DNA of 64,000 nt, from positions 55,560-119,559 of IMG/VR virus record IMGVR_UViG_3300003177_000005. One strand, given 5' to 3'. A program made the translations under genes and the position numbers. This DNA is from a virus. Positions 1 through 64,000 of the stretch are shown here, in pieces. Below the pieces are notes generated by a model, which had not been told where the DNA came from, made no database searches, and was given only the letters and a program-made list of their open reading frames with translations. Numbering within the stretch: the first letter of the stretch is position 1; the number at the start of each line of letters is the position of its first letter.

Positions 1-226
1 TTAAGAAACATAAGATTGATAAGGAATTAGTTTTCTGTTTGATTAATCATCATATTGAAAAAACTAATATCGATTGTAATTTATTAAAAGTTGAAAAAGA
101 TAATATTTGGAGAGATAGTGAGTATGTTTATAAATTACTAGAAGGGTTATATAATGGTAGTATTAATAAACCTAATAGTTATTTAAAACGCAATGGAGTT
201 AAACGATGGTACAAATAAGAAAGGTA

Positions 227-570
227 ATGAAATGAGAAATAAAATTTTTAAACCTAGCTTGTAAAATAGCAAGAATAATTAGGTTAGAAATCAATCATTT
301 ATCTGATTCTGAACAAACTTGTTATATGGTATCCACAGGTTATAATTGCGAAGATAAAAAAGGGGATCGTCCCTGGTTCTTATTTATTATAGATATAAAA
401 AAAAAGATGGGAAACATTTTCTATTTAATTTAGAAAATGTTTCCTTACATAGAACAGTAAACCTAGAAGATAATTTATGTATTGTTGGTAATTACATGTA
501 TCAGTATAAAATTGATACTAATAAGATTCCTGGTTTTGATAAAAAAAAACTCTTAACACATACTACATAA
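227..570 (+). pseudogene. Frameshifted hypothetical gene
   Basis: Coding-like reading (..LACKIARIIRLEINH..WFLFIIDIK / KDGKHFLFNLENVSLHRTV..HTT*) broken at a poly-A run near 397-406, with a damaged start; could be a sequencing error. Confidence 0.4.
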
Positions 571-602
571 AAGTAGTATCTAGTAATAAAAATCGTAAAT
601 AA

Positions 603-640
603 TTTATTAAAATATTTTTTATTTGGTTATGATATCACTA
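603..640 (+). promoter_or_regulatory. Degenerate copy of the repeated early-promoter/5' hairpin element
   Basis: TTTATTAAAATATTTTTTATTTGGTTATGATATCACTA; shares ATCACTATAGGT with the copy at 22966-23009. Confidence 0.45.
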
Positions 641-686
641 TAGGTACTCTTAGGAGTTAAAAAATTAATATTATAAAGGAGTTAAT

Positions 687-989
687 ATGGTATTAAAAAT
701 TGTAGAAGTAAAAACAAAATTAATGTTCGTTAAGGAGTTTAATGTTTTTATAGATGATAATAAAATAGCTAATGTTCGTTGGAGAACAAAAGCTAAATTA
801 TCATCTATGTTGGCAAGCTTTAGATATGCTGGGGACATTAACTTCAAAAATGCTAGACCAACAAATAAAGAAGAGGTGGTTGGCATAATTAAAAAATATG
901 TTTTAGAAACATATGTTAATTTAAAGACAACTAGTAATAAAGGTTACAAGATAACATCAACTGATGTTAATCTTTTACCTGAAGATTAA
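687..989 (+). CDS. Hypothetical phage protein (100 aa)
   Basis: ORF with AAGGAG RBS. Confidence 0.7.
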   Translation: MVLKIVEVKTKLMFVKEFNVFIDDNKIANVRWRTKAKLSSMLASFRYAGDINFKNARPTNKEEVVGIIKKYVLETYVNLKTTSNKGYKITSTDVNLLPED

Positions 990-1045
990 TTTCTTCAGAC
1001 CTTTTTTTCTTTTCCCCAGTAACACTTTTTTAAATTCATTACTTT

Positions 1046-1083
1046 TTTATACAGATATAATTAAAATAGTGATGATGTCACTA
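1046..1083 (+). promoter_or_regulatory. Putative early promoter with TAGTGA-N5-TCACTA hairpin
   Basis: TTTATACAGATATAATTAAAA-TAGTGA-TGATG-TCACTA; motif recurs upstream of several operons. Confidence 0.65.
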
Positions 1084-1204
1084 ATTTAGTTTTATACAAA
1101 TAAGTAATGTTATATTATACTAGGATAACAACTAGAGGTTATCTCCATAAAGTAGTATAATATCAAGGCATGAAATGTTTGTATTAAAACACCAAGGAGT
1201 TAAA

Positions 1205-1915
1205 ATGACAACAATTAAAAATAAGAATATGGAACTAACACACGATGCTAATAAGGGTATCTTAACAATTAATGATACTTTTCATACCGTTAAATCTAAA
1301 GATGAGATTAAGATACTAACAGTATTATTATCAGATAATCCAATAACAAGAAGTAAAGTAAAAGTTGGAGTAGACAAGAAAATATTTAGAGTTAGTTTTT
1401 TTAAATTAAAGATGAGTTTAACAATGAATATCTTTCTAGTTTTGAAAGAGTTAGACTTACTTAAACTTGAAAATAAATCACCAACATCTTTCATCTTAAA
1501 TGTTGGGGATAAAAAATTTAATATGGTTTATGAGGATAACCTATTTAAATTAAAAAGTCATCATAGACATAAAAAAACTTTAAATACTGTTAAATTTAAA
1601 GAGATTAAAACAGATCGTGTTAAACTACCAGATATAATTGGGAGTATTCAAATTAATGGTTATGAACTTAAAAATGAAGAAATAGCTAAAATCCAAATTT
1701 ACTTAGTAAATGAGATAAAAAAAGCTATTGTAGAACAAGGTAGTTTTAGTATTTCGGGATTTGGTTCATTTACTTATAAACAAGCATATGTTAAAAAGAA
1801 TCAATATATGCCAGAGACAGGTTGCAAAAACGACATATTAATTAAAGCTAATGTTCGATTTAAAGCAAGTAAAGCATTAAGAGATAAATTATTAGAAAAG
1901 ACTGAAGGGGAATAG
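1205..1915 (+). CDS. Protein with C-terminal HU/IHF-like DNA-binding domain
   Basis: C-terminus ISGFGSF..NQYMPETG..VRFKASKALRD matches the HU/IHF pattern; AAGGAG RBS favours the ATG at 1205 over 1175. Confidence 0.7.
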   Translation: MTTIKNKNMELTHDANKGILTINDTFHTVKSKDEIKILTVLLSDNPITRSKVKVGVDKKIFRVSFFKLKMSLTMNIFLVLKELDLLKLENKSPTSFILNVGDKKFNMVYEDNLFKLKSHHRHKKTLNTVKFKEIKTDRVKLPDIIGSIQINGYELKNEEIAKIQIYLVNEIKKAIVEQGSFSISGFGSFTYKQAYVKKNQYMPETGCKNDILIKANVRFKASKALRDKLLEKTEGE

Positions 1916-2347
1916 ATGTTAACAAAATTATATAATGAATTAAAGATAATCATCAAGAATTATGATGATTACTATTCAAAAGATAAACAGTGTCTAAATT
2001 ATCAAGATACTGTTGAATTAGATAAGTACCTTATAGCACTTGTTGGAAATGTCTTTATAATAAAGCATCGAAATCCAATAACTAATTCTGTAACTATGGA
2101 TGTAGTTATTATTGATGAAATAAAGAAAGTAATCGATAATGAAGATACTTTTCAAAACTTTATTTTATCACTTGATGGTACACAAAAGGTAAACGAGTTT
2201 ACCAATATTAAAGTTGAGGAAAATCAAGTAGGAGCTGATGTTGATGATATCTGTAAAGAAAAAAGATTTAAAAGATTAGTAAACACTATTTTAGATTTTA
2301 TGTTAGGTATGGCAACAACTTACCTTATTTATCAAATGTTATATTAA
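1916..2347 (+). CDS. Hypothetical protein with C-terminal hydrophobic segment
   Basis: ORF abutting the upstream gene; hydrophobic tail. Confidence 0.65.
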   Translation: MLTKLYNELKIIIKNYDDYYSKDKQCLNYQDTVELDKYLIALVGNVFIIKHRNPITNSVTMDVVIIDEIKKVIDNEDTFQNFILSLDGTQKVNEFTNIKVEENQVGADVDDICKEKRFKRLVNTILDFMLGMATTYLIYQMLY

Positions 2348-2359
2348 AAAAGGAAAAAG

Positions 2360-2647
2360 ATGAAGAAAATTATTGTGTTATTAGTGTTAATAAGTAGTAT
2401 GGTATTAGGTAATGAGTTTAAAGTAACAAATGAGAATGGTCTAGTAATATACAATACTCGTTTTCAAAAAGTTATTGTTAATAAGGCAAATTTTAAAGAG
2501 TTCATAGCTCTTAAAAGATTTAGAGTTGCTTTATATAGAATTGAAGGTGTCTATACTAAGTATAATTGGATTTTATTGGTTTTAGATAAAAATGGTAAAT
2601 CAACTTATCAGACTCTAGTAAATGTTAAGGAGATTCCAAATGAGTAG
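2360..2647 (+). CDS. Hypothetical secreted/periplasmic protein
   Basis: MKKIIVLLVLISSMVLG looks like a Sec signal peptide; AAGGA RBS. Confidence 0.65.
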   Translation: MKKIIVLLVLISSMVLGNEFKVTNENGLVIYNTRFQKVIVNKANFKEFIALKRFRVALYRIEGVYTKYNWILLVLDKNGKSTYQTLVNVKEIPNE

Positions 2648-3011
2648 TTTAGTAATGGTCTATCCAGATACAAAAGCAAAATTAAAAGAACAGTTTACTA
2701 TATTTAAACGAAAAAAATTTGGGACCATTTATAATGGTAACTTAACTGAAATTAAAAAAACCATAGAAGACACTAATATGGTAGCTATGGAAATAATTCC
2801 ATTTGTTCAGGTATATGGTAGAGATACTACAACAAGCGAGATAGTAGCTAATGATGATTTAGAAGAGTATTCTGCTAAAATCGCTAAACGATATCTTTGT
2901 GTAGAACCTTATAGAAGAAATACATATATATTACCTGGGCCTATTAGTGAAGTTGTAGTTGATGATTTAAATAAAGCTGTTTTAGATTTAATAAAAGAAG
3001 ATTGGAGATAA
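2640..3011 (+). CDS. Hypothetical protein
   Basis: AAGGAG RBS favours the ATG at 2640 (MSSLV..). Confidence 0.6.
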   Translation: MSSLVMVYPDTKAKLKEQFTIFKRKKFGTIYNGNLTEIKKTIEDTNMVAMEIIPFVQVYGRDTTTSEIVANDDLEEYSAKIAKRYLCVEPYRRNTYILPGPISEVVVDDLNKAVLDLIKEDWR

Positions 3012-3015
3012 AAAA

Positions 3016-4158
3016 ATGAAAAAAAAAGAAAATACAGGTAAATTTAATAATGATACAGTAGGTATCATTGATGATGGTTCATTAGTAACCTTTAAAGAGT
3101 ATAAAGAGACAAAGTCTAATACATTTGCTGGTTTACCAAGTATCACTATTGATTTAGAACATCGTAGTTATATCTTCTATCTTAAAGATGCTAACATTCA
3201 TTGCTTTAACGATGATAAATACGAAGACCGATTAAATCAATTATCTTTGTCACCAACATTCTTTTATACACTTAGAGCTAATCCTACAAAGAAGGATATA
3301 ATTTATTTCGATGGTTTAGGGTTTAAAAATATTTTGTTAGAACCAGTAGAAGAACCTATTATTAACAATCTAGACCTTGATGAAGTTTTAGAGGGTATCC
3401 TTCTTAGTGGGGATAAAATAAATGTTGACTTTATACTAGGACTAAACCTGCATCTTACGGATAATCCGAATGAGAGAATAAAGTTTATAAATTTTAAAGT
3501 AAAACCAGGTTTCGAGGTTGAAGCTGAGATAGTTATAAAAGATGTTTCTTATATGGAAAAAGGTACTTTAGTATATACTAAAGAACTTAGAATTACTTTT
3601 ACTAGAGATAAATATGACAATATAAATACTTGTTTGGGTGAACCCCTTAAAATGATGAAAAATGTTAATACTAATATGGACAATAGTATTGGGCGTCAAA
3701 TTGGTAGTCAAAGTATAAATAGCAACACTCAGATTTTGGTTGACAGAGAAGAGGTTGCAACTCAAAACTCTAAAGAAGAAGTATCAGACCTAATTACAGA
3801 TGAAAATATTACTGAAATTAAAGAAGATTTTAAAGAAAAAGATGAAATGTATCTACCTAGTTCTGATGCTGTTCCCAAAGAAGAATTAAACCCTATACTT
3901 ATACCAGATATACCAAAGGGAGAAGTTAAAATAAATAATGGTGGGTCTGACCCTTTATTAAGTCAAGAGTGGGGTAATGAAGGTGCAAGAGAACCGATAG
4001 TTGAACCTAATGAAATTAAGGATTTCGAACAAATGGATAATGTAAACCCTAACACTATGAAAAAAAATATGATGACCTTTAAGGGTCTTGAAGAAAAAGA
4101 TCTTATTAAAGAAGGTGGGAAAGAGATTTCTTACATAATTAAAAAGTTTTTAAAATGA
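3016..4158 (+). CDS. Hypothetical protein (380 aa) with acidic, probably disordered C-terminal half
   Basis: Long ORF, GGAG RBS. Confidence 0.75.
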   Translation: MKKKENTGKFNNDTVGIIDDGSLVTFKEYKETKSNTFAGLPSITIDLEHRSYIFYLKDANIHCFNDDKYEDRLNQLSLSPTFFYTLRANPTKKDIIYFDGLGFKNILLEPVEEPIINNLDLDEVLEGILLSGDKINVDFILGLNLHLTDNPNERIKFINFKVKPGFEVEAEIVIKDVSYMEKGTLVYTKELRITFTRDKYDNINTCLGEPLKMMKNVNTNMDNSIGRQIGSQSINSNTQILVDREEVATQNSKEEVSDLITDENITEIKEDFKEKDEMYLPSSDAVPKEELNPILIPDIPKGEVKINNGGSDPLLSQEWGNEGAREPIVEPNEIKDFEQMDNVNPNTMKKNMMTFKGLEEKDLIKEGGKEISYIIKKFLK

Positions 4159-4178
4159 AAAATAAAAAAGGATAACAG

Positions 4179-4643
4179 ATACTAGCACCAATAAAAAGAA
4201 AAGAATTCTTTAGAGGATTTCAAAAAACTATTGAGGATTTCTTTAAAGAGAATAATCTTCATTATATTCCTTTCGCACTAGATCGCGTTATTGGAAATGT
4301 ATACATTAAGTATCTAACTAAAGAATTGGAGATATTTGTAAATCTATCTGAAATGTTTAAAGATGGTAAGGTTAATATCAAAATAGGTCGGACTCGCATG
4401 CCAGTAGAAGATGCCACAAAATTAATCGAAAACCTAGAAGTGATTATTAAAGATTATGTCGCAGAGAACACTAAGGTTATTGATTTAGATAATTGTGACG
4501 TAAAAGAGTTCGTAACCAAAGAGACAGGTTATCAACTCATTGATGATACAATAGTGAATGAACAAAATCTCTTAACATTTATGAAAAATATTGATGGTAA
4601 GGAAAAGAGATTTACCTTGGATTTAACAGAAAAATTAAGCTAG
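4179..4643 (+). CDS. Hypothetical protein (start uncertain)
   Basis: Frame of the 4326 ORF is open back to a TAA at 4173-4175; possible ATA start at 4179 behind AAGGA, or a nonsense-interrupted ATG at 4155. Confidence 0.5.
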   Translation: MLAPIKRKEFFRGFQKTIEDFFKENNLHYIPFALDRVIGNVYIKYLTKELEIFVNLSEMFKDGKVNIKIGRTRMPVEDATKLIENLEVIIKDYVAENTKVIDLDNCDVKEFVTKETGYQLIDDTIVNEQNLLTFMKNIDGKEKRFTLDLTEKLS

Positions 4644-4690
4644 AAGATAATACTCTACTTAAAGTTGTTCCTACTTATAGATACATAATA

Positions 4691-4909
4691 ATGGGTAATA
4701 AAAAATATAATCAAAAAGCATTTGTTCCAATTAAGGGTAAGTGCAATTTTGATAAAAAGTTAGAAACAGAAGTGACTGTTTTAACTATTAAAAAAATTAT
4801 AGAATTTTTCTTCAGCTCAATATTGGTTATTAGTATCATAATAGCTATCAATGTTTTATTCTTTAAAGAAACTGATGAGGATGCTTATAAAAACAGAAGT
4901 AACTTTTAG
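4691..4909 (+). CDS. Small membrane protein
   Basis: One hydrophobic stretch (FFFSSILVISIIIAINVLFF). Confidence 0.5.
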   Translation: MGNKKYNQKAFVPIKGKCNFDKKLETEVTVLTIKKIIEFFFSSILVISIIIAINVLFFKETDEDAYKNRSNF

Positions 4910-4917
4910 ATGTATTA

Positions 4918-4960
4918 CTAGGTGTAGGTTTAAAACCTACACCTAGCTTATTTTTTTTTA
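4918..4960 (+). terminator. Intrinsic terminator
   Basis: CTAGGTGTAGGTTT/AAACCTACACCTAG stem followed by a T-tract. Confidence 0.75.
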
Positions 4961-4972
4961 TTTCATTATGTT

Positions 4973-5011
4973 TTTATACAGATATAGTTTAAATAGTGAT
5001 TAAGATCATTA
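4973..5011 (+). promoter_or_regulatory. Putative early promoter with 5' hairpin
   Basis: TTTATACAGATATAGTTTAAA-TAGTGAT-TAAG-ATCATTA. Confidence 0.65.
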
Positions 5012-5033
5012 TATTTTAATTAAGGAGAGAAAG

Positions 5034-5597
5034 TTGTTTAAATTAAAGAAACTAACAACAGGGAAATTCATAGAGGTGCTAAACAATGCTGTTATAAACT
5101 ATTGTCAAAGTACAATTGGTGACTTTAACGAAAGTCAATTGTTTTACGATAAGTTTAATAATAATGGCAAAAGTTTTATTCAGTGGGAATTTACTTCCCA
5201 ACATATTCTAACATTAAATTTAACACTACTTTTACAAAATGGAGTAGTAAATTTGACAGAGAAAAGAGCAGACCAAACTATCCTACCTTTAGAACTAATT
5301 CTAAAGTTAGAAGATATAGTTTCTAAGCATTTAGAAAAGGTAGATTTTGATTTAAAAAAATTAGAAGACTACTTAAAAGAGGAAGGTTTTACAATTGGTC
5401 ATATCAGTCTCTATGGGGATGTATTTAAACTCGCATTTACAAAATGGTTTGATATGGTACCAAGACATTATAGAATAAATATTACTAGACTTATAGTGGG
5501 TTTACCTGTATTATTAGAAAGTGAGGTAGAAAATACTGGTAGTAATGAAATTAAAAAAGTAATCAAAAAAATAAATCAAATGCGACAAGAGGACTAA
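5034..5597 (+). CDS. Hypothetical protein, paralog of 9043..9657
   Basis: TTG start after AAGGAG; shares I(L/I)PLEL..KL and INIT.L.VG.P motifs. Confidence 0.7.
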   Translation: MFKLKKLTTGKFIEVLNNAVINYCQSTIGDFNESQLFYDKFNNNGKSFIQWEFTSQHILTLNLTLLLQNGVVNLTEKRADQTILPLELILKLEDIVSKHLEKVDFDLKKLEDYLKEEGFTIGHISLYGDVFKLAFTKWFDMVPRHYRINITRLIVGLPVLLESEVENTGSNEIKKVIKKINQMRQED

Positions 5598-5601
5598 TGT
5601 T

Positions 5602-5861
5602 ATGAACAGTTTTATACAAAACTATTTACCAAGGATTTTGTCTTTGGTAATATTTTAAGTATTACTAAAAATAAGTCAAAACAAGAACAAGAGAGAATAC
5701 ATATTTTTATCGTTTCTCTAATTGCTAACTTTTTCTTTACAGCATTACTAAAAGATTATCTACCAGTTCCAGAAAATACAACCGAGTTTGTTTTATTGTC
5801 TGTTATGTGTATAATTGGTTTTGTTACTATTATGGTAACATATGAAAGTAAAATTAAATAA
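5602..5861 (+). pseudogene. Frameshifted small membrane-protein gene
   Basis: MNSFIQNYLPRILSLVIF* continues in the -1 frame as LSITKNKSKQEQERIHIFIVSLIANFFF..; one extra T near 5653-5656 would join them. Confidence 0.4.
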
Positions 5862-6022
5862 ATGGTTACGGAAGTAGGAGCATTTGAGAAGAAGATTGAT
5901 TATGTATAAATTAAAAGAAAATATTAATATTTGATACTAGGAGCCGTATGGTTTCCTAGTAACATCTTTTACTATTAAAGTAACCTTTATTTTTTTATTT
6001 TCGACCTTTATTATTGATAAGA

Positions 6023-6042
6023 TAAAAAAAAAGGGGGGGGGG
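6023..6042 (+). repeat. A10-G10 homopolymer tract at the RBS of ORF 6049
   Basis: A10 then G10, 6 nt before the ATG at 6049. Confidence 0.85.
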
Positions 6043-6048
6043 TTACTA

Positions 6049-6384
6049 ATGAATGAGTTTAATAACAAAGGTATATCGGAGTTAAAGGATTTAATTTATG
6101 TTAATACAAGAAAGTTTAAAGATGACAAGAAAATACTTTTTGATGTATTAGTCAAAATACAAATGGAGATACTATTAAAGTTAGCCCCATCAAAGGATAT
6201 CGTAATAGAAGATTTAAATAATATTTTAAAAGGTGATTTTGCTGTTTATGATGATCCATTTACAAATATAAATGAAATTATTCTAGAAAATATTTATGAT
6301 AATAATTTAGATTATAATAAAGAACTACAGCGTTTAGCTGTTTTTTCATTTTTAAAATGTCAAAACGAAGGTATACTTGATTAA
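6049..6384 (+). CDS. Hypothetical protein
   Basis: ORF followed by an inverted repeat at 6378-6408. Confidence 0.65.
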   Translation: MNEFNNKGISELKDLIYVNTRKFKDDKKILFDVLVKIQMEILLKLAPSKDIVIEDLNNILKGDFAVYDDPFTNINEIILENIYDNNLDYNKELQRLAVFSFLKCQNEGILD

Positions 6385-6459
6385 CTCTCAGTTTAGAGAG
6401 TTAATCAAAATATTTTCATAAAGATATTTTTTAATTAATATTAGAAAGGACTTAGAAGT

Positions 6460-6792
6460 ATGGAAGAGATGTATATTAAATCGTTATATAAAGAACACGG
6501 TGATAAAGATGTTGAAAAGGTAAAGGTTAACCTATATAAGGATCCTACAGGTTATGAGTTAAATATACCAATTAACTTAGTTTTAGAGGCTTTTAATAAA
6601 GAAGGTCGATTACTTTATAAAGCATTATGTAAAGATCATAGTTGTAAAAAAGATCATCCCAATTATTCAGAAAATGAGAAATGGTTTGACATTAATTATT
6701 ACCAGAAACAACGAGAGGTTAGTAATTTTATTTTACATTTTGTTTATTATACATCACCTAGAAATGGTAATGTTGAATTTAAAACATATTAG
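6460..6792 (+). CDS. Hypothetical protein
   Basis: ORF with AAGGA RBS. Confidence 0.65.
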   Translation: MEEMYIKSLYKEHGDKDVEKVKVNLYKDPTGYELNIPINLVLEAFNKEGRLLYKALCKDHSCKKDHPNYSENEKWFDINYYQKQREVSNFILHFVYYTSPRNGNVEFKTY

Positions 6793-6806
6793 AAGGGAGA
6801 TTAGTT

Positions 6807-7370
6807 TTGATAACTTCGAATAAAACAAAAGTATCTGTTAAAGATACCGAGATAATCTTAAAGAGTTTAGTCGCTAATAATAAAGGTACTAAATTAATTA
6901 GTAACATAGAAAAGAAAGGTTTTGAAACTATTACAGCTGTTTCTAGAAATGATGAAAATGTTATTTTTATAGTTTTTACTAAAGGTTTAAAAAATGATGA
7001 TCGAGTCTCTATTAGATTCGATTTGATTAGGAATTTATGGAGAGTAACTTTTGTTGTTATTGGTAAAAGGAAACAACCTGGTGATTTTAAAAAACTATTA
7101 AGAGATAATTTAGTTATTATTAGGAAACAGAGTAAGGTTTATCTTTTCGATTTAAAGTCTAATAAAAAATTTAATATTCATTTAGATTTACAATTAGAAA
7201 TGATTAACAATATTAATTATGATAGAGAAAAAAGGGTTTTAGAAATAGTAGATGATTATGAAAATCTTTTAATTCTAAGATTTGAAGAGACTAAGATTAG
7301 TGGTTATACCCATAAAGGTTTTTATCTTAAAGAAATTATTTTAGGAGAAGAAGATGTTAAAAAAGTATAA
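6807..7370 (+). CDS. Hypothetical protein
   Basis: TTG start after GGGAG. Confidence 0.65.
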   Translation: MITSNKTKVSVKDTEIILKSLVANNKGTKLISNIEKKGFETITAVSRNDENVIFIVFTKGLKNDDRVSIRFDLIRNLWRVTFVVIGKRKQPGDFKKLLRDNLVIIRKQSKVYLFDLKSNKKFNIHLDLQLEMINNINYDREKRVLEIVDDYENLLILRFEETKISGYTHKGFYLKEIILGEEDVKKV

Positions 7371-7914
7371 TAAAAATGGTTTTGTTATGGAAGAATACAA
7401 CGATAGAATAAAGTTCTATTCTTATAATACTCCATTATATGTGAATGTTCTTTATATTAATTTTAAAGATATAGAAAAATATAGTTTTGAGATAGTTACT
7501 GTTCTTAAAACTCGCTGTATAATTAATCTTAAAATCAAAACAGATCAAGGTATCCTACTAAAAGATTTTCAGATAAGTTTAAGAAAAGAAGAAACTAGAT
7601 GGTATATCTATCAAATAGTAGATTTAAATAAACAAATGTTTGAGTCTTTTTTAGAGATTATCGCTCCTGATTTAGTCTTAGCATACACACCAAAAAAAGT
7701 GTTAAAATTATTTAGACGGAACTATATACATGTAGATACTCTTAAATTTGAACCAAATCTTTTCTTAATAGATTATGGTAACCCTATTTTTAACCAGATG
7801 ACAAGAAAAATAAAAGAATTAGTTCTGTTTAATAAAGATAATACAACTTTTATTTTAAAACAATATAAAGATGATAAAGCATTTTATCTAACTAAATTTT
7901 TAATAACAAATTAA
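7354..7914 (+). CDS. Hypothetical protein
   Basis: AGGAG RBS; overlaps upstream ORF. Confidence 0.7.
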   Translation: MLKKYNKNGFVMEEYNDRIKFYSYNTPLYVNVLYINFKDIEKYSFEIVTVLKTRCIINLKIKTDQGILLKDFQISLRKEETRWYIYQIVDLNKQMFESFLEIIAPDLVLAYTPKKVLKLFRRNYIHVDTLKFEPNLFLIDYGNPIFNQMTRKIKELVLFNKDNTTFILKQYKDDKAFYLTKFLITN

Positions 7915-7929
7915 CAAAAAGGAACAGTA

Positions 7930-8307
7930 ATGATTTGGGAATTAAAACCAACAAAAGGAAGACCTAAAATAAAAGATTTTATCTATGATAGAATAGGTAG
8001 TGAAACGGTTATACCAAATGAGACTAATGTTTTTAGATACATAACTATATTGGCTAAATACGAACTTAAAAAAGATTATAAAGAACTAACTATAATCAAG
8101 AAGACTAAGTGTACCTTCGAAGCAAAGATAGATAAAGAGTTAGACCTTGTTATAACAGCCGTTAAAGCAACAGATGAACTTATGTTTAGAACATACTATA
8201 TTATCAGATATAATAAAAAATATTATATTTGTAGTAATTCAAAGTATGATAATTTACTAATGAAGTTCATACTAGATCATAGAGCTAGGGTTAACGAAAT
8301 CAGTTAG
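7930..8307 (+). CDS. Hypothetical protein
   Basis: AAGGA RBS. Confidence 0.7.
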   Translation: MIWELKPTKGRPKIKDFIYDRIGSETVIPNETNVFRYITILAKYELKKDYKELTIIKKTKCTFEAKIDKELDLVITAVKATDELMFRTYYIIRYNKKYYICSNSKYDNLLMKFILDHRARVNEIS

Positions 8308-8308
8308 A

Positions 8309-8349
8309 TTTTATCAATATATTTTTTTAATTAGTGAGAAATATCACTA
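8309..8349 (+). promoter_or_regulatory. Putative early promoter with TAGTGA-N6-TCACTA hairpin
   Basis: TTTTATCAATATATTTTTTTAAT-TAGTGA-GAAATA-TCACTA, then TATTTTAATTAAGGAG as in the 4973 copy. Confidence 0.65.
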
Positions 8350-8372
8350 TATTTTAATTAAGGAGTTAAAAG

Positions 8373-9050
8373 ATGTTTATTAAAGACATAGAATGTCATA
8401 TCATTTGTTTCCAAAGTGCTGGTTACTATTACTATGGGGAATATGTTATTAAAAAAGAGTTTAAAGGTTTGGAGAGTTTCACTGAGTTTTTAAAGAGTAT
8501 TGATGTTTATTCTATAAGAACTGAATTATTAGAAATGGTAAAAAATAAGAAAATACCTGAAATGATAAAGGTTGATAGAAAAATAATTAGGGGTTTATTT
8601 ACTGATAATCTTCTTTCTTCATTAGAAAATAAAGAACTCATTAAACTTATTCTAAAAGATGAAGGTTGTCGTAAGTCTTTTTTATACCATTTTCTAAGAA
8701 ATCCACATTGTCCAAAGGAATACTTAAAAGAAGTCTCTAAAAGGAAACTAGTCCCAAAAGACTTAGAGGTATGTGCATTATTAAGTAATGAAAACCTACC
8801 AAAAAAAGTTATCAATAAGTTTACACCAGAGGTTATGAATATTTTCCATCCAGCTTATGATAAAAATCTCTTAGAAGGAGAAAACAGTTATAAGTATAAA
8901 TTTAGAAAAGCGTTAAAACAATTACCAGACAGATATACTAAAATTCTCTGTCCAGATTGTAAGGATGTTTTTAATGTTAGGGATTTGAATTTATTTAAGA
9001 GATGCCCAAATTGTAGAGATGTAATTAACAAGGAGTTAAAAGATGTATGA
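8373..9050 (+). CDS. Hypothetical protein with C-terminal zinc ribbon
   Basis: CPDC..CPNC; NPHCP and NENLP resemble leucine-rich-variant repeat ends. Confidence 0.7.
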   Translation: MFIKDIECHIICFQSAGYYYYGEYVIKKEFKGLESFTEFLKSIDVYSIRTELLEMVKNKKIPEMIKVDRKIIRGLFTDNLLSSLENKELIKLILKDEGCRKSFLYHFLRNPHCPKEYLKEVSKRKLVPKDLEVCALLSNENLPKKVINKFTPEVMNIFHPAYDKNLLEGENSYKYKFRKALKQLPDRYTKILCPDCKDVFNVRDLNLFKRCPNCRDVINKELKDV

Positions 9051-9657
9051 TGTTGAATTTGATTTACTCTATGAAAAAAATCTTAGTCCAGAGCTGTATA
9101 TAGCAAAAGAACTAGACTACGAAAGATTCTATAAAGGTTTAGACCGTATAGTAACTGAATATTTAAATAAAAAATATCCTGATCTAGAAGTTAGTATAAA
9201 AAATAACTACAATTTTGGACAAGTACTTCGAGTTTATAAACTTAGTGAAAACAAAAGGTTGGTGGTAGTAGAGTTATCAGCTATATTTAGATATGGTAAA
9301 ACTGTCGTAAAGGAAGCTATAGAAAACATAAGGATAATACCTTTAGAACTAGAAAATAAACTAGCTGTTTACATCAAAAAGAATATCGTGAAGTCTCGAA
9401 AAAGTGAAAAATGGCTTATTGAAATTTTAAGTCAATATGATAAGTTTGGTAAGAGTTTAATTACTAATGAAAAAAAATTATGTTTGATAATAAATAGTTT
9501 TCTTATTAATATTACCGATCTTGTAGTTGGGTTTCCTACATTAGCAACACCATTTAACACATATTTTGATATTACTTCATTTGACTTTGAAAATGATAAA
9601 CTTAAAGAAAATTTCTTATCTTTAAAAGAAAATCCAGAGGAGTTAAAGAATGGGTAA
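9043..9657 (+). CDS. Hypothetical protein, paralog of 5034..5597
   Basis: IIPLELENKL and INITDLVVGFP motifs; AAGGAG RBS. Confidence 0.7.
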   Translation: MYDVEFDLLYEKNLSPELYIAKELDYERFYKGLDRIVTEYLNKKYPDLEVSIKNNYNFGQVLRVYKLSENKRLVVVELSAIFRYGKTVVKEAIENIRIIPLELENKLAVYIKKNIVKSRKSEKWLIEILSQYDKFGKSLITNEKKLCLIINSFLINITDLVVGFPTLATPFNTYFDITSFDFENDKLKENFLSLKENPEELKNG

Positions 9658-10390
9658 TTTTACTAATGAGAGTTATAAAAAAGGTATCGAAAAAGTGAAC
9701 CTTGTATTTAGAGGTTTAATCGGTATATTTACTTTTGTATTTATTTTAACTTTATTAAAAAATGTTAATGTTGAATTTATTAGCTTAGAACTAATGTCTT
9801 GTTGGTTTCTTGGTATTACAATTTATCAGACATTTAAAACTGATGCTGATGATAGGGAATTTAATCTTTTCTTATTATCGGTTTATTTGGGTTTAGTTAT
9901 GGTCACTTTTTTAGGAGATAAACAAAATGAGGATATTTTAAGAATACTCGAATTCTTATTAGTTTTCTATATGATTGTAACTAATCTTTATTACAATCTC
10001 GTTGAATATTTTACATTGTTTAATTACAAAAAAGTTTTATCCAATGGTCGTAAAATAAGTACTGTTTTATTTAGTTACTTATTACTTAACATTTTACTGG
10101 TTATTTTAAATAAAAATATCTGGCATTATGAATTTTTAATATATGGTTTAACATTTATCAATTTATTAGTTTTAGTCGGTGTTTATGCGTCGATTTTATT
10201 TAACCTTTATAAAAGGGTTAACGGTTTAAAAAGCTTTGAAAATGAAGTAATTAACATTGTTCTATTTATTAATGTTTATGGTATGGTCATTTTCTTTGGT
10301 GATGTTACTAATTTAAACATACTGTTTAATACAACTTTAGGTTTACTATTTTCGCTAGTTTTTATTACGCTAAACATAAATGAAGATTAA
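9650..10390 (+). CDS. Polytopic membrane protein
   Basis: About 7-8 hydrophobic segments; GAGGAG RBS. Confidence 0.75.
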   Translation: MGNFTNESYKKGIEKVNLVFRGLIGIFTFVFILTLLKNVNVEFISLELMSCWFLGITIYQTFKTDADDREFNLFLLSVYLGLVMVTFLGDKQNEDILRILEFLLVFYMIVTNLYYNLVEYFTLFNYKKVLSNGRKISTVLFSYLLLNILLVILNKNIWHYEFLIYGLTFINLLVLVGVYASILFNLYKRVNGLKSFENEVINIVLFINVYGMVIFFGDVTNLNILFNTTLGLLFSLVFITLNINED

Positions 10391-10453
10391 AAGATCGAAA
10401 GTCTTTACTACTTACCGATGTAAGTAGTAAAGTAAACATAAAAGGATTCAAAA

Positions 10454-11816
10454 ATGAAAAAAAGGTTAAACAAAATAAAGATATCAGGTAAGCAATATGG
10501 CTTATCTGATAAAAAGGTTTTAAGTTGGTTAGAGTACAAAAAAGGTAAAATGAATGAACCATTTAGAGTTTTAGATACATATTATTTCTCAGATGGTGGA
10601 ATTTTAGTAACTGATATAATGTATGATTCAGTTCATACTATAAAAGAGTCGGATATGCTACAAGAGTATAAAACAAATGTAGTTGAACTAAACAAAAGAG
10701 ATGACGAACTCTTTATTGTTGAGGAAGATAAGAACTTTCCTAAACTTTTTAATATTAATAGTAAAGTTGTTAAAGAAAAAATTGAGAAGGAAATTACTAC
10801 CGGTATGTTAGAGTTAAAAAATGGTAGGTTTATAGAAAAAAAAACATCTTACTCCATTAATAACATTCTTAAAAACATATGAGAATCTTAATAACCAAAC
10901 ATTAACAGATTTCGCCAAATGGCTTGATAAGTTTTTTGATTTAGAGTACTTATATATCAATAGTAATAATATTGGTAGTATTTACATCATAACTGATTTT
11001 GAACAAGTGAAAAAACATGGTATTGAGTTACTTGAATTTGGTTTAGACAATTTACCAAAACGATTTTGCAAAGTTGGGTTTACAACTATAAGAAGTCATA
11101 AAGATAATAGTGAATGTCTTATAAACGGATATATGTTATATAGTGTTGATTTGGACGAGGTGTTAGTTTCTTATACCGAAAATAAATATATTATTTATCA
11201 AAGTGATGAACCAAATTATAGCCATACGGAATATATAAACCCTCATTTTAGGCACATGGATACTACTTCAGTTTTTAGTGATAGGAGTTTAGAGAAGATA
11301 ATAAATTTCTTTAATCTAAGTAACTTAGACATTATTTATGTGGACAATTATCCATATCTAATTGTTACTAGTAATATACTAAAACCAATAGGTACTGTTC
11401 TAAGTACTCTATATAGAGTCTTAAATAAAGGTGAATACGAACTTAGAAGTAAGGTGGAGGATAAGTTTAAAACATCCATTACCTTGAACTATAGTGTTGA
11501 GGATAAAGTCGCAGAAAAGATACTTAATGCGATACACGATATAAAAGTAAGAAAACTTCGTTCATATCTATTATCAAGAGATAATTCACAGTATAAACTA
11601 AATCATATTAATAACTGGGCAAAAAGACATAGTGATACAACATCTAATTTTAACTATGAAAAAGGTTTTGTAGATTTAATAATAAAAGATGATTTTGGAC
11701 TTATAGAAGAAGATACATATTTGCCAGAGGTTTACTTACATATTACTAAAGAGTCTACATATTATACCTTTAGTAAAGAAAAGTTTAAGAATAAAGATTT
11801 TGATATTAAATTATAA
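10454..11816 (+). pseudogene. One ~453-aa gene split at an A9 tract (ORFs 10454..10882 and 11007..11816)
   Basis: The 11007 frame is open from the A9 at 10836-10844 (KKHLTPLITFLKTYENLNNQTLTDFAKWLDK..); removing one A fuses the ORFs. Confidence 0.6.
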
Positions 11817-11825
11817 GGAGAAAAA

Positions 11826-12450
11826 ATGAAAATTATTACAGGATTTGAGGTATTCGATAAAAATGGTGGTTTACAACTAGGTGATGTTGTTAATGTATTT
11901 AAAACAGTATATTCAGGTGGAAGTATCTTTCTTAATAACTTAGCCTTTAATATTGTTGTTAAAAATAATAATTATGTATGTTTTTTGTTATAATGATAAG
12001 AATGATGATTTGGTCTATGTAGCAACTAAAGTTAAAGAGTTTTTTAGAAAAAGGTCTTGGAATCTAAATGTTTTACAAAAATATCTAGAAAAAGAAGACC
12101 TTATAAAGATAGCTAATTCAAATGTTGATATTTTTATAAGTGATACAATAGTTAGAAGAGATATATTCAATAATGAGATTAAGGAGCTGTTTAATAAAAA
12201 TAAAAAACTCTTTATACAAACTCATAATATACCTTTAACGTGTTTAGTAGATAGTGAAGCAAAAGAATTTTTAAATGTTATTTTAAAACAACAAGCTCAA
12301 TATGTAGATCGGTCTATTAGACTAATTCAAGATGAAAATGATAAAACAGTTATCACACTTAACAATATCGAAGTATCAGATGATGATGCTAAAGAAAAAC
12401 AATTTGATACTTTAAAATTAGCTAGGAATCGCAAAATAACTAATGTATAG
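11826..12450 (+). pseudogene. One ~206-aa gene split near 11973-11986
   Basis: AAGGAG + ATG 11826 (MKIITGFEVF..KNNNYV) joins ORF 11953 (FCYNDKNDD..) if the TATG duplication or one T of the T6 run is removed. Confidence 0.55.
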
Positions 12451-12461
12451 TAGATATAATT

Positions 12462-13073
12462 ATGGTTATGAAAAAAATACAACAAAACAAGTTTACCAGA
12501 TTGCTTGATAAAATAAAAAACCAAATTAAAAATTATTGGTTGAAGGTTAATGGAAATAGTGATAGAGGTTGTCAACAAGTGAAAACAGATGATTTTTTAA
12601 ATGATAATAATTTTCTTTTAACTTATTCCATTTTAAAAATAAAGGATAAAAGTTTAACTCATTTTATAGCTAATCATTGTTTACTCTTTCATAAGGGTGA
12701 AGGTTACTTTAAGGGTGGAAAATACTTTAAAAAGTCAACATTTAACTATATGTGTCCCAAAGAACCTGAATATACAGAAATGTATATAAAAGACCAAGAC
12801 TATGGGATTACTGATTATAAGTTTATAAACAGATTTGAGTTCTACAAAAGTATAGAGGACTATGAACTAAAAATTGAAATAACTGGTTACATATTAGATG
12901 GGTGTACTGATATTTATTTTGAAGTCATTGAGGTTGATGACAAAATACTTATCATTACTAATGAAGATAATTTAATAAATGATAGTTGTAAAAGTTTTTT
13001 TAACATCAAAAAGAATGTTAAGAAAAGTCTCTATTTTATAATTAAAGATTTTATTAAAGAAAACAATAATTAA
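12462..13073 (+). CDS. Hypothetical protein
   Basis: ORF track; true start may be downstream. Confidence 0.6.
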   Translation: MVMKKIQQNKFTRLLDKIKNQIKNYWLKVNGNSDRGCQQVKTDDFLNDNNFLLTYSILKIKDKSLTHFIANHCLLFHKGEGYFKGGKYFKKSTFNYMCPKEPEYTEMYIKDQDYGITDYKFINRFEFYKSIEDYELKIEITGYILDGCTDIYFEVIEVDDKILIITNEDNLINDSCKSFFNIKKNVKKSLYFIIKDFIKENNN

Positions 13074-13087
13074 AAAAAGGAAGTAAA

Positions 13088-13585
13088 ATGAAGTTTAAAT
13101 TTGAAGAAAAGAAAGTATTCACAGTAAAGGAAGACGAATTGACACTCCTTAATATTGAATACGGTGAATATGGTTTCGATATTGTTCCTGATAGAGTATT
13201 TCCCGATAAACATTTAATCCTAGAGGTATTATTAACAATAAAAGAAACACCTAAATATTTGGATGATGTTGAATTTAAGAAAAATATTGATATGTTAACT
13301 GACGGTCTGGAATCGTTAATAGAGGATGGGTTTGTTTTTGAAAATTTAGATCATAATGAAAATGATTTTAATTTTGTTTCAAATGAAGATTTAAAAGATA
13401 TTCTGCGTAATTTAGAAAATGGTGTTCCTTATGGTAATATAATAGCCGTACAAGATTTCATAAATATCACAAGAGACAAAACTGTTTTGGGTGAAGAGTA
13501 TACAAAAATTTTAGATGAGGTTAAAAATAAGACTGTTACTATTAATGATCTTAAAAATCGTAAAGAAAGTAGACAAACAGATTGA
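13088..13585 (+). CDS. Hypothetical acidic protein
   Basis: AAGGA RBS. Confidence 0.7.
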   Translation: MKFKFEEKKVFTVKEDELTLLNIEYGEYGFDIVPDRVFPDKHLILEVLLTIKETPKYLDDVEFKKNIDMLTDGLESLIEDGFVFENLDHNENDFNFVSNEDLKDILRNLENGVPYGNIIAVQDFINITRDKTVLGEEYTKILDEVKNKTVTINDLKNRKESRQTD

Positions 13586-14016
13586 GATAAAAAAACTGTA
13601 CAATTTTTTAAATAATTTTATTGTAACCGCGTTAATATCACCATTATTTTTGATGACAAGTTTAACTATTATTGATCTTGAAAAAGTATTAATTATTGAT
13701 TGGGTTTTTCTACTATCTTCTTTTACATTGTTCGTAATTGATGATATGTTCTTGAAACTTTAAGAAAGGAAGAAAATGTATGAAATAAAGTCAGATGATC
13801 CTAAGGAAGATATAATAAATATTATAACTACTAAGGAAGGTAAAGAGCAAGAGATAGCTCTTGGCCTAAAAGAAGAATATTACGGAGATAAGGAAAAAAT
13901 AAAAGAATGTTCCAATCTGTAGTAAAATGGTTATATCTAGTTACATCTATAATAGATAGTAACTATATTTTGCATTTAGCCAGTTTAAGAGATAATATAT
14001 TAAATGGGAGAGAAAA

Positions 14017-14496
14017 ATGTTTAAAGTAAAAAGAAAAGATTTAAAAGTTGAGTTCAAACTAATTAAAGAAAATAAGGAACAGTTAATTGTCGAAGTTAAA
14101 AATATTGATGTCTCTATAGTTAGATTAGTCCTATCTAGTAAATATGCTAATGTTTCTCTATATGAAAATTTAATTAGTGTTGAATTTGCTAGGGAGTTAA
14201 TGGAATTTATATTAACTCACGAAGATTTCAAAAAGTTTATTGGTACCGTATACGAAGATATTTTAAAAATGAATTTTATAGAACCTATTAAAGAAGAAAA
14301 TTTTAAAGAAGGTTTTAGTTCTCTGAAAGATGGTATATTAGATGAACTAGGTTATGATGACTTCTTAATGCCTGTAAAGTCATTGGTGTTAGCAGAAATG
14401 ATAGTGTCTGGTATAGATGAAGCTAGACTAAATGAAAAACAACTAAAAGCTCTTAATAATCTTAAAGATAAAATGATTATTGGTATAGATGGTTAA
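14017..14496 (+). CDS. Hypothetical protein
   Basis: GGGAG RBS; followed by a palindrome. Confidence 0.7.
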   Translation: MFKVKRKDLKVEFKLIKENKEQLIVEVKNIDVSIVRLVLSSKYANVSLYENLISVEFARELMEFILTHEDFKKFIGTVYEDILKMNFIEPIKEENFKEGFSSLKDGILDELGYDDFLMPVKSLVLAEMIVSGIDEARLNEKQLKALNNLKDKMIIGIDG

Positions 14497-14526
14497 TACA
14501 TAGTACTCTAATTAGAGTACTATGTA
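14497..14526. terminator. Perfect 30-bp palindrome, probable terminator
   Basis: TACATAGTACTCTAATTAGAGTACTATGTA directly after a stop codon. Confidence 0.6.
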
Positions 14527-14552
14527 TAAGAATTATTATTTAAATCGATTTT

Positions 14553-14591
14553 TTTATCCATATATTATTAATATAGTGAATGACATCACTG
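14553..14591 (+). promoter_or_regulatory. Putative early promoter with 5' hairpin
   Basis: TTTATCCATATATTATTAATA-TAGTGA-ATGACA-TCACTG. Confidence 0.65.
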
Positions 14592-14690
14592 TAGTTGTCT
14601 CAACTATGTTGATATTAGATATATTGTGAGATATATCGATCTTCTTAACTTTACACATAGGGGTAAGAGTTATTTTTAAAAGGAGAAAAT

Positions 14691-15247
14691 ATGTGGTGGA
14701 AGAGGGTTAAATATCTTGATGAACATAAAAAGGATAATAAATTTAAAAACCTATCTTGGTATAAGGATGACATATATCTGTCGCCTTATGTACCATATAG
14801 GGAAGTAAAGGAAATCAAGTGGCTACTAATATTAAATCATAACGATCAAATATTAGATACCCTTAATAAAGGGTATGAGTTGTTTAAAAGAGAGAGAGAA
14901 GTGGTGGTGACCACTCTCTCTTTTCTAAAATTGAAGCATTTCTAGCTCTAGATGACCAGAGGTTAGAAGTTGCTGATTTTATGGAAAAGGCTGGTTTCAA
15001 AGAACATGGGACCACCTTCCATAAGGGGTGGATAAGAGGTGTAAACTCTAAAACTGTCGGTGGTAACGACGGTTATAGAGGTTACTATAAACAAGAGGAG
15101 ATTTTATGGGTGTCTCCTCTTGACGCATTCAAAACTTTATACCTCTCAGGGTATAAAGAATACGAAGTGATGTTGGAAAAAGGTGAGGAGTGGTATGACT
15201 CCTTTGTATCCTCTGTAACAATAGTGGATGTTGTTTATGAGGCGTAA
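14691..15247 (+). pseudogene. One ~184-aa gene split at an (AG)5 repeat (ORFs 14691..14945 and 14981..15247)
   Basis: Deleting one AG at 14889-14898 gives ..ELFKRERSGGDHSLFSKIEAFLALDDQRLEVADFMEKAGF..; the second ORF has no RBS. Confidence 0.6.
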
Positions 15248-15338
15248 GCCTCTGAAAGGATTTTTCTTTTTTTATTTAATTCCTTTCTTTTTTATACATA
15301 TATTGTTTAATTAACCAAAAAATAACAAAGGAGGAGTT

Positions 15339-16112
15339 ATGGCATTAACAGCTATGTATATGTTACATAGAGTTTTACACAAAGATATCGATACCAGGAT
15401 ACCTGGCGGTGCAACTAATATAAAGATCAAGTACCATGGTAAGTGGTACAAACAAAAAGAGTTAAAAAAACTGTGGTCTATCAAAGGTAACAAAATTACC
15501 CATAGACCTAATTACAAGGTTATTAAACACCCTAAGAACATAAGACGGTTACATGTTCTAAAAGGGCTAGCAAAGATATATAAATATGGTGACAGAATAG
15601 ATAATGTATATGAAATTACTAAATTTATATTTAAAAAGGTAGACACATATAGTAAGTCTCACCACTATTTTAATAGGGGTAGACATAAACTATATAAAGT
15701 TTACAAAGAATTGGAGTACTTAAGAAGTCACTCCAAAAGGTATTCCTCGTCTTATAATAACTGGACAACTCAAATAATCAGGATTGGTCAGAGTTTCCAA
15801 CAAAATTATAATATGAGTATAAAAGAGTACGAACATTCTCGTGCAAATAGTAGGGACCGTCACTACTATACACACCAAGATATACGAGCTGTATCAAAAA
15901 GAGTGGCTCGTATAAAGAGAATGTTCAGAATAAAAGGTGACTGGTATTATGCTAAAACATATAATAAATACCATCACCATAGTGAGTATATAGCTCGTAT
16001 AGATAGAGCTAAAAAATATACTCATAAACGACACCATAAAAAACTAAACAAGATGTTATTATACCATCAGCGTAAACAGATGGAATACGCTGTTGCGTTG
16101 CGTATGGTATAG
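15339..16112 (+). CDS. Very basic His/Tyr/Lys/Arg-rich protein
   Basis: Own TATATT promoter (15291-15313), GGAGGAG RBS and terminator (16109-16151); 20 His in 257 aa. Confidence 0.8.
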   Translation: MALTAMYMLHRVLHKDIDTRIPGGATNIKIKYHGKWYKQKELKKLWSIKGNKITHRPNYKVIKHPKNIRRLHVLKGLAKIYKYGDRIDNVYEITKFIFKKVDTYSKSHHYFNRGRHKLYKVYKELEYLRSHSKRYSSSYNNWTTQIIRIGQSFQQNYNMSIKEYEHSRANSRDRHYYTHQDIRAVSKRVARIKRMFRIKGDWYYAKTYNKYHHHSEYIARIDRAKKYTHKRHHKKLNKMLLYHQRKQMEYAVALRMV

Positions 16113-16217
16113 AGGATTTGAAACTCCTCTATCTTGTTTTCTTTTTTTTTTGTTTAAATCTTGATAGTTTTATACATATATAATTTATCTGTAATTAAAA
16201 ATAAAAAAAGGATTAAT

Positions 16218-16727
16218 ATGATTCATTTAGATTTTTTCCAGGAAATGTTTACTCCTGGTAAAGTAACTGCAATTTTAGACAATGAGGATGGTTCTCAAAC
16301 AGCCTCATTAGTTCTAGATACAGGAGAGTTAGTAGAAGCTCCTGTGATTGATGGTCTTAGTATAGGTGTTACTTATCTAGTAAAAACTGAAGATATAGTA
16401 ACTGAAAGTGGTAAAGGTGTTGTCGAGAATCTTTACAAAGAAGATGCAAAAGAGATATATATTCTTAGCATCGACCTTAATCACAACACTAAGATAACAG
16501 ATTATCTTAAGGTAGAAAAAGTTGGTCTACCTGAAGATGAAAATACAGAGTATATAGAACTAAACGTAGATGTTTTTGATAGAGAGATTCATACCCCTAT
16601 AAATAAACTTCTACAAAAGCATCTTATTTATTCAGTATCTGTCCAAACAGATACAAAAGGAGATAATGATTACAATAAAGATTTGCTTGATAAAGCAGTA
16701 AAAGAGCAAATAAAGTTAGCAGCATAG
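16218..16727 (+). CDS. Hypothetical acidic protein ending in -LAA
   Basis: AAGGA RBS favours the ATG at 16218; promoter-like TATACATATATAATTTA upstream. Confidence 0.75.
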   Translation: MIHLDFFQEMFTPGKVTAILDNEDGSQTASLVLDTGELVEAPVIDGLSIGVTYLVKTEDIVTESGKGVVENLYKEDAKEIYILSIDLNHNTKITDYLKVEKVGLPEDENTEYIELNVDVFDREIHTPINKLLQKHLIYSVSVQTDTKGDNDYNKDLLDKAVKEQIKLAA

Positions 16728-16785
16728 TTTTTACTATGTTGTTAACATATTAATCATTTTATTTATATTATTTTTTTCTATTTAG

Positions 16786-17185
16786 TGATGGGCATCGTTT
16801 CCAGTCAGAATGATCAAGTAGGTATAATTTAGTTATATGCGAACCACATTCCCATACAGGAAAACTGCCCTAGTTTGTCTCGTAAGTTCTAGTAGTATAT
16901 ACAATATCTTTGCCTTTATGGTGTAAGTGCGATAATATATATGGGGGATGTTGGTAACGCAACATCTTGGTTCTAGAGGCAACTTACCTCGATAGTGTCC
17001 TAAGCTGAGCATCCTATAGGTCTTCGGATCTATAGGGTGTGAGGTGGATGGGTCAGAGGAAAGTTGTAGACGAATGCACCAGTAACTGCTGGTGAAATCC
17101 AATCAGAAGTCGTGGGGGAAGTGGGGGTACGATCAAAGTGGCCCAAAGGGCATCCGCTTAGACAGCAAGATATCGCTAGATATCA
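16786..17185 (+). ncRNA. Candidate large structured non-coding RNA (~400 nt), family unknown
   Basis: GC-rich island with no credible ORF; 13-bp stem with a cUUCGg loop (17010-17039), several other hairpins and long-range complementarities with G-U pairs. Confidence 0.65.
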
Positions 17186-17560
17186 ATCTATGTTATACTT
17201 ATATATAAGACATATATAATACTTAAACTAAAGAGATCTAATAATTTATATATAAACAAATAATAAACATATAAGATCTTAATAATATATAAAAGATAAA
17301 TATAATAAAGGTCTATCAGTAATAATCCTAAAGTTATGTCATAGACAGATATAGAGATCTTAATAATAAATAATAAATATAAAGATCTAAATAATTATAA
17401 CATATATACATAAATAATAAAATATATAATAAACTAATATATAGATAAGAAAATATCTTAATAATATAAAAGAGATCTATAATCATAGTTAATAAGACAT
17501 AAAGGTAGTAAATTTAGTTAATACTACTATAAGATATACTATGACATAGATAAGTAAAAG
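17186..17560. repeat. AT-rich array of AGATCT(W)AATAAT-like repeats, origin-like
   Basis: AGATCT at 17234, 17274, 17355, 17383 and 17473, plus ATATCT at 17453; A-rich top strand; no ORF. Confidence 0.65.
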
Positions 17561-17580
17561 AAAGTTAAAATAGAGTATAT

Positions 17581-17620
17581 TTTATCTATATATTATTTAG
17601 TTAGTAATGTCATATTACTA
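17581..17620 (+). promoter_or_regulatory. Putative early promoter with compensated hairpin TAGTAAT/ATTACTA
   Basis: TATCTATATATTATTTAGT-TAGTAAT-GTCAT-ATTACTA. Confidence 0.65.
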
Positions 17621-17649
17621 AAGTTAAAATTTAAATAAGGAGTTAAGTT

Positions 17650-18021
17650 ATGAAGGTTGAGTTAGTTAAGTTATCAGAGAGTATCAGTTCTGTTACTCCA
17701 TTTGAGTTCTTTATGTTAAAAGAGAAAATAACAGATAGTTCTCTTTATATTTTTAAAGAAGAGAACCTTGTCGATATCAAAAGTAAGAGGGGTAAAGTAT
17801 TAAATACTTCTTTTGTAGATATTAATTTAGGTATCAATGTAAATATTAGTTATTACGTTATGAAACAAGATGATATCTTTATTGTATATGTGATTGATTT
17901 TTTGGTTGAAAAGGTTTTAAGTGATGAGGTTTTTGTTAATAAGTTAGAGCTCGTTGAAAAAACATTAGTCAAATTTAAAGATGTCTATAATAAAGAAGAG
18001 TTTAAATTATTAGGGGTTTAA
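17650..18021 (+). CDS. Hypothetical protein; ORF 18079..18369 continues in the same frame past the TAA
   Basis: AAGGAG RBS; the frame after TAA 18019-18021 is open (EDNVYKKHLLKRLELNLFK..) to 18369. Confidence 0.6.
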   Translation: MKVELVKLSESISSVTPFEFFMLKEKITDSSLYIFKEENLVDIKSKRGKVLNTSFVDINLGINVNISYYVMKQDDIFIVYVIDFLVEKVLSDEVFVNKLELVEKTLVKFKDVYNKEEFKLLGV

Positions 18022-18409
18022 GAAGATAATGTCTATAAAAAACATCTTCTAAAAAGATTAGAGTTAAATTTATTTAAATTGTTGGTAAATCTTAACTATT
18101 CTGTTAATAGTAAATTAATCGAAATTAGAAGGTTTGAGATATTATTAGAATTATCTATGGTGAAAAGACCAATTTATAGAGAATTGATTTTTCCATTTAA
18201 GAACCCAGAACCAAAGCAGTCTTATGAGAAAGCGTCTATGTTTAAAAAAGGTCAAGAAGAAAAGAGACTTAAACTTGTAAATAACACTACTAAAGAAAGA
18301 TGGGAACGGTTAGAACAAGGAAATATAAAGCTGCGGGTAACACCAGAAATGAAAGACGAAACAAAGTAAAAGTATCTTTGTATCAAAAATTAAAAAACAG
18401 GAGAAAAAA

Positions 18410-19663
18410 ATGAAAAAAATTGAAGAGGTATTTCTAGAGTATATTAAGTATGGAACTAACATTGAGTTATTATTTGCTGTGGGTGACTTAGAAAGAGTAC
18501 CATTAATTAAAGTGAAATTTATAGAGGTAGAACTATTAATGCAGAACCATTGCAAAAAGAAGTATATGGTTAAAAAAGAGAAAATTGATATCAGAGCTAT
18601 TAAATGGCAACCCAACTTTAAAATAGAAACTGAAGTATCTAAATTAATTAAAGAAAAAACAACTAAAATCAAAGATGTTTTAGGTGTTAAAATCGAAATT
18701 CAAGTAAACTCTTCTTTAAGAAATACATTCATAGCAATCTTAAATAAGGATGATGATGAAAGAAAAATGTGGTTAAATATTAAGGAAATGTTTATCGAAG
18801 ATGGTAAACTAGATAAAAACGAAAAGTTAAACTATTTAAGTATTATGGATCCATTGGATATTCATAGTGGTGCCAAAAACGAAAAGTTAAGAGATGTTAT
18901 CTTATATAAACCGTTTTCTAAGAAAGATAAGAAAAAGTCGAAAATAGATAAAGTTGCTGTTAAGATAGAAAAACCTCAAGCAACATCAGTTTATAAAAAC
19001 CTTATGAATCTAATAAAAGAACAAGCAGGTAAGAAAAGTGAAAAGGAAAAATCTAATAGACTTAAAGATATGATTACAGAAACCCTTGGTCATCTTTTTA
19101 ATGGAAACGAAATTCATATGATTGTTCCTAAAACAAATCAATATAAAGATGATTTTATTAATGACTTAGTTAAAAATACAGTAGCACTAAATGATATCAG
19201 TAATGATGTTCCAATTAGCGAGAATGATAGAGAGAATACTTTTATCGATATCGAAAAAGGTTTAAAAGAAAACGGTATTGACTCTTTAGATAACAATAGT
19301 ACCTACCAAGATCCATTTCGATCAAAAGAAAAGGATACTATTAAGGATGTGTGTAGTTTCTCGTTTTATGTAATCTTCCCTAACGGGCAAAATGAGTTTT
19401 TCGTTTTAAATAAGATAAACAAGGAGATGTTAATCGTAAAGGTTATTTCGTCAACTAAGTTAAGGGTAATGACCTTAGGTACTTTGGAGAGTCTATCTAA
19501 AATGACTCAAATAGATCTTAATAAAATATCTAAAATAACATTACCTATGGAGATTTTGGAATATACTCTAAAAAACTATATTTGGGAACATCAAAAAACC
19601 AACCTTCTTATTAATCCTCATGAACAAGAGTTATTTAATCATCTGGTTGAATTATATAGTTAG
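18410..19663 (+). CDS. Hypothetical protein (417 aa)
   Basis: Long ORF, AGGAG RBS. Confidence 0.8.
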   Translation: MKKIEEVFLEYIKYGTNIELLFAVGDLERVPLIKVKFIEVELLMQNHCKKKYMVKKEKIDIRAIKWQPNFKIETEVSKLIKEKTTKIKDVLGVKIEIQVNSSLRNTFIAILNKDDDERKMWLNIKEMFIEDGKLDKNEKLNYLSIMDPLDIHSGAKNEKLRDVILYKPFSKKDKKKSKIDKVAVKIEKPQATSVYKNLMNLIKEQAGKKSEKEKSNRLKDMITETLGHLFNGNEIHMIVPKTNQYKDDFINDLVKNTVALNDISNDVPISENDRENTFIDIEKGLKENGIDSLDNNSTYQDPFRSKEKDTIKDVCSFSFYVIFPNGQNEFFVLNKINKEMLIVKVISSTKLRVMTLGTLESLSKMTQIDLNKISKITLPMEILEYTLKNYIWEHQKTNLLINPHEQELFNHLVELYS

Positions 19664-19673
19664 TGGTTAAGTT

Positions 19674-20033
19674 ATGTTATTCGTTAATACAGGTAGTACA
19701 AGATTAGTATTCTTGACTAAAAAATATGCTATAAAAATACCAAGAATTTTCGTAAAACCTGATAATGGGTTTTACGGGAAAACCATCGGTTTCTTAAATG
19801 GATGGTTGGCTAACAGATATGAATACAAATGGTCTAAAAGTCAAATGTATGATTTTTTATGTCCTGTTAAGTATAGTTTTTTCTTTAGTATGATTATCGT
19901 GATGAAAAGAGCTGAAACATTATCTAGAGAAGAGTTTTTTAATTTAAATAAATTCAATTTTGTTTATGAACATAAGTTAGATAGTTATGGTAAATTAGAT
20001 GGCAAAGTAGTTGTTGTTGACTATGGAAATTAA
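19674..20033 (+). CDS. Minimal protein-kinase-like protein
   Basis: GSTRLVF..YAIKIP (Gly loop, beta-3 Lys), NRYE (helix C Glu), HKLDSYG..VVVDYG (catalytic-loop-like and DFG-like). Confidence 0.55.
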   Translation: MLFVNTGSTRLVFLTKKYAIKIPRIFVKPDNGFYGKTIGFLNGWLANRYEYKWSKSQMYDFLCPVKYSFFFSMIIVMKRAETLSREEFFNLNKFNFVYEHKLDSYGKLDGKVVVVDYGN

Positions 20034-20220
20034 AATTAGGAGAAAAAAATGACAATTGAAGAGTTAGTAAAAGTTTATGACAATGGTGATATTGGTACTA
20101 AATTAAAAGTAAGAGCTATGTTAACAGCTCGACACTACTTAAATAGTGTTGTCGTTAAAAAACCGTTACTATTACTACCATACTTTACTAAGAAAAAGTA
20201 AGAAACTTAAAGGAAAAATA

Positions 20221-20829
20221 ATGAAAAATAAGATATGGTTAATTAAGAGGAAAGATGTTTTACACACAGGTTCTACAAAAGAGACAGTTTTCGGTATCTA
20301 TAAGTTTAAGGATACTAAAAAACTTTTTGAAGGTTTAAAAACCTATATGGAGAAGAATAATAGAGTTTATATAGAACTTTATTGTTTAAGAAAACAAATT
20401 CTTATACAGTCTAGATCATTTAGTAGTATCTTAAATTATGTAGGAAAGTTTAGAATTATGGTTTCTCAGTATCCAAAGTTAGATACTAGTTTTTTAGATA
20501 AGTATAATAAAAAGGTAGATAAACTCTTTAGAAAGATTACTGAAAATGGCATTGAAGTAAAAAACATTAACTTCGATAGAAACGCTCTAAAATGTAAGTT
20601 AACATTATTACTGTTTAACGAAGAAACTGGTTATTACACTAAAGAATTTTCTTATAATAGTATTATCTTAAGCGATAATAGTTTACTGTTTAAAGATAAG
20701 TTTCTCGAAAATAAAGATGTGTTAATTGGTTATAAAGAAGAAATAATTTGGAGCAAAGATAAAACTGATACTAACTATTACTTCTTTAAAGAAAATAAAT
20801 TAGACTTAGAAGTTGCCGAAAAAGGCTAA
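20221..20829 (+). CDS. Hypothetical protein, paralog of 21443..22090
   Basis: Shared SFLDKYNKKVDK and IGY.E.I..W motifs; AAGGA RBS before the ATG at 20221. Confidence 0.75.
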   Translation: MKNKIWLIKRKDVLHTGSTKETVFGIYKFKDTKKLFEGLKTYMEKNNRVYIELYCLRKQILIQSRSFSSILNYVGKFRIMVSQYPKLDTSFLDKYNKKVDKLFRKITENGIEVKNINFDRNALKCKLTLLLFNEETGYYTKEFSYNSIILSDNSLLFKDKFLENKDVLIGYKEEIIWSKDKTDTNYYFFKENKLDLEVAEKG

Positions 20830-20924
20830 TGATAATGAGGAAGTAGAAGAAGAAAATGACTTTACACCTATTCCTCATGACGAAAGTGAAATTATGAAAT
20901 TAACTGGTAAGGTAGGGTATTAAA

Positions 20925-21428
20925 ATGGAAGAGAGAGTGAAAGAACTGATTTATTTAAGAGACAGTTTATTAAGAAGAATCCAAAAGTTCTACAAGATTA
21001 TTAACACCGTAGAAGATGATCAAGTATTAGCGGATAAACTAAATAAAGATTTAGAAATTGCAGAACAAGATTTGCCAACTGATAAGGAAACTAGTAAAGC
21101 AATCAACGATCTTAGTAATTGTGTTAATTTACCTCATTTGATTACATTCTTTAAAAGTTTGGTTATTGCCCCAAAAGGCAATAACCAAATAATTATGGAT
21201 ACTGATGATGGTAGTGTTTTTAAGATTAAAGTAACAACAGAAGCAATCGAAGTAAATATAATTTTTAGTGGTAAAACCTTAGAAGTTGAAAGTTTAGAAA
21301 CATCTCCTGCTATAAATATTTTTAAAAGTTTTAATTTCAAAAGAAATACAGTTAGTGATAAAACAAGTCTTTTAAAGTATAGTAAAAATTTAAAAGAGTA
21401 TATAGATTCACTTTGTAATAAAAAATAG
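20925..21428 (+). CDS. Hypothetical protein
   Basis: ORF track. Confidence 0.65.
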   Translation: MEERVKELIYLRDSLLRRIQKFYKIINTVEDDQVLADKLNKDLEIAEQDLPTDKETSKAINDLSNCVNLPHLITFFKSLVIAPKGNNQIIMDTDDGSVFKIKVTTEAIEVNIIFSGKTLEVESLETSPAINIFKSFNFKRNTVSDKTSLLKYSKNLKEYIDSLCNKK

Positions 21429-21442
21429 AAAAAGGAAGAATA

Positions 21443-22090
21443 ATGGAAAAGAGAGTATGGGTAATTAAAACTATGGATACCATAACTACAAGTGGGCCAA
21501 AAGAGGAAATAAAAGGAATATTTCCTTTTATAGGTGTTAAAGGTGTTTTTAAAAGTTTAAAAGAACATATGAAAAATAATACATTTGTATTTTTAGGCAC
21601 TTATAATATGAAGAAACAATGTTTCCTTGACTTTAGACGCCTTAATAGTAAAAAAGATTGGATAGGTGCTTTTAGAATGTTGGTTATCGGGTATCCAGAA
21701 CTTAATATAAGTTTTTTGGATAAATATAATAAAAAAGTTGATAAGTTTTTTAAGAAATTAACAGCTAATGGACTTACTGTAAGAAAATTCACAACAGCAC
21801 CTGTCGAATGTGTTAAGAGTACAGAATTTAAGTTTTTGTTTTACAATTTTAACACAGGTTACTACATTAAAAAAATAAAAGTCGAAGGTCAAATAAGCGA
21901 AGATGTTCCCTCTGAGATAAAAGATTTTCGTAGGATTAATAACGAAAATATTATTGGTTATAGAGAAAAAATCCTTCTATGGACTGGTGATGAGATTAAA
22001 AAATATTATTTTATAGACAAAAATCTGAATTTGGATTTAGAAGGTGATACTGTTGAGTTTACATCTAATAAAAGTAGTAAAAAATTGTAA
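21443..22090 (+). CDS. Hypothetical protein, paralog of 20221..20829
   Basis: Shared motifs as above. Confidence 0.75.
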   Translation: MEKRVWVIKTMDTITTSGPKEEIKGIFPFIGVKGVFKSLKEHMKNNTFVFLGTYNMKKQCFLDFRRLNSKKDWIGAFRMLVIGYPELNISFLDKYNKKVDKFFKKLTANGLTVRKFTTAPVECVKSTEFKFLFYNFNTGYYIKKIKVEGQISEDVPSEIKDFRRINNENIIGYREKILLWTGDEIKKYYFIDKNLNLDLEGDTVEFTSNKSSKKL

Positions 22091-22102
22091 AAGGTAAAAG
22101 AA

Positions 22103-22942
22103 ATGAAAGTAATAGAATTTTTAACAGGGTATATTGGTGAGGACAATGTTGTCCTTTATGATGGAGTAATAGGTCAAGATATTATTGATAAACTATTTTC
22201 TAATGCTGGCAATAGTTATTTTAATAAATTAATAGAAGTGATGGAATTGAAAAATATTTTTGAACTTCATTTATTTACTGATAAATTTCGACATATGATT
22301 TTATATAGAAAACTTAAATATCAAGATGATGTCGTTGATGCAATAGTAACTATACAAGGTAAGGATACTAGGATTGATAAAAGATTAAAAGATTTGGATA
22401 AAGAATTTAAATTTCTATTTACTCCAATCTATATTTATAAACAACCAGTTAAAAAGGAAATGAAAATAACCGATAAACTGGAAGGTGAAGGTTTAGCTCT
22501 TTTATCTAATGATACTTTAGATAGTATTGTTAAAAAACTTAGTGTTAAATATGAAATAAGTCGAAATAGTGGTCAACATTTTTTCGATGAGGATGATAAT
22601 TATTTATTTACGTCTTATAATGGAAAGTTCTTCGATGTTAGAGAAGATGGTCTTTTAGATACTGAAACAGAAAGAGAACTTACAAAATTAGTCTATAAAA
22701 GATTAAGTTTTAAAAATGTTCTTATAGATATAGAATCAGATATTATGATTTTTGAAATTTTTAATGATGTTGTTATTTTACATTGTAAACAAGATTATTC
22801 TGAATTATTAACTGATGTTAAAATAGAAAAGATGTTAAATGTATCTTATGAAGATATTGACCCACTATTAACTATAAATCCTAAGATATTATTAAATATG
22901 TTAGGTATAAAAAATAAAAACTATACAGGTTCTCAAGATTGA
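22103..22942 (+). CDS. Hypothetical protein
   Basis: ORF ending inside an inverted repeat at 22922-22953. Confidence 0.75.
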   Translation: MKVIEFLTGYIGEDNVVLYDGVIGQDIIDKLFSNAGNSYFNKLIEVMELKNIFELHLFTDKFRHMILYRKLKYQDDVVDAIVTIQGKDTRIDKRLKDLDKEFKFLFTPIYIYKQPVKKEMKITDKLEGEGLALLSNDTLDSIVKKLSVKYEISRNSGQHFFDEDDNYLFTSYNGKFFDVREDGLLDTETERELTKLVYKRLSFKNVLIDIESDIMIFEIFNDVVILHCKQDYSELLTDVKIEKMLNVSYEDIDPLLTINPKILLNMLGIKNKNYTGSQD

Positions 22943-22965
22943 GAACCTGTATAAATTAATAAAAA

Positions 22966-23004
22966 TTTATCTATATATTTTTTATTTAGTGTGAAACATC
23001 ACTA
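22966..23004 (+). promoter_or_regulatory. Putative early promoter with 5' hairpin
   Basis: TTTATCTATATATTTTTTATT-TAGTGTGAAACATCACTA. Confidence 0.6.
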
Positions 23005-23052
23005 TAGGTGTCCTTAATGGATTAATTTATTCTATTTTTCTAGAAGTTAAAT

Positions 23053-23184
23053 ATGAACAAAAAAGTTACGAGAGATGGAAACATCTTGATGGGGTTTAAG
23101 GGTGAAATAAATCTTAAACAAAAAGCTGTACCTTCTAAGAAGGTTTATAAAAGAAGACCTAAACATGGTCTTAAATTTTATTAA
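23053..23184 (+). CDS. 43-aa basic peptide, ArfA-like
   Basis: MNKKVTRDGNILMGFKGEINLKQKAVPSKKVYKRRPKHGLKFY; first ORF after the promoter; below the ORF-track cutoff. Confidence 0.5.
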   Translation: MNKKVTRDGNILMGFKGEINLKQKAVPSKKVYKRRPKHGLKFY

Positions 23185-23195
23185 GGGGTTATAAA

Positions 23196-24358
23196 ATGGA
23201 ATTAAATAAAGATGTATTTAAAATGTTTTTAAATAGTGGTTTAGTGATAGTGGACTTAAGTATTAACGAGTGTATGCATGGGTTATCTATAAGTACCCAA
23301 TTAAAGATGAGAAAGTCTAAGATTACTTTTTTAATAGCTGATTTGGAAGCAGAAAGATATAGGTTAATAGAAAGAACAATGGATATAAAGGAACTATCCA
23401 TACTAAGAAATAGTCAAGGTTTTAAAACATCTTATGGATATATACCGCAATACTGTCTAGAACTACTACTACTATATCAGACGCTGGAGTCTCAATTGCT
23501 CTAATAGAAGCAGTATTTGAGGAATATAGAAGTGTTACTAATGTGAATAACAAAATAATAGGGTTTTTTATCGAAACAGAAGTAAATAACAGTCTACATA
23601 AGGAAATTTTCAGGTTAAACGATAAGGTAAGTAATAAATATTGGCAATCGATAGCAAACAAATTGGATATGTTAGAAATCCTTTTATCTAGAGATGTTAC
23701 ATTTGAAATGCATGATTTGTATAAGGACTCTCAATTGGATCTACCTATATACCAAAATGATAAAGGGCAATTTATAAGAAATCCTACTAAAGATGAACTC
23801 GATATGTACAAAGAAAAAAATAGTGATATATTAACCTCTTTTCTTTATGAACCATTAAAAAGTGAGATAGATGCTGAAAGAGAATAGTTAAAGATTCCCA
23901 AGAGTGTAGATTTCTATAAATCACTAGTTATTCATGAAGTTTCAAAGAACAACTACACTATTGTTGATACTGAAACTAGTAATATATATATATAATCTTA
24001 TAGTAACTTCGAATTTTATTAAAATCTCTAGCATTGCGAGTGGTAACAATTTGCGAATATTAGCTTTAAATCAGTCGATTGGTATTATAAACTATATTAT
24101 TGTGACAATAGACTTATGCGAGAATAGTTTTTGGTCAGATGAGTTATTACAATTTGGGTCAACTATAAAAGAGTATATAGAAATACTCGTAAACAAAAGA
24201 ATATAAGGATGTTCAATGTACTTTAATTTACATGCAATTTTGAAACTTTAAAAAATTAAAGGTCTATTTATTAGATGATGGACCTAAAGATTTATTAGCT
24301 AATAAAGCTATTAGAAGAGATGGTGTTTATACTGAGTATAGATTAATTTTTGATTAAA
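23196..24358 (+). pseudogene. Multiply disrupted gene (fragments 23196, 23543, 23934)
   Basis: Fragments can be joined through an AT-repeat shift (~23440), an in-frame TAG (23885-23887) and a TA-repeat shift (~23982-23993). Confidence 0.5.
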
Positions 24359-24369
24359 GGGAGAACAAT

Positions 24370-25134
24370 ATGTTAACGATAAAGAAAACAGGACAGACGG
24401 TTACAAACAAAGAAATAAATCATTGCGATTTAGATAGTGTATCTGAGAGACGATATACTGTTTTCAGAGTAGATACAGAAGATAAAAAATTCATAGAGTT
24501 CGTTTTTACGTATAGAAATTTTGTTTTAATTAATACTAACATTGAAGAGATTAAGGGGCAAAGTTTATCAGTAATTCTGGATAATGATAAAGACAGTTAC
24601 TCGTTCATTCTATTTACTGATAAAGGTTATATACGAATTAATAATGAGAAGGTTTCATGTATAAATAGTAAAGAAGCTAGAAACTATAGTACACCTATAA
24701 GAACTTTACATGATCAAAATGAAGATCCGTGTTTTTACGATACTTTAAATAATAAGTTTCTAAATCTAGGTCTAGAGGAAATTGTGGATGAAGTTACAAG
24801 GTCCTTTATAGAGATGGATTTTAAAGAGGACAGTATTAATATCGACTATTTTGTTAAGACAGACAGTAAAGTATGCGGTGTATATGGAGCTTTACTTAGA
24901 AACGAAATCGAAGATATTTCTTTAACACACAAAGATGGGTATAAATCTCTTAGTTGCTATTTTAGTAACGATCATTTAATGTTTGATATCAGTGATTTTG
25001 ATCAAGGTAGTTTTATGACTTTTAAAGATATAGAGGAATTAAAAACCATGTTTACAAGCGTTGAGAAGTCGAAAGAGTTAGTTGTAAATCAATTGGTTAA
25101 AGTAGATGATCAATTTTACACTATTCATGTTTAA
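24370..25134 (+). CDS. Hypothetical protein
   Basis: GGGAG RBS. Confidence 0.75.
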   Translation: MLTIKKTGQTVTNKEINHCDLDSVSERRYTVFRVDTEDKKFIEFVFTYRNFVLINTNIEEIKGQSLSVILDNDKDSYSFILFTDKGYIRINNEKVSCINSKEARNYSTPIRTLHDQNEDPCFYDTLNNKFLNLGLEEIVDEVTRSFIEMDFKEDSINIDYFVKTDSKVCGVYGALLRNEIEDISLTHKDGYKSLSCYFSNDHLMFDISDFDQGSFMTFKDIEELKTMFTSVEKSKELVVNQLVKVDDQFYTIHV

Positions 25135-25149
25135 AAAAAGGAGAAAAAG

Positions 25150-26128
25150 ATGAAAACATTAAAAGAGATTCTAAAACTAAATGGTCTAAAGTTAGTACTG
25201 AAGGATGGTACAATTGAATTTGTTGATAAAATATTTAAAATGGAATTATCAAAGAATTTAGTTTTTACTGGATTATATATAGTAATTGATACTTTTAATA
25301 AAGATAAAAGATTTATTTACTTTAACAATCTTTGATGTTGTAGAGTTCATAGAGACATTAGCTTGTTCAAGTAGTGAGAAAATGACAATAGAGATAAATG
25401 ATATTGTAAATAAGCGTGTTTGGACTAAGGAGAATTTTTATCAACTTATAGATTTACCAGACACAGAGTTATTAAATTACATAGAGTTCTTTATTCTTAC
25501 CAAATATCCAAAAAGTAAAAAGATTAGTGACAAGCTATACATCACTAAAAAAGGTGTTATTAAAATTGAAGACAAAGGGGTTGTCGAAAAGAAAATTAAA
25601 GGCTTAAATAAAAAAGAGAAAGTTCTAATTTTAAGAGAGATAAACTTTATACTTATTAATAATGTGACAGACTTTGAGTTTTTTAAATGGTTAAAAAGAA
25701 ATAAAAAAGAACTATCGTTATCTCTAGATATTAAAATTGATAAGACAAAGGTGACAGTAACAAATCAAGTCGTTATAAAAGAATACACTTTTATCGATAA
25801 TGTTATAGCTGATGTTAACATTAGTGTGAATGTACCAGAGTTAGATGTATTCAATGGGCTTTGGGAAACTAGAAACTTTAAAAAGCTTAAAGCTTATATA
25901 TTAGATGTTAAACCTAAAAATTACACTAGTATTATACAAGAGTCTCGCGGTTATTGTAATGATAAGATTAATTTAGTTATTACTAAAACCAAAGAGACCG
26001 AGTTAGAAGTTGTGGAAAATGCTTATGAATATGAGGTAGATGGTCTTTCGAACTTTGATTTGAATTTAGCTAATAAGGCTGTTAAAGTGGAAGATGGTTA
26101 TATCGAATATCATATCAACTTTGATTAA
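25150..26128 (+). CDS. Probable single ~325-aa gene with a +1 shift near CTT-TGA (25330-25335)
   Basis: ORF 25150 has an AAGGAG RBS and ends CTT TGA; the +1 frame is open to 26128 and lacks its own RBS. Confidence 0.5.
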
Positions 26129-26140
26129 GGATTAAAAAAA

Positions 26141-26638
26141 ATGGATAAATATATAACAACAATCGTAAGGGCTATAAATAAAATCGAATCTGAAGAGGAA
26201 TGTTTAGACGAAAAAAAAATTAAAGGTAACTATTTCATTAAGTCTATTTCTAAAGTTAATGAACTTTTATTTGATGAAGAAATAGATGATGAAGATGAAA
26301 AGACTATAACTGAGAAAATACTAATACTTTCTCAACTCTTTAAATGTGTAATCTTTAGTTTAATTAAAAGGTATGGAGTTAAAGAACTTCAATCGGTATT
26401 ACCAAAGAAAAAGGATACATACTTAATTGGTAAAATCGATTTTAAATCAGATTATACAATTAACTATCCAGTAATGGGGTTTTTAAATGCAATGTATAAC
26501 ATAGAGGATACGTATAGTCAAAGAGGAACCATTTTAGAACCAATAGAGTGGTTTATTTCTCTAACAGATAAAATTCTTGGAGAATTAGGACATAAAGCTG
26601 TATTAGATAAAATTCTTATATCAGATCTAAATAAATAA
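26141..26638 (+). CDS. Hypothetical protein
   Basis: AAGGA RBS. Confidence 0.7.
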   Translation: MDKYITTIVRAINKIESEEECLDEKKIKGNYFIKSISKVNELLFDEEIDDEDEKTITEKILILSQLFKCVIFSLIKRYGVKELQSVLPKKKDTYLIGKIDFKSDYTINYPVMGFLNAMYNIEDTYSQRGTILEPIEWFISLTDKILGELGHKAVLDKILISDLNK

Positions 26639-26683
26639 TGTAATTTTTAACATTATTTTAATTTTTAAAAAGGAGAAGAAAAA

Positions 26684-27397
26684 ATGAAAGATGTTACGAA
26701 AAGACTCATTGAGTTTACAGAAATTCAAAACGAGTTAAATATCCACACATGTGGGGAAGATTGGAGAGACGGTATATGTAGTAAATCAGGTAAAGAAATA
26801 GACTGGTTTAAATGTACTTTAGTAGAACTAGGTGAGATGTTAGAATCAGCAGCTTATAAACATTGGAAACACCAAGAAGAGGATAAAGATAATATTAAAA
26901 TGGAATTGGTCGATGTCCTACATTTTATATTATCAAACTTCATAAGAGTTTACGATGTAAATGGGGTTAAAAGTGTTTTAAGTATAGGGCACTTTGATAC
27001 AAAAGAGATATTTGAAGATATCCAATTAAGAGTTGATAAGTCTAGTGACGATCAGGTAATTTTTTCATTACTTCAAAATGTATATAAACTAGGTCGAAAA
27101 TATAATGACTATACATTAATAGCAACTCTCGAAGATTTCTTTGCGTTAGCTACAATGTTACTGGGACAAGGTGGTATTAATCAAGTCCTTGATACTTATA
27201 AAGCTAAAGCTACTCTAAACGTGTTTAGACAAAATAACGGATATCAAGATGATACATATCAGAAGATATGGGATGGTAAAGAAGATAACTATTATGTTGA
27301 ACATATGCTTAAAACGAATAGTTTCCTAACTACAACAGAGTTATATAACGAATTAGAGAAATTCTATAAATCATTATTTGGAGAAAAAAATGAGTAA
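26684..27397 (+). CDS. dut: Dimeric all-alpha dUTPase (Campylobacter/trypanosomatid type)
   Basis: Motifs QNELN..W, VELGEMLES..YKHWK, ELVDVLHF, YKAKATLNVFRQNNGY..TYQKIWDGKEDN. Confidence 0.9.
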   Translation: MKDVTKRLIEFTEIQNELNIHTCGEDWRDGICSKSGKEIDWFKCTLVELGEMLESAAYKHWKHQEEDKDNIKMELVDVLHFILSNFIRVYDVNGVKSVLSIGHFDTKEIFEDIQLRVDKSSDDQVIFSLLQNVYKLGRKYNDYTLIATLEDFFALATMLLGQGGINQVLDTYKAKATLNVFRQNNGYQDDTYQKIWDGKEDNYYVEHMLKTNSFLTTTELYNELEKFYKSLFGEKNE

Positions 27398-27542
27398 AGT
27401 TTATGAAATTAAAGCTAATAAAGATGCAGTTGGTAATGAGAAATTAAAAACATTAATACCAGAGTTTAAAAATTTATAAAATTTTATTTATACTTAGGTT
27501 TAAATATTATGAAAGAAACAATAAAAAAATCAGGAGAAAAAA

Positions 27543-28058
27543 ATGAGTAATGAAATTAAAGCAGTAGAGTTAGAAGTATGTAATGTAGAAGAGGTTATCC
27601 CATTTAGTGTGTTTACAAGACATTTTAAAAATGCATTAAAGGCAGAACTAGTTGAACTATATGAATTATTAAAATTGGTTGAAGAGGGTTTTGATAAGCA
27701 AAAGACAGTAAATATCTTAGTACATGGTACTGGTGGTAAACGTGTAGTTGATGGTTTAAAAGGTCTTAAAGATGAGGAGATTACTAAAGAACATCTAATT
27801 AACATTATTAAAGGTGTTATAAGTGATATTGAAGTTGTTGATGTAAGAGATAAGAAAAACCTAGAATTGCATGGAATCGCAATTATAATAAGAGCTTCTA
27901 TAACATCTGTTGCTAAACTAGGTAGTAAATTGGAATCATTAGGAATTAATTTAGAGACAGTAAATGCTGGAACATTATCTATAAAAGATGAGAAGATAAA
28001 AGTATTAGTACCTGAAGTTGTTGAACCACAAACAGAAGAAACTAAACAAGATAATTAA
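27543..28058 (+). CDS. Hypothetical protein
   Basis: AGGAG RBS. Confidence 0.75.
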   Translation: MSNEIKAVELEVCNVEEVIPFSVFTRHFKNALKAELVELYELLKLVEEGFDKQKTVNILVHGTGGKRVVDGLKGLKDEEITKEHLINIIKGVISDIEVVDVRDKKNLELHGIAIIIRASITSVAKLGSKLESLGINLETVNAGTLSIKDEKIKVLVPEVVEPQTEETKQDN

Positions 28059-28232
28059 AAGAGTATTAAATGAAGAGGTTAGTTCCTCTTCCATAAAAAG
28101 CATAAGTTAAGTGATTTATGAGACATAAGTTTTTGTTTTTATTTATCCTTTACACCAGAGTAGTCTGTTGACTACTCTGGTGTTATACTTGATAAACACA
28201 TTTTTATGAGATTATTTTTTTAAGGTTAAAAG

Positions 28233-29033
28233 ATGGAAAAAGTTATACCAGGATATGAGAATTATGTTATAGACGAGAATGCTAATGTTTATTCTATAAA
28301 ATTTACTCATTATTCTCATGGGATTAAAACAGTTAGAGATCGACGAAAAAAATTAATACACACTTGTATAAAAGGTGAGTATTGTTATGTATCATTAATG
28401 AAAGATAGTAAGAAGAAAAACTTTAAATTACATCATTTGATGGCAAAAGTATTTATAACAAAACCTAAAGGTGATAATTGGATTATAGCACATTTAGATA
28501 ATAATAAACATAATAATAAATTGAATAACTTAAAATATATTAAACAATCAGAAAATATACAATCAGCTTATGACGATGGATTAATAAAAGGTAAAGGTAA
28601 TGGTAAGATTAAGGTTTTAGTAATAAAAGGAAATGATAAAGAATTTCCTAATTTTAAGAAGGAACAAAATGATTTTTACTCAAAGTTAGAATCAATTGTT
28701 AAAAAAACTGGTTTTAATCTTGACTTTATGAATCCTAATAAAGAAATAAAAAATATTAATATGTTAAAAGATTATCCGATTATTATAACATTTTCAAAAG
28801 GGTGCGAAAAACAAAAGACGATAAGAGAATTATCAAGTGAAATTTACATTATAGGTATAGGATGTCATAAAGATGAGAAAATTAAAAATGTTTTTTATTT
28901 AATAAATAGTTGTGATAAAACAGTTAATCAAATTTTAACAGATGAAAGTTTGAACTGTCATTATACAGTAACTAAAACAATGGAAAAAGATTTAACTGAT
29001 CAACTACTCAAATTGAAAGATAAATTAAATTAG
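28233..29033 (+). CDS. NUMOD4/HNH homing endonuclease with an extra C-terminal domain
   Basis: IPGYENYVIDENANVYS (NUMOD4-like), LHHLMAKVFI, IAHLDNNKHNNKLNNLKY..SEN (HNH). Confidence 0.8.
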   Translation: MEKVIPGYENYVIDENANVYSIKFTHYSHGIKTVRDRRKKLIHTCIKGEYCYVSLMKDSKKKNFKLHHLMAKVFITKPKGDNWIIAHLDNNKHNNKLNNLKYIKQSENIQSAYDDGLIKGKGNGKIKVLVIKGNDKEFPNFKKEQNDFYSKLESIVKKTGFNLDFMNPNKEIKNINMLKDYPIIITFSKGCEKQKTIRELSSEIYIIGIGCHKDEKIKNVFYLINSCDKTVNQILTDESLNCHYTVTKTMEKDLTDQLLKLKDKLN

Positions 29034-29140
29034 TTATGTCTCTTCTACACTCTAATGTTATTGTCACTAGTGTAGAGTTTTATAATTATAAAAAAACTAA
29101 ATAACTCTATTAATTGAGGATGGTATTAACCCCACCATCC

Positions 29141-29200
29141 TTACTCCGTAACTAAAGACAATTTCTTCTCCGATACTGTTAAAAAAGTTACACCGAACAT
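29141..29200 (-). CDS. Possible 19-aa antisense peptide MFGVTFLTVSEKKLSLVTE
   Basis: AAGGAG 5 nt before the ATG on the minus strand; hairpin (29118-29140) directly after the stop. Confidence 0.35.
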   Translation of the reverse strand: MFGVTFLTVSEKKLSLVTE

Positions 29201-29339
29201 TTTAACTCCTTTTCAAAATGTTTATCCGATATCTATTTTTTTCTCTGTAAACTGGTCAAATACCAGTTTACAGAGTTTATCTTTTTTTTACATCTGACCA
29301 CTCTATTTAAATGACAGAAAATAATAAAAAGGGAAAAGA

Positions 29340-32306
29340 ATGATTATCAATGTTACAAAAATAGATGGACGAAAAGAACCACTAAATATAGAGAAGATAA
29401 GAAAATATACTAAAGGGTATGTACCAGGTAATGATGAAAATATGGTAGCTGAATTAGAATCTGATGTTCAATTACATTTTAAAGATGGGATGAGCACAGC
29501 TGATATACATGATGCCCTTATACGAGAGTGTACACTTAAAACTGATGTTGGTAAATTAGAGTGGGATAAATTTGCTAAAAACTTATTTGTTTCCAATTTT
29601 AAATATAGACTAAAAAAAGATAAAAATATATTTGATCTTAAATCTTATATAAGAGAAAATAAAGATAGACTTAATGATCGTATACTTTCATATACTGAAG
29701 ACGAACTAAATCTTTTAAAAGAAGAGATTAATGAGGATAATGACTTTAAAGAATTTACTTATAATGGTATCGTTACATTACTTAATTCTTGGGCAAATAA
29801 AAAAGGCGATAGTATTATAGAAACTCCTCAATATCTTTATATGGGTTTAGCTATGTTTTTGGCTAGTAATGAAGAAAGAGATAGTTGGGTTTATTGGTCT
29901 AAGAAGTTCTATTATGTTTTAACTAATCATTATGCATTAATGGGTACACCAACAATGAGTAAATCTAGATCAAAAAGACCACAGTTATCTTCTTGTTATG
30001 TTGGTGCAACTCCAGATAGTATCGAAGGTATAATGGATGCTAATAAGACTATCTCTATACTATCAAAGTTTGGTGGTGGTATCGGTTGGGATTTTTCTCC
30101 AATACGAAGTGTCGCATCTGAGATAGATGGTTATAAAGGTGTAGCTGGTGGTTCAATTCCATTCCTAAAAATAACTAATGATGTAACATTAGCTGTAGAC
30201 CAATTAGGTTGTGTGGTTAAGGATAGTTATGTAAAAGTTATAGATGATATTAATGAAATTAATGAAAGAATTATTCCTATTTATAAACTAAAAAAGGGTG
30301 ATTTGATTAAATCTTACAATCATACTTTAAATAAAGTTGAATATCAAACAGTATTAGAAACATATGACTTAACAGTAGAGATTAAGGACCAGGTTTTAAT
30401 AGTATTCGAAAATGGCGTAAAATATTTAACATCTGCTTGGCACCCTGTTCCAAAATTGATAGATGGTGAATATAAATATGTTCGAGCTGATAGTATAAAA
30501 GAAAATGATATAACTGTTGGTGATAATGGTGAAGAGTTAAAAATTGTTAGTGTTAAACACGGTGAAGAAACCGGTAGTAAAACAAATGTATTTTTCGATA
30601 TTACAGTTAAGGATAATAATAACTATTTCTGCGCATCGTTTAATTCGGATAATAATATTTTCGGACTTATTCACAATACTAGACCAGGGGCCTTAGCACC
30701 ATATCAAAATACTTGTTCATTAGAAATTATTGATTTCCTAGATTTAAGAAAAAATTCTGGTGAAGAGCGTAGAAGAGCACACGATTTATTTTTAGCAGTT
30801 ATTTTAGAAGATAGATTTATGGAAGCTGTGGAAAATGATGAAGAGTGGTTGTTAGTAGACCAATATGAAGTTCCTGAATTAATACACGCACAATCTGGTG
30901 AAGTGTTTAAAAGTAAATATGAAGAAACTTTACAAAGATTTAGAAACAATGAGTTAAAATTAGGTAAATTAGTTAGTGCTAAAGATTTATGGAAAAAGAT
31001 AATAAGAAGTTATTATGAAACTGGTTATCCATTCTTATTCTTTAAGACAACAGCTAATGAAAAACATATGGGAACTGGAACTATCCGTAGTAGTAACCTT
31101 TGCACAGAGATTTTTCAAGCTACAGCTCCTGCCGAATATGATATGGTTGTTTATATGGAGACAGGAAATAAGATAGAATCTATCTATATACCTAGAACAT
31201 CATTAATCAAAATAGGTGTAAGAAATAAAGATGGTAAGATTAAATATAGATCAGGAACAATTAAGGAGATAACAGCTGCAACAGACTCAGTATATGTTAC
31301 ACTTAAAAATCCAAATGATAAAGAAGATGAATGGACAGGTCAAGAGTTTATTTTAGAGAATATTCTAAATGCAGAGTTAGTTAAAGATAAAGTTTCCGAA
31401 GAGTTAGCAGTTTGTAACTTATCATCTATTAACTTAGCTAAGATAAATACAAAAGAAGCTTTTGAAGAAATTATACCTATTGTTGTTCGTATGTTAGATA
31501 ATGTTATTGATCTGAACTTCTATCCAGTATTAGCAGCGGCTCTAACTAATAAACGAACTAGAGCTATTGGCTTGGGTGTAGCTGGTGAAAATGAACTAAT
31601 AGCAGGTAAGGGTATACATTATGGTTCAGAAGAGCATAAAGAGTTCGCTAATGAGCTTTATGAGATGTTTGCATATTACACAATAAAAGCTAGTGTTGAC
31701 TTAGCTAAAGAAAAAGGTAAGGCACCTGCTTTTGATGATTCTAAATGGGCTAACTTTGATCATAAAGAGTATAGTACATTAGCATCAAAGATTCCTGAAG
31801 ATGAATTAGATATACCTAAACCAAAATACTTTATGGACTGGGTAGGTTTAGAAAAAGATATTAGAGAGAATGGTATGAGAAATATTTATCTTATGGCTAT
31901 TGCTCCTACTAGTACTATTGCTAGTGTACTTGGAACAACAAGCAGTATCTCACCAATAATTAATAAGTTAACATTTGAATCTAATTCTAAAGATCATCTA
32001 TTGGCTAAGTACCCATCTAACTTATCAGCTGAAACTTGGAATTTCTATACAAATGGATTTAAGATAGATCAAATCGAAGCTATAAAGGTTAACGCTATTC
32101 GTCAGCGATGGATTGACCAAGGTATATCTTATAATGTTAGAGTATTACAAGGAGATGTAACTGGAACAGACTTACATAATATCTATATGACAGCTTGGAA
32201 ATATGGTATGAAATCAACATACTATTTAAATAGTATACCAAAAGAAAAAGAAGAGGAGAAACAAAAATATAAAGAAGATCAAATAACTTGTGTAAACTGT
32301 GAATAA
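29340..32306 (+). CDS. nrdA: Class Ia ribonucleotide reductase alpha subunit with intein
   Basis: ATP cone, TPTM, QLSSC, GGGIG, SNLCTEI, CNLSSINL, RAIGLG, IAPTS, KSTYY, C-terminal CVNC. Confidence 0.97.
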   Translation: MIINVTKIDGRKEPLNIEKIRKYTKGYVPGNDENMVAELESDVQLHFKDGMSTADIHDALIRECTLKTDVGKLEWDKFAKNLFVSNFKYRLKKDKNIFDLKSYIRENKDRLNDRILSYTEDELNLLKEEINEDNDFKEFTYNGIVTLLNSWANKKGDSIIETPQYLYMGLAMFLASNEERDSWVYWSKKFYYVLTNHYALMGTPTMSKSRSKRPQLSSCYVGATPDSIEGIMDANKTISILSKFGGGIGWDFSPIRSVASEIDGYKGVAGGSIPFLKITNDVTLAVDQLGCVVKDSYVKVIDDINEINERIIPIYKLKKGDLIKSYNHTLNKVEYQTVLETYDLTVEIKDQVLIVFENGVKYLTSAWHPVPKLIDGEYKYVRADSIKENDITVGDNGEELKIVSVKHGEETGSKTNVFFDITVKDNNNYFCASFNSDNNIFGLIHNTRPGALAPYQNTCSLEIIDFLDLRKNSGEERRRAHDLFLAVILEDRFMEAVENDEEWLLVDQYEVPELIHAQSGEVFKSKYEETLQRFRNNELKLGKLVSAKDLWKKIIRSYYETGYPFLFFKTTANEKHMGTGTIRSSNLCTEIFQATAPAEYDMVVYMETGNKIESIYIPRTSLIKIGVRNKDGKIKYRSGTIKEITAATDSVYVTLKNPNDKEDEWTGQEFILENILNAELVKDKVSEELAVCNLSSINLAKINTKEAFEEIIPIVVRMLDNVIDLNFYPVLAAALTNKRTRAIGLGVAGENELIAGKGIHYGSEEHKEFANELYEMFAYYTIKASVDLAKEKGKAPAFDDSKWANFDHKEYSTLASKIPEDELDIPKPKYFMDWVGLEKDIRENGMRNIYLMAIAPTSTIASVLGTTSSISPIINKLTFESNSKDHLLAKYPSNLSAETWNFYTNGFKIDQIEAIKVNAIRQRWIDQGISYNVRVLQGDVTGTDLHNIYMTAWKYGMKSTYYLNSIPKEKEEEKQKYKEDQITCVNCE
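30210..30677 (+). mobile_element. Mini-intein (156 aa) in NrdA
   Basis: Inserted between VDQLG and TRPGA; starts with Cys (CVVKDS), block B TSAWHP, block F FDITVKDNNNY, ends His-Asn before Thr; no endonuclease domain. Confidence 0.92.
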
Positions 32307-32381
32307 TACTAGGCAGGAAAACCTAGTATTATTCTAGGTGTTTTTTAAATATATTTCTTTGAGATAAAAGAAAGGGTTAAC

Positions 32382-33422
32382 ATGTATACTTTTTTAGATA
32401 ATTATATGCGTTTTGGTAAAAAGGGTTTTAATAATATTGCTTTTCCTAGACGCATTCATAAAGCTAACATAGTACGCCTTAAGGATTATTATAATAGATA
32501 TCCTAATAAGGTAAATAACAGTAATATATTTGCTAGGATGTTAGATTTTGCACCTATAAATATAGACGATTCAATTTATGATATATTAGATCAAATACCA
32601 AGAGCTACATCTTTAATTAAACACACATTCCCAGTAATAACTAACTTTAAAAAAGATATTGTCTGGCAAAGAAAATTTATAGGTGGTTTTGCACAGGTTT
32701 TAACAAAAGACTATAAAAACAATTTCACATATAAAATAACAGAAGAATTAATCACTAATGATTTTAGAAAAATTGAACCATTAAAAGTAATTTATCATAA
32801 TGGTTACAATAACTCATATAGACACCCTTCTAATTTTAGAAATACAGAGACAATATTATATTTAGATATTGAGCTTATGTTAGTTCAGTATAAATTATGG
32901 AGAGATAATCAACTTTTAAAGAATGGTGTGTATACATCAGACTATTATGTTTATAATGTTTTATTAGCTGATATCATACCAGAGTTTATAGATTTAACAG
33001 TTTTAAATTGCATCTTAAATAATAATGATAAACTTAAGTTTACAAAACAACCAGCTTATATAGAAGATATTTCGAGTCATATTTTAAAATATGTTAAAGA
33101 GTATAAAAAGAAGAAATATTATTTATCGAATTATGAAGGTGGCGCAGTGGCTCAAATGCCAGTAATACATAATGAGGTTATGTCAGATATTTTTAAACTT
33201 GATACTGATATAAGTTTTCATAATTATATACTTTACATTTATGCAATATTTCCAGTTATAGAATTTGTTTTGAGAGAAGATAAGAATTTTATAAATAAAG
33301 GTTTATTTAGTTCAGAATTTCTTTATAATGATATGTTTACAAATACAAGCGAATTAAAAGATATCGGAACTAAAGAATTTTTAGACAAATATAATAAAGT
33401 ATTAGAAAAAGTAGGAGAATAA
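32382..33422 (+). CDS. Conserved phiKZ-like core protein (positional gp52 equivalent)
   Basis: Two genes upstream of the chimallin candidate; assignment by size and synteny. Confidence 0.55.
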   Translation: MYTFLDNYMRFGKKGFNNIAFPRRIHKANIVRLKDYYNRYPNKVNNSNIFARMLDFAPINIDDSIYDILDQIPRATSLIKHTFPVITNFKKDIVWQRKFIGGFAQVLTKDYKNNFTYKITEELITNDFRKIEPLKVIYHNGYNNSYRHPSNFRNTETILYLDIELMLVQYKLWRDNQLLKNGVYTSDYYVYNVLLADIIPEFIDLTVLNCILNNNDKLKFTKQPAYIEDISSHILKYVKEYKKKKYYLSNYEGGAVAQMPVIHNEVMSDIFKLDTDISFHNYILYIYAIFPVIEFVLREDKNFINKGLFSSEFLYNDMFTNTSELKDIGTKEFLDKYNKVLEKVGE

Positions 33423-33423
33423 T

Positions 33424-34182
33424 ATGAGTTTTTTAAATTATGCAGTTAGACGAGTAAAGGGCATGGGTATACCCCCAAGGCTTTTGTCATTGATTTTACA
33501 AAATACAGATGTAGCTAAGAGACAGTCTTTAGATTATTTAATAAGGACAAAGCTTTTAGAACCACATATTATGAAAGATTTACTAAGTTCCTCTTCTCAA
33601 AATTTAGAATTAGATTTAAGTCAAGTTAATTTACGATATGCTGAAAATGGTGTCTATATAGAAGTTCCAGATAGTGTTTTAAAAAATAGAGACATATTAA
33701 GTTTTGTCTCATTAACAGTTTCTAAAACAGGTAATATAATGTCCAGTTCTGGATCTTTAACAGAGATTGTAACTGAAAGACTTTCTGTTTTGAGTGGAAG
33801 TGGTGTACCATTAGAATATGTTTTCTTAGAACGATTAACCGATAATATATTTTTTTTAAGTAATTTAAATATTGTTGGTAATGGAACTTTAAGATTCGAA
33901 GTAACTAATGATAAACAACTAAAGGATTTAAATCCTACATATCACCATAAGTTTGCTAAGTTAATAAATTCAGGTGTTAAAGCCTTACTGTATAATAGTT
34001 TTATTATGGACCTAAATGAAGGTATAATTTTTAATGGTAGAGATGCTGATTATATAGAGAATATAGTTAGTAAATGGGAAGGTGAAGATGAAACATATTT
34101 CGAAGAGCTCGGAAAAGCCAGAAAGATATTCTTAATGAATAATCAACAGTTTATGGACGACTTAATTAATACATCTATCTGA
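33424..34182 (+). CDS. Conserved phiKZ-like core protein (positional gp53 equivalent)
   Basis: Directly upstream of the chimallin candidate. Confidence 0.55.
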   Translation: MSFLNYAVRRVKGMGIPPRLLSLILQNTDVAKRQSLDYLIRTKLLEPHIMKDLLSSSSQNLELDLSQVNLRYAENGVYIEVPDSVLKNRDILSFVSLTVSKTGNIMSSSGSLTEIVTERLSVLSGSGVPLEYVFLERLTDNIFFLSNLNIVGNGTLRFEVTNDKQLKDLNPTYHHKFAKLINSGVKALLYNSFIMDLNEGIIFNGRDADYIENIVSKWEGEDETYFEELGKARKIFLMNNQQFMDDLINTSI

Positions 34183-34369
34183 TTTATTCAGATGGGTGTA
34201 TTTTAATTTTACCCTTTTTTTCTATTATATGAAGAAATAACTTCAGGATGACAATTTTTGATTGTCATCATTGCGGTGGTGTAAATCATACTTTTTTTAC
34301 ACCTATATAATTTAATTGGATTATAACTATAATCCGAGCTCGGAGTAAAATAAAAAAAGGATTAAAAAA

Positions 34370-36154
34370 ATGCCAGATATCAAGTTTACAGGTCTAGATG
34401 ACCAAGAAACAACAAGTGGTGCTACAGCTAGCACAGGTACAGGAAGCAGTACAGGTAGTACAGCAAGTAATAGTGGTAATAGTGGAGCAACTTATACTGC
34501 ACCTATTACAGACAGATTAACACTAGATCAAGATGATTTATTTGGAAGAGATAGCAATGTTGGTCCATTTATAGAACAAATTGAAAATTACTTAAAAGAA
34601 AAAAAATTAAGTGATAGATTTAAATTCGCAGCTATAACAACAACTTGGAATAAGAAAAGTTATCCAGGTATCGCTATGACTTTTACTAAACCAACAGGTA
34701 TGGTGTATGGAACTGCTGTAATGTTACCGTTCTTAGATAGATTAGTTTCTCTACAAGAAGCAGAACATCAAATGCAGAGAACAAAGTCATTTAAAACAAC
34801 TGGTAGTTACTTAGATGAAGACTTCTTAGTAAAAGCTAAAGAAGTTATTGAAACAGAACTAAAACAGGTGGTAAGCAAGTTTATGAAACCAGTAGCCATA
34901 AACTATGAGACTATGTTCTTAGATTCTATTAAAGAGCACCTATGGCTATTGCATAGCTTTGCTACAAAAGTAGATGAAGGGATGGAATTCAACATTGCAA
35001 AACCATTCAGAGACCCAGCAATAAAAGCTGCTGCTAAAGTAGAATTATATGCATCTCGAGATACAAAACCAGAGGTTCGTGCTGATTGGACGCTAACAAC
35101 TAGTGTAGAACCTGAGACTCAAGGTGGTGATGGAGTAACACAATTCCCGATCGCCAATACAAGCGGTTATGTTGATTATATCTTTACAGGTAACGACCCA
35201 GCGAAAAAACAAATACCAGGAGCTAAACCGTTTCTATTGATACCAGTGGTTTATATCACTGATGTTGATACATCTGTTAAAACACCTAACGGTTTTGCCT
35301 TAGGACTTGTATCAAGTTTCTTTGGTGTAGTTAGTTGGACTAAGTTAGCTATGATGGCGGGACAAGGTAATGGTACTCAAGCTATTAATGACCCAGGGAA
35401 TATTAACCCTTTCTTACACGTTGATGCAAATAATAAACCAGCAAAAGCAGTTAAGATTGTATCGGACAAAAAGAAACCTGCTGGTCAAGTAGAAGCAGAA
35501 TTAATGTCTTTAACAGCTGATGGGGTTGGTGGGCATGCTAAACCATTAGTAGGGTGTCAAATCAGACTACAAGATAAATACTCTGTGCTTGCACAAGATT
35601 TATTGAAACTAGTTGTTAATACAGATTACAGTGCTGGACAGAACTTAGTTAAATCTTTAAATATTCTAACAGATGGACATTTTCCATTGAATTTCCCAGT
35701 TGATAGAATTGTTTATAAGAAGACAATTACAGTAACAGGATTTAATGTTATTAATGAAACAAGAGTACCATTTGATATTCTTGATACAGCTTGGAGTGCA
35801 ACAGTTAATGAGAAAACTTTCAATGCACATGTACAAGTTGCAGAATCTAGCCCTAATGCTAATGCAGTTAGACTTGATGAAGTAAAAACATTTAATAAAC
35901 ATTTAGACTCTGCTATCCTAACTGATACGGAAGTGAAGTTCATCTTCCAGGAGACATTTGTACACGCAATCAAAAATGCATTAGTAAAAGCCGGATTTAG
36001 ACCTACTAATGATAGATTAACCACACAGACTACTTATGGAGTAACTACTAATGTTACAGATTTTGTAACAGCAATGGTAACAGATAATATTGGATATGCG
36101 GCAACAAATACAACTACAGATGTTTATACACAGCCAATATACAGTATTAATTAA
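34370..36154 (+). CDS. chmA: Chimallin (phage nucleus shell protein) candidate
   Basis: 594 aa, low-complexity S/T/G N-terminus and T-rich C-terminus, VRADW and SGYVD..PVVYIT-like motifs, own promoter and terminator, directly upstream of the nvRNAP beta' gene as in phiKZ gp54-gp55. Confidence 0.75.
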   Translation: MPDIKFTGLDDQETTSGATASTGTGSSTGSTASNSGNSGATYTAPITDRLTLDQDDLFGRDSNVGPFIEQIENYLKEKKLSDRFKFAAITTTWNKKSYPGIAMTFTKPTGMVYGTAVMLPFLDRLVSLQEAEHQMQRTKSFKTTGSYLDEDFLVKAKEVIETELKQVVSKFMKPVAINYETMFLDSIKEHLWLLHSFATKVDEGMEFNIAKPFRDPAIKAAAKVELYASRDTKPEVRADWTLTTSVEPETQGGDGVTQFPIANTSGYVDYIFTGNDPAKKQIPGAKPFLLIPVVYITDVDTSVKTPNGFALGLVSSFFGVVSWTKLAMMAGQGNGTQAINDPGNINPFLHVDANNKPAKAVKIVSDKKKPAGQVEAELMSLTADGVGGHAKPLVGCQIRLQDKYSVLAQDLLKLVVNTDYSAGQNLVKSLNILTDGHFPLNFPVDRIVYKKTITVTGFNVINETRVPFDILDTAWSATVNEKTFNAHVQVAESSPNANAVRLDEVKTFNKHLDSAILTDTEVKFIFQETFVHAIKNALVKAGFRPTNDRLTTQTTYGVTTNVTDFVTAMVTDNIGYAATNTTTDVYTQPIYSIN

Positions 36155-36172
36155 ACCTTAATTAAAAAACTA

Positions 36173-36218
36173 CAGTTAGTCAATTATATTGACTAACTGG
36201 TTACACTAATTTTTTTTA
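36173..36218 (+). terminator. Terminator after the chimallin gene
   Basis: CAGTTAGTCAAT/ATTGACTAACTG stem with a downstream T-tract. Confidence 0.65.
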
Positions 36219-36232
36219 ATCAAAGGGGTAAA

Positions 36233-37705
36233 ATGTTACACGGGAGCTATTTAGACCAAACTGCTATGTTTATGCATAGTAAAAATGTTTTTATTGTAAA
36301 TGATGCTCCAGAAGGAGTTAAATCTATAGCTGAATTAAATAATTATTTAGCAGCCGTATATAGTGGTGATACATTTAGTACGGTACCAAAGTGTAGTTGT
36401 GTCGGTGATAAAGCTTGGGTAAATAAAGGATGGGCTAACCTTGGTAAGTTTTGTAAGGATTGTCAAGATATAGTTAGAGACCCTTTAGAATTTCAAGGTG
36501 TTAAAATCTGGTGTCGTCGTTTAGAGGGTGCTGGGCGATTTATTAATTTAACTTTTTATCAACAACTAGGTGATATAATAAATAGGAAAAACTTTAATAC
36601 TCTACGATGGTTAACTGACCAACAATATAATCCCCCATCCTTAAAGGATAATGTTGCTTTAACAATGACTTATAAATCTATCAATGGATTTACAAGAAAT
36701 TATACTTGGTTTACAAAGAATGTAGAGAAGATTTTAGTTGCTACAATACATAGTAGTTTCTTTTCTAAGAAAGATAAGCAAGATAAAGTAGAAAGTTTAA
36801 AATTACTACTACAATTTTTTAAAGAGAATAAGAGTAAAATGTTCTTTGATTATCTACCTTTAATAGGTAGTGACTTATTTGTACAAGAAATAAGGAAAAA
36901 GGGTAAGGCTGTTGATACTAATCTAGTTTCAGGTGATATTTTGGATATAGCTATCAAGTATCTAGAAGAGTCTAAGAAAACTTTAACACCTGAAAAAGCT
37001 GATATGATAACAGCAAGAGTTTTAGAAAAGATAACAGAAGTATATAGAGAGATAGATAAGAAATTTTTATCTGGTAAAACTAAGATGTTGCGTAGACAAA
37101 TCTACGGATTCTCTGCTACATATACTGGTAGATGTGTAGCAACACCTCTTAGTGATAATTACAGATACGATCAAGTTGTTTTACCTTGGTCTATAGCTTT
37201 AACTATGTTTCGACCAGCTATAATAAACAAGTTAGTTAAAAAGAAGACTTATAGTTATAGAAAGATTGCCCAGATGATGGATTTAGCAACTACACATTTT
37301 AATAAAGAGATATACGATATAATGTTAGAACTAATAGATGAGTCATTTGACCCTAGAGGTATACCATCATTAATTAATAGAAACCCAACATTATTACCAG
37401 GTTCTATATTAATGTTATATATAGCTGGTGTAAATAAGAATCCTAATGTTAAGGTTATAGCTATTTCGGCATTAATAGCTGCTTGGCCTAACTTGGACTT
37501 TGATGGAGATAACTTAAATATTAAACTTATAACCGATAGATTATTATATTCTTTGTTTAAACGCTTTGAAGTTGAAAATAACATGTATAATATAAAAGAC
37601 CTTTATAAGTTATCAGGTGGAGAGACTCCTACAAAGACTACAATATCTCTTTTAGCAACTAGGTTATTGAGAAGTAGAGAGAGAAATAAAGAACTATTGT
37701 TATAA
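36233..37705 (+). CDS. Non-virion RNA polymerase beta' N-terminal subunit (phiKZ gp55-like)
   Basis: Zn cysteines CSC..CKDC, GKTKMLRRQIYG..GRCV, NRNPTL, catalytic NLDFDGD. Confidence 0.9.
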   Translation: MLHGSYLDQTAMFMHSKNVFIVNDAPEGVKSIAELNNYLAAVYSGDTFSTVPKCSCVGDKAWVNKGWANLGKFCKDCQDIVRDPLEFQGVKIWCRRLEGAGRFINLTFYQQLGDIINRKNFNTLRWLTDQQYNPPSLKDNVALTMTYKSINGFTRNYTWFTKNVEKILVATIHSSFFSKKDKQDKVESLKLLLQFFKENKSKMFFDYLPLIGSDLFVQEIRKKGKAVDTNLVSGDILDIAIKYLEESKKTLTPEKADMITARVLEKITEVYREIDKKFLSGKTKMLRRQIYGFSATYTGRCVATPLSDNYRYDQVVLPWSIALTMFRPAIINKLVKKKTYSYRKIAQMMDLATTHFNKEIYDIMLELIDESFDPRGIPSLINRNPTLLPGSILMLYIAGVNKNPNVKVIAISALIAAWPNLDFDGDNLNIKLITDRLLYSLFKRFEVENNMYNIKDLYKLSGGETPTKTTISLLATRLLRSRERNKELLL

Positions 37706-37715
37706 AGGAGTTAAA

Positions 37716-38312
37716 ATGGCTGTAATAACAACAGGAAATAATATAGACCCTTTTTCAACTATCTTGGCATCAGCTGATCAACATCAAGCATATGCTAATG
37801 TTATTGCTGAACGATATAAAGGGTTACAAAATAGTATTGGTACAATTAGTACAAGTGTTATGAATACTATTAGAGATAGTTTAGAATATGTTAATAGTTC
37901 AGAATTTATAAATACTGTTAAACGAGTAACTAGACTAGTAGGTACTCAAGTTGATGATAATATTATACATGTTGTTAATAATGTTAACTTGAACAATTTA
38001 ACAACTAGAACTAGAAATACTATGATGGAAGAACCAACATTAATGAGATTATATCAAAATGGTATTTATGATGAAGAGTTAATGAAAGGATATGTTGATC
38101 CATGCCCAAGTATTAATAAACTCGAGGATAGACCAAGCTATCAAGCTATAGTTAATGGTTTTAGTTATAGTACAGGTGAAGAAACAACACCAAGAACTAT
38201 ATATAATTCTACAGAAGAATTTGAAGAGTATGGAATAATTGATAAGTTAACAATAAGTTTAAATTGGGACAATGTCTCCAAACTTATCTCTGATGGTGTA
38301 GATGTTATTTAA
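37716..38312 (+). CDS. Conserved phiKZ-like core protein
   Basis: AAGGAG RBS; synteny after the beta' gene. Confidence 0.7.
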   Translation: MAVITTGNNIDPFSTILASADQHQAYANVIAERYKGLQNSIGTISTSVMNTIRDSLEYVNSSEFINTVKRVTRLVGTQVDDNIIHVVNNVNLNNLTTRTRNTMMEEPTLMRLYQNGIYDEELMKGYVDPCPSINKLEDRPSYQAIVNGFSYSTGEETTPRTIYNSTEEFEEYGIIDKLTISLNWDNVSKLISDGVDVI

Positions 38313-38381
38313 CATCTCACTATCTTTTTATTTTTTATTTTTAACAAGTTATAATGAAGAAACATATAAAAGGATTATAGA

Positions 38382-38880
38382 ATGAGTATTAACAGGAAGA
38401 TTAAACGAAACCAAGAGAATAATAAAAAGCAAGATGAATTTGCTAAGTCTCTAGAGGCTAGTACAATAATTGGTAGACTAAAAGGTTTATTAGGTGTAAT
38501 TAAAGATGTATCAGATACAATTAAAAAATTAACTTCTTTAACTAAAGTTGATGCTGATATTGAATTATTAGAAGGTTATACTGAGTCTTTAACTTGAGTC
38601 TTTAACTTCATTAATTAAAGATGTTGAAACCGTTTTAGAGAGATTTAAAACAGTAGGTATTTATGAAGTAGCAAAGATTTTGAAAGATGATATTGAAAAA
38701 ACACAAGAGTTGGTGCAGATTAGTCTAGAAGTTGATTGTATTGAAATTATAGTTAAAAGAATTCAAATGAACATTTTTGAAAAATTTGCTCCTAATATAA
38801 CTGTTAAAGAGAAAGAAACACTTCAAATGTTAGATACAGTAATGGATACTGCTGAAACTTTATTAGAACAAGGAGTTTAA
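38382..38880 (+). pseudogene. Gene split by a 13-bp tandem duplication (161 aa if repaired)
   Basis: TGAGTCTTTAACT twice at 38582-38607; removing one copy fuses ORFs 38382 and 38680. Confidence 0.75.
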
Positions 38881-38883
38881 ATT

Positions 38884-40368
38884 ATGACCGAAGAACAAAC
38901 TAATGATACCCAAGAGGTTAAGGAAGAACAAGAAGAAAAAGTAATATCTGTTAAAAATGGTTCAGTAGATGCTTTTTTGAAATTTAAAGAATTGAAAGAA
39001 ATAGATCCTGTTTTGTTTGAAACTTTAATACCAAACTTAGAAGAAGAGAGAGCCAATCAAATAGTTGAAGACCTTTATAATAAAGGTCTTATAGACGAAG
39101 ATTTAAAAAATCTAGATAAATTATCTGAAAAAGAAAAAGTGGCGTTTACAACATTGTTCTATTTAGATAATGTTGGTTATGATTTAAAAGGTAAATTAAA
39201 ATTATTTAATCAACTATCGTTTAATGGTGAAAATGTCGGTTTACAATATGAATCAGTGAAAGGTAAAGGTGTTGTAAGTGGAGAAAAGGCTTTATTGCTT
39301 CTACAAAGTGAAACGGGTAATGGTAAACCTATAAGTAACTTTTTACCGACATCAGGATTAAAATTAAAATTAAAACCTTTATCTAGTAACGATGCATTAA
39401 CATTTGAACAAATAGTAGCTGATGCAGAAGTAGAGAAATTAGCCGATTATACATCCGCTCTTTTATCATCAACTTCATTTTATATCGTAAAAGCATTGGA
39501 TGTTTTATTAAAACGTCTCAAAATAGATACTAACTTGAAACAGGGTAAAGTTAATCTATCAGAGCTCATTTATGTAGATGATATCGGTTTTGTTTTTGCT
39601 GCTCTATTTGCTGGTAAATATCCTAATGGATATGAAGGGCCAGTTTATTGTAAGAATGCCTTTGAACAAGAAGAGATAGTAAATGAAGATGGTTCTAAAA
39701 CTAAAAAAGATAAATGTGATGTTAAAGGTCTATTGACAGTTAATCCATTATCAATGTGTTATACAGATTATGAAAGATTTAATGCTTCTAATATTGAACA
39801 TATGGCTCTAAATAAAGTTGATGTAGCTGATTTAACAAAGTATCAATTAAACCTTGATATTGAGTTTGAACGAGAAGTGAATATCCCTGTTGAAAATGGT
39901 AATGATTTAACTATCGTACTTTATAAACCGACTATTAAAGAATATTTGAAATTTACAACATTCTTTAAAGAGTTCTTTATAAACCGACTAGAAAAAATTT
40001 ATGAAATTTATGATGCGGAATATGATAAAGTTGCATTAAAAGAAAAAGTGATGGAAACTAATGTTTTATTTTCTATGTTAGGTTATATTTATTATGTTAA
40101 AAGTATAAGTATAAAAACAGATGAGGGAAAAGCCATAGTTGAAGATCCTAAAACAATTTGTACATTTATAATTAATAGTGTGCAGACAGAAGATATTCTA
40201 TCTAAGATTAAGAACTCTATAGATGATTTTAAAAGAGAAAACACTATAGCATTCTTTGGTACACCTTCTTTTGTTTGTCCTAAATGTAAAGAGTTAAATC
40301 AGGGTGGTTTAGAAAATATAAACCCACTTAACCCAATGGGTTTTTTCGTGAAAGCCCTCACTATGTAA
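38884..40368 (+). CDS. Conserved phiKZ-like protein (gp62-like; possible tail/baseplate assembly chaperone)
   Basis: 494 aa, C-terminal CPKC, ends just after a slippery GGGTTTTTTC. Confidence 0.7.
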   Translation: MTEEQTNDTQEVKEEQEEKVISVKNGSVDAFLKFKELKEIDPVLFETLIPNLEEERANQIVEDLYNKGLIDEDLKNLDKLSEKEKVAFTTLFYLDNVGYDLKGKLKLFNQLSFNGENVGLQYESVKGKGVVSGEKALLLLQSETGNGKPISNFLPTSGLKLKLKPLSSNDALTFEQIVADAEVEKLADYTSALLSSTSFYIVKALDVLLKRLKIDTNLKQGKVNLSELIYVDDIGFVFAALFAGKYPNGYEGPVYCKNAFEQEEIVNEDGSKTKKDKCDVKGLLTVNPLSMCYTDYERFNASNIEHMALNKVDVADLTKYQLNLDIEFEREVNIPVENGNDLTIVLYKPTIKEYLKFTTFFKEFFINRLEKIYEIYDAEYDKVALKEKVMETNVLFSMLGYIYYVKSISIKTDEGKAIVEDPKTICTFIINSVQTEDILSKIKNSIDDFKRENTIAFFGTPSFVCPKCKELNQGGLENINPLNPMGFFVKALTM

Positions 40369-40433
40369 CACCAAAAGAAGGTGACCATATTTTAACATTA
40401 CAAACCAAACATTCAGAAGCGTTTGATAAATTA

Positions 40434-40820
40434 GTGAATGAGGATATTTTTAATCTTATAGGTAAGTATAGTGTTCATAAACTTAATCTTATTTATAGGA
40501 AATCTATTACTCGTTTACTAGGTTTAAAAAGTGAAAGTGAAATCAATGGTTATAAAATAGAAGATATCGGTATTATAGAATATCACGATAATTTTTCTAT
40601 TACAAGTAGTAGTGAGAGGCGTGACTTGATAAAGAGTTATGTTGAGTTAAAGATAAATGATTTATTTAAGTTATCCTTAAAAGAATATCTAGACTTAAGT
40701 ATAGAAGAACTTTTAGATTTAATAGAGGTAGCTAATGAGATAAATAAAATAAATCATGATACAGCATCTGAGGTTCAAGCAAAAGTAGAAGCAGAACTAA
40801 AAGGATTAGCAAATGTCTGA
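40434..40820 (+). CDS. Conserved protein, probably the -1 frameshift extension of 38884..40368
   Basis: No RBS at the GTG; frame open from 40332 across the slippery site; LSLKEYLDL motif. Confidence 0.65.
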   Translation: MNEDIFNLIGKYSVHKLNLIYRKSITRLLGLKSESEINGYKIEDIGIIEYHDNFSITSSSERRDLIKSYVELKINDLFKLSLKEYLDLSIEELLDLIEVANEINKINHDTASEVQAKVEAELKGLANV

Positions 40821-41493
40821 TATAGCAATTTACACTGATGTTGATACACTTTTAGATACTAGATTAATAACTAGGGATTTTATAGATAAAGATTTAGCAG
40901 CAGATGAAATATTAAATGGTAATTATCATAATAGGTTAACAGAAGGTTTTGCTGGTTATGGACATAATGAGTTTAATTATCTTTATAAAAATAGAGATAT
41001 AAGAACTTTAGAAGCTAAACCATTTAGAACTAATGTTTTTAAGTTTTTAACAGAGTATGTCATATCAGCTTTAAAATCTATCATTCTTACTAAAGCAACA
41101 AGTGAGTTAATCATTTATATTGACTATAGTAGATATGGTGATTTAGATACTGTTATGGATGTTCTAGAGCCACATCTAGAATATTTTGGACTTAGAGATA
41201 AAACAACAATTAAATATTTAGAGGATGAACCAACACCAAGCTGGTTTTTGGATAATGTTACAGACATTATACTTTATGATGGTTTAGAAAGACTAAGAGA
41301 ATGGAGTATGGCTAATACATTAATTATGGGGTTAAAAGAAATAGACTTTTATACATCCCCTATTATTAATCCTAATGATTTCTTAATAGATAGTAAGAAA
41401 ACTAATATGAAGGAATTATTAGATCTTATTAAAGATAGTTTTGAAACTATTGTATCTATTGAATATCTGGAAACAAAAACCTTTTGCATATAA
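40813..41493 (+). CDS. Conserved phiKZ-like protein (gp77-like)
   Basis: N-terminal IYTDVDTLLDTRL; two genes upstream of the virion RNAP beta' piece. Confidence 0.65.
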   Translation: MSDIAIYTDVDTLLDTRLITRDFIDKDLAADEILNGNYHNRLTEGFAGYGHNEFNYLYKNRDIRTLEAKPFRTNVFKFLTEYVISALKSIILTKATSELIIYIDYSRYGDLDTVMDVLEPHLEYFGLRDKTTIKYLEDEPTPSWFLDNVTDIILYDGLERLREWSMANTLIMGLKEIDFYTSPIINPNDFLIDSKKTNMKELLDLIKDSFETIVSIEYLETKTFCI

Positions 41494-41547
41494 TATACGG
41501 TCTATATGGCTGTATATTATATGATAACATTAATAAGGAAAATTAAT

Positions 41548-42447
41548 ATGAAAACAATAGACGACCTTTTAGAACTAGGTCCAAGGGATATTATAAAACA
41601 TCCAGTAATATCAAACTTTTTGGATTTAAATAATCCAGGGCTATTTAAGAATTGGTATTTTATGGATATGTTTTTGAGAGATGTTCATCTTGTAGATACT
41701 GATTCCCTAATTGAAGATATAATGTCTAGAACAGATATTGAAGATCAAACAAAAGTTAATAACATAGTTATGATACTAAAAGAAAAGGCTCTAGAGATGT
41801 ATGAGAAGGTTGGGTTAATATTAAAACCAGATATCTCATTAGATAATATACGAAAATTTATATTTCTAGAGTATTACCTTATAGGATTAAGGGATCAAGA
41901 TTTTTTAGAAGACTTAGATTCTCAAATGACAGAACCTTATTATAGTTTTTTAAATGTTCTAACTAAATTTAATTACATCGAAACTTCTGATTATACTGAT
42001 ACGATTGAAGATGTAAAAGATTATTATCTAGAGGATTTGATTTTAAATTTAAAAGATGAAATTGATTATGATAAGAATTTAGAATTTTTACAAACATTAG
42101 TAAGATTTTATAAAACTGAAGTAGGTTTACCATTAGTTAATGATTTACAGTTTATTCCTGAAACTATATCGTTTAACGAGAACATTCAATACTATATAAA
42201 GAGATTTGGTAATTTCTTAACTAAACCTTTAGATAAAAGAACTATGGCTGGTTCTCTAATTTTTCTATTAGTTTTGTCTAAAGATGGTAGGGATAATCTT
42301 TTAGAAACTTATGATAGTATAAAAGAGTATATAACAAATTATGATAAAGATATAGATAACTTTATTTTCGCTTATAAACCAGTAGTTTCTCTTTTTAGTA
42401 AGAATGTTTTAAATAGAGTTTTAGAAGGAGACGATGATGACGATTAA
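41548..42447 (+). CDS. Conserved phiKZ-like protein (positional gp79 equivalent)
   Basis: AAGGA RBS favours the ATG at 41548; synteny. Confidence 0.6.
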   Translation: MKTIDDLLELGPRDIIKHPVISNFLDLNNPGLFKNWYFMDMFLRDVHLVDTDSLIEDIMSRTDIEDQTKVNNIVMILKEKALEMYEKVGLILKPDISLDNIRKFIFLEYYLIGLRDQDFLEDLDSQMTEPYYSFLNVLTKFNYIETSDYTDTIEDVKDYYLEDLILNLKDEIDYDKNLEFLQTLVRFYKTEVGLPLVNDLQFIPETISFNENIQYYIKRFGNFLTKPLDKRTMAGSLIFLLVLSKDGRDNLLETYDSIKEYITNYDKDIDNFIFAYKPVVSLFSKNVLNRVLEGDDDDD

Positions 42448-43750
42448 AGAATATTTCTTACTTATGGTCAAAAGGAAAATAGTAGTTAAATATGACTGGT
42501 TAATAGCTTCTTTAAATAAACTACCTAAAGATAGTGATAATAAGTATTATAAAAAGGTAAAGGGTAAGTTATTTGCTAAAATTGATGGTAAAGAAATTGC
42601 TATTACTGATTATAATATTGGTAAACCAGTTTTAGATAGTCAAATGGTTATAACACTAGAAAAAGGTGATATGTCTATTATTAAAGAAAAAGTAAAGACT
42701 CCAATAAGGAGAGCCTTACATAATGCAATGTTAATAGAGATAGCTCTTAATGGTAAAGGTGAATATATTAATAAACAATATGATCCTAATTTAGTTATTA
42801 ATACACTTATAGTACCAAAACTTACCGACAATCTAAAAGATAAAACTTTCGAAGAGTTAGGTAAGGTTAGAGATAAGGTATTTGTTAATGAGTATATAGT
42901 ATTTGTAAATGTCTTATCTATTTTAGCCAGTATTTCTAAATTTGTTACAGTAGCCTCAACTGAACGAGGTTTAAAACAAGCTGATGGTTTAGATGCTTAT
43001 AAAAAGGAAAGAATAAAATTTTATAAAGAAAAGTATGGTGAGAATGCATTTAAGGATTTTGCTATAGTAGCACAGTTGGAGAATGATTTAACAACTTATG
43101 ATGTTAATTACTTTAAGTGTGACCCAACTTTAGGTATAACTTTTGATGACAAGATTATAAAGATTTCGAGAAAGAAACGATTTGGTATGCTAGGTGCTGA
43201 AGAAGGATTTGTTAAAACACCAGATGCTAAGACTATTTTAGAACCACTTAAAGATGGTTTACCAAAGAATCCTGCTGACATAGCTAGTTTAAATAATGTT
43301 GCTAGAGTTGGTTCTTATATGCGTGGATTTGAAACTCGTATTGCTGGTGAGTCAGCTAAGAAAATGGCAGATGCTACTGTTGGTTTTAGTATAGTTAAAG
43401 GCGATTGTGGTTCTAAAAGATATGTTAACTTTTTAGTTAAAAAAGAGAATAAATCTTCTTTAATTGGGTTAAACTATTTTGATAACTCTGGAAAGACTAA
43501 AAGTATAACTGATGAAAATATTGATACATTTCTAGATAAGGTTATAAAGTTAAGGTTACCTGAAACTTGTAAGAAGTCTGGTGATAATATATGTGAAAAA
43601 TGTGTAGGTCTTAATATGGCAACTAGAGAAGGTGGTATACTATCTGCTGCGGTTGAATTAGGTGGTAAAGGTTTAAATGCTAAAATGAAAAGAATGCACG
43701 GTGTTATTTTGAAAACATTTAAATTAGACCCATTAAATATTGCATATTAA
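42434..43750 (+). CDS. Virion RNA polymerase beta' middle subunit (phiKZ gp80-like)
   Basis: Bridge-helix-like RVGSYMRGFETRIAG, GDCGS, LRLPETC..ICEKCVG, MKRMH. Confidence 0.85.
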   Translation: MMTIKEYFLLMVKRKIVVKYDWLIASLNKLPKDSDNKYYKKVKGKLFAKIDGKEIAITDYNIGKPVLDSQMVITLEKGDMSIIKEKVKTPIRRALHNAMLIEIALNGKGEYINKQYDPNLVINTLIVPKLTDNLKDKTFEELGKVRDKVFVNEYIVFVNVLSILASISKFVTVASTERGLKQADGLDAYKKERIKFYKEKYGENAFKDFAIVAQLENDLTTYDVNYFKCDPTLGITFDDKIIKISRKKRFGMLGAEEGFVKTPDAKTILEPLKDGLPKNPADIASLNNVARVGSYMRGFETRIAGESAKKMADATVGFSIVKGDCGSKRYVNFLVKKENKSSLIGLNYFDNSGKTKSITDENIDTFLDKVIKLRLPETCKKSGDNICEKCVGLNMATREGGILSAAVELGGKGLNAKMKRMHGVILKTFKLDPLNIAY

Positions 43751-43800
43751 AAATACAAAAGAAATGATTAAATGAAAATGAAACGAAAAGGAACAAATAA

Positions 43801-44574
43801 ATGGACGAATTAAATATAGATGAACTTGAGAAGTTAAACAATGAATTGGATGGAATTAAAGAAGATAAGGTTGCTGATAACCAATCTGCTACTAGTAATA
43901 CTGGTGGGAACAATAATAACGGGTCAAATAGTTATAGTAATAACCGTAATAATAACGGTAATAACAGCAATGATATTCAAGCTAATCCACCTAAACCTGA
44001 GGAATTGGATCCAAAGAATTTGGCAACTGCAAATGCGTATACTATAGTTGGTTGGGAAGATGTTCCAGATGAAATAAAAGAGAAGATGTCTTCTTTAGCT
44101 ATTAAACTTAGTGAGAGAGGTTATACATTAAGATTACCTTTATCAGATAACTTTAATCACCCTGTCAAGAAAGCTATGTTTGCAGCAGCTAGTCCTAGAG
44201 TTGAACTTTATTCACCTTGGAAGACATATATTAAAAAGGCTAAATTTGATGTTAAAGTTGACCCAGATGATGTTATATCAGAAAAACCATCTATTCAAGC
44301 TCATAAATATTTAAATGAGTTAATGGCAGTTAAGAAAGATACTGGAGAAAGAATTTACGAAAATTTAACTTTAGCTCAGAAAGGTTATAATGCTTGTCAA
44401 CTACAAACATTATTAGGGAAGAACTTAAAAAGTCCAGTTAAGTTTATACTTTATTTTGGTAATAAAGAACCATTCTTACCAAGTAGGGTAGCAAAGAAAA
44501 CTGGTGCAGCACTTATGGACATAGGCAAACCTGACTTTATGTCTTCATTTATTGAATATTTTAAAACTATATAA
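43801..44574 (+). CDS. DprA/SLOG-like protein with Asn-rich N-terminal linker
   Basis: YTIVG..VP..IKEKMSSLAIKLSERGYTLR, ELYSPWK, QTLLGKNLKSPVKFIL resemble phage DprA-like proteins. Confidence 0.55.
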   Translation: MDELNIDELEKLNNELDGIKEDKVADNQSATSNTGGNNNNGSNSYSNNRNNNGNNSNDIQANPPKPEELDPKNLATANAYTIVGWEDVPDEIKEKMSSLAIKLSERGYTLRLPLSDNFNHPVKKAMFAAASPRVELYSPWKTYIKKAKFDVKVDPDDVISEKPSIQAHKYLNELMAVKKDTGERIYENLTLAQKGYNACQLQTLLGKNLKSPVKFILYFGNKEPFLPSRVAKKTGAALMDIGKPDFMSSFIEYFKTI

Positions 44575-44584
44575 AGGAAACAAA

Positions 44585-45286
44585 ATGGGTAAATACAATA
44601 GAAATGAAAATAAAGGCAAAGGATTTAATCCTTCTGCTAAAACTAAAGAGTCTGGAGTTAACACTAAAGAAGATGTTAGCGATGATGTTGAAGAAGTTGT
44701 AGAAGAGCAAGTAAAAGCTACTGAAGTACAAGAAGAGACTAAAACAGATAATGTAGAAGTAAAAGGTGAAACTAACACTGATACAGAAGAAACAACTTCA
44801 ACTGATACTGAATCAGAAACTAAAGCTGATACTAAAGTTGTTGAAGTAACACCTACTACACAAATAGTTCAAAAAGGTTTAGAAGAAGAAACTAAACTAA
44901 CCGATAAACAAGTTTTTATATTAGAACAGTCTAAGGCAATACTTAAAACTCTAGATACTAAATTAGCCTTTAATAATTTAGTTGTTTTCCTTACTGTCCT
45001 CAAAAGATATTTAGCTAATGTTAAAAATCAAAATGAGACAAAGCTTTTCTTAAGAGAACTAAGAGATACTTTAGAAATAGAAAAGAACTATATTAGTTTA
45101 TTAGCTATTTGTAATCATGTTACAACTAATGAAACTGAAGTTAAAGTTGAAAAAGAGTTTACTTATCTTTTAACTATCCTTAAAGATGGTGTTAAAGAGA
45201 ACTTTGAGATTATTAATACATTTCAAAGAGAAAAATTAGATGCTAAGCTTGGTGAAGCTTTAGTCTTTTATGCTGATATCCACTAA
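44585..45286 (+). CDS. Hypothetical protein with acidic T/E-rich N-terminal region
   Basis: AAGGA RBS before the ATG at 44585; hairpin at 45274-45310. Confidence 0.7.
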   Translation: MGKYNRNENKGKGFNPSAKTKESGVNTKEDVSDDVEEVVEEQVKATEVQEETKTDNVEVKGETNTDTEETTSTDTESETKADTKVVEVTPTTQIVQKGLEEETKLTDKQVFILEQSKAILKTLDTKLAFNNLVVFLTVLKRYLANVKNQNETKLFLRELRDTLEIEKNYISLLAICNHVTTNETEVKVEKEFTYLLTILKDGVKENFEIINTFQREKLDAKLGEALVFYADIH

Positions 45287-45499
45287 GTCTTTTAGACTTA
45301 GTGGATATCATAATTTGCTGTCTAAATTAAGCTATTAATACCAAATAGGTTACTGATGTTACAAAAGATGTTTTTAAACAGAAATAAGCCTATTCTGTCA
45401 TACTATGAGGGTATTAAGTTCTACGAGATTTAAAATAAATAGAAATATTAAGTAGGTTTATTTACATAGTCACAGAAAGTGACTGTAAAGTAATTAATG

Positions 45500-47188
45500 T
45501 TATTTTTTCTTTTCTTCAACTATATTACTAATATCAAATAGCGTTGGTGCTTTCAAAAGTTTATTAGCAACATCTAATGTATTAACAGGTCCCATTATTA
45601 AGTTAATAAAACTTCTCTTCAATTCCCCAATAGGAATATTTTTAACATTTATTATCTCTCTGAGTGTTGTTAAACTACTTAAACCTAATGCCATAGTATT
45701 AGATGGATAAGAAGAAACTGCATCACTATCATAAACATGTGCTCTTATTCTAGTTATTAATTCAGGTATACCCTTGATTATTTTTAAACCATTATCCTTC
45801 ATACGGAAACCATCAAGTGTGACAATCCAATCATCTCTTCCCAATAACTCTTCAGGTTTTTTATATGGATCTCTTACACCCAAAACATGATACTCATTAT
45901 TTACTTTAGTAGTTAATGCGTAATGATAAATATCATCAACAATCTTATTAGGCCCACTAGTAAATTTATTTATAGAACTAAATTCTAACATGTTCAGGAT
46001 TTTAACAGATAAATCTTTTGTTTTATCTTCTATTACCCTCTGTAGGAATAAGTCAACAGCATTATAAATAACATATTCTAATGGTTTATTTATAACCATC
46101 CAATCGTGCCATTCCGCATCTGTTAATCCTTCAGGTACTCCGTCAAATAACTTTAACTTCTTAAACTCCCCTCTAGACACTTCTTTGGCTATTTCTTCTA
46201 ATTTAAAACTAGGTCTTTGTGCTTCGTGTGTTCTTAAGAATGCAAATGTATTTTGTTGATCAACAAAAGTAAAACGACTAGTTAGTTCATACTTATGCCA
46301 TAAGTCTGTTATCTTTTTAGTTTTCTTTTTACCATTAGCTGTTATCGTAGTTAAGTCATTACGAATGTTAAACTTAGCTATTCTATGCTTTTGAGGTACT
46401 TTTGGATCACAAAGTAAAGTACTTGGAGATACATTATTTCTTGTACACATTTCTAATATTGTGCTAATATCGTAAGTGATGTTCCAATATGTTAAGAGAT
46501 CTGCATTAGTATTGTTTATCCATTCAAAGTTATCTTTAATAACAGCAACTTCGTCTTCTACTAAAACCCATTCAGGTGTTATTGATTTTTTATAAATTGA
46601 TTCAGGTATATATTTTTCCCAAAGATGATTTAATCTATTTACTACATTAGTTTCATTCTTTAAGAATTTCTTACTAATACTAACTCTAATCTTATCTTCA
46701 AATAATGCACCTTGCATATATATTTCTTTTGTTTTAATACTTGCTTCGATATCAGCGAAGCAAACAGAGTATGGAGCACTAGCAAATTTACCATATTTCT
46801 GTTTATATTCCGATTTTAATATAGTTTCTATATCTCTATCAGCACCGTATACATATGGTGATGTTGCGATATCTCTTAAGTTGTTTCTATTATAACCCCT
46901 TTTACCTATTCTATTAGCTACAGTATTAACCATATCTGACTGTGTAACTCTTATTTCTTCAAGACAACTTTTCTTCTCAAATGCTTTTTTATCTTTATGT
47001 TTCCTAAAATATGGTTTAGTTATCCATACAGGTCTTTTATAATCTAGCAATAACTTAGTATTAGGTTCATTAGTACCATCATCGTAATAAATTCTTTCTT
47101 TAACATAAATCAAGTCTCTGTTAAAAGTAGAACTTTTTGGGATATGTACTGCATGTCTAACATCTTTATATAATATTTTTTTTGACAT
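45500..47188 (-). CDS. Split family-B DNA polymerase, exonuclease-containing subunit (phiKZ gp82-like)
   Basis: ExoI DIE, ExoII WNITYD, ExoIII YNAVD, polymerase motif A YDSDAVSSYPS; likely start ATG 47188. Confidence 0.85.
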   Translation of the reverse strand: MSKKILYKDVRHAVHIPKSSTFNRDLIYVKERIYYDDGTNEPNTKLLLDYKRPVWITKPYFRKHKDKKAFEKKSCLEEIRVTQSDMVNTVANRIGKRGYNRNNLRDIATSPYVYGADRDIETILKSEYKQKYGKFASAPYSVCFADIEASIKTKEIYMQGALFEDKIRVSISKKFLKNETNVVNRLNHLWEKYIPESIYKKSITPEWVLVEDEVAVIKDNFEWINNTNADLLTYWNITYDISTILEMCTRNNVSPSTLLCDPKVPQKHRIAKFNIRNDLTTITANGKKKTKKITDLWHKYELTSRFTFVDQQNTFAFLRTHEAQRPSFKLEEIAKEVSRGEFKKLKLFDGVPEGLTDAEWHDWMVINKPLEYVIYNAVDLFLQRVIEDKTKDLSVKILNMLEFSSINKFTSGPNKIVDDIYHYALTTKVNNEYHVLGVRDPYKKPEELLGRDDWIVTLDGFRMKDNGLKIIKGIPELITRIRAHVYDSDAVSSYPSNTMALGLSSLTTLREIINVKNIPIGELKRSFINLIMGPVNTLDVANKLLKAPTLFDISNIVEEKKK

Positions 47189-47390
47189 TCTAAATTCCTT
47201 TTCATTTAGCTTCAAGAAATTAGAGTAGTATTAAATAGATAATTCTCTTCAATATTAGGCTTTAAATGAATATTCAGATAAGGATACAGTATGAGCGGGT
47301 TAAAATATTTAAAAGTAAAATATAGAATAACTAAAATAATAATAACAATTTCTGTGATAGCACTAATAGCTTATTATGTAAAGGATTAAT

Positions 47391-48836
47391 ATGGATTTAA
47401 GAAGTTTTTTAGACTTAGAGATGATAACTTATCAGTCAGATGATAAGATAGTTAGAGAATTAGCTGATGGTTTTAATAAGATAAAAGCAGAGTCTCTTCA
47501 ATTAGAGAATACTACTTTTGACAATATGGAACTTAGATTAATGGAATTACCAACGGTAAAGACTATTATTAGAACAATGGAAGAGCAGTTGAAAGATCGT
47601 TTTGGATGGAGATGTAAGTTCGTTTATTCACCAACTACTCCTTTTGCAACTATACCTGTAGCACCTAGGATTAATAACGCATTAGGCAAGAACTTTTCTT
47701 CTGTTTATCAGTATATACATAAGTCGTTAGGTAGTTACGATATTACTAAAGCTAAAAGTTTAGATGAGCAAATAAGTGTAATGGATAAAAAAGACCAACA
47801 AGATGTTTATGCTTATGTAAAAAATAGTTTTGATACTTTATCTCAAGTTTTAAAGAATGATAAGATAATTATTGATAATAAAAAAGCAAAAATATATGGT
47901 TTACCAGATGATTATGTTGTTTATTATTTAATTAACCCCTTAAAACTAATTAGAGATTATAAATTAAACGATTTAGAATTTGTAGCTGATGTTCTACACG
48001 AGGTAGGTCATAATTATACATTTATAGAATATAGTTATAGAACAGCTAAATTTACAACATCAATTTTTGAAGCAATGGAAGAAAGTGTAAAGCACGGTGC
48101 AACAACTAGAAAACGAATAGAGTATATAGCAAAGAAGAATAATTTAGATATAGATATTTCTGATAAAAATGAAGCATCAGCTATGGTAGAATTAATAGAG
48201 AACGCTTATAGGGTTATAGGTAAAGTTGATATTAACAATGTTAATCAGAGTCGAGATAGTGAACAACTGGCCGACCAATTTGCAACTAGATTTGGTTTAG
48301 GTAAACATTTAGCTTCATCTCTAAAGAAGTTAACTGATGTAATGTTAATAGAACAATCAACGTTCTTCTTTAAGTCAACTATTACATTAGCTAGTATGTA
48401 TTCTATCATTGGTTTAATTATAGGTGGTATGGCAACAGCAACAACAGTTTTTGTCGCAACTATTGTATTTATGTATGGCGTTAGATTATTGAGTGAGATA
48501 ATAGCTAACTTCTTAATGGGTACTACGGATTCTCAACCAACAACATATGATGATAATTACAACCGTGTAAGAAGAATTAAGATTGATATGATTAGAGTTC
48601 TACGCTTAGAGAAAGATTTAGATAAAGATACAGTACAACAAATAATAGCGAGTTTAAATGGATTAGAACTTGTAGCTAAGGATATAGCTGAACACGATTC
48701 TTATTTGGCTGTATTAGGTGACTACTTACCATACAATAGTCGTAGAGCTAAGGTTAGTAGAATGGAACGCAAGATAGAGAATATAACTGAGAACGAGTTA
48801 TACATAAGATTAAAAGAAATACAAAATAAAGGATAA
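47391..48836 (+). CDS. Virion protein with zincin HEXXH motif
   Basis: LHEVGH, EQLADQFATRFG, hydrophobic segment, N-terminal DLE-MITYQ. Confidence 0.7.
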   Translation: MDLRSFLDLEMITYQSDDKIVRELADGFNKIKAESLQLENTTFDNMELRLMELPTVKTIIRTMEEQLKDRFGWRCKFVYSPTTPFATIPVAPRINNALGKNFSSVYQYIHKSLGSYDITKAKSLDEQISVMDKKDQQDVYAYVKNSFDTLSQVLKNDKIIIDNKKAKIYGLPDDYVVYYLINPLKLIRDYKLNDLEFVADVLHEVGHNYTFIEYSYRTAKFTTSIFEAMEESVKHGATTRKRIEYIAKKNNLDIDISDKNEASAMVELIENAYRVIGKVDINNVNQSRDSEQLADQFATRFGLGKHLASSLKKLTDVMLIEQSTFFFKSTITLASMYSIIGLIIGGMATATTVFVATIVFMYGVRLLSEIIANFLMGTTDSQPTTYDDNYNRVRRIKIDMIRVLRLEKDLDKDTVQQIIASLNGLELVAKDIAEHDSYLAVLGDYLPYNSRRAKVSRMERKIENITENELYIRLKEIQNKG

Positions 48837-48839
48837 AAG

Positions 48840-49298
48840 ATGAAAGAAGCCGTATTAAAACAATCTGTTATTAAACCAATAAACCGTAAAGCATTTAGCA
48901 AAGTATTAATGTCAGATGAATTTAGAAATATTAAAAAGATTGTAATAGACAAATATATAAACTTTGACAATAAAGATGTTTATCAATATCTAGTAGCCAC
49001 AGCAATATTAAAACTAGGACAATCAGAAAAGTTCTGGATTAAAACTTTAGCCAAGGAATTATATCCTGCGACTAATGCAGTTGATAGTTATTTAAAACAC
49101 ATTACACAATTACAAAAACTAGCTAAAGAAAAACCAATCTTTGATATTAGAGAAGATTTTATACCAAAAGTAGTAATTGAAAAAATTGATGCTAATAAGA
49201 AAGATTATAATACAGTTCTTTTAAATCTTGAAGTGTTATTTAGATCGTATCTAGGACTAGTAATGGAAGATGAAAGGGTGGGAAATGGAGATAACTAA
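48840..49298 (+). CDS. Hypothetical protein
   Basis: AAGGA RBS. Confidence 0.65.
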   Translation: MKEAVLKQSVIKPINRKAFSKVLMSDEFRNIKKIVIDKYINFDNKDVYQYLVATAILKLGQSEKFWIKTLAKELYPATNAVDSYLKHITQLQKLAKEKPIFDIREDFIPKVVIEKIDANKKDYNTVLLNLEVLFRSYLGLVMEDERVGNGDN

Positions 49299-49680
49299 AA
49301 AAGTTATAATGGACTGTTATTTCGATTTGGAAGATACAAATTTAGTTAGTCAACAGAAAGTTATGGTTATCCAAGCTAAGCTTAAAGAACTAGGTATAGT
49401 TGATGTCGAGGAATTAAATCCTCGTATGTATACAAAAGAGTTAACACATGTGAATATAGAAGAGTTAAAACAAAGACTAGTAGAACTAAGTAATACCGAT
49501 TATGATTTGGAAGAGTGTATTGAAGATGCAGAATTAACTACAATGTTTAATAATCTTTTTAAAACATATAAAAGACTTAAGACTTTAATAGATGAAAAAG
49601 AAAAAGTTATTAAAAACAGTAATCTCAATATGCAGGAGTTGACTAAATTAAAGTTATCAATAACTGATGGTGTAGAATGA
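49285..49680 (+). CDS. Hypothetical protein
   Basis: ORF; likely start at MEITKK. Confidence 0.6.
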   Translation: MEITKKVIMDCYFDLEDTNLVSQQKVMVIQAKLKELGIVDVEELNPRMYTKELTHVNIEELKQRLVELSNTDYDLEECIEDAELTTMFNNLFKTYKRLKTLIDEKEKVIKNSNLNMQELTKLKLSITDGVE

Positions 49681-49684
49681 TAAT

Positions 49685-50053
49685 TTGATAAGATTATCAA
49701 CTATCTTAGATAATGAAGAGATAATGAAGTATGAGGATTTAAGACCTAATCAAAAACTTATATCGTTATTATTCTTTAAACAGTCTTGTTTAACTAATAG
49801 TGAAGTAACTAGTTGGAATTTCAATGACTTTGTAAATTTAGAAGTTATCTTAAACAATGCAAGGGAAAGTATAGCAATACATAGTACTGCTACTAAAAAA
49901 TTACTTACCACTTGGTTAGAGACATCAGCTATAAGTAATAAAGAACTCAGCTGTTTAAATTCTGTCTATGAGTTACTATCAGATAGTGAAGTTGTAGAGA
50001 ATAAGATTAATGAATTTTTAGATATGATGTTAGATGTAACAAAAGAAGATTAG
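49685..50053 (+). CDS. Hypothetical protein
   Basis: ORF ending at a convergent hairpin. Confidence 0.55.
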   Translation: MIRLSTILDNEEIMKYEDLRPNQKLISLLFFKQSCLTNSEVTSWNFNDFVNLEVILNNARESIAIHSTATKKLLTTWLETSAISNKELSCLNSVYELLSDSEVVENKINEFLDMMLDVTKED

Positions 50054-50090
50054 TTTACAGACATTAGCTTATTGGCTAATGTCTGTAACT
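50052..50090. terminator. Bidirectional terminator between convergent genes
   Basis: TTACAGACATTAGC/GCTAATGTCTGTAA inverted repeat. Confidence 0.65.
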
Positions 50091-52891
50091 ATCATTTCAT
50101 AATCATATGTTATTATACTATTTTTTATTTTTTTAGGTATATACATTCGATTTCGGTCTAGATATTTAAATGTAACAAAATTATCACCTATGTTAGAAAT
50201 CTTTATACTTTTTACAGTATTATTAAATAACCCCATAATTTCATCAATCATTTCTAGCACATCTACATAACTTCTCGTTAATTTAAAATCGATTATCTTA
50301 CCAATAGAGTGGTAAATCTCTTCTGTGTTAATACTATTAACATCTACAGTAAATATTTCTACAGTAGGTTTTATCTTATTATTAACAACCTTCTCATTTT
50401 GTCCAATCTTTATTTTACAAGTTTTATAGTTCAGTAATGGTTTATAAAACATAACTGTATTATCTAACATATTCTGATTATACTCTACCAACTTATACTT
50501 TAACCAATAGTCTAGTGTTACTAATATATTTTTAGTGTTTTCATTAATTAGTAAGTCCTTACTTATCTTAAATTTATAATCAATCATAAGTATATCTAAG
50601 TATCTTATAACACCACCTATTTGGTCTATTACAGGTTTACCATCTTCTAGGATTAAATCACCAGCTTTATGTTGGTAAATCGTATCTCCATTATCATCTT
50701 TAACTAAGTCACCTCTACTATGTAATTTTATAGGTATAGCGTGTTCATCAGTTACTTCAACATCTGTTATACTAGTAAAATCATAAATATCTTTTTGATA
50801 AACTAAAGGTGCATCGTTAGTATAACGCTTATACTTATTATCTCCATAAGATATAGATAACTTATTCCATAAATATTCAAGTTTAGAACCAAACTTATAA
50901 TTAATTTCATGGTCTGTTAAGAATATATAATTACCATAAGGAGAATTATATATATCACCACTATTTAAATCGTCACCTATCGTTAATCTAGTAGTAAATA
51001 ATTTTAAAGATAACTTATCTTCTAAATTAACAAAAGTAGTTGTTAACTTCTTATCACCGTTTAAAATCTGTAGTGTATCAGTGTCATTAATAAAATGATT
51101 TGTTTTAATTTCTATTTCAAATTTACCATCTTCATTTATTTCTGCATAATAATAAATTCTTTCTGGAGTACCTTTTATTTTAATACTTACTTCTAACTTT
51201 AAATCATTTTTCATATTTTCAAATTCATCATTACCAGAAACAGTAAAACTAAATTTAAAACCATTAATTGTTTTGAGTACTTCATATTTTTCTATGTTAC
51301 CATTAACTTTTTTAATATTATAGTTTTTTCTTAAGATATTTAAATCACTTACTGTTGGTCTATCTAAATCGTATACTCTACTGTTAAATACATCATTATC
51401 GATACTTATGATGTAATAGTAAGGTGTAAAAAGAAGTCGTTGCTTATTTGTCACAGACTCTAAAATATCTTGATTATAATGCAAAAGACTGGTTCTAAGA
51501 CTTTCACTTATAGGCTCAACTAGCCCATTATCTGATTTAAATATTGTATTACTTTTAATAATTATAAACTTTTCATCATCTGAAATAAATATGTTTTTGT
51601 TATCTATACTTGGTAAATACAATTTTGTTGTATTAGACATAACTCTATTTAAAACATTGATGTCTGTACTTAAACTTATATCAGGCTCTTTAAATACAAC
51701 AAATGTTCTTTTAGTTAAACTATCTAGAATCTTCTCTAGTGCAAATCCATCGTTATATACCATTTTTTTAAGTTGTTTTTCTGTAATAGGTAAATCATTA
51801 TGGTTAGTTATTCTATGTTTAATTATCTTTTTAAAATCTTCAACACCTTTACTTATATAACCACCATCTACAACCGTTTGTGAATTTATAAAAACATTTA
51901 GATTATTACTATCCCCATAAATGTTATCATCACTAGATGCTATATTAAATTCAAAAGCTTCAGCTGTGTATGTATTCAATGGTTGGAAAATTTTACCCTT
52001 AGTTGTAAATAACTCAATCTTAAGCGTACCAGACATATTATCCATAACAGTATTTAATATTGGTGTTTTAAATCTAACCCGATTATTTAAATATTGCACG
52101 ATAATTTTATCTTTTTCAAGAGAAAACTCATCTGATAAATTCTTTTCAAGTTTTCGAAAATCATTATTAATACTATCTGAAATATAAACACTAGATGATA
52201 AATAATATTCATTTTTAAGTTCTATAACTTTATCGAACTTTTCAGATAAAATAATATCATCAATGTATTCAACTAGTTTTAATTGTTTAACTGGTAATGT
52301 AAATTTTACCCATTCAATATTATTATTATCTGTTATTACTACACTGTTAACATTTCCAATATGTTTAAAAGATATAAGTTCTTCATTATTAACCACTTCT
52401 ATAAATGGTACCCAACCATTATTGTTAACTCTTAACATTATATTCAAGTTATTAAGTATCGTATAATCCAGGTTATCTACAGTTATTTTACTCTTTTTAG
52501 GTATTGTAACTATATAAGATTCTAACTCTTCTATATACCCTCCATTGTTCTTAATACTGTTTAATTCTATATAAAAATCAAAATAACCAGTTGCAGGATA
52601 ACTAAATAAACCAACATCTTCAATACCATTCAAAAATCTAAATAGATCCTCCTCATTATTACTTAAACCAAGAACTTGATTACAAACTGTTTCAAAAGTA
52701 GAAGTCGCTGAAACTAAATTGATAATAGATTGTTCAGCTATAAGGGAATAAGGGTTACTTACATCACCTAATGTTAAATCACCTTTTAATCTTGAATCTA
52801 GTTCCTGGAAAAACCTATCTTGTGCTAGACTTGGATTATAACTCAAAACTCCAATCTCTTTAATATAGTTTTTAGTACTATCACTCATCAT
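50069..52891 (-). CDS. Large virion structural protein, probably baseplate wedge (phiKZ gp87-like)
   Basis: 940 aa; DVSNPYSLI, ELFTTKG, VDGG..PITEKQL, HKAGD motifs; minus-strand pair as in phiKZ gp87/88. Confidence 0.7.
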   Translation of the reverse strand: MMSDSTKNYIKEIGVLSYNPSLAQDRFFQELDSRLKGDLTLGDVSNPYSLIAEQSIINLVSATSTFETVCNQVLGLSNNEEDLFRFLNGIEDVGLFSYPATGYFDFYIELNSIKNNGGYIEELESYIVTIPKKSKITVDNLDYTILNNLNIMLRVNNNGWVPFIEVVNNEELISFKHIGNVNSVVITDNNNIEWVKFTLPVKQLKLVEYIDDIILSEKFDKVIELKNEYYLSSSVYISDSINNDFRKLEKNLSDEFSLEKDKIIVQYLNNRVRFKTPILNTVMDNMSGTLKIELFTTKGKIFQPLNTYTAEAFEFNIASSDDNIYGDSNNLNVFINSQTVVDGGYISKGVEDFKKIIKHRITNHNDLPITEKQLKKMVYNDGFALEKILDSLTKRTFVVFKEPDISLSTDINVLNRVMSNTTKLYLPSIDNKNIFISDDEKFIIIKSNTIFKSDNGLVEPISESLRTSLLHYNQDILESVTNKQRLLFTPYYYIISIDNDVFNSRVYDLDRPTVSDLNILRKNYNIKKVNGNIEKYEVLKTINGFKFSFTVSGNDEFENMKNDLKLEVSIKIKGTPERIYYYAEINEDGKFEIEIKTNHFINDTDTLQILNGDKKLTTTFVNLEDKLSLKLFTTRLTIGDDLNSGDIYNSPYGNYIFLTDHEINYKFGSKLEYLWNKLSISYGDNKYKRYTNDAPLVYQKDIYDFTSITDVEVTDEHAIPIKLHSRGDLVKDDNGDTIYQHKAGDLILEDGKPVIDQIGGVIRYLDILMIDYKFKISKDLLINENTKNILVTLDYWLKYKLVEYNQNMLDNTVMFYKPLLNYKTCKIKIGQNEKVVNNKIKPTVEIFTVDVNSINTEEIYHSIGKIIDFKLTRSYVDVLEMIDEIMGLFNNTVKSIKISNIGDNFVTFKYLDRNRMYIPKKIKNSIITYDYEMIVTDISQ

Positions 52892-54006
52892 TCATCCTTC
52901 ATTAATTTTTTATCTTTTACTCGCTTAGTTAAAAGGTCATAAACATCTTTATCAACCCACCATTCAAAAGCTCCATTAAAAGTATTTATCCTTGGGTAAG
53001 CTCTATTTTTAAATAATGTATACTCTGTTTTATTTAAGAGTATCATATTATCATTTTTGCCATCAGTATCAAGCTTTTTCATTTCTGGATGAAAATATCC
53101 AACTTGTTTATTAAAGTTATCCATACTTTTTGGAAAATTATAATCAACTCCTATACAAGACATTGTTATACTAACTTGATCTATTTGATTTGAATTATCC
53201 CTTTCTCTATCATAGTCAAATCTTTCCCCGATAGGTACATTAATAGGAAATGCAACTCCAACAGCAGCAATCTCTGAAACATATGTTTGCGTACTGTCAA
53301 GCACAATATGATAAATCTTAGTATCAAAATCTCTTTCGTGCTCTATTTGAAAATCAGGATATCTACCGACTATTCTATTAAATAATTGTGCTTGATAAAG
53401 TTTCCATAATTCGAATAAACTTATAACAGGACTACCAGGTATGTTTCTAAAAACCATATTCAATTTAAACTCTTTATAATAATGGTATGTACCATCTACA
53501 AATGAGTATGTTTCATGCATTAAACCAGGTGTCATATTTTTAGTACTTAAAGCCCTATCTGGCCACCCAGTTACTTTATCAACTGTATTAGTTATTAATG
53601 GTATAAATGCATTCTTTGGGTCTACTAAAGGGCTTAGTAGTTTTGTTTTTCTTTTATAGTCTGGACCAATATCACCAAGAGTACTTAATCTTGGATCTAA
53701 CATTAATCTAGAATAAGCAGGTACACTCACTAAGTCGGTACTTAACCAGTTACTAAATGTTGGATCGTTCAATAAGTTAAATTCTGTAAGATGTAACTGT
53801 GGTCTGGTCATAAATATAAGACCTAGTCCTTTTACATCTCTTCCCAAGAACGGTCTACTGTTTGTTTGGTCAAGACCTTTAAGGGTATTTGATATAGCTG
53901 AGTCCCTAGTGTTTAAAGGGTCAAATAGATTTAAGAACTCTTCCATATCTATAAGAGTTTTTTTCTTCTCTTCCTTTACCTTTTTGTCAATTTCTGTATC
54001 ACTCAT
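52888..54006 (-). CDS. Virion structural protein, tail-tube-fold-like (phiKZ gp88-like)
   Basis: GLIFMTRPQLHL, LLDP-type motif, GWPD, FPINVPIG. Confidence 0.7.
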   Translation of the reverse strand: MSDTEIDKKVKEEKKKTLIDMEEFLNLFDPLNTRDSAISNTLKGLDQTNSRPFLGRDVKGLGLIFMTRPQLHLTEFNLLNDPTFSNWLSTDLVSVPAYSRLMLDPRLSTLGDIGPDYKRKTKLLSPLVDPKNAFIPLITNTVDKVTGWPDRALSTKNMTPGLMHETYSFVDGTYHYYKEFKLNMVFRNIPGSPVISLFELWKLYQAQLFNRIVGRYPDFQIEHERDFDTKIYHIVLDSTQTYVSEIAAVGVAFPINVPIGERFDYDRERDNSNQIDQVSITMSCIGVDYNFPKSMDNFNKQVGYFHPEMKKLDTDGKNDNMILLNKTEYTLFKNRAYPRINTFNGAFEWWVDKDVYDLLTKRVKDKKLMKDE

Positions 54007-54060
54007 ATTTAAAACCTTTTCTTTTGGTTATTCATAGAAAATGGTTAACTTGAATACATT

Positions 54061-55227
54061 ATGCAATTTGTTGAAAATAAAGTTAAAGGACAAGTAATGA
54101 ATTTTTTCAGTGATACCATAGCACTTTTCTCTTCGTTTAACGAGATAATGGACGGAGCAATAAAAACTGATGAACAAAAAATTGGAGCTGTAGATTTATG
54201 GGCGAGTAGAGGAGATTTATTCGAACTAACAAGAAAGTTTGTGTTAGAACCTGTTATTGTAGTTAGTGATACATTAAAAGGTACCGAACAAATTGAAGAT
54301 ATGATAAGAATGAACATTAACTATTATGTATCTCTATACACAACAGCGTTTACCAATATAGTTAATATATATGGTTATACTCCAGCTTTAGCATTTGATG
54401 TTTTATCAACATCTAATACAACTATGAGAGACTTAGCTGGTAGAGCATTTAAAGGTGGTCTTATATCTTTAGAATCAGCTGATGTACCAACATTAGATTT
54501 AGAAGATGAGAGCACTCTGTTTGATTTGGAGACTAAGTTTACAGATCATAAACCAAAAGATGCAATGAAGACGGATATATTTTTTAAACAGTTTGTTATC
54601 TCTGTTACAACAAAAGCCGAGGGTAAAAAGAAACACGATAAAAATGCAAAAGAGCGGACATTTGAAGTGCCGATGGTTGTTAAGGCATCTGTAGTTTATG
54701 CTCCAATGGCTGATATCACTAATTTATTTAGTAAAGATAGTGTTGATAATCAAATATTTGCTAGATGGCATGCCGCTAATGCTGGTGTTATAAGTTGGAA
54801 ACAATTTTTTATCCCTAATGATTTAGTTAAAGAATATAAAAAAGCACTATTAAGAGATAGAAGTGATTTGTATAAGTTATTAAATAATAGATTAGAAGCA
54901 TCAGCAGGAAAAGTTATTACATCAGGATTTGAAGGCTTTGGTAAATATGCCGCTTCATACATTATTCACAAAGATGAAGTTTTACCTTTAGAAAGACTTA
55001 TTAATAGTAAATTGAAAACTGCTGAATCTGGAGCTACTTTATTAGAAGCTGGTAAAGGATTATTCTTCTATGTTGTTGATGATGCACATGAGCTTGTAGA
55101 TATTTATACAACTTTACCATCTAAAACAACTGTTGATATGAAATCTTTAAAGAAGTCAGATAAAAAAGATGAATTAGTAGATGTTATAAAGACTATGTTA
55201 ACTAATAAGTCAACAACAATAATTTAA
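54061..55227 (+). CDS. Head/inner-body protein (phiKZ gp89-like)
   Basis: LEPVIVVS motif, SLE/DLE sites, synteny; start uncertain. Confidence 0.65.
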   Translation: MQFVENKVKGQVMNFFSDTIALFSSFNEIMDGAIKTDEQKIGAVDLWASRGDLFELTRKFVLEPVIVVSDTLKGTEQIEDMIRMNINYYVSLYTTAFTNIVNIYGYTPALAFDVLSTSNTTMRDLAGRAFKGGLISLESADVPTLDLEDESTLFDLETKFTDHKPKDAMKTDIFFKQFVISVTTKAEGKKKHDKNAKERTFEVPMVVKASVVYAPMADITNLFSKDSVDNQIFARWHAANAGVISWKQFFIPNDLVKEYKKALLRDRSDLYKLLNNRLEASAGKVITSGFEGFGKYAASYIIHKDEVLPLERLINSKLKTAESGATLLEAGKGLFFYVVDDAHELVDIYTTLPSKTTVDMKSLKKSDKKDELVDVIKTMLTNKSTTII

Positions 55228-55239
55228 AAGGAGAGTGTA

Positions 55240-56085
55240 ATGAGTATAAGTGAGTTTTTAAAGTCAACCTTTACTGGTAAGACTATTATTAAAAAAGAAG
55301 AAGTCAAAAAACAATTTGCAAATATTTGTTTAGACTTTAAAACATTAGTAGAAAAAGATTATAGTAATGTTGAAGTTAAGTCTAATACATTGTTAAATAA
55401 TTTCTTTAAAGCTTTGGATGTTAAAGATAAAACATTCTTTAGTGGTGTTAAGGAATTAGTAGAGAGTGACATACTTAAATATGAAGATGAATTTAATAAA
55501 GGTATTGATAAATACTTATCAAATTCTTTTATAGAAGATCAAGCAACCTTAATAGATGGTATGATAATTTCATATATAACTAACCTTTCAGCTTTCTATA
55601 ATTATTTAGAAGATTTAGTTTTATATACTATCTATTATTCAAGAGGTGAGGATTATCTATCTAAAGCTACAACAAAAAGAATAAGTCAAAACTATAATTT
55701 CTTTTATAGCACAGCTAAAGATTTAAAAGATGGTGGTTTTCTAGATTTTATTCATAACTTGGATAAAATAGAACCAGAAACTATTCAGGATACGGATAAT
55801 GGTATACTTGATTTTAAGATATCACATATTTTTAAATCTAATCCTATTAGTATAACTAATGACTTTGTTGGTAATCTTTACTATCATCTTGGACGGTTTT
55901 TTGTAGAACAAGATTTAGCTAAAGCCGACGATTATGAAAACAAGAAACGATTATTAGAACTAAAACTTTTAGAGTTAAAGAATAAAGATGTTAAAGATCG
56001 TAACATTGAGAAATCGATAGAATATTATACTAAAAAGATAAAAGAGTATGAAAGAGATATTGAAGAATTGAGGAGTGTTAATTAG
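55240..56085 (+). CDS. Head protein (phiKZ gp90-like)
   Basis: NLYYHLG followed by a C-terminal coiled coil (KRLLELKLLEL..IEYY). Confidence 0.65.
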   Translation: MSISEFLKSTFTGKTIIKKEEVKKQFANICLDFKTLVEKDYSNVEVKSNTLLNNFFKALDVKDKTFFSGVKELVESDILKYEDEFNKGIDKYLSNSFIEDQATLIDGMIISYITNLSAFYNYLEDLVLYTIYYSRGEDYLSKATTKRISQNYNFFYSTAKDLKDGGFLDFIHNLDKIEPETIQDTDNGILDFKISHIFKSNPISITNDFVGNLYYHLGRFFVEQDLAKADDYENKKRLLELKLLELKNKDVKDRNIEKSIEYYTKKIKEYERDIEELRSVN

Positions 56086-56192
56086 TAATTAACCTACCTT
56101 ATTTTTTATTTAATGATGCTAATGGTATTTAGTTTTAGATACTTGACGCACGCGTGCAAATAAAATATTTTAAAAGAAAAAAAGGAAACAAA

Positions 56193-57515
56193 ATGAGTTA
56201 CTTAAATAAGATTGTTGCTGGTAAAACACCAACAGCTGGATACCAAGATTTAGAAGCACAAGTTAATGAAGCTGATGTTTTTAGTGGACAAATTAAAACA
56301 TTAACAACTAACTTAGAGGCAGTAGGTAAAGATTTAGATAAAGTTATGTTAGCTATGGATGTTGAATCAGCAGCTTTAGATAAGAGTGAAGAGTATGCTA
56401 GAGGATTACTAGCTGGTATGAACGTAGCATTCTACGATGCAGAAGCACTACAATATGATGTAGAAGGTATTAGCGATACTAAAAGTATCATTGGAGCTGA
56501 TATTGAATCAAAAGGTGGTCTTATTGCTAATATTATTGCTTGGGTTAAATCATTCTTTGATAAGATTCTTAACACTTTTAAGAAGTGGGGTAAGAAAATT
56601 GGTTCACTATTTGCTAGACTTGAGAGTAAAGCAGAAGCATTTAAGAAAAAAGTAGATGATTTCAAATTTGATAAAGAGAAAAAAGACGAGAAAATTACTG
56701 GTGAAGAAATGCAAAAACTTCTTGGTAAATATCCAATCGCATCTGTAACAGCTGCAAGCTTTTCAACTATTGACCTTTTAGCACAACTTAAAAGTTTTGT
56801 AAGTGTTAAAAGAAAAGAAATGGGTACAGTAGTTATTGAAAAATCACTTAAAGAGTTTAAAGGTAATGTAGAGAAGTCTATTAAAGATGGAAACATTGAT
56901 TATCCTAAATTTACTGGTGTTGGTTACGCAGATACAGTTATTACTATGAACGCACTTTTAAAGTATGTTGATGATAAAGCTTCTAGCGTTGATACAGTAG
57001 TTGCAGATGAAACTTATCAAATTGTTGGCATCAATGGTTCAACCGCTAAAGTTTTAATTTCTAAAGAAGTTAGCAAAGATGGTAAAAAAGAAACTAAAAT
57101 CAAAACAGGTACTGTAGCTGTTGATGATGTGTTCCTTAAGTCAGTTAAGAAAGAAGATAAAATTACTGAAGCTATGTTTACAAGTGTTAAAGATCTTGCA
57201 TCAGCTATTGATAGTGTTAAGAAAGATGACAAAGATGTTTATGATGAGCAGTATAAGCAACTATCTGAGATTAGTACAGGTGTAAAAGATGTTCTAGAAG
57301 CAATTGAGAAATTTGCTGAAAGTGATGATGCTAAAGATAAGATTGCTGGAGTTGTTAAAAACAAAAACAAAATTATGACTTTTGCTAAATCAGTAGCTGT
57401 TGTTGCACCAGTAGTTGCGCACGGTTTAGTTGAAGATTCTTATAAAGTTCCTTTAGCAGCTATTAGTTGTGGTGAGTTTGTACTTGATAAACTTCCAGAA
57501 TCTAAAAAAGATTAA
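56193..57515 (+). CDS. Internal head protein, paralog family
   Basis: AAGGA RBS before the ATG at 56193; acidic propeptide with repeated D-x-E, then amphipathic IIAWVKSFFDKI. Confidence 0.7.
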   Translation: MSYLNKIVAGKTPTAGYQDLEAQVNEADVFSGQIKTLTTNLEAVGKDLDKVMLAMDVESAALDKSEEYARGLLAGMNVAFYDAEALQYDVEGISDTKSIIGADIESKGGLIANIIAWVKSFFDKILNTFKKWGKKIGSLFARLESKAEAFKKKVDDFKFDKEKKDEKITGEEMQKLLGKYPIASVTAASFSTIDLLAQLKSFVSVKRKEMGTVVIEKSLKEFKGNVEKSIKDGNIDYPKFTGVGYADTVITMNALLKYVDDKASSVDTVVADETYQIVGINGSTAKVLISKEVSKDGKKETKIKTGTVAVDDVFLKSVKKEDKITEAMFTSVKDLASAIDSVKKDDKDVYDEQYKQLSEISTGVKDVLEAIEKFAESDDAKDKIAGVVKNKNKIMTFAKSVAVVAPVVAHGLVEDSYKVPLAAISCGEFVLDKLPESKKD

Positions 57516-57586
57516 TTTCTAAGCACCTAGATCTAAGTAGAGTCTTTAGGACTCTACTTAGTCGTTATTTTTTAAAAGGTTTTTTT

Positions 57587-58021
57587 ATGTATGAAACAAT
57601 TACATTAGACGATATGCGAAAAGGTATATACGATGGTAATTTAGATACTAGATTAGAAATTGTCAGTAGTGTCTTTATTAATATCGTTTATGAGTCGGAA
57701 TTAAATAATATCTTAGAATATTTACAAAGTCAGTCTTTTGTTAGAAAGTATACAGATTTTGTTAGTAAGAACTATGATGAGTTTTTTAAACATTTTATAA
57801 ACGATGAAGATGAAGAAGCTTTAAAGTATCTAAATGATATATTATTATATGTTAAAAGTACTAACACTATTAATGGTGATACTATACAACCAGAGTTTAG
57901 AATACCAGAGGTATATGAATATTTTACGTTAAATGGAAGTAACAGAAAATTAATTACAATTTTAATGAATAAAAATAGAGATATACAATATAGATTTTTA
58001 GAATTTTTATCTCTAATTTAA
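57587..58021 (+). CDS. Conserved hypothetical protein in the head cluster
   Basis: ORF track. Confidence 0.65.
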   Translation: MYETITLDDMRKGIYDGNLDTRLEIVSSVFINIVYESELNNILEYLQSQSFVRKYTDFVSKNYDEFFKHFINDEDEEALKYLNDILLYVKSTNTINGDTIQPEFRIPEVYEYFTLNGSNRKLITILMNKNRDIQYRFLEFLSLI

Positions 58022-58034
58022 AAAAAGGAACACA

Positions 58035-59294
58035 ATGTTAAATAAAATATTACACGATATGGAACAACAAGTAGGTGGTTCTGTAAATGATATGATAAGT
58101 CAGGACCCAGAACTAGCAGCTATTGATGTTGAAATGTATCAAGCATCTAGTAAATTAGAGAACTTGTTTATGGTAGCAAGTATAGTAGAAGATACAGTTA
58201 AAAGTAAAGCTGAAGATGTTGATTTAGAAGCTATGAATGATAGTAGTTTAAATGCTTTAGCTAGTAGTGCAATTACTACATTAAAAACTGTATCTAAGAT
58301 TGCAGAAGTAAAGATAGAGTCTTATGAACTAGAGTCAGAGTTTGTAAGTGGTAAAGAAAAATATAGAGTAGCTATCAATGACCTTGAAGGTGTGCTAGAT
58401 AAAGTTAAAAAGAAAATTAAAGAATGGTGGACTAAACTTAAAGCATTCGTTAAGAAATGGTGGAATAAACTTTGGGGTAAGGATGAGAAAAAGAAATCTA
58501 AAGAAAATTTAGAAAAAATTATCACAAATATGAAAGACATTTTAAGTAAAGATGAGATTAAGTATGAAGACCTAGAAAAAGCAATAGGTTCAGCTACAGT
58601 TATTAAATTCTTATTAAATCAAGATAATCCTTCAGATGTTTATAATGGTATGTTACAACTTAATGGTGCTACTATTGTTAATTCTAAAGAAGGTTTAGAG
58701 AAATTAAATAAAATTGCAGATGCTTTTAAAGAAGATAACGCTCAAGAGACATATAAAGCTTTCGCTGATGAGTATAGTAAACTTAATGGAGAATTAAGAA
58801 AAAATCCTGGCTCATCTGTAATTGGTAAAATTTCAAAAGGTGCTATTAAAGCTAATATAAACCCAGAAAATGTTTGGAGTATTGGTATTTCAACTGTTAG
58901 TAGTCCTGGTGACCAAAAAAAATATAAAGTTGATACTGGTATTTTTAAAGGTGTTCCAACATTTGTTACTAGTAAGGATGGTATAAAACCAAAAGGATTC
59001 TTAGGAGAAACATCTATTGAAGGTACAGTTTTAACAGAAAAATCTGATGAAAAAGCCAAAGAAGAATTTGTTAAAAAAGCTAAGGCATTCAAGTTAGATG
59101 AATTTGCAAAAGAAGTTGAAGCAGCATTTAAGATTCTTGATGAAGTTAAAGATCTTGTTGGGAAGTCTACTGATGCTACTGAAGGTAACGGTGAAGTTCC
59201 AACTATTGAACAAATTAAGATGGCATACTTTAACGATTATGTTAAACTAAGTAAAACTACATCAGCGGCTATTAAAACACTGATTAAATTTTAA
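58035..59294 (+). CDS. Internal head protein, paralog family
   Basis: D-x-E repeats, then DLE-GVLDKVKKKIKEWWTKLKAFVKKWW. Confidence 0.7.
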   Translation: MLNKILHDMEQQVGGSVNDMISQDPELAAIDVEMYQASSKLENLFMVASIVEDTVKSKAEDVDLEAMNDSSLNALASSAITTLKTVSKIAEVKIESYELESEFVSGKEKYRVAINDLEGVLDKVKKKIKEWWTKLKAFVKKWWNKLWGKDEKKKSKENLEKIITNMKDILSKDEIKYEDLEKAIGSATVIKFLLNQDNPSDVYNGMLQLNGATIVNSKEGLEKLNKIADAFKEDNAQETYKAFADEYSKLNGELRKNPGSSVIGKISKGAIKANINPENVWSIGISTVSSPGDQKKYKVDTGIFKGVPTFVTSKDGIKPKGFLGETSIEGTVLTEKSDEKAKEEFVKKAKAFKLDEFAKEVEAAFKILDEVKDLVGKSTDATEGNGEVPTIEQIKMAYFNDYVKLSKTTSAAIKTLIKF

Positions 59295-59392
59295 AAAGAT
59301 AAAAAACTATACATAGTTATACCTTGGTTGGTATAACTATGCTAACTTTATATCTTTGTCCGAATTATATGAAAATATTTAAAAGGTAATCT

Positions 59393-60556
59393 ATGAAAAC
59401 GGAAGAAAATGAACTAGAGTTATTATCGACTCTATATAAAGACTTAGAGACCCAAATTAGCCTTTATGTAACAACTATTGAAAGAGTTGAATTATTAAAG
59501 TTACAAGGGTTGGATATAGAAGAGGAAACTAAAAAAGGTAATGTGTTTTTAAGAGGTATAAAGAATACTTTTAAAAAGATAGGAGATGTTATAGTAAAAG
59601 CGTGGAAGATCATAAGAGGTAAAACTAATGAACAGTTAATTAAAAAGCTAGCCAACAATGAGAAAGAGTTTAATAATGCTCTTTTAACGATAGGGACATT
59701 TTTAAATACTGATAGCCAAATAGTATCTGAATATTTTACTAAAAATAAACTGGGTATCTTTTGGTTAGCTGTTCTTATGGATACAGATATTTACACACTA
59801 CTAAAATCTGCTTTATCTATAACTAACGATGCTACTAATATATTAAAGAAAAATTTAGATAAAATAAAAGCTGATGAAAATGTATTTGAGAATTGTAGAA
59901 CAATAAGAAAAGAATTTGCCCAAATCAAATCACCTTTTAAACCTTCATTAATTAAAGATCTTATAAATCTAGATAAGACAACTACAGAGAAGATAGTATC
60001 AATAGTAACTAATAGTCACTACAGTTTTATAGCTGTAACTCTTATGGATGTTAATACAATTAAGTTTATTATAACATCAGAAGCTAGAGATTTTAATTTA
60101 AGGTCTAAAAAAAATAAAGATACAAGTTTATCTAAGGTTGAATGTTATCCATTTGAACTTATGACTTTAAAGGTTAAGAAAAAGAAGTTAAATATAAATA
60201 CTATAAAACAAACTATAGATATTCCTAAATTAGCTAAGATTATTTCTGAAGTTAAAAATGTTGAAGTCCTTTATAAAGAACAAGATAGTGTGTTAAAGGG
60301 TCTAAAAGTAGAGATAGACAAAATCTCTAATGAAATAGATGGCCATTTAAAAGATATAACACCTGAAAATAAAGACCAACTTATGACAGCTAAGAACTTT
60401 GTACTTGTATCATCAAAAGCTCTTACTGAATTTGGGTTATCTAGTAATAAAACACTAGATGCTATAGGCGATGTTGTTAATGATGTTATCAAAGTCGGAG
60501 CAGAGTTAAGTAAGAAAGTTGATAAGAAAGAAGTTAAAAGGACGAGAAATGTATAA
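59393..60556 (+). CDS. Internal head protein, paralog family
   Basis: DLE and DIE, then amphipathic IKNTFKKIGDVIVKAWKII. Confidence 0.65.
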   Translation: MKTEENELELLSTLYKDLETQISLYVTTIERVELLKLQGLDIEEETKKGNVFLRGIKNTFKKIGDVIVKAWKIIRGKTNEQLIKKLANNEKEFNNALLTIGTFLNTDSQIVSEYFTKNKLGIFWLAVLMDTDIYTLLKSALSITNDATNILKKNLDKIKADENVFENCRTIRKEFAQIKSPFKPSLIKDLINLDKTTTEKIVSIVTNSHYSFIAVTLMDVNTIKFIITSEARDFNLRSKKNKDTSLSKVECYPFELMTLKVKKKKLNINTIKQTIDIPKLAKIISEVKNVEVLYKEQDSVLKGLKVEIDKISNEIDGHLKDITPENKDQLMTAKNFVLVSSKALTEFGLSSNKTLDAIGDVVNDVIKVGAELSKKVDKKEVKRTRNV

Positions 60557-62258
60557 TAAAGAAAATCCAAAAGAGATAGCTGATTTAGAATCGGCTATGG
60601 AAAGTTATCAGAATTTTAGAAAAATGTTAACAGAGGTCGAAGAGTATAGAGAAAAAAATATTAGTACATTAGACATATCTGAGGTTGATTTAGAAGAAGT
60701 TATCAGTAAACGAAAAGGTATCTTTGATATAGTTAAGAAATATGAAATGGTTAATGTTTTAGATTTAGAAGAACAAGATTTATATACTGACCTAGAATCC
60801 AATTTCTTCTCTAAGGTGATTAATGGTATTCGTAAACTATTTAAAGCGATATTTAAGGCATTTAGCAACCTCTTTCGATGGGTTTTCAGTTCATCAAGTC
60901 CTAGAGATAGTAAAGGGAACCCAATAACAGTTGAAACTATTGAAAAAAGAGGTAAGGAAATAATAGATGGTGCATTATTAACACATAGAAAGAAACTTGT
61001 TAATTATTTAGTATTAGAGAAGCGATTTTACGAGTATATAGATATTAGTGAGATATATAGAAGGTTTTCAGGAATATTTATAGAGAATAAAAATGGTTAT
61101 CACGAAATAAATGGTACAATCATTGGCGATGACCTATATGATAACTATATAAATCTTATAGGGTTAGTAGAGGATCTATATACAACATATCCAAAGTTAG
61201 TTAAAGATAAATTAACAAATGTTAAGTCTTACGATGATGAACTTAGACAAATATTGTTAGTTAATTTTAAAATAGGTGCTACAGGTATGTATAATATGGC
61301 ATCTCTAGATGAGATTATTAAAGAAAATCCAAATATAGCTAATACTGTTTATTTCGATAGAAGAGTTGTTATTAATAAACACTACTTACAAGCTATAGCT
61401 GCCCTACACGATATTGTTATTAGAAACTTCACAATTAAAATAAAAGAAGAAGGTGTTCACGGGACATTATTGTATCTAAGATTATTAGGTTTGTATAAGG
61501 AATTTAGAGAGAGTGTAAATTCAGTAACAAAATGTGGTAAAGGTTTTACTGGTAGCTTACTAACGATAGGTGCACCTCTTTTTGGTAATCCATATGGGTC
61601 AATAGGTAAATTTATAGTAGGGTATAAAGATTCTGAAATTATTGTTGGTGGTATATTTCCAGATGAACCAAAAAACCAAACTGGTAGTGTTAGATATGGA
61701 CAGGAACAACCTAAAGCTGTTGGGGCATGGAAATATACAACTTGTAAAGATAACATTAAGTATAATATATTACCACCAACTAGAGTAAGAGAAAACGATA
61801 TGTTAAGTCTAAAGATTAATTCTACAGTACTAGACGACCTTATTTTTGACTTTAAAAATAGTGTACACATGAGAGACAGTAAACTAGAAGAACTATTAAA
61901 AACAATACAAGATAGAGAAGAGAACTATCAAGAATTTTTATTAGAAATGACAGAAGGTATAAAAAAGAGAAATCATTATCTATACACTAGATTAAAAGAG
62001 TTAGCCCCTAATTTACCTGATGAAGGACTTAGATATGTAACGGGAAAAGAAACATTAGATATATTAGAACATAATGTTGATAATGTAATGTTCCCATTAC
62101 TAATTCTTTTAAAAGATGCTGTAGTTACTATTAAACGACATAGAGAAAATGTTTTATGGTTTGTTAATGAACTTTTAGATGGAATTGAAAGAGCTAAAGC
62201 TGATGGATTCTTTGATAGAATGGATCCAGATAAGAATAATGAACATTGGGAGCGTTAG
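60549..62258 (+). CDS. Internal head protein, paralog family
   Basis: Four DLE, then FFSKVINGIRKLFKAIFKAFSNLFRWVF; likely start ATG 60549. Confidence 0.65.
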   Translation: MYNKENPKEIADLESAMESYQNFRKMLTEVEEYREKNISTLDISEVDLEEVISKRKGIFDIVKKYEMVNVLDLEEQDLYTDLESNFFSKVINGIRKLFKAIFKAFSNLFRWVFSSSSPRDSKGNPITVETIEKRGKEIIDGALLTHRKKLVNYLVLEKRFYEYIDISEIYRRFSGIFIENKNGYHEINGTIIGDDLYDNYINLIGLVEDLYTTYPKLVKDKLTNVKSYDDELRQILLVNFKIGATGMYNMASLDEIIKENPNIANTVYFDRRVVINKHYLQAIAALHDIVIRNFTIKIKEEGVHGTLLYLRLLGLYKEFRESVNSVTKCGKGFTGSLLTIGAPLFGNPYGSIGKFIVGYKDSEIIVGGIFPDEPKNQTGSVRYGQEQPKAVGAWKYTTCKDNIKYNILPPTRVRENDMLSLKINSTVLDDLIFDFKNSVHMRDSKLEELLKTIQDREENYQEFLLEMTEGIKKRNHYLYTRLKELAPNLPDEGLRYVTGKETLDILEHNVDNVMFPLLILLKDAVVTIKRHRENVLWFVNELLDGIERAKADGFFDRMDPDKNNEHWER

Positions 62259-63584
62259 ATGGCAAATTTAAGATATAAGGTAGAGGGACTAGATGAAACT
62301 CTAGTCTACCCTCTCGTCTATGCTATAACTGAAGATTTAAAAGAGATAATGCAAATGTCCCCAGATGCTAATATCAATACTACAGACTTTTTAGAAAACA
62401 GTACTTGGACAGTTGGAGATACATCGGATTTAAAGATTAAAGGTGAGAAAAGATTTCATATTAATGTTTCATTTACAGATGAATCTATGAATAATATAAC
62501 ACCCTTATCTGGTACTAATAATAACAACAGACCTATAGTTTATGATAAAGAAGAAGGTCTTTATTTTAAACCGTTAACTATAACTAATAAATTAACATTA
62601 AACTTTAAGGTATATGATAAAGATGGTACTGATGTTAGTAATATAGTTAATATGTTTGATTTATTAAAAGGTGCAGGTAGGGATAAGTTTTTACATCAGA
62701 TTAAGACTGATTATAGCATTCCTAATTTTTTACTTTATCTCTTAGAAAATATTTATACCCTAAAGGCAGAATATATTAAACCAGAGATAAACTCTTTTAA
62801 AGAGTACCTTGAAACCATATCAGATAAAGAAACTTATATAGCTGAAAGAGTAACCGATAATGCTAGTTTAAATATTTTAGCTCGTATGGAGCAAAGAGAT
62901 ATAGTTGGTTATTTTGGTGATAACATAACTGAAAAAGAAAAAGAACAAGATGAAAAGACTAAAAATATTGATTGGTCATATGTTGTTTATTACAGTAAAC
63001 CTATCTTTATAGATGTCAGTTATCCTATTATGGTTTGTAATAACTTTGTCGAAACAGAGTTTATAGAAAATATAGGTGTGTCTTATAAAGAAGTTTTAGA
63101 ATATTATAAGAAGGTACTATATAATCAAAATTATCTTTTATCAAAACGAGCTTATAAATTAGACGATCTTCCAATTCCAACATCCAACTTAGGTTATCTA
63201 ACAATACCTAGTGTTGATGATAAGAAATTGCTAATTAGTTCTGTTAATGTTAATCCTATACTTAGAGTATTAGTTGCTATTAATAAGGAAGATAAACGCT
63301 CTCTCTTTAATTTAACAGAATTGATGGAAGTAGAATTAGAACCAGATATTATTGAGTATTTAAGAAGGAATTATACTAATCTAACAAGTTATTCTAAATC
63401 ATTATTTTATTTAACAATTTATGAAAATAATCGAAGACTTCCTGATGATACAATAATGGTTGATAGCGAGTTAAATGTTATAGCTACTCGGGATTTGGAT
63501 ATGTGTAAAACCTATAGGGTATTCTTTAATATTATAAGTAATATTGAGGTATTGGATTATGATGTTCAAGCAGATTTATTATAG
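62259..63584 (+). CDS. Virion structural protein (positional phiKZ gp98 equivalent)
   Basis: YSKP..VSYPIMVCN and YRV motifs; the C-terminus may extend to ~63714 if homopolymer errors are corrected. Confidence 0.6.
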   Translation: MANLRYKVEGLDETLVYPLVYAITEDLKEIMQMSPDANINTTDFLENSTWTVGDTSDLKIKGEKRFHINVSFTDESMNNITPLSGTNNNNRPIVYDKEEGLYFKPLTITNKLTLNFKVYDKDGTDVSNIVNMFDLLKGAGRDKFLHQIKTDYSIPNFLLYLLENIYTLKAEYIKPEINSFKEYLETISDKETYIAERVTDNASLNILARMEQRDIVGYFGDNITEKEKEQDEKTKNIDWSYVVYYSKPIFIDVSYPIMVCNNFVETEFIENIGVSYKEVLEYYKKVLYNQNYLLSKRAYKLDDLPIPTSNLGYLTIPSVDDKKLLISSVNVNPILRVLVAINKEDKRSLFNLTELMEVELEPDIIEYLRRNYTNLTSYSKSLFYLTIYENNRRLPDDTIMVDSELNVIATRDLDMCKTYRVFFNIISNIEVLDYDVQADLL

Positions 63585-63717
63585 AAAGTCTTATAACAAT
63601 ATTTAATCCGTTAGAATCAGCAAATGTTGATTTTACAAAGATAGAAAATAAACAATTAAAATAGAAACTGTTAATTTAAAGATCTTCCCAGGTGTAGTAA
63701 AATTTCAGGAGTAAATT

Positions 63718-64000
63718 ATGGCTATAGCGAGTTTTAGAAAAAAGAAAAAACCTAAGATAGTGGAGAAAGTAAGAGAAGACTCATATGATGTTGCCATTAA
63801 AGATACCAGACGAGATATACCAGTAATTAATGTTATCTCTGGTAAGAAATGGCCTGTTAATTATTATAACCAATATCGTAGTAGAGATGTTATAGGTTCT
63901 CAAACACTTAATGGACCTTCTTTTATAACACAGTTCTCTAAAATAAAAGATTTAGTTATCTATACTGATGATGGTATAAGTGGAACTAATCCTGATGAAT
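63718..64000 (+). CDS. Virion structural protein, 5' part (positional phiKZ gp99 equivalent), truncated by the window
   Basis: AGGAG RBS; MAIASF..ISGKKWPVNYYNQ; open to the window end. Confidence 0.55.
   Translation, partial: MAIASFRKKKKPKIVEKVREDSYDVAIKDTRRDIPVINVISGKKWPVNYYNQYRSRDVIGSQTLNGPSFITQFSKIKDLVIYTDDGISGTNPDE

Follow-up and report, generated by a model that had tools for sequence, protein, structure and literature searches.

A GC-rich, ORF-free island with three adjacent predicted RNA hairpins in an AT-rich jumbo phage genome, a candidate early non-coding RNA

A GC-rich island in the AT-rich genome of a phage lacks coding capacity and contains a core whose RNA folds with an excess stability that is specific to the plus strand. 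The island lies at positions 16786-17185 of the window, the whole 64,000-nucleotide stretch of DNA that was analysed, which comprises positions 55,560 to 119,559 of the IMG/VR virus record IMGVR_UViG_3300003177_000005. The source is an uncultured phiKZ-like jumbo phage, probably of the nucleus-forming type. Only about 150 of the proposed 400 nucleotides are convincingly structured, and these form three adjacent hairpins. Our tentative reading is that the island represents all, or only the end, of an early transcription unit without an ORF, which would yield a plus-strand non-coding RNA. Its transcription, the ends of the RNA, and any function the RNA may have are inferred from sequence only.

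The island has a GC content of 0.48-0.52 in a genome of 28% GC, and its 150-nt GC maximum, 0.52 at 16917-17216, is exceeded nowhere on the 119,559-bp contig (contig GC 0.281), in agreement with the initial annotation, which had described a GC-rich island in an AT-rich genome. The longest plus-strand ORFs in the island are 38 and 35 aa, each plus frame contains at least three stops across it, and a Pfam search with an 89-aa ORF on the minus strand gave no match. Codon periodicity is absent from 16786-17185 (chi2 4.3, p 0.64) and from the core (chi2 5.5). For reference, 74 coding 250-nt windows of the genome have a median chi2 of 27.3 and a 5th percentile of 12.4, and small GC-rich ORFs of the same phage are periodic, with chi2 values of 19.8 and 22.8. 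The earlier call of a non-coding island is borne out by the short plus-strand ORFs, the missing periodicity, and the unmatched minus-strand ORF. A comparison with the ORFs and DNA of the contig revealed no paralog of the island and no internal similarity to it, which makes the island single-copy. Its orientation is that of all neighbouring early units.

The core (16936-17185) folds on the plus strand with a z-score of -5.58, none of 200 shuffles being as stable, and with -5.27 in an independent run, whereas the minus strand reaches only -1.94. Together with the 13 G-U pairs among the 56 pairs in 16940-17100, this strand difference sustains the original preference for a plus-strand RNA. The full 400 nt are modestly unusual (z -3.06 with 1/100 shuffles as stable; z -2.82 with 2/200), and the 5' 210 nt (16786-16995) have a z-score of +0.23, with 113/200 shuffles folding equally well. 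Around the island core, the only 120-nt windows that stand out are 16940-17059 (z -3.9) and 16980-17099 (z -5.7). Values range from +1.0 to -0.1 for 120-nt windows between 16740 and 17019, from -0.3 to -1.8 for those between 17020 and 17259, and from -0.9 to -1.5 for windows in 17060-17219. The excess stability is limited to about 16940-17099, and some 250 of the 400 nt carry no excess structure. By raw minimum free energy (MFE), the island ranks third lowest among 1,908 250-nt windows on both strands, but it falls outside the top 30 of the same 1,908 windows when MFE is regressed on composition. More weight is given to the shuffles, since the regression is anchored by a handful of GC-rich windows that are structured themselves. 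Other early transcripts of the same phage, coding ones included, fold even more strongly, with z-scores of -5.5 to -11.7. The early messages of this phage thus tend to fold strongly in general, and folding alone marks no special RNA gene.

The initial annotation had proposed an RNA of about 400 nt with two nested multibranch domains, built from five local stems and four long-range pairings. All nine listed pairs are found at the positions given for them, and the larger architecture fails: the signal comes from a three-hairpin cluster of about 150 nt, and the long-range helices are disfavoured, with ensemble probabilities of 0-0.18. Three of the local stems survive, namely 17010-17039 (p 1.0), 16947-16966, and 17077-17094, the last two at the probabilities listed in Table 1 for H1 and H3, while GAGG/CCTC (p 0) and GCCC/GGGC (p 0.08-0.36) do not. 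A fold constrained to the proposed model has an energy of -109.6 kcal/mol, compared with an MFE of -126.4 and a shuffled mean of -108.6 to -109.1. Since the constrained energy is close to the shuffled mean, the proposed architecture is no better than that of shuffled sequence. The long hairpin H2 and the proposed long-range pairing exclude each other at 16996-17005 and 17046-17050. The parts of the locus are listed in Table 1.

Table 1. Parts of the locus from 5' to 3', in window coordinates (p, probability of the hairpin in the folding ensemble).
Feature	Position	Strand	Description
Terminator-like hairpin	16715..16746	+	Closes upstream 188-aa orphan gene; 14-bp stem, UUUU loop; spans TAG stop at 16725-16727, followed by AU-rich sequence
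Degenerate early-promoter module	16753..16800	+	ATCA box, AT-rich core, and AGTGA...ATC, with the spacing of true copies
5' segment	16786..16935	+	GC 0.34-0.38; no ORF, no periodicity, no excess folding
Hairpin H1	16946..16967	+	8 bp, 6-nt loop; p 0.79-0.87 in two sequence contexts
Hairpin H2	16979..17067	+	36 bp, irregular, six segments (7+4+3+5+3+14), cUUCGg loop
Hairpin H3	17077..17094	+	7 bp, 4-nt loop; p 0.96-0.97
G-rich 3' segment	17100..17168	+	Two G5 runs (17114, 17123); ambiguous fold
Hairpin H5	17169..17184	+	Palindromic GATATC arms, 4-nt loop; p 0.96-0.99; no U-run after
ORF-free AT tract	17186..17580	.	AGATCT(T)AATAAT repeat array adjoining the island
Clear early promoter, 5' hairpin, and Shine-Dalgarno	17583..17649	+	Serves next gene (123 aa, orphan); bounds the locus

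Hairpin H2 contributes most of the z-score of the core, and all of its segments have p values of at least 0.82. Its pairs comprise 14 G-C, 13 A-U, and 9 G-U with no A-C oppositions, and they are interrupted by a GA/GA 2x2 internal loop, an A-A mismatch, and small bulges. CTTCGG caps a hairpin at two of its nine sites on the contig, where the stems measure 14 bp (in H2) and 8 bp. The nine G-U pairs without any A-C opposition, the tandem GA/GA, and the cUUCGg cap fit selection on RNA pairing better than they fit a DNA palindrome or decay without strand preference.

The hairpin that closes the upstream gene has a free energy of -18.3 kcal/mol (RNAfold), and the 120-nt window around it, 16660-16779, has a z-score of -3.9. 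A scan of 16400-17800 for consensus terminators returned none; it missed this hairpin because no T-run follows immediately. The degenerate promoter module was scored with an early-promoter matrix built from 15 clear promoters of this phage. The weak promoter copy noted earlier is marginal: its ATCA and AGTGA...ATC boxes are correctly spaced, and its matrix score of -0.9 bits places it 54th among about 239,000 positions, compared with at least 15.7 bits for the 20 clear sites; the promoter of the next gene scores 31.5 bits. The 5' segment may be a leader or a spacer. Three of the eight GGGGG loci of the contig lie within the island. The AT tract that follows has the lowest GC content of the contig (0.143 over 300 nt), holds 5 of the 23 contig copies of AGATCT in 17234-17473, and is possibly a separate cis element.

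The phage's own hairpin-rich early leaders and small early genes, on the same strand and in the same region, share with the island a promoter-like module and, after it, the AGTGA...ATC box of a 5' hairpin, a GC content above that of the genome, and folding far beyond that of shuffles. The island differs from these early cassettes in that it has no ORF, periodicity, terminator, or sequence similarity, and in that its promoter is degenerate. For the early promoters themselves, the comparison class is that of the phiKZ/AR9-type virion RNA polymerases. The reading as an ORF-less early RNA, which we prefer with reserve, draws on the top GC content of the contig in a region free of ORFs and periodicity, on the plus-strand z-score of the core and its third place in MFE among the 1,908 windows, and on hairpins H1, H2, H3, and H5, which form with p 0.79-1.0 in two sequence contexts. 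It draws further on the make-up of H2 (9 G-U, 0 A-C, GA/GA, cUUCGg), on the 14-bp hairpin that ends the upstream gene before a correctly spaced promoter-like module, and on an orientation shared with the neighbouring early units of a phage whose early messages are strongly folded. Against this reading stand the lack of a homolog in the searches and of variants in four runs, a promoter score far below those of the 20 functional-looking copies, the missing terminator, the roughly 250 of 400 nt that are unstructured, the coding regions that reach z-scores of -5.5 to -11.7, and the absence of RT, Ro60, and TnpB-type partners (46% of the genome) beside neighbours that are orphans.

Under the preferred reading, the RNA would be an early product that starts at the degenerate promoter (about 16753-16790) or else results from read-through past the upstream hairpin. 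It would fold during transcription into the adjacent hairpins H1, H2, and H3 (16946-17094), with H2 as a very stable, irregular 36-bp stem under a UUCG cap. The RNA would most likely act like the hairpin-rich leaders and bodies of the other early messages of the phage, as a nuclease-resistant structure that may bind or titrate a protein that recognises structured RNA, e.g., a host RNase or another RNA-binding factor. Base-pairing with a target is probably not its mode of action. If it is a real early non-coding RNA, it would join the structured RNAs of jumbo phages that are not yet catalogued, a set still small but growing, and would provide a handle on the heavy folding of the first transcripts of this phage, which could serve, for example, as protection from host RNases or defence before a nucleus-like compartment exists. 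As a single-genome orphan, the island has its present value as a lead.

The same features can be explained in other ways. A rather unlikely alternative takes the island for a decayed early-gene cassette that has lost its ORF, promoter quality, and terminator, and whose residual hairpins have no function now. Intact cassettes of this phage combine an early promoter with a hairpin leader, a hairpin-packed GC-rich small ORF, and a terminator, with examples at genome position 44870 (z -11.7, 72-aa ORF) and window position 14811 (z -5.5, 88-aa ORF); measured against these, the degenerate promoter, the absent terminator, the unstructured 5' 150 nt and 3' 70 nt, and the lack of homologs all suit a relic. 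Yet no leftover periodicity is seen (chi2 4.3-5.5), every plus frame holds three or more stops, the island resembles no ORF or DNA of the contig, its GC content remains at 0.48-0.52 against 28% for the genome, and the 36 pairs of H2, with nine G-U and no A-C, are not what unconstrained decay favours. It is less probable still that the island is a cis-acting 3' element in the message of the upstream 188-aa gene that sets mRNA stability and is no separate RNA gene; read-through RNA would then end or be processed at H1-H3, for instance because H2 is cut by an RNase III-type enzyme or because 3' exonucleases are blocked. The strand shared with the upstream gene, the marginal internal promoter, the upstream hairpin without an immediate U-run, and the length and irregularity of H2 would all accord with such an element, but 220 unstructured nt separate the stop codon from H1, the upstream hairpin already has 14 bp and -18.3 kcal/mol, and the terminators of other genes in the phage are compact, made up of a hairpin and a T-run, and immediately precede the next promoter. 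We regard it as very improbable that the island is chance or compositional, i.e., acquired GC-richer DNA with hairpins that have no selected role. An orphan sequence among orphan neighbours with a z-score of only about -3 over the full 400 nt is compatible with this; nevertheless, the core z-scores of -5.3 to -5.6 (0/200 shuffles), the strand asymmetry of the signal, the nine G-U pairs and zero A-C oppositions of H2, and the lack of a match in phage or plasmid collections count against it.

The sequence next to the island raises a further alternative, an origin-associated transcript: transcription through the G-tract segment into the AGATCT/AT tract would form an R-loop or activate an origin. 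Analogous arrangements are ColE1 RNA II and the T4 origins that combine a promoter with an unwinding element (oriF/oriG). The GC maximum of the contig adjoins its GC minimum (0.143), five of the 23 AGATCT copies are clustered in 240 bp as part of a 13-nt unit that repeats, in a genome in which GATC is under-represented (166 vs about 301 expected), the island contains three of the eight G5 loci, two of which precede the AT tract by about 60 nt, and no terminator stands between the RNA and the tract. The island thereby resembles ColE1 RNA II and oriF/oriG as a folded G-tract RNA upstream of AT-rich repeats with transcription pointing in, but it differs from them in that neither a skew inflection nor an initiator gene is seen and two relatives show no analogue. 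Cumulative GC skew follows gene orientation without an inflection at the island, although skew is a weak test for an origin here because it follows transcription in this phage. No initiator gene was identified, the neighbours having no recognisable families; a comparable AGATCT array is absent from two related records examined in full; the spacing of the repeats is irregular; and nothing links the hairpin cluster to priming. Among the marks of an origin, an AT-rich tract with repeated sites beside the putative transcript is present, while a strand switch and an initiator were not found. On this balance, we hold an origin-associated transcript to be quite improbable, although the island could point to a replication origin if it is tied to the AGATCT/AT tract. 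A term search of a review of nucleus-forming phages (PMC12908238) gave no mention of a replication origin. It is unlikely, if less so, that the island and the AGATCT/AT tract constitute one module undescribed for jumbo phages of the nucleus-forming type, in which an early ORF-less structured RNA would represent either a new trans-acting protein-binding or decoy class or a G-tract origin primer or activator at an unwinding element.

Known RNA families do not account for the island. Rfam (4,227 families) gave no match at gathering threshold over the whole contig, which answers the earlier proposal to look there for a known family, and at E<=10 in 16600-17700 it returned only a 13-bit chance match to rpfG on the opposite strand. 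Rfam 15 presumably includes GOLLD, ROOL, and HEARO. The initial annotation had found no fit to tRNA, tmRNA, RNase P, or group I intron, and this stands: ARAGORN reported no tRNA and no tmRNA in the 64-kb window and the remaining 55.6 kb of the contig, RF00010 (RNase P) at E<=10 had no match on the contig and matched 11 of 14 control genomes, no RNase P family appeared in the E<=10 scan of 16600-17700, and RF00028 (group I intron) at E<=10 had none on the contig among 14 scored candidates. One could also take the island for a highly diverged or degraded form of a known catalytic RNA, chiefly a group I intron: of 50 related records, 17 contain RF00028 matches, and both non-coding GC islands of one relative, G003, are weak RF00028 matches of 25 and 34 bits; such introns of related jumbo phages also resemble the island in being GC-rich and non-coding within AT-rich genomes. 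The present island, however, has no covariance model or profile match and interrupts no reading frame. RF00028 is unmatched on the contig and, with permissive filters, also in 16600-17700, and a profile HMM of 28 introns from the relatives gave no match in 16500-17800 with filters off (nhmmer --max, E<=100). The upstream ORF stops at its own TAG inside the 14-bp hairpin, and from the island to the next promoter no frame that could serve as a downstream exon stays open for more than about 27 codons. These results largely refute a group I intron, and with RF00010 negative as well, a catalytic RNA of a known class is extremely improbable. Purine-rich strings that resemble core elements of RNase P or group I introns have no support from any model.

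Large phage non-coding RNAs such as GOLLD and ROOL, whose functions are unknown, are likewise GC-elevated, ORF-free phage islands. The island differs from them in being unmatched in Rfam, single-copy, and known from one genome, and its roughly 150 nt of simple tandem hairpins show no multi-domain or pseudoknotted fold. A look-up by sequence gave nothing similar in the other genomes surveyed. Small non-coding transcripts, some of them intergenic, are encoded by phiKZ and 201phi2-1 (PMC11512511). In the part of that report considered here, they were filtered to less than 250 bp, most derive from 5'UTRs, a single one, located upstream of a tail gene, is described as conserved, and none is shown to match the island by homology or position.

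Homologs of the island, which the initial annotation had suggested seeking, were not found in 80 related phage records or in the sequence collections with BLAST, nhmmer, or a covariance model. At a distant blastn setting, the island is unmatched in phage and plasmid collections. A two-box pattern occurs at six loci in viral_contigs, none with extended similarity by nhmmer, and exact 20-mer and 22-mer scans of metagenome_contigs and genome_contigs gave one locus each, both by chance. When 50 of the 80 related records were compared by BLAST, 21 of the 50 gave matches at E<=1 of 14-30 nt, attributable to chance only; of the 32 listed places, the five inspected are ordinary, apparently coding sequence. 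The covariance model (161 nt, a single sequence with its MFE structure) matched none of the 80 related records at E<=1 (0/50 and 0/30) and only itself, at 197 bits, on its own contig. With filters off, its best score in 200,000 of the 206,244 bases of G003 was 15.8 bits (E 0.11). Built from a single sequence, the model is weak for distant relatives and is limited evidence of absence. An apparently recurrent match of relatives to 16890-16907 was set aside: in the relatives it falls on AT-rich palindromes, and the contig itself has the motif only once. A GC-rich then AT-rich region of another relative, considered as an analogue, consists of ordinary coding genes and then a gap.

The four neighbouring proteins searched are all orphans. 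Those of 188, 123, and 417 aa have no relative besides themselves, Pfam gave no match for 10 neighbouring ORFs, and Atlas look-ups of the 257-aa and 417-aa proteins returned only low-TM, low-confidence rows. RVT_1, TROVE, and Cas12f1-like_TNB are absent within the 46% of the genome searched. Related loci sought through the 188-aa protein and an RNA polymerase subunit were not found. The host probably belongs to the Campylobacterota, judging only by the name that one source gives to a protein of the phage. Four DNA runs from two samples of one study contain fragmentary contigs that are identical to the window, without variants. The nearest relative by DNA polymerase has 77% identity and is represented only by a 7.8-kb contig; the polymerase lies 28 kb from the island.

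The GC-rich island at window positions 16786-17185 is noncoding, as the initial annotation had proposed. The contig has a GC content of 28.1%; its 150-nt maximum (0.52) falls at 16917-17216, and its minimum (0.143 over 300 nt) directly adjoins at 17192-17500. All + strand ORFs of the island are 38 aa or shorter. Three-base periodicity is absent, with a chi2 of 4.3 (p 0.64) across the 400 nt and 5.5 in the core (16936-17185), compared with a median of 27.3 and a 5th percentile of 12.4 for 74 coding windows and 19.8-22.8 for the phage's own small GC-rich ORFs. Because this test is strand-independent, it also disfavors an 89-aa minus-strand ORF, for which Pfam gave no family match. The island sequence is identical across the four DNA runs that contain it (one study, two samples).

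A structured RNA of about 400 nt had been annotated here, but the folding signal is a block of about 150 nt. Over the full 400 nt, the + strand gave a z-score of -3.06 (1 of 100 shuffles) and, on repetition, -2.82 (2 of 200), and the minus strand gave -1.25 and -1.41. The 5' part (16786-16995) has a z of +0.23; the core reaches -5.58 on the + strand (0 of 200 shuffles; -5.27 in a separate run) versus -1.94 on the minus strand. Among 120-nt windows, the only outliers are 16940-17059 (z -3.9) and 16980-17099 (z -5.7), and windows between 17020 and 17259 range from -0.3 to -1.8. The split regions and the 120-nt windows thus confine the excess stability to the shorter block.

Pairing probabilities were taken from the thermodynamic ensemble in two sequence contexts, which were mutually consistent, and yield the hairpins listed in the table. 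The H2 helix comprises 14 G-C, 13 A-U, and 9 G-U pairs with no A-C opposition, and its continuity is broken by small bulges, an A-A mismatch, and a 2x2 GA/GA loop. If a DNA palindrome decayed by strand-neutral transitions, G-T and A-C oppositions should arise at similar frequencies. The presence of G-U and absence of A-C in H2, an asymmetry to be read with the caveat that the fold itself was picked for maximal pairing, together with the weak minus-strand z, therefore favors pairing at the RNA level on the + strand. Two of the nine CTTCGG sites on the contig cap a hairpin: that of H2 (14 bp) and one after an ORF (8 bp). The latter, at genome 17363 (window -38196) directly 3' of ORF 16444-17361, is probably a terminator. 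All nine motif pairs of the initial annotation occur where it placed them. Its long-range helices have ensemble probabilities of 0-0.18 and compete with the lower stems of H2, its GAGG/CCTC stem has a probability of 0, and a fold constrained to its full model is 17 kcal/mol less stable than the MFE, at the level of the shuffled mean; the long-range model thus has no support, although thermodynamics alone is not decisive against it.

Hairpins of the island, promoter-family sites, and group I intron (RF00028) matches in related phage records
Feature	Position	Strand	Description
H1	16946-16967	+	ensemble p 0.79-0.87
H2	16979-17067	+	long irregular hairpin; 7+4+3+5+3+14 = 36 bp, cUUCGg cap; all segments p >=0.82
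H3	17077-17094	+	ensemble p 0.96-0.97
H5	17169-17184	+	ensemble p 0.96-0.99
Promoter family	window 14555, 15293, 16171, 17583, 22968 and elsewhere	+	ahead of ORFs
Further promoter-family sites	genome 15614, 16387, 44762, 47361		
RF00028-related places	G003:10912-11265, G003:138791-139274		in relatives; e.g., L131-L160 among records G003-G050

Strong folding is common in the early region of this phage. Five other windows match or exceed the z of the island, at genome 44870 (a 72-aa ORF; -11.7), window 15811-16060 (within a 257-aa ORF; -7.6), genome 47495 (-6.5), genome 35870 (-6.4), and window 14811 (-5.5); three windows chosen arbitrarily lay between -0.5 and -2.5, and the raw MFE of the island ranks third of 1,908 windows. 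The island thus joins several other early RNAs with heavy folding, and what sets it apart is mainly the lack of an ORF. The segment at genome 35870-36119 (window -19689; 250 nt, 24% GC), with its strong + strand fold, is by regression among the most stable minus-strand windows too, which suggests a long near-perfect palindrome. The 257-aa ORF (window 15339-16112) has its own promoter and Shine-Dalgarno sequence. Its product is an orphan protein, extremely basic and rich in K, R, H, and Y, with an Atlas model of low confidence (pLDDT 0.48); besides the very strong fold of its message, the ORF shows unusually weak codon periodicity (chi2 of 19.2 over 774 nt, whereas the next gene reaches 87.7 over 510 nt).

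The early-promoter family consists of an ATC box, a T-run, a 17-nt AT-rich core, and an AGTGA-N5-ATCACT hairpin, which follows the promoter in most copies. A relative of the core, TAACCATATATTATT, was found only in G003, G004, and G010 among the 50 related phage records searched. When the contig is scored with a matrix derived from 15 copies, 20 sites reach at least 15.7 bits. The weak promoter copy annotated before the island (16764) is indeed unusual for its location, ranking 54 of about 239,000 positions, but at -0.9 bits it is far weaker than real promoters. Upstream, a 14-bp hairpin (-18.3 kcal/mol) that spans the stop codon closes the 188-aa gene; no terminator-like site was found 3' of the island, and the next clear promoter downstream, at 17583, scores 31.5 bits. 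A putative island RNA could start near 16785 or originate by read-through.

Rfam 15 gave no family at the gathering threshold across the whole contig and nothing meaningful at E<=10 in 16600-17700, in agreement with the earlier description of the RNA as unclassified. The contig, 46% of the genome, contains no tRNA or tmRNA, no match to bacterial RNase P RNA (RF00010), and no reverse transcriptase, Ro60, or TnpB-type family. RF00028 matches 17 of 50 related records, as many as 9 times in a single one, which makes group I introns very common among related jumbo phages, and both noncoding GC islands of G003 are weak RF00028 matches; a group I intron was therefore tested seriously. RF00028 had no match on this contig at E<=10, a profile of 28 introns taken from relatives had none in the island at E<=100 with filters off, and the island interrupts no reading frame. 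No homolog of the island was found in phage and plasmid collections, by BLAST of 50 related records, with a single-sequence covariance model in 80 related records, in a filters-off search of 200 kb of G003 (the closest relative to share the promoter), or in exact-word scans; the contig holds no paralog, and the three neighboring proteins searched for relatives are orphans.

We tentatively favor, at somewhat less than even confidence, an ORF-less early transcript made from the island, whose functional part, if any, would be the hairpin cluster H1-H3, serving as a stable RNA with a protein-binding or protective role. That the island is a decayed early cassette is a distinctly less likely explanation, and a 3' element of the upstream message is improbable. 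Chance or acquired DNA is more doubtful still, and a divergent known ribozyme is the least credible of all.

An origin-associated transcript, which we rate as improbable as the 3' element, draws on the adjoining tract. Of the 23 AGATCT sites on the contig, 5 are packed into 240 bp of this ORF-free stretch (17186-17580), in a repeated unit (A)AGATCT(T)AATAAT accompanied by one ATATCT variant; genome-wide, GATC is rarer than expected (166 occurrences versus about 301), and 3 of the contig's 8 G5 loci lie in the island. These features make an origin or protein-binding array plausible; an unwinding element is a further possibility for the tract. However, GC skew has no inflection, the tract has no analog in G003 or G010, and no initiator gene is recognizable.

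The viral contig spans 119,559 bp, with the window covering bases 55560-119559, and is 46% complete by CheckV. Its products include phrog_2987, a split multisubunit RNA polymerase subunit; phrog_3011, a DNA polymerase; and a ribonucleotide reductase. Among cultured phages, the RNA polymerase subunit has its best relatives in phiKZ-like jumbo phages, with identities of at most 27%; judging from this protein, the phage is therefore a distant uncultured member of that group. Small RNAs of less than 250 nt have been reported for phiKZ and 201phi2-1 (PMC11512511); in the literature searched, at the level of listings and abstract openings, no comparable large structured RNA is described for phiKZ-like phages, and a term search of a review (PMC12908238) gave no mention of noncoding RNA, structured RNA, or a replication origin. 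The nearest relative of the DNA polymerase (77% identity) is known solely from a 7.8-kb contig. The next share about 35% identity, and one of them, P0008 (36%), lies on a 214-kb contig with its protein source-named Campylobacter coli, a hint that Campylobacterota may be hosts of this phage group. In the large subunit of the ribonucleotide reductase (window 29340-32306), the family match covers residues 1-290 and 446-988, and the roughly 150 unmatched residues between these parts could be an insert or intein.

Follow-up and report, generated by a model that had tools for sequence, protein, structure and literature searches.

Does the array of AGATCT boxes that lies beside a structured RNA candidate in this jumbo phage genome mark a place where replication begins and, if so, does the RNA supply the primer? 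The preliminary description of the locus had joined a folded RNA, a G5-N4-G5 tract near its 3′ end and the AT-rich array that follows into a single origin module, in which a persistent RNA–DNA hybrid would prime synthesis. The RNA-primed idea touches the question of how nucleus-forming phages start replication: that description knew of no mapped origin for phiKZ-like phages, and full-text searches of the literature and a search by term of a review (PMC13282480) agreed in finding none, PMC12390700 giving only software predictions of low reliability. As argued below, the most likely single reading of the array is that of an origin-type site, to which we tentatively assign a probability of about 0.35, a figure that includes the RNA-primed version, itself very improbable.

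The phage and the records of the locus

The window, a stretch of 64,000 nucleotides, corresponds to bases 55560-119559 of a 119,559-bp IMG/VR virus contig that is rated 46% complete and has a G+C content of 27%. The contig encodes a split multisubunit RNA polymerase, a PhuZ-like tubulin, two divergent pieces of family-B DNA polymerase, and phiKZ-type sheath and vertex proteins, and judged by its genes the phage is a very divergent, uncultured phiKZ-like jumbo phage. The closest cultured phages reach 26.9% identity in one RNA polymerase subunit (286 records were matched, all below 60%), the best metagenomic protein relative, carried on a 9.5-kb contig, reaches 34% identity, and the lineage is almost a singleton. 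Recoding of stop codons was ruled out, the ORFs being ended by TAA (85), TAG (25) and TGA (16) and the read-through extensions being short. Genes for a primase, an RNase H or a replicative helicase were not recognised in the contig, and a search of its 111 ORFs of at least 90 codons for an RNase H domain returned none; because the genome is only 46% complete, the missing genes say little.

A blastn search with positions 16700-17700 returned no match among 50,697 phage records. Eight viral contigs that share a 16-mer of the G tract proved to be chance matches, similarity ending at 16-18 nt, and nine with a two-box pattern turned out to hold unrelated tandem or coding repeats, several of them in giant-virus bins. 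Patterns of 38 and 31 nt taken from the array occurred in none of the viral and metagenome contigs searched, and no related locus was found by way of the 417-aa neighbour or the RNA polymerase subunit. Four public DNA runs, belonging to one study and two samples, hold the locus as assembled contigs, in which not one variant letter occurs across 16000-18500. Contigs of both samples match from 17170 onward only, with other sequence before that point, and among the contigs listed for one sample there are matches that extend up to 16781 only, with other sequence after it; these two break points coincide exactly with the borders of the GC-rich RNA block. This could be a weak hint of a co-occurring variant whose RNA cassette was exchanged and whose array was retained, or the contigs could be unrelated AT-rich ones whose matches stop at the GC-rich block. 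Neither the contig itself nor any of the viral and metagenome contigs contained the junction strings built at the two loose ends (16781 and 17170). The features of the locus are collected in Table 1.

Table 1. Features of the RNA candidate, the box array and the adjoining early-type promoter, in positions of the window
Feature	Position	Strand	Remarks
Promoter-like motif TATAATTTA	16823..16831	+	In front of the RNA candidate; 10 exact copies in contig
GC-rich structured RNA candidate	16836..17185	+	Ends approximate
Proposed 5′ strand of the RNA closing helix, CCACAUUCCC	16844..16853	+	Pairs with 17116-17124
G5-N4-G5 tract GGGGGAAGTGGGGG	17114..17127	+	Core GGGAAGUGG at 17116-17124
GATATC-GCTA-GATATC palindrome/hairpin	17169..17184	+	At 3′ edge of GC-rich block
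AT-rich, A-skewed, ORF-free stretch with box array	17190..17560	.	Lowest or tied-lowest GC of contig
Box 1 AGAGATCTAATAAT	17232..17245	+	20.5 bits
Box 2 TAAGATCTTAATAAT	17272..17286	+	21.1 bits
Box 3 AGAGATCTTAATAAT	17353..17367	+	24.6 bits
Box 4 AAAGATCTAAATAAT	17381..17395	+	22.6 bits
Box 5 AAATATCTTAATAAT	17451..17465	+	Variant without GATC; 19.6 bits
Box 6 AGAGATCTATAATC	17471..17484	+	Weakest; 16.2 bits
Early-type promoter TTTTATCTATATATTATTTA with leader hairpin	17580..17621	+	Before gene 17650-18021; 29.2 bits

Six phased boxes in AT-rich DNA

The array noticed at first reading is there in every particular. AGATCT stands at 17234, 17274, 17355, 17383 and 17473 and ATATCT at 17453, and the AATAAT-like flanks that had been reported are AATAAT at +0 or +1 in five of the six sites, against a background of 5% of positions in the array stretch, and ATAATC in the sixth. 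The stretch from 17190 to 17560 is A-skewed as stated (A 195, T 118, G 31, C 27), and the claim that it is free of ORFs holds in that open stretches within 17170-17650 reach at most 68 codons, all frames considered; the sole ORF listed in the array, of 50 aa on the minus strand (17334-17486), has no PHROG match, and none was found for an 89-aa minus-strand ORF.

The consensus of the boxes is (A/G)AGATCT(W)AATAAT, and all six have the same orientation. AGATCT is rarer in the contig than its base composition predicts (23 observed vs 38.9 expected), and the interval 17234-17478 holds five of these 23 copies, or five of the 15 in the window; at least five AGATCT arose in 1 of 5000 dinucleotide-preserving shuffles of 17190-17560. 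When a matrix of the box was run over the 119.6 kb on both strands, the six sites scored 16.2-24.6 bits and the next best 13.3 and 13.0, and the extended box is confined to a single locus in the contig and is no general signal in it, a uniqueness that holds for this half of the genome only, because 46% is in hand. The conserved positions in the information profile are the rare letters G and C of a DNA that is 84% A+T, and the sequences flanking them have diverged. In the results of Tandem Repeats Finder and of a repeat scan, imperfect repeats overlap one another in the array; their periods range over 11-31 nt, and their units are 72-90% alike.

The boxes are irregularly spaced (40, 81, 28, 70 and 20 bp), and each of their start offsets (0, 40, 121, 149, 219 and 239) is at most 1 bp from a multiple of 10, the values modulo 10 being 0, 0, 1, 9, 9 and 9; the boxes therefore lie on one face of the helix. 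The phasing resultant is 0.93 at 9.95 bp, which 45 of 5000 random six-site sets matched when periods of 9.8-10.8 were scanned, and the phasing is confined to about 10.0 bp, with a resultant of 0.21 at 10.2 bp and 0.40 at 10.5 bp. AA/TT periodicity at the array likewise has its maximum at 10.0 bp (rank 15 of 322 windows). The array also has the lowest or tied-lowest GC content of the contig at 100, 200, 300 and 400 nt (8%, 13%, 14% and 14.7%, respectively), and the highest- and lowest-GC extremes of the contig meet at about 17190.

GATC, which lies at the heart of five of the six boxes, is depleted contig-wide (166 observed vs 301 expected), and its density has its peak in the contig at the array, with up to five per 300-nt window. 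A complete gene for a Dam-family N6-adenine methylase is found 33 kb upstream of the array (L025:3336-4166); its product matches the profiles TIGR00571 (3.9e-87) and PF02086 (6.7e-51), and among solved chains it comes closest to DpnM (2e-69) and E. coli Dam (1.5e-41), both of them GATC enzymes, a resemblance from which the phage enzyme would be expected to act on GATC as well. Since GATC is avoided, a methylase is encoded and five GATC stand within 245 bp, the simplest view is that the phage uses the GATCs of the array, and the occupancy of the boxes is probably tuned by its own Dam-family methylase.

The structured RNA and its G tract

The RNA candidate is the stretch of highest GC in the contig at 200, 300 and 400 nt (51% at 200 nt), its folding is more marked on the plus strand (z -2.55) than on the minus strand (z -1.17), and it includes a UUCG-capped hairpin at 17013-17038. 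No Rfam family was matched at the gathering score in the window or in the rest of the contig, chance-level matches alone appearing at E up to 10, and ARAGORN found no tRNA or tmRNA. Several of the exact copies of TATAATTTA stand just 5′ of gene starts, and the copy at 16823 is a putative promoter; a scan for sigma-70-type promoters gave no enrichment (7 found vs 8.3 expected). The palindrome at the 3′ edge of the block is followed by no U-tract terminator and no terminator-like site was found in 16600-17800, so that transcripts could run into the array.

The G5-N4-G5 tract GGGGGAAGTGGGGG is present as described, and G runs are rare: runs of at least five number eight on the plus strand of the contig, three of them within the RNA candidate. 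According to the base-pair probabilities for 16836-17190, the favoured partner of its core GGGAAGUGG is CCACAUUCCC (p 0.45-0.62), which sits 8-18 nt past the likely transcript start from the TATAATTTA motif; the helix has 9 bp and one bulge, and it is the one that closes the minimum-energy fold of 16836-17135. Among 30-nt windows of 16700-17650, the best duplex partner of the tract is the 5′ end of the RNA (-18.5 kcal/mol), partners equally good being found in 37 of 3985 windows contig-wide, and composition accounts for part of the score, 158 of 2000 shuffled 5′ segments binding equally well. On this model of the fold, the best account of the G tract is that it forms the 3′ strand of a helix that joins the ends of the RNA and would seal a folded body of about 300 nt. 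Because the closing helix gives the tract an ordinary structural role, a role in a DNA hybrid is unneeded, and the RNA's own 5′ end may well compete with the formation of an RNA–DNA hybrid there. The canonical G-quadruplex motif (four runs of at least three G with short loops) is absent, as 17100-17160 has only two G5 runs; these are followed by GG 12 nt on and by GGG 6 nt further, and a two-layer form, built from split G5 runs, is no more than conceivable.

What would RNA priming require of this locus? The RNA would be transcribed into the array, the G tract would anchor the hybrid, and the processed 3′ end would act as primer, making this the first candidate origin of a nucleus-forming (chimallivirus-like) jumbo phage, transcript-primed by a dedicated RNA that would be made from a promoter of its own and enter a Dam-marked array. 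We hold this to be very improbable, even though several observations fit it, among them the promoter-like motif, the lack of terminator-like sites in the region and the share of the rare G runs that falls in the RNA candidate. The folded RNA II of ColE1, with its G-rich stretch, primes replication, and the phage RNA is like it in being folded, several hundred nt long and G-rich 5′ of a possible start, but differs from it in that the phage tract is predicted to pair with the 5′ end of its own RNA, its best partner within 1 kb, and in that neither an RNase H site nor an antisense RNA nor a plasmid-type origin is seen here. An A/U-rich RNA–DNA hybrid is not known to be stronger than the DNA duplex, and A/U-rich is what a transcript of the array would be. 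The absence of a four-run quadruplex motif also speaks against the model, as do the contigs that match from 17170 onward, with their weak hint of an array without the RNA. Enzymes such as RNase H, primase and helicase are likewise not seen among the genes of the available 46% of the genome.

The T4 origins oriF and oriG, as described in PMC3016281, consist of a promoter with a sigma-70-like -10 motif and a downstream A+T-rich element that forms R-loops, a layout that the present locus recalls; the minimal T4 origins, according to the same source, fit promoter and unwinding element into about 100 bp and depend on no particular sequence (PMC3016281). Here, unlike in T4, the AT-rich DNA begins at about 17190, some 360 nt past the motif at 16823, a stably folded, GC-rich RNA gene of about 350 nt intervenes, and specific boxes are set in the AT-rich DNA. 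According to a preprint of 2026, chimalliviruses lack a primase and a clamp and have an RNase H built into their polymerase, and its authors speculate that RNA–DNA hybrids may start replication (10.64898/2026.10.01.755736), which is in keeping with RNA priming. The claim that RNA, G tract and array form one RNA-primed module was nevertheless not borne out, as they are adjacent and nothing else links them.

Regulation, packaging or replication

It is possible, though unlikely, that the boxes have no role in replication and are operators, which would control the early operon that starts at 17580-17650 or insulate it from the RNA gene. Jumbo-phage early promoters are described as conserved AT-rich motifs (PMC7598289), and by this published rule TTTTATCTATATATTATTTA is a putative promoter, its copy here spanning 17580-17599. 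The early-type promoter derived from the contig, TTTTATC(C/T)ATATATT(A/T)TT, has 10 copies, all on the plus strand and usually with a TAGTGA...TCACTA leader hairpin 3′ of them; a matrix built from these copies gives the true ones 14.5-30.7 bits (leave-one-out). The boxes themselves were ruled out as early promoters, the top plus-strand score in the array being 0.9 bits vs 14.5-30.7. In favour of operators, the array stands between the RNA gene and the 29.2-bit promoter, single copies of AGATCT(W)AATAA occur at 19513 and 26623, about 160 and 60 nt 5′ of gene starts, respectively, and at 17444 the minus strand has a borderline early-promoter-like site of 14.8 bits. However, the other nine early-type promoter copies of the contig have no such array, the boxes stand 100-350 bp 5′ of the promoter, with no overlap, and six phased boxes spread over 240 bp of the least stable DNA exceed a usual operator. 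Less probable still is that the stretch is a non-functional AT-rich spacer, whose boxes would be remnants of decayed local duplications in low-complexity DNA. The imperfect, overlapping repeats are what such decay could leave, and relatives in which purifying selection might be seen were not found; on the other hand, it is the rare letters G and C that are conserved and the flanks that have diverged, GATC is avoided elsewhere in the contig, the boxes keep one orientation and a 10-bp phase, and local shuffling reaches the AGATCT count as seldom as stated above.

A site for packaging or other DNA handling, such as a Dam-regulated terminase recognition site, is in our view quite improbable. In phage P1, Dam methylation regulates the pac site, at which the terminase recognises the DNA, and a dense cluster of GATC-bearing hexamers, together with a methylase of the phage's own (its GATC specificity being predicted), is found here as it would be at a pac-type site or a Dam-controlled origin; the locus is also unique in the contig. 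Pac sites usually lie at or near terminase genes, however, and the gene for the terminase large subunit is about 40 kb from the array. Relatives are thought to package by headful (PMC12390700), which would agree with a pac site.

An origin-type site is the reading that we prefer. We envisage the array as a cis-acting site distinct from the RNA, at which one sequence-specific protein would bind the six boxes, assemble along one face of the DNA, and open or mark the AT-rich DNA, boxes and unwinding element thereby serving the initiation of replication. The unwinding region of E. coli oriC has three AT-rich 13-mers, which begin with GATCT, and is under the control of Dam and SeqA. The phage array is like it in being AT-rich and meltable, with repeated AT-rich units, dense GATC and a Dam-family methylase in the same genome, and PMC4285127 describes GATC as over-represented in oriC and unwinding elements as AT-rich with repeated AT-rich units (PMC4285127). 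It differs from oriC in that neither DnaA boxes nor DnaA is visible for it and in that its boxes, separated by irregular multiples of 10 bp, occupy 240 bp; unlike E. coli, the phage belongs to a family whose replication takes place within a protein shell. With the iteron origins (lambda ori, P1 oriR, plasmid oriV) the array shares at least three direct repeats in one orientation and on one face of the helix, the phasing not extending to 10.5 bp, in AT-rich, unwinding-prone DNA. Iterons are 17-22 bp long, whereas the boxes are 13-15 bp, and no adjacent initiator gene and no skew switch were recognised.

These last two points are where the idea of an iteron or unwinding array, as put forward in the preliminary description, stands in part only: its repeats are unique, non-random and set where the DNA of the contig melts most easily, but the skew turn and the initiator gene are missing. 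The genes at 15339-16112, 16218-16727, 17650-18021, 18079-18369 and 18410-19663 have no Pfam or PHROG match and none is initiator-like; large protein searches with these neighbours returned self-matches only, apart from one that gave weak repetitive matches, and for two of the proteins the Atlas offered no usable look-alike, the models being poor. The skew check that had been suggested spoke against an origin at this place, as the cumulative skew shows no turn at 17.2 kb; the cumulative GC and AT skews climb steadily between about -3.5 kb and +45 kb, in step with a long block of plus-strand genes. Third-position GC skew in plus-strand genes is 0.163 +/- 0.022 (n = 25) to the left and 0.206 +/- 0.032 (n = 26) to the right, a difference in the expected direction that is within error and not significant.

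Protein binding, sensitivity to methylation and a role in replication are what we infer for the array, with graded confidence: it is probably a methylation-sensitive protein-binding site, placed where the DNA of the contig is least stable, and its service as an origin is the tentative step beyond that. If it were true, a transcript-primed origin would explain how replication starts in a family without a recognisable primase. The array and the new folded RNA beside it give the origin question a concrete place and a motif with which it can be tested, and even if the array is no origin, it would be a specific protein-binding site that retains GATC in a genome that avoids it.

Promoter-like motifs

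The conserved early-type promoter motif TTTTATC(C/T)ATATATT(A/T)TT, derived from this contig of a divergent phiKZ-like jumbo phage, was found at ten places in the contig, every one of them on the plus strand. Downstream of most copies lies a leader hairpin, TAGTGA-N6-TCACTA, together with TAGTTGTCT, and the motif is probably the promoter of the virion RNA polymerase of this lineage, with a 5′ leader in common. A second motif, TATAATTTA, is present in ten exact copies in the contig; several gene starts have a copy immediately 5′, and the RNA candidate, a predicted structured RNA, is itself preceded by one. This motif may constitute a second promoter class.

Positions of the motifs, genes and other features (window coordinates unless marked L025, which denotes the same contig outside the window; negative values lie upstream of the window)
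Feature	Position	Strand	Basis or remark
Early-type promoter copies, inside window	8315, 14558, 15296, 17586, 22971	+	motif match
Early-type promoter copies, contig outside window (window equivalents)	-39942, -39169, -10794, -8195, -6234	+	motif match
TATAATTTA copies	16179, 16823, 34306, among others		exact match
Early-promoter-like sequence	17425-17452	minus	near consensus, 14.8 bits
Single AGATCT(W)AATAA site	19513		~160 nt upstream of next gene start
Single AGATCT(W)AATAA site	26623		~60 nt upstream of next gene start
Ribonucleotide reductase large-subunit locus with HNH endonuclease gene	28233-32306
HNH endonuclease gene	28233-29033		immediately upstream of large-subunit gene
Split ribonucleotide reductase small-subunit gene	L025:14738-16444 (~-4.8 to -3.1 kb)	minus	HNH endonuclease ORF between the two parts
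Dam-family methylase frame	L025:3333-3460 (~-16.2 kb)		directly past TGA of RecJ-like gene
246-aa protein	1175-1915		PF00216, 7.8e-09
Ten-G run	6033-6042		longest homopolymer G run of the contig

Surroundings of the RNA candidate

In contigs from public runs, the match to the window either ends at 16781 or begins at 17170, with differing sequence past those points, and these limits coincide exactly with the edges of the GC-rich block that holds the RNA candidate; an exchanged cassette may be present there in a co-occurring variant. The minus-strand early-promoter-like sequence, unlike the ten confident early-type copies, would be read leftward through boxes 1-4 of the adjoining AT-rich array of six boxes (five AGATCT and one ATATCT), toward the RNA gene and antisense to it. 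The contig has 18 further AGATCT sites beyond the array, and two of these, both single sites upstream of a gene start, carry the AATAA-type flank.

Interrupted genes and other coding features

The split small-subunit gene of ribonucleotide reductase looks, from its arrangement, like one interrupted by an intron carrying a homing endonuclease, and no group I intron was matched there in Rfam. The large subunit (988 aa) has family matches over residues 1-290 and again over 446-988; the insert that separates these two stretches has none. As for the Dam-family methylase, its frame runs on in frame past the stop codon of the RecJ-like gene and its conserved N-terminal motifs lie upstream of every ATG, GTG or TTG start, an arrangement that points to read-through, to coupling or to initiation at an unusual codon. 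Recoding of stop codons across the genome seems unlikely. The stretch holding the ten-G run contains no ATG-started ORF in a crude gene call. At its C-terminus the 246-aa protein carries an HU/IHF-type DNA-binding domain, and, judged by this domain match, it is possibly an architectural DNA-binding protein of the phage.
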